Source: Vitrella brassicaformis CCMP3155
Taxonomy: Eukaryota > Protista > Chromerida
Assembly (NCBI GenBank): GCA_001179505.1
Contig: CDMY01000963.1
Location: 1-7,845, forward strand
DNA length: 7,845 nt
Direction: 5' to 3'
Shown here: positions 1-7,845 of the stretch, piece by piece
Numbering within the stretch: position 1 is the first letter of the stretch
Layout: every line of letters starts with the position of its first letter
Position numbers and translations under genes: made by a program
Notes under the pieces: generated by a model
Databases searched by the model: none
What the model was told of the DNA's origin: nothing
What the model saw: the letters and a program-made list of their open reading frames with translations, nothing else

Positions 1-16
1 GGATGGATGGATGGAT
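1..16 (+). repeat. (GGAT)4 microsatellite at the window edge
   Basis: ggatggatggatggat. Confidence 0.9.
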
Positions 17-534
17 GGAGGTGACGTGAGTGACGGATGCGGCGCGTGGTGGGAGGTGGAGGGCCGGATCGATGGCGGAATGGGGCGTGAGCGTACGGCA
101 AAGCGAGAACGGGTTTGTATTCGCGTGTGTCTAGCCCTCTCTCGCGGCTGGAAATTTGGCTGGTTGGCTGCATGTGCGTGGTGCGGTGCACACACTTTCT
201 CGTTGCATGCACGCGCGTGCATGCGCGGTGCGTGCATCGCTACCTATATTTCATATCTGTGGTTGTCTTTCTGCGCGTGCGGCTGGACATTTTCAATTGA
301 AAGTGTATTGGTACGCACGAACTTGCCTGTGTGTATATGCAACTGGGCGTGTGTGTAGCCTATATAGAGACACATGTGGCTTTTTGCATGGACACGCGTC
401 GGATCGATGAATGAATGGTCAAGTTCGAGACAAACGCTTACTATTCTCCAGTCTGTTCACACGCACATGAATCACTTCACAGAAATCCATGTGATGGTGC
501 AGACGCACACCCACCATCTCTCGTTCTCTCTCTC

Positions 535-1749
535 ATGAGTGACGATCGTCAGTCGCCGACGTGCCTTTTGGGAGCCCCGGTGAGTGTTTCGGGGGAGTTC
601 ACACATGTGTGTGGCCAAGGCAAAAGCACCACATTAATTGCGGTCGGGCAGGACACCGCATCGCTTTGAAGGCAAAACCACACATGCAATGCATTCATGC
701 ATGCTAGTGTGGAGCAAGCGAAAGAAGAAGACTGTGTGGCAATGAATGACGGAATGAAGAGTCAAGCGAGGGGCGAGATAAAAGCGTACATGCGGAAGGG
801 AGCGGTAGATCAGTGAAAGAAAGGGGCAGATGGAGACGAGAAGGTGTGTGCGCCCCTTACGCATGGAATGTAAAAATACATTGTCAGGTACGTGTACAAT
901 GAGGCTAGAGACGGAGACACCCATACATAGACCCCCTATCCCCCGTTCTATCCCCCCCTCGTGTTGAGGGTGGGACACTGAATTACCTTCTCTTCTCTGG
1001 AAGTCCTGTCGCCGGCATGCAGGCGTGGAAAGGCACCAGGCGAAAATAAACGAGTGGGTCGTATGTATTCATGCATGCATGCATGCATAGTGCATGTGTG
1101 ATGTGCGGTGCTGTGTGCACGCACACGTCTGTCGAATTTCGCGTCGAAAGTCAGTGTGCATGCCCTACCCCCCTACTAACCTACCTCCGTCACAGACTCT
1201 TGTGGGCATTCAATGGGTCCGAAACCGCGGAGAGTCAGCTGAAAACAGGAAAGGAAGCGAAGCATGCATGCAGTCTGCACACCTATGTACCTCCCCCCGG
1301 CGCACACAGCTCACGCCGACGAACATAAGACATCCGTAGTAATCTCAGGCATGGCCAAATCGCACAGACTGAGAGGCACACATGGACAGCAATAGCAAGC
1401 GTCGCCCTGCTCTCCTCCCTCTCAAGCACGGCCAGCAGCCGCATGTCACGATACGTCCTAGGAATGATGCGTGCATTCATGCTTCGCACACCGAGCCACT
1501 GCTCCCTCGCTGCCCACACAGCACAACACAGACCAAAGGACCGAAAAAACACCGGGATGCATACATGATGTCGGCCCTCACACGTGTGACACTCATACAG
1601 GCCAGCCACAGCGCCACACCGCAACCGCTTACTCTCCCATGCTCATGCAAAATGAGACATATCAGTCAGTGCCTTACACTCACCTCAGCTCTGTCACCTT
1701 TCGGTCAGCCAGTCGCCCCGCCCTGTCTGAGGCATTTCTGCAGGACTAA
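535..1749 (+). CDS. Possible spliced hypothetical gene; exon chain and product unresolved
   Basis: ATG at 535 reads MSDDRQSPTCLLGAP into a GTGAGT donor at 580. Further donor/acceptor candidates lie at 888, 1003, 1054/1061, 1195, 1234, 1309, 1427 and 1521. A TAA ends at 1749, 43 bp from the convergent minus-strand stop. I found no single convincing protein. Confidence 0.25.
1054..1195 (+). other. Putative spliceosomal intron of an unresolved plus-strand transcript
   Basis: Donor GTGGGT at 1054 or GTATGT at 1061, simple-repeat interior, perfect TACTAAC branch site at 1174-1180, pyrimidine-rich tract, CAG at 1193-1195. Confidence 0.55.
1070..1088. repeat. (CATG)4+ palindromic microsatellite
   Basis: catgcatgcatgcatgcat, inside the putative intron. 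Confidence 0.9.
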
Positions 1750-1792
1750 TGAAAATTATTAAGGGGCACTGTCCAATGGGAAGTCAGTGTAG

Positions 1793-3548
1793 CTATAGGA
1801 AATCAGTATTACTGCCACCTAACAAGAAGTTGCCTGCATTCCAAGAAAAGAGTGCGTCTCTGGCGGCGCGGCCCTTCTTGTCGACAAAGCGGGCGAGGAC
1901 GGACAAAGGGGCATTGCCGTCTCTCAGGTTGGGCGTATACACCAGTCGGGTCAGCTGCAGGCCCTCGTTGAAATAGATCAAAAACCTGGAGACACACAAA
2001 GATCTCTGCCGGTGTGCTGTGCGGGTCACTCGCATAACACACATACCCGGCTCCGGGAAATGCATTGATGGCATCCAGCACACCAGAAACTGTACGCAAG
2101 ATACAACACAGGGAAGTAAAGCATGGATATGCGCCCACCAGTCCCTCTCACGCCTTCTTGATTTACTCTGCATTGCCGCAGCTCTGGCGTTGAAGATCTC
2201 ATCAGGTCCGAATTGTCCATTGTCCGTATTGAGGAGCACCCAGAAGGTGGTGTCGGGGCGGATGGCAGCGAGGTCGGTCTTGTTGCCCGTGAAGTCTTCA
2301 ACGCCGTTCGGGCCGAATAGTTGAATAGCAAGGAAAATGAGTGCGTCCACGTTGAAGTCACCGCCACTACATACGTAACAAGAGGGGGAAGGGGGAGAGG
2401 GATACACGCAGGCATGCACACACAGGTCAGTCATCGTTGCCTTTTTATGTTTACTCAAGGAAGATTGTGTCGTCTGTGAAGGAAAAATCAAAAATCGAAT
2501 CTTCCTGCAGACAACAAAGGCGCCGCACCCAGTGCAGGCGTACGCTCCCTCTCTCTCTCTCTTTGTCTCGCCTACCAGCGCTCCATCGTCGATGTCGACC
2601 CCAGAGTAAAAGATTTGGTCTTTGCCGCCTCTTGTCTCAATGAAGTCCTTGTTGGCACCGGGGACAAACTTATCATCACTGAGGCACACACAGACGCACA
2701 GCACAGAGAGGGTGAGAGAACGAGAACCGTGCGTGCGTGCGTGCGTTGTATCATGGTGGTTGGTCGAGCACATCGCATACTCGTCTTGGCCGAGAAAGAT
2801 GTCCGAGAGGGGTGTTCCCGGGGTGGCGCCGAACACCGCCAAGTTAATTACTACATCACCTACGAGAGCCACACACAGAGCCGACTGCGCAGGGAGGAGC
2901 CAGCCCATGCGGGGATCCACGTACCGAACACGAAGTTGTCTTTGACGTATTTCTCAGCGTCGGCGATTGCCGCCTGGATGTTCTCTGCATTCTCGTTGCA
3001 CCTCCCGGCCACGATTGCCGCATCGGCACCCTCAGAACATGTGGAGACGTCTCTGCACACGCAAACAGACATAGCAGAACAGACAAGACACGACAGACCG
3101 TCAGCCACTGAGGCTGCAAGGCGATGTCTGTGATGCATGACCTCGCGAGCACCTTGAGGGGGGTCGTGTCGCTCGCCAAATCTTCCGAGAAGACGAGACC
3201 TTCAACCAGAGACCGACCGTCATGTCATGCATGTGTGCACTTTCGCCGACGGACGTCTATCACTTACGATTGAGATTCAGGCCCCCTGTGAAATCGAGGC
3301 TGTCCTTCGTCTTGACATTAGTGTACAGGAACACGCCCCGGGCATCCATCCCTCGAACCCTGATTGTTTGCTATCTGCATGTCACACAACAGGAGAAGAG
3401 ACAGCCACCGGATGACTGTTGAGCGGCCGACCCAACCACGGCCGTCTTTGTAATGTGATACCCACCAAATCGGCGGCGATTCCCGCATTGAACTGCACGC
3501 AGCACAGCAGCACACACGGAGAAGTTTCTCTGTGTCTTTCACCAGCAT
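1793..3548 (-). CDS. Multi-exon gene for an RTX-like (putative Ca2+-binding) protein with a duplicated bacterial-type C-terminal module
   Basis: Hand-spliced exons, 5'->3' on minus: [3548-3543 ATG CTG, tentative], 3492-3466, 3374 or 3370-3268, 3199-3109, 3052-2925, 2859-2781, 2678-2576, 2504-2455, 2366-2167, 2089-2047, 1985-1793 (TAG). From 3268 down, all eight introns (68, 56, 65, 102, 71, 88, 77, 61 nt) are GT-AG and phase-compatible, giving a stop-free protein: ...DARGVFLYTNVKTKDSLDFTGGLNLNRLVFSEDLASDTTPLKVLARSCITDIALQPQDVSTCSEGADAAIVAGRCNENAENIQAAIADAEKYVKDNFVFGDVVINLAVFGATPGTPLSDIFLGQDDDDKFVPGANKDFIETRGGKDQIFYSGVDIDDGALEDSIFDFSFTDDTIFLDGGDFNVDALIFLAIQLFGPNGVEDFTGNKTDLAAIRPDTTFWVLLNTDNGQFGPDEIFNARAAAMQISGVLDAINAFPGAGFLIYFNEGLQLTRLVYTPNLRDGNAPLSVLARFVDKKGRAARDALFSWNAGNFLLGGSNTDFL*. 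The 3109/3052 junction has a weaker donor (GTGGCT). The 5' exons above 3340 are uncertain. The product call is motif recall, not a database search. Confidence 0.78.
2549..2562. repeat. (CT)7 microsatellite, intronic
   Basis: Lies in the 2575-2505 intron. Confidence 0.85.
2609..2818 (-). repeat. Four consecutive degenerate RTX-type nonapeptides, split by the 2780-2679 intron
   Basis: GTPLSDIFL / GQDDDDKFV / PGANKDFIE / TRGGKDQIF: Asp at position 6 and a hydrophobic residue at position 8 in all four, matching the GGxGxDxUx register. The glycines are only partly kept. Confidence 0.6.
2728..2746. repeat. (CGTG)4+ microsatellite, intronic
   Basis: Lies in the 2780-2679 intron. Confidence 0.85.
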
Positions 3549-4210
3549 TGAGTGTCACGGTGGATGGTGTGTGGGGCAGAGAGGCCAATGATTTTCGGCC
3601 GCCTAGTTGAGAAGCTGCGCACCAAGGCTGTGTGGGCAGACAAGTCGTAGAGTCAGGTGATGGGATGGGTGCGTGCCCGTTTGTCTGTTGCATTGGCGCG
3701 TAGTGCGAGTTTGCGTGTGCGTGGTGGGCGGCGTCACTAGAAGATGCGCTAGGCGGGCGCCGAGGATGGTGCTGGCATGTTTGTCGCGCGATTGACAGTC
3801 GATCGATCGACACAATTCATTTCATGAGAGACCATCAGAGTCTGCCTGCCATTGCGCTATGTGTCAATGCATCTCCCCCTCGTCGAGGGGCAGGGGGTGG
3901 TCAGGCAGCCTGGAGGGGTGGATAGCTTGATGGATGACTGTCATTGGCTGCACCGCACTACTAACAGTCGCATTATCTTTCTGTTTTTCATCCAGCAACT
4001 GGCGGTAGCACAAAGTCCAATTGCATCTCATCTGAGATAAATGGCCGAGGAAGCGCAGTCAGCTCTAGGCCTCGTTTTCCAAAGTGCAGGAGAACATCAC
4101 TCAGCTGCCATCTGGATTAATTCGAGGCAACTCTTCATGTAATTAGGCTTTCCCTTCTCCAAACTAGCCAGCAGACTCACAGAGAATCGGCCTCAAGACC
4201 ATTCATTGAG
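2853..4210. repeat. Copy 1 of a 1358-bp direct duplication
   Basis: Matches 4513-5870 at a constant offset of 1660. By eye I found only 4 differences: 3452a/5112c, 3821-3822tt/5481-5482aa, 4156t/5816g. Confidence 0.97.
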
Positions 4211-4212
4211 AA

Positions 4213-4512
4213 NNNNNNNNNNNNNNNNNNNNNNNNNNNNNNNNNNNNNNNNNNNNNNNNNNNNNNNNNNNNNNNNNNNNNNNNNNNNNNNNNNNNNNNN
4301 NNNNNNNNNNNNNNNNNNNNNNNNNNNNNNNNNNNNNNNNNNNNNNNNNNNNNNNNNNNNNNNNNNNNNNNNNNNNNNNNNNNNNNNNNNNNNNNNNNNN
4401 NNNNNNNNNNNNNNNNNNNNNNNNNNNNNNNNNNNNNNNNNNNNNNNNNNNNNNNNNNNNNNNNNNNNNNNNNNNNNNNNNNNNNNNNNNNNNNNNNNNN
4501 NNNNNNNNNNNN
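4213..4512. other. Assembly gap (300 N)
   Basis: Run of N. Confidence 1.
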
Positions 4513-5208
4513 ACATCACCTACGAGAGCCACACACAGAGCCGACTGCGCAGGGAGGAGCCAGCCCATGCGGGGATCCACGTACCGAACACGAAGTTGTC
4601 TTTGACGTATTTCTCAGCGTCGGCGATTGCCGCCTGGATGTTCTCTGCATTCTCGTTGCACCTCCCGGCCACGATTGCCGCATCGGCACCCTCAGAACAT
4701 GTGGAGACGTCTCTGCACACGCAAACAGACATAGCAGAACAGACAAGACACGACAGACCGTCAGCCACTGAGGCTGCAAGGCGATGTCTGTGATGCATGA
4801 CCTCGCGAGCACCTTGAGGGGGGTCGTGTCGCTCGCCAAATCTTCCGAGAAGACGAGACCTTCAACCAGAGACCGACCGTCATGTCATGCATGTGTGCAC
4901 TTTCGCCGACGGACGTCTATCACTTACGATTGAGATTCAGGCCCCCTGTGAAATCGAGGCTGTCCTTCGTCTTGACATTAGTGTACAGGAACACGCCCCG
5001 GGCATCCATCCCTCGAACCCTGATTGTTTGCTATCTGCATGTCACACAACAGGAGAAGAGACAGCCACCGGATGACTGTTGAGCGGCCGACCCAACCACG
5101 GCCGTCTTTGTCATGTGATACCCACCAAATCGGCGGCGATTCCCGCATTGAACTGCACGCAGCACAGCAGCACACACGGAGAAGTTTCTCTGTGTCTTTC
5201 ACCAGCAT
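4513..5208 (-). CDS. Partial second copy (5' exons only) of the RTX-like gene; probably allelic or an assembly duplicate
   Basis: Same exons shifted by +1660: 5208-5203, 5152-5126, 5034-4928, 4859-4769, 4712-4585, and 4519-4513 running into the gap. The only difference within the gene span (5112) is intronic. Confidence 0.5.
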
Positions 5209-5870
5209 TGAGTGTCACGGTGGATGGTGTGTGGGGCAGAGAGGCCAATGATTTTCGGCCGCCTAGTTGAGAAGCTGCGCACCAAGGCTGTGTGGGCAGA
5301 CAAGTCGTAGAGTCAGGTGATGGGATGGGTGCGTGCCCGTTTGTCTGTTGCATTGGCGCGTAGTGCGAGTTTGCGTGTGCGTGGTGGGCGGCGTCACTAG
5401 AAGATGCGCTAGGCGGGCGCCGAGGATGGTGCTGGCATGTTTGTCGCGCGATTGACAGTCGATCGATCGACACAATTCATAACATGAGAGACCATCAGAG
5501 TCTGCCTGCCATTGCGCTATGTGTCAATGCATCTCCCCCTCGTCGAGGGGCAGGGGGTGGTCAGGCAGCCTGGAGGGGTGGATAGCTTGATGGATGACTG
5601 TCATTGGCTGCACCGCACTACTAACAGTCGCATTATCTTTCTGTTTTTCATCCAGCAACTGGCGGTAGCACAAAGTCCAATTGCATCTCATCTGAGATAA
5701 ATGGCCGAGGAAGCGCAGTCAGCTCTAGGCCTCGTTTTCCAAAGTGCAGGAGAACATCACTCAGCTGCCATCTGGATTAATTCGAGGCAACTCTTCATGT
5801 AATTAGGCTTTCCCTGCTCCAAACTAGCCAGCAGACTCACAGAGAATCGGCCTCAAGACCATTCATTGAG
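4513..5870. repeat. Copy 2 of the 1358-bp duplication, bounded by N gaps on both sides
   Basis: About 99.7% identical to 2853-4210. It begins right after the 300-N gap and ends right at the 23-N gap. Confidence 0.97.
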
Positions 5871-5893
5871 NNNNNNNNNNNNNNNNNNNNNNN
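5871..5893. other. Assembly gap (23 N)
   Basis: Run of N. Confidence 1.
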
Positions 5894-6193
5894 TATGAAG
5901 GCATATTGTGTAATTACATGTTTTCGTAGTCAACGAGCGTTGGGAATTGTCTTTGCATGTATTGTTCCCCTTTGCTTGCTTGATACGAACTGATGCTTAG
6001 ACGAACTTCGTCGCCCGTTCATGTATCTACTTAAAACTACTTATTGTGTAATTGCAGCTAAGGTGCAAATTGAAGACCTGAACGCAGTTGTCATATCTCA
6101 CTTTGCACTATCGTCCTCTCTCCATGCCTGCAGCAGCATGTCATTCTTGCCGGGAATCCGTCAATCTGTGGAGGGACTACTTTTCCAAAGTGT

Positions 6194-7845
6194 CTTCATG
6201 AGAAGGAGCGTCAGGAGCGTTTCAATCAGATATCATGGTGGTGGCTTCTTATCTTACTCTGGGAGAGGTCAACTTGAAGGGAGTGAAGAAAAAAATAGCT
6301 ATTGCGATTGAGATGGCTTCCCTCTTACCTGTGCTTTCTTTGATGAAAGAATAGAAGAAGTAGGAGAAAGAAGTTTATGCCAAGCAATGAACGAATGCTA
6401 TATCTATGAATGCACGTTTGGACTTGGAGTGTGTGTATATAATGAATGTCTCTATGCGCACATGCACCGAGGCATACTCACCGCATTGAGTACAGACTAC
6501 CACTTCGCAATTGCAGGCGGAGGTCAGCACAGCGCGACGCTAGTTGCTCCTCGTCCCTGTGACGTCGCCAGAGAGGGAGAAGGGGGAAGGGACCACCACG
6601 AGAAGGAGTGGAATGGGAAGGAATAGTACCTCACGGCCGCCAACCTGACACTCACACTGTACCTATGGTAGTGAACGACTTACTTACCCGATAAGGCGGG
6701 ATTAAGGCCACCAGAGGGTGACAGTAGCTCCACTGTGCCTCCACAACACCGATGAAAACGTAACAGGAGAAGGAGCAGACGTAGATGAGCCTAGGTGGAA
6801 CGTGCAGAAAGGACGAGAGGGGAAATTACTTACCCTGGTCGGATATCAGCCTGTGCAAAACCTCTCAGCCTTCGCATCACCAGATTAGAGAGTCCACTCG
6901 GAGCGCCACACGGGCATCGGCGACCGGAAAGGTCTACCTGGACTTGGGCCCTGCCATACACACGAAACAAAGGAACTCAGGTATCTTGATGAACATCAGG
7001 TGAACACAAAAGCCTGCTGAACGAGCCAGGGACGACAAGGGAAGGAACGCAGACCCATAGCTGGACTTGAAGGGACCTTGGGCTAGCGTGCCGTCCCGGT
7101 TGCACCTTCCAGCTGTCACAGGGGGACCTCACATGACACTCTCGATGAGCCCATAGACTCGGATGGCAGAGAAATGGGAAGGAAGGCTTTTGGATGGTCC
7201 CAGGCCTCTCCTGTTGACCCATTCAAGTGGTCGTCGGGCTCATGTCACTCAGAGGAAGGTTGTGCCCGCCAGTGGGCCACCAAAAGCTCTCCAGCTCAGC
7301 GGTTTGAGGATGCCAAACGGTGGAGGTCCACCTACCAAAGGATGGGGGCAAACACGGCGAGAAAGGCGGTGAGGAGATCAGGGGAGTGTCAGGGGAGTGA
7401 GGTGGCCCGAAATATGAATCTCAGGATGGACTAAAAAAGAAAAAAATATAGGCAGAAAATGGGTCCCCTCTTCCCATTTTCCCTCATAAATTCCGGCGGT
7501 GCAGTGCGACATTCTCCTGTATCTTGAGCCACGCGTTCGACGCAAGCTGGTCCTCTTCTTCGGTATGCAGCCAGTGTCGATCTTCAGCATGGCCATTTGA
7601 GCTCCAAACTGCTGCAAGTCAATATACAACCTCAGATGCATTGGTGGTATCCATCTGTCATGCAGCGTGGCGTACTTTCTCTTCAGTCTTGTAGAAAAAT
7701 GCCTCAACTTTCAGTCCAGAGGGTGCAGAGACATGAGAGCCAATGCACGTAGGAGAGGAGTAAGGGGCTGCATTTACCTTAATGTCGCGAGATCCTCGAT
7801 GGCCTCATTCTGCTTTATGAAGCGCTCCGGATTCCATCCCTGGCG
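6194..7845 (-). other. Array of minus-strand splice signals (possible gene, decayed gene or spliced non-coding transcript)
   Basis: Intron-like GT..AG segments: 7777-7708 (GTAAAT), 6833-6791 (GTAAGT), a donor GTAAGT at 6687, a donor GTGAGT at 6481, 6328-6273 (GTAAGA) and 6257-6194 (GTAAGA). Exon-like peptides: RQGWNPERFIKQNEAIEDLATL (7845-7778), VWSSNGHAEDRHWLHTEEEDQLASNAWLKIQENVALHRRNL* (7611-7484), DEEQLASRCADLRLQLRSGSLYSM (6556-6482). The simplest joins hit in-frame stops. Confidence 0.3.

Follow-up and report, generated by a model that had tools for sequence, protein, structure and literature searches.

How does a eukaryotic gene come to encode a protein module of bacterial secretory type? 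RTX beta-rolls are textbook bacterial domains linked to type I secretion, and to our knowledge eukaryotes have no type I secretion. The question is raised by the window, the whole stretch of 7,845 nt analysed here, a small scaffold of the nuclear genome of Vitrella brassicaformis CCMP3155, whose lineage is among the closest free-living relatives of apicomplexan parasites. On its minus strand, at 1793-3349, lies the gene for an annotated protein of 311 amino acids (P0001), in which a sequence-only reading had seen a bacterial module acquired horizontally, interrupted by introns and repurposed. The explanation that we favour, with a probability of about 70% taken as a whole, combines acquisition from bacteria, refitting into a family secreted through the ER, and decay of the copy carried by the window.

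The minus-strand chain was rebuilt as nine coding exons with GT-AG borders throughout and one open frame ending at the stop codon 1795-1793; it matches the annotated P0001, so that the intron-rich chain first read from the DNA is correct. Nine introns (1986-2046, 2090-2166, 2367-2454, 2679-2780, 2860-2924, 3053-3141, 3200-3267, 3375-3465 and 3493-3622) have their joints in spliced cDNA contigs of run X5, as the proposed check at the junctions had looked for, and a tenth (2505-2575) is implied by the 50-nt spacing of pieces in cDNA contig 17, which agrees with the initial count of at least nine. We describe the exons, all on the minus strand, by the repeating unit of the family, about 200 amino acids long, in which a conserved alpha/beta core of about 100 amino acids comes after a degenerate RTX beta-roll, and by reference to P0002, a paralogue of 504 amino acids known from a transcript (contig from SRR646408). 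The most upstream cDNA exon (3623..3788; cDNA contig 18, depth table and translation) shows no homology to the family and overlaps a high-copy repeat. It is followed by a relic exon (3466..3492; joints 3374/3466 and 3492/3623) encoding FNAGIAADL, the first helix of the unit-1 core, which matches P0002 residues 175-184 and is spliced into the 5' leader of the annotated ORF. The next exon (3268..3374; joint 3374/3466 and frame analysis) holds the annotated start ATG (3349-3347) and GVFLYTNV...GGLNLN, and is continued by a strand of the unit-1 core, LVFSEDLASDTTPLKVLA (3142..3199; joints 3052/3142 and 3199/3268), and by the Cys-bearing helical tail of that core, STC...GRC...KDNFVF (2925..3052), placed by the exon chain, cDNA joints and 66% identity to P0002 residues 239-282.

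Unit 2 begins with the start of its beta-roll (2781..2859; GTPLSDIFL, GQDD...), supported by the joint 2859/2925 and agreeing with P0001. The exon at 2576..2678 carries the degenerate RTX-like nonapeptides PGANKDFIE and TRGGKDQIF (exon chain, joint 2678/2781, and the match of the family-profile head to solved RTX domains), that at 2455..2504 the motif EDSIFDFSFTDDTIFL (DxIxDF; exon chain and the spacing in contig 17), and that at 2167..2366 the end of the beta-roll head and the start of the core with VLLNTDN and the FNARAAAMQ helix (joints 2089/2167 and 2366/2455; AF2 model). The core is completed by SGVLDAINAFPGAG (2047..2089; joints 1985/2047 and 2089/2167) and by the last coding exon (1793..1985; exon chain, joint 1985/2047, alignment to bacterial units), which reads FLIYFNEGLQLTRLVY ... 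VLARF ... ARDAL ... NF. An alternative acceptor for exon 4 at 2850 was ruled out, as the cDNA joint places it 9 nt upstream, at 2859. The chain had originally been drawn from 1793 to 3492: the exon 3492-3466 is indeed real and spliced, although its place is ahead of the annotated start and its frame is not that of the ORF. Other GT/AG pairs (donor 3461, acceptor 3359) that might link it to the ORF all broke the frame, and the cDNA supports only 3466/3374 as its joint to exon 3374-3268.

Every motif quoted at the outset is present and in the order given: P0001 shows four degenerate nonapeptides, DSIFDF, VLLNTDN, FNARAAAMQI, GAGFLIYFNEGLQLTRLVYTPNL, VLARF, ARDAL and NF. In the unit alignment, the nonapeptides keep Asp at position 6 in 4/4 and Gly in 2/4, 1/4 and 1/4 at positions 1, 2 and 4, respectively. 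The protein lacks the tandem GGxGxDxUx nonapeptides of PF00353 (HemolysinCabind) and gave no match to Pfam at E<=10; PF00353 does match bacterial relatives. Searched whole against Pfam and NCBIfam, P0001 returned only PueAB at chance level (E 0.024), and its single exons returned nothing. For PF08548, the serralysin C-terminal domain and the source of the UniRef name, P0001 gave no match and P0002 gave 17.2 bits, below the cut-off of 20.7. No model in Pfam or NCBIfam covers the core, in line with the earlier remark that no Pfam family could be named for the module. The core can be recognised by the signature FNA(R/G)xAA ... GAGFF(V/I)YFN ... (N/T)RLVY ... NF, and an HMM of the unit aligns P0001 residues 91-310 with positions 3-199 of 202 at 187 bits, which places them in the family. 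Of the columns in the unit alignment (A2), 13 are invariant and 25 nearly so, and P0001 keeps most of these; the Vitrella unit is 31-38% identical to bacterial units.

Structure prediction, proposed as a way of looking for a beta-roll with a C-terminal domain, returned both: the AF2 model of the unit has a pLDDT of 91.6 and a pTM of 0.89, and its residues 1-90 form short, regularly spaced strands predicted to make a parallel beta-roll. Foldseek matched the model to PrtC/serralysin (E 2e-4), and VIA-align gave Z values of 12.5 for RsaA, 11.6 for LipA, 10.5 for the AlgE R-module and 9.0 for CyaA block V. By sequence, the head of the family profile matched the solved RTX domains of CyaA (3e-34) and PrtC (1.7e-14); the core of the profile matched no solved structure, and P0001 on its own had no match in a sequence search of the PDB.

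Where else does the unit occur? A profile built from P0002 and P0001 and searched against 1.84 billion proteins at E<=1e-3 matched 228 proteins; among the 150 of these that were inspected, few of which have a taxon label, every relative that could be traced is bacterial, Vitrella-type sequences excepted, though within this scope another eukaryotic lineage may have escaped notice. The search for bacterial relatives gave what the sequence-only reading had anticipated, including the cyanobacterial and alphaproteobacterial members that it had named. The best match, with 12 matched stretches (E 2e-158), is a protein of 1771 amino acids from a Sphingopyxis MAG. The unit is encoded at 77 bacterial loci, its carriers being alphaproteobacteria, cyanobacteria, Acidobacteriota, Burkholderiales and Myxococcota. 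Word searches contributed nothing further: one with a long ORF including intron translation found only the protein itself, and one with the full-length alignment was dominated by generic RTX proteins, without gaining a member from eukaryotes. In the literature searched, no paper was found to treat RTX-type proteins of chromerids or algae, and the Vitrella genome paper (PMC4501334) does not mention RTX-type proteins.

The C-terminal part had been taken for a type I export signal, which is not supported in that form. The core is internal rather than C-terminal in 96 of 171 copies and some carriers have a Sec signal peptide or a PEP-CTERM anchor (small bacterial proteins have both), so that the core is a repeatable domain and not merely an export signal of type I secretion. 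Among 16 bacterial loci, three have an adjacent ABC exporter gene, followed in two of them by HlyD. The Vitrella family does not show the pattern of a type I substrate, namely an uncleaved C-terminal signal for export by an ABC/MFP/TolC system and no N-terminal signal peptide.

The family was probably acquired horizontally from bacteria, because outside the Vitrella-type sequences the module was traced to surface and secreted proteins of bacteria alone. In the phylogeny of the matches, another of the proposed checks, the unit of the window and that of P0002 form a pair with a support of 100, which falls within a set of 75 rows, otherwise bacterial, with a support of 96; the bacterial group around the Vitrella units is rich in alphaproteobacteria and the nearest labelled rows are alphaproteobacterial. 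Constraining the three Vitrella units to one clade improved the log-likelihood by 89 over the unconstrained search (p-AU 0.98), and together with the placement in a bacterial group this makes transfer, as first suggested, the best reading. Their branch is long, so that long-branch attraction could aid the clustering, and with sister-group supports of 58-73 the tree does not resolve the donor lineage.

Two other origins have to be weighed against transfer. The family could be old in eukaryotes or derived from the plastid (endosymbiotic transfer from a cyanobacterium or a red alga), with vertical inheritance and loss from most lineages, in keeping with the presence of the unit in cyanobacteria and with intron positions kept between diverged copies, which show that the genes are not recent arrivals. 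We consider this improbable, since neither the traced matches nor the word search provided another eukaryotic source and the nearest labelled rows of the tree are not cyanobacterial. Bacterial contamination of the assembly might be suggested by the type of the module and by the removal of 620 bacterial scaffolds from the Vitrella assembly (PMC4501334). Its probability is negligible: the ten spliceosomal GT-AG introns are removed in the cDNA contigs, GC3 agrees with that of the paralogous transcript, and another paralogue, P0155, is embedded in a eukaryotic scaffold of 452,855 bp beside the genes for PRP4, ribosomal L16 and ClpP. Spliced introns and a paralogue among eukaryotic genes exclude contamination, as had been argued from the introns at the start.

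The paralogues show what an intact member looks like. P0002 and P0155 both have N-terminal leaders resembling signal peptides and two units each. A homologue on a metagenome contig (L080, ERZ893784) bears introns, with 8/9 intron positions and phases in common; GC3 and identity suggest that the P0002 transcript and this contig come from Vitrella or a close relative. For P0155, tblastn against its own locus gave segments too few for intron mapping. The Vitrella-type sequences found come from Vitrella, from MMETSP transcripts of Vitrella type and from one Vitrella-like metagenome contig. The idea of a module domesticated and repurposed fits the intact P0002 and P0155 but not the window copy, which is truncated at its 5' end and lacks a signal peptide, and whose relic exons show a broken frame and a stop upstream.

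Instead of two complete units, the window ORF holds positions 47-84 of 99 of the unit-1 core and a complete unit 2. Compared with the P0002 model, the first 90 residues of P0001 are a domain fragment in which the core lacks its first strand and helix; neither the signal peptide nor the first beta-roll is present, and tblastn of P0002 in the window left residues 1-174 unmatched except for weak cross-matches to the unit-2 exon. In the first 25 nt of exon 3268..3374 the relic frame of unit 1 carries on (IANNQG...), which differs from that of the ORF, and the stretch of 40 nt from the start of this exon to the VFLY codons is one base longer than a single frame would allow; in L080 the same region reads IAANYGGGNVRGVFLY without a change of frame. 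No indel was found at the break in DNA contigs of two studies or in cDNA contigs. In the frame of the FNAG exon, a stop stands 10 codons ahead of it in exon 3623..3788, and three ATGs precede the annotated start. Given the missing signal peptide, the relic unit-1 exons in the leader, the frame break and the upstream stop, the window copy is most likely a decaying, truncated paralogue, still transcribed and with its 311-codon frame still open.

That the 311-aa product functions as it is, as a shortened signal-less protein with a new intracellular or unconventionally secreted role, is unlikely. The ORF is open across nine exons, the transcript is present and correctly spliced, and unit 2 is complete and modelled at the high pLDDT of 91.6; however, the product combines a core fragment with the loss of the signal peptide, its start lies behind three other ATGs, and RTX domains do not fold at the Ca2+ levels of the cytosol. 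The runs differ by four coding variants, a number too small to measure selection; three of them are non-synonymous, including G22E in the conserved GGLNLN. The truncation might also be an assembly artefact, with the 5' exons of an intact two-unit gene lying in N gaps or on another scaffold. The scaffold has gaps of 300 N and 23 N, and the contigs of every run come to an end at two places, the repeat at 3550-3800 and position 4143. The scaffold also holds, on the minus strand and flanked by runs of N, a near-identical second copy (4513..5870) of 2859-4212, a block of 1.35 kb that repeats the upstream exons with four substitutions, none coding, and that reflects either an artefact of scaffolding or a duplication of very recent date. 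Because of the gaps and this block an alternative 5' end elsewhere keeps a small share of probability, but we hold an artefact to be very improbable, since a cDNA contig links the FNAG exon to 3623-3788 with its stop and the frame break occurs without an indel in both DNA and cDNA. Other ORFs of the window (5894-7845 and 1382-1762) had no Pfam match.

We return to acquisition followed by refitting and decay. A single acquisition from a bacterium is the most likely origin of the family, which would then have gained spliceosomal introns, exchanged bacterial export for an ER signal peptide and duplicated. The intact two-unit paralogues would be secreted via the ER, and in the calcium-rich surroundings of the cell the turns with Asp may bind Ca2+; the beta-roll would fold against the core, acting as its cap, and two units could stack into a rigid rod with a role in the wall, at the surface or in adhesion. 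The window copy, with the last two thirds of the unit-1 core and the whole of unit 2, would be a relic of such a gene. More tentatively, we propose that Vitrella refitted the bacterial unit into an ER-secreted, Ca2+-dependent wall or surface family and that the core is a general extracellular building block, exported in bacteria through type I secretion, through Sec with PEP-CTERM/exosortase, or as a lipoprotein. A spliced eukaryotic family that kept the fold and swapped the export route would be a clear case of a bacterial surface module refitted for the eukaryotic secretory pathway, and would extend the repertoire of bacterial-type extracellular domains in the Vitrella lineage. The window copy itself is of minor importance and illustrates the turnover of the family, from duplication through truncation to decay. 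The widespread bacterial core delimited here, unmodelled in Pfam and NCBIfam, merits a family definition and a solved structure, as PEP-CTERM proteins and probable type I secretion substrates both carry it.

With the RTX domains of type I substrates (serralysin/PrtC, LipA, CyaA block V, AlgE R-modules), the Vitrella unit shares turns that keep Asp, a predicted parallel beta-roll, the sequence match of the profile head and the structural match of the model, and some of its bacterial relatives are encoded directly upstream of ABC exporter and HlyD genes. It differs in its degenerate repeats with glycines partly gone, in the failure of P0001 to match PF00353 or PF08548, in its eukaryotic, intron-bearing gene with N-terminal signal peptides in the intact paralogues, and in having no protease, lipase or pore-forming part. 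The best structural match to the whole unit is RsaA of the Caulobacter crescentus S-layer (5n8p_A residues 858-1024; Z 12.5 over 157 residues, rmsd 2.9), a Ca2+-dependent structural protein of the cell surface that leaves the cell by type I secretion; the two have no detectable sequence relationship, and RsaA was absent from the profile search of solved structures. Judged by its sequence, the window protein belongs to an uncharacterised bacterial 'calcium-binding protein' family with the core GAGFFVYFNS ... NRLVYS ... AIDAL ... NF, found in alphaproteobacteria, cyanobacteria and PEP-CTERM proteins of Acidobacteriota, with which it shares the unit, the motif order and the tandem arrangement at the above identity over about 200 residues. 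In the bacterial members the repeats are canonical (GGxGxD) or a PEP-CTERM anchor is present, and each protein has between one and twelve matched stretches, whereas the Vitrella members are set apart by their two units, by a linker with Cys (STC...GRC), by introns and by ER signal peptides.

The scaffold, one entire small sequence of 7845 bases from Vitrella brassicaformis CCMP3155, presents on its minus strand nine coding exons that chain through GT-AG borders and, read on the reverse strand, keep a single open frame down to a stop at 1795-1793. By database match, its product is the annotated 311-aa protein P0001, the sole difference being the acceptor of exon 4, which lies 9 nt more upstream in P0001. 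Splicing was followed in sequencing runs analysed as assembled contigs, X1 and X3 giving the unspliced genomic form and X5 being the run with spliced contigs. Nine minus-strand introns are removed and their borders joined in the X5 cDNA contigs (1986-2046, 2090-2166, 2367-2454, 2679-2780, 2860-2924, 3053-3141, 3200-3267, 3375-3465 and 3493-3622); another minus-strand intron, 2505-2575, is implied by the 50-nt spacing between the pieces of X5 contig 17. The sequence-only reading was thus correct in counting at least nine introns, and all the motifs it quoted are found in the order stated. Intron 2679-2780 gives two joined forms of similar depth in X5, 2678/2781 and 2675/2781 with CCA between; the variation is minor and falls on the acceptor side of this exon. 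Downstream of the stop, a 1880-nt spliced cDNA contig covering the last exons extends about 1 kb past position 1500 (about 500-1792, minus strand), which represents either a 3' UTR of about 1.3 kb or overlap by a neighboring transcript.

Searching P0001 by words, we found one close relative, P0002, a complete 504-aa ORF of an MMETSP transcript which is 55% identical and consists of an N-terminal signal-peptide-like leader followed by two copies of a unit of about 200 aa; the alignment of P0001 starts only at P0002 residue 197. Two cDNA exons lie upstream of the annotated start of the window gene on the minus strand, one at 3492-3466, whose product FNAGIAADL is the first helix of a unit-1 core, and a second at 3788-3623. 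The frame of the FNAG exon runs on into the next exon as IANNQG, as in P0002 and in L080, a metagenome contig described below, but the 40 nt ahead of the VFLY codons are one base over for a single frame, and reading in the FNAG frame reaches a stop; another stop is found 10 codons upstream of FNAG. Neither the DNA contigs from two studies nor the cDNA contig showed an indel at this site, and the frame break is therefore real. A tblastn search of the whole window with P0002 residues 1-174 gave nothing but weak cross-matches to the unit-2 exon. Compared with the P0002 model (pLDDT 83, pTM 0.82), P0001 has neither the leader nor any of the unit-1 beta-roll, and its unit-1 core, covered over positions 47-84 of 99, lacks the first strand and helix. 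Three of the four coding differences between runs alter the protein, among them G22E, which hits the conserved GGLNLN turn; this agrees with relaxed constraint, four being too few for a test. That the copy encodes a functional short protein seems unlikely to us; it is probably a truncated paralogue which is decaying and still transcribed.

A 1.35-kb block with the upstream exons of the gene is present twice, at 4513-5870 and 2859-4212, the two blocks differing only by four non-coding substitutions (3452, 3821, 3822 and 4156); runs of N occupy 4213-4512 (300 N, between the blocks) and 5871-5893. Probable causes are an artefact of scaffolding or collapsed haplotypes; a tandem duplication of very recent date is less likely. 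In each of the four runs, the spliced one among them, contig depth at 3500-3865 is from 3 to more than 100 times that over the gene, many short high-depth contigs terminate there, and a variant form has 92 other letters in place of 3578-3615; this is a dispersed, expressed repeat overlapping the most upstream exon of the gene. No recognisable gene was found in 5894-7845, where five ORFs were Pfam negative. At the scaffold end, 7845-7780 on the minus strand, an open stretch with a WNPERF-like motif runs to a GT donor and is possibly the cut end of another gene.

P0001 had no match in Pfam or among PDB sequences, and only a chance-level one in NCBIfam. A profile of P0001 and P0002, searched against 1.84 billion representative proteins, matched 228 of them at E<=1e-3, of which 106 pass 1e-10 and 30 pass 1e-30; several stretches are matched in many of them, and the top match is a 1771-aa protein from a Sphingopyxis MAG (12 stretches, E 2e-158). 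Of these 228, 150 were listed, few with taxon labels. Scanning bacterial genomes, one for each species, gave 77 loci carrying the unit, in Erythrobacter, Sphingopyxis, Sphingomonas, Caulobacterales and Parvularculaceae, in several cyanobacteria (Geitlerinema, Vacuolonema, Cyanothece, Gloeobacteraceae) and in Bryobacteraceae and other Acidobacteriota, Burkholderiales and Myxococcota; the alphaproteobacteria and cyanobacteria named by the sequence-only reading are thus borne out. The only non-bacterial sources among the traced matches are Vitrella proteins, Vitrella-type MMETSP transcripts and L080.

In a maximum-likelihood tree of 157 units and about 215 columns, the closest partner of the window unit is unit 2 of P0002 (support 100), and a long branch carries the two within a 96-supported set of 75 rows that are otherwise bacterial and, where labelled, mostly alphaproteobacterial. 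Directly sister to the pair stand an Erythrobacter MAG and its relatives, with a support of only 58-73. When the three Vitrella unit-2 sequences were constrained to one clade, the log-likelihood was 89 units above that of the free quick search (p-AU 0.98), which, long branches being a caveat, favours one acquisition and later duplication. L080 (ENA ERZ893784, contig k147_5733390, 2615 nt) is an environmental contig on which the two-unit gene has a homologue with introns, about 60-70% identical to P0002; the contig points to a Vitrella-like alga in the sampled environment. It lacks the intron inside GGLNLN/R and shares position and phase with the window gene for 8 of 9 comparable introns, which are therefore older than the split of copies now about 60% identical. 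P0155, a paralogue at greater distance with 644 aa, a signal-peptide-like leader and two units, is encoded on a scaffold of 452,855 bp, where genes for a subtilase, a PRP4-type WD40 protein, ribosomal protein L16 and ClpP flank it. Its position there, together with the spliced introns, excludes bacterial contamination, as had been argued from the introns. With traced relatives bacterial except for those of Vitrella type, and Vitrella units nested in a bacterial set, the bacterial acquisition proposed by the sequence-only reading is supported: transfer from a bacterium to Vitrella is the best reading.

The same reading linked the nonapeptides and the C-terminus behind them to the beta-roll and export signal of bacterial type I secretion, but the core is more than an export signal. 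Counted over the 150 listed proteins, full core copies number 171; 96 of them are internal and the other 75 stop no more than 40 residues short of the C-terminus, so that the core is a domain. Sorting 144 bacterial proteins by simple sequence rules, we found at least two GGxGxD motifs in 63, of which 54 have no signal-peptide-like N-terminus; another 28 are small (about 90-300 aa as called), with a single unit and a PEP-CTERM-like tail, which was confirmed for P0064. An ABC exporter gene directly follows the family gene in 3/16 bacterial loci, with an HlyD gene next in two of them (L002 and L003). It is therefore likely that some bacterial members are type I secretion substrates, others leaving the cell by way of Sec; the description that fits the unit best is that of a general extracellular module. 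P0064, P0069, P0070, P0074 and about 24 more matches, as well as the products of loci L032, L033, L039, L042 and others (Acidobacteriota, Burkholderiales), are small, many about 200 aa, and are built of a signal peptide, a single unit in which canonical RTX repeats are absent, and a PEP-CTERM anchor. They make up an unnamed exosortase-substrate family which has the core domain in common with the others.

In an alignment of 43 units, A2, the Vitrella unit is 31-38% identical to bacterial ones, 13 columns are invariant and 25 nearly so, and the consensus runs from RTX-type turns through DxIxDF, DRFxLD, NVIVLQD, FNARSAA, GAGFFVYFNS, NRLVYS and AIDAL to NF. The head of bacterial members is recognised by PF00353, but the core of about 100 aa has no model in Pfam or NCBIfam, and indeed no Pfam family could be named for the module from the sequence. 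The Vitrella repeats are degenerate, with Asp at position 6 in 4/4, and P0001 has no Pfam match because their glycines are only partly retained. AlphaFold2 with A2 predicted for P0001 92-311 the beta-roll and C-terminal domain anticipated earlier, the latter a mixed alpha/beta core (pLDDT 91.6, pTM 0.89). Two cysteines, STC ... GRC, are common to all Vitrella copies, where they lie in the helical tail of the unit-1 core (P0001 residues 48-66; P0002 242-257; also P0155). Bacterial units lack this pair, which could be a disulfide gained after the move to the oxidising ER route.

Homology, predicted fold, splicing and the signal-peptide-like leaders of intact paralogues form the basis of a mechanism whose remaining steps we infer from RTX biology. 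Intact members would enter the ER, be secreted and fold on Ca2+ binding outside the cell. RTX blocks need a C-terminal cap, a role the core may play for the beta-roll, and two stacked units would make a rigid wall, surface or adhesion component.

In our literature search, no description of RTX-type proteins from chromerids or other algae came up; the Vitrella genome paper does not mention such proteins. Among solved-structure sequences, the core part of the unit profile had no match, and its first 93 or so positions matched the RTX domains of CyaA (3e-34) and PrtC (1.7e-14), as well as alkaline protease, AlgE R-modules and lipases. The P0001 unit model was matched by Foldseek to PrtC and serralysin (E 2e-4), and exhaustive structural alignment ranked first the C-terminal region of the S-layer protein RsaA (Z 12.5, 157 residues), followed by LipA (11.6), an alginate epimerase, the AlgE6 R-module (10.5) and CyaA block V (9.0). 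The UniRef name of P0001 already cites a serralysin C-terminal domain, and the beta-roll is thus not new.
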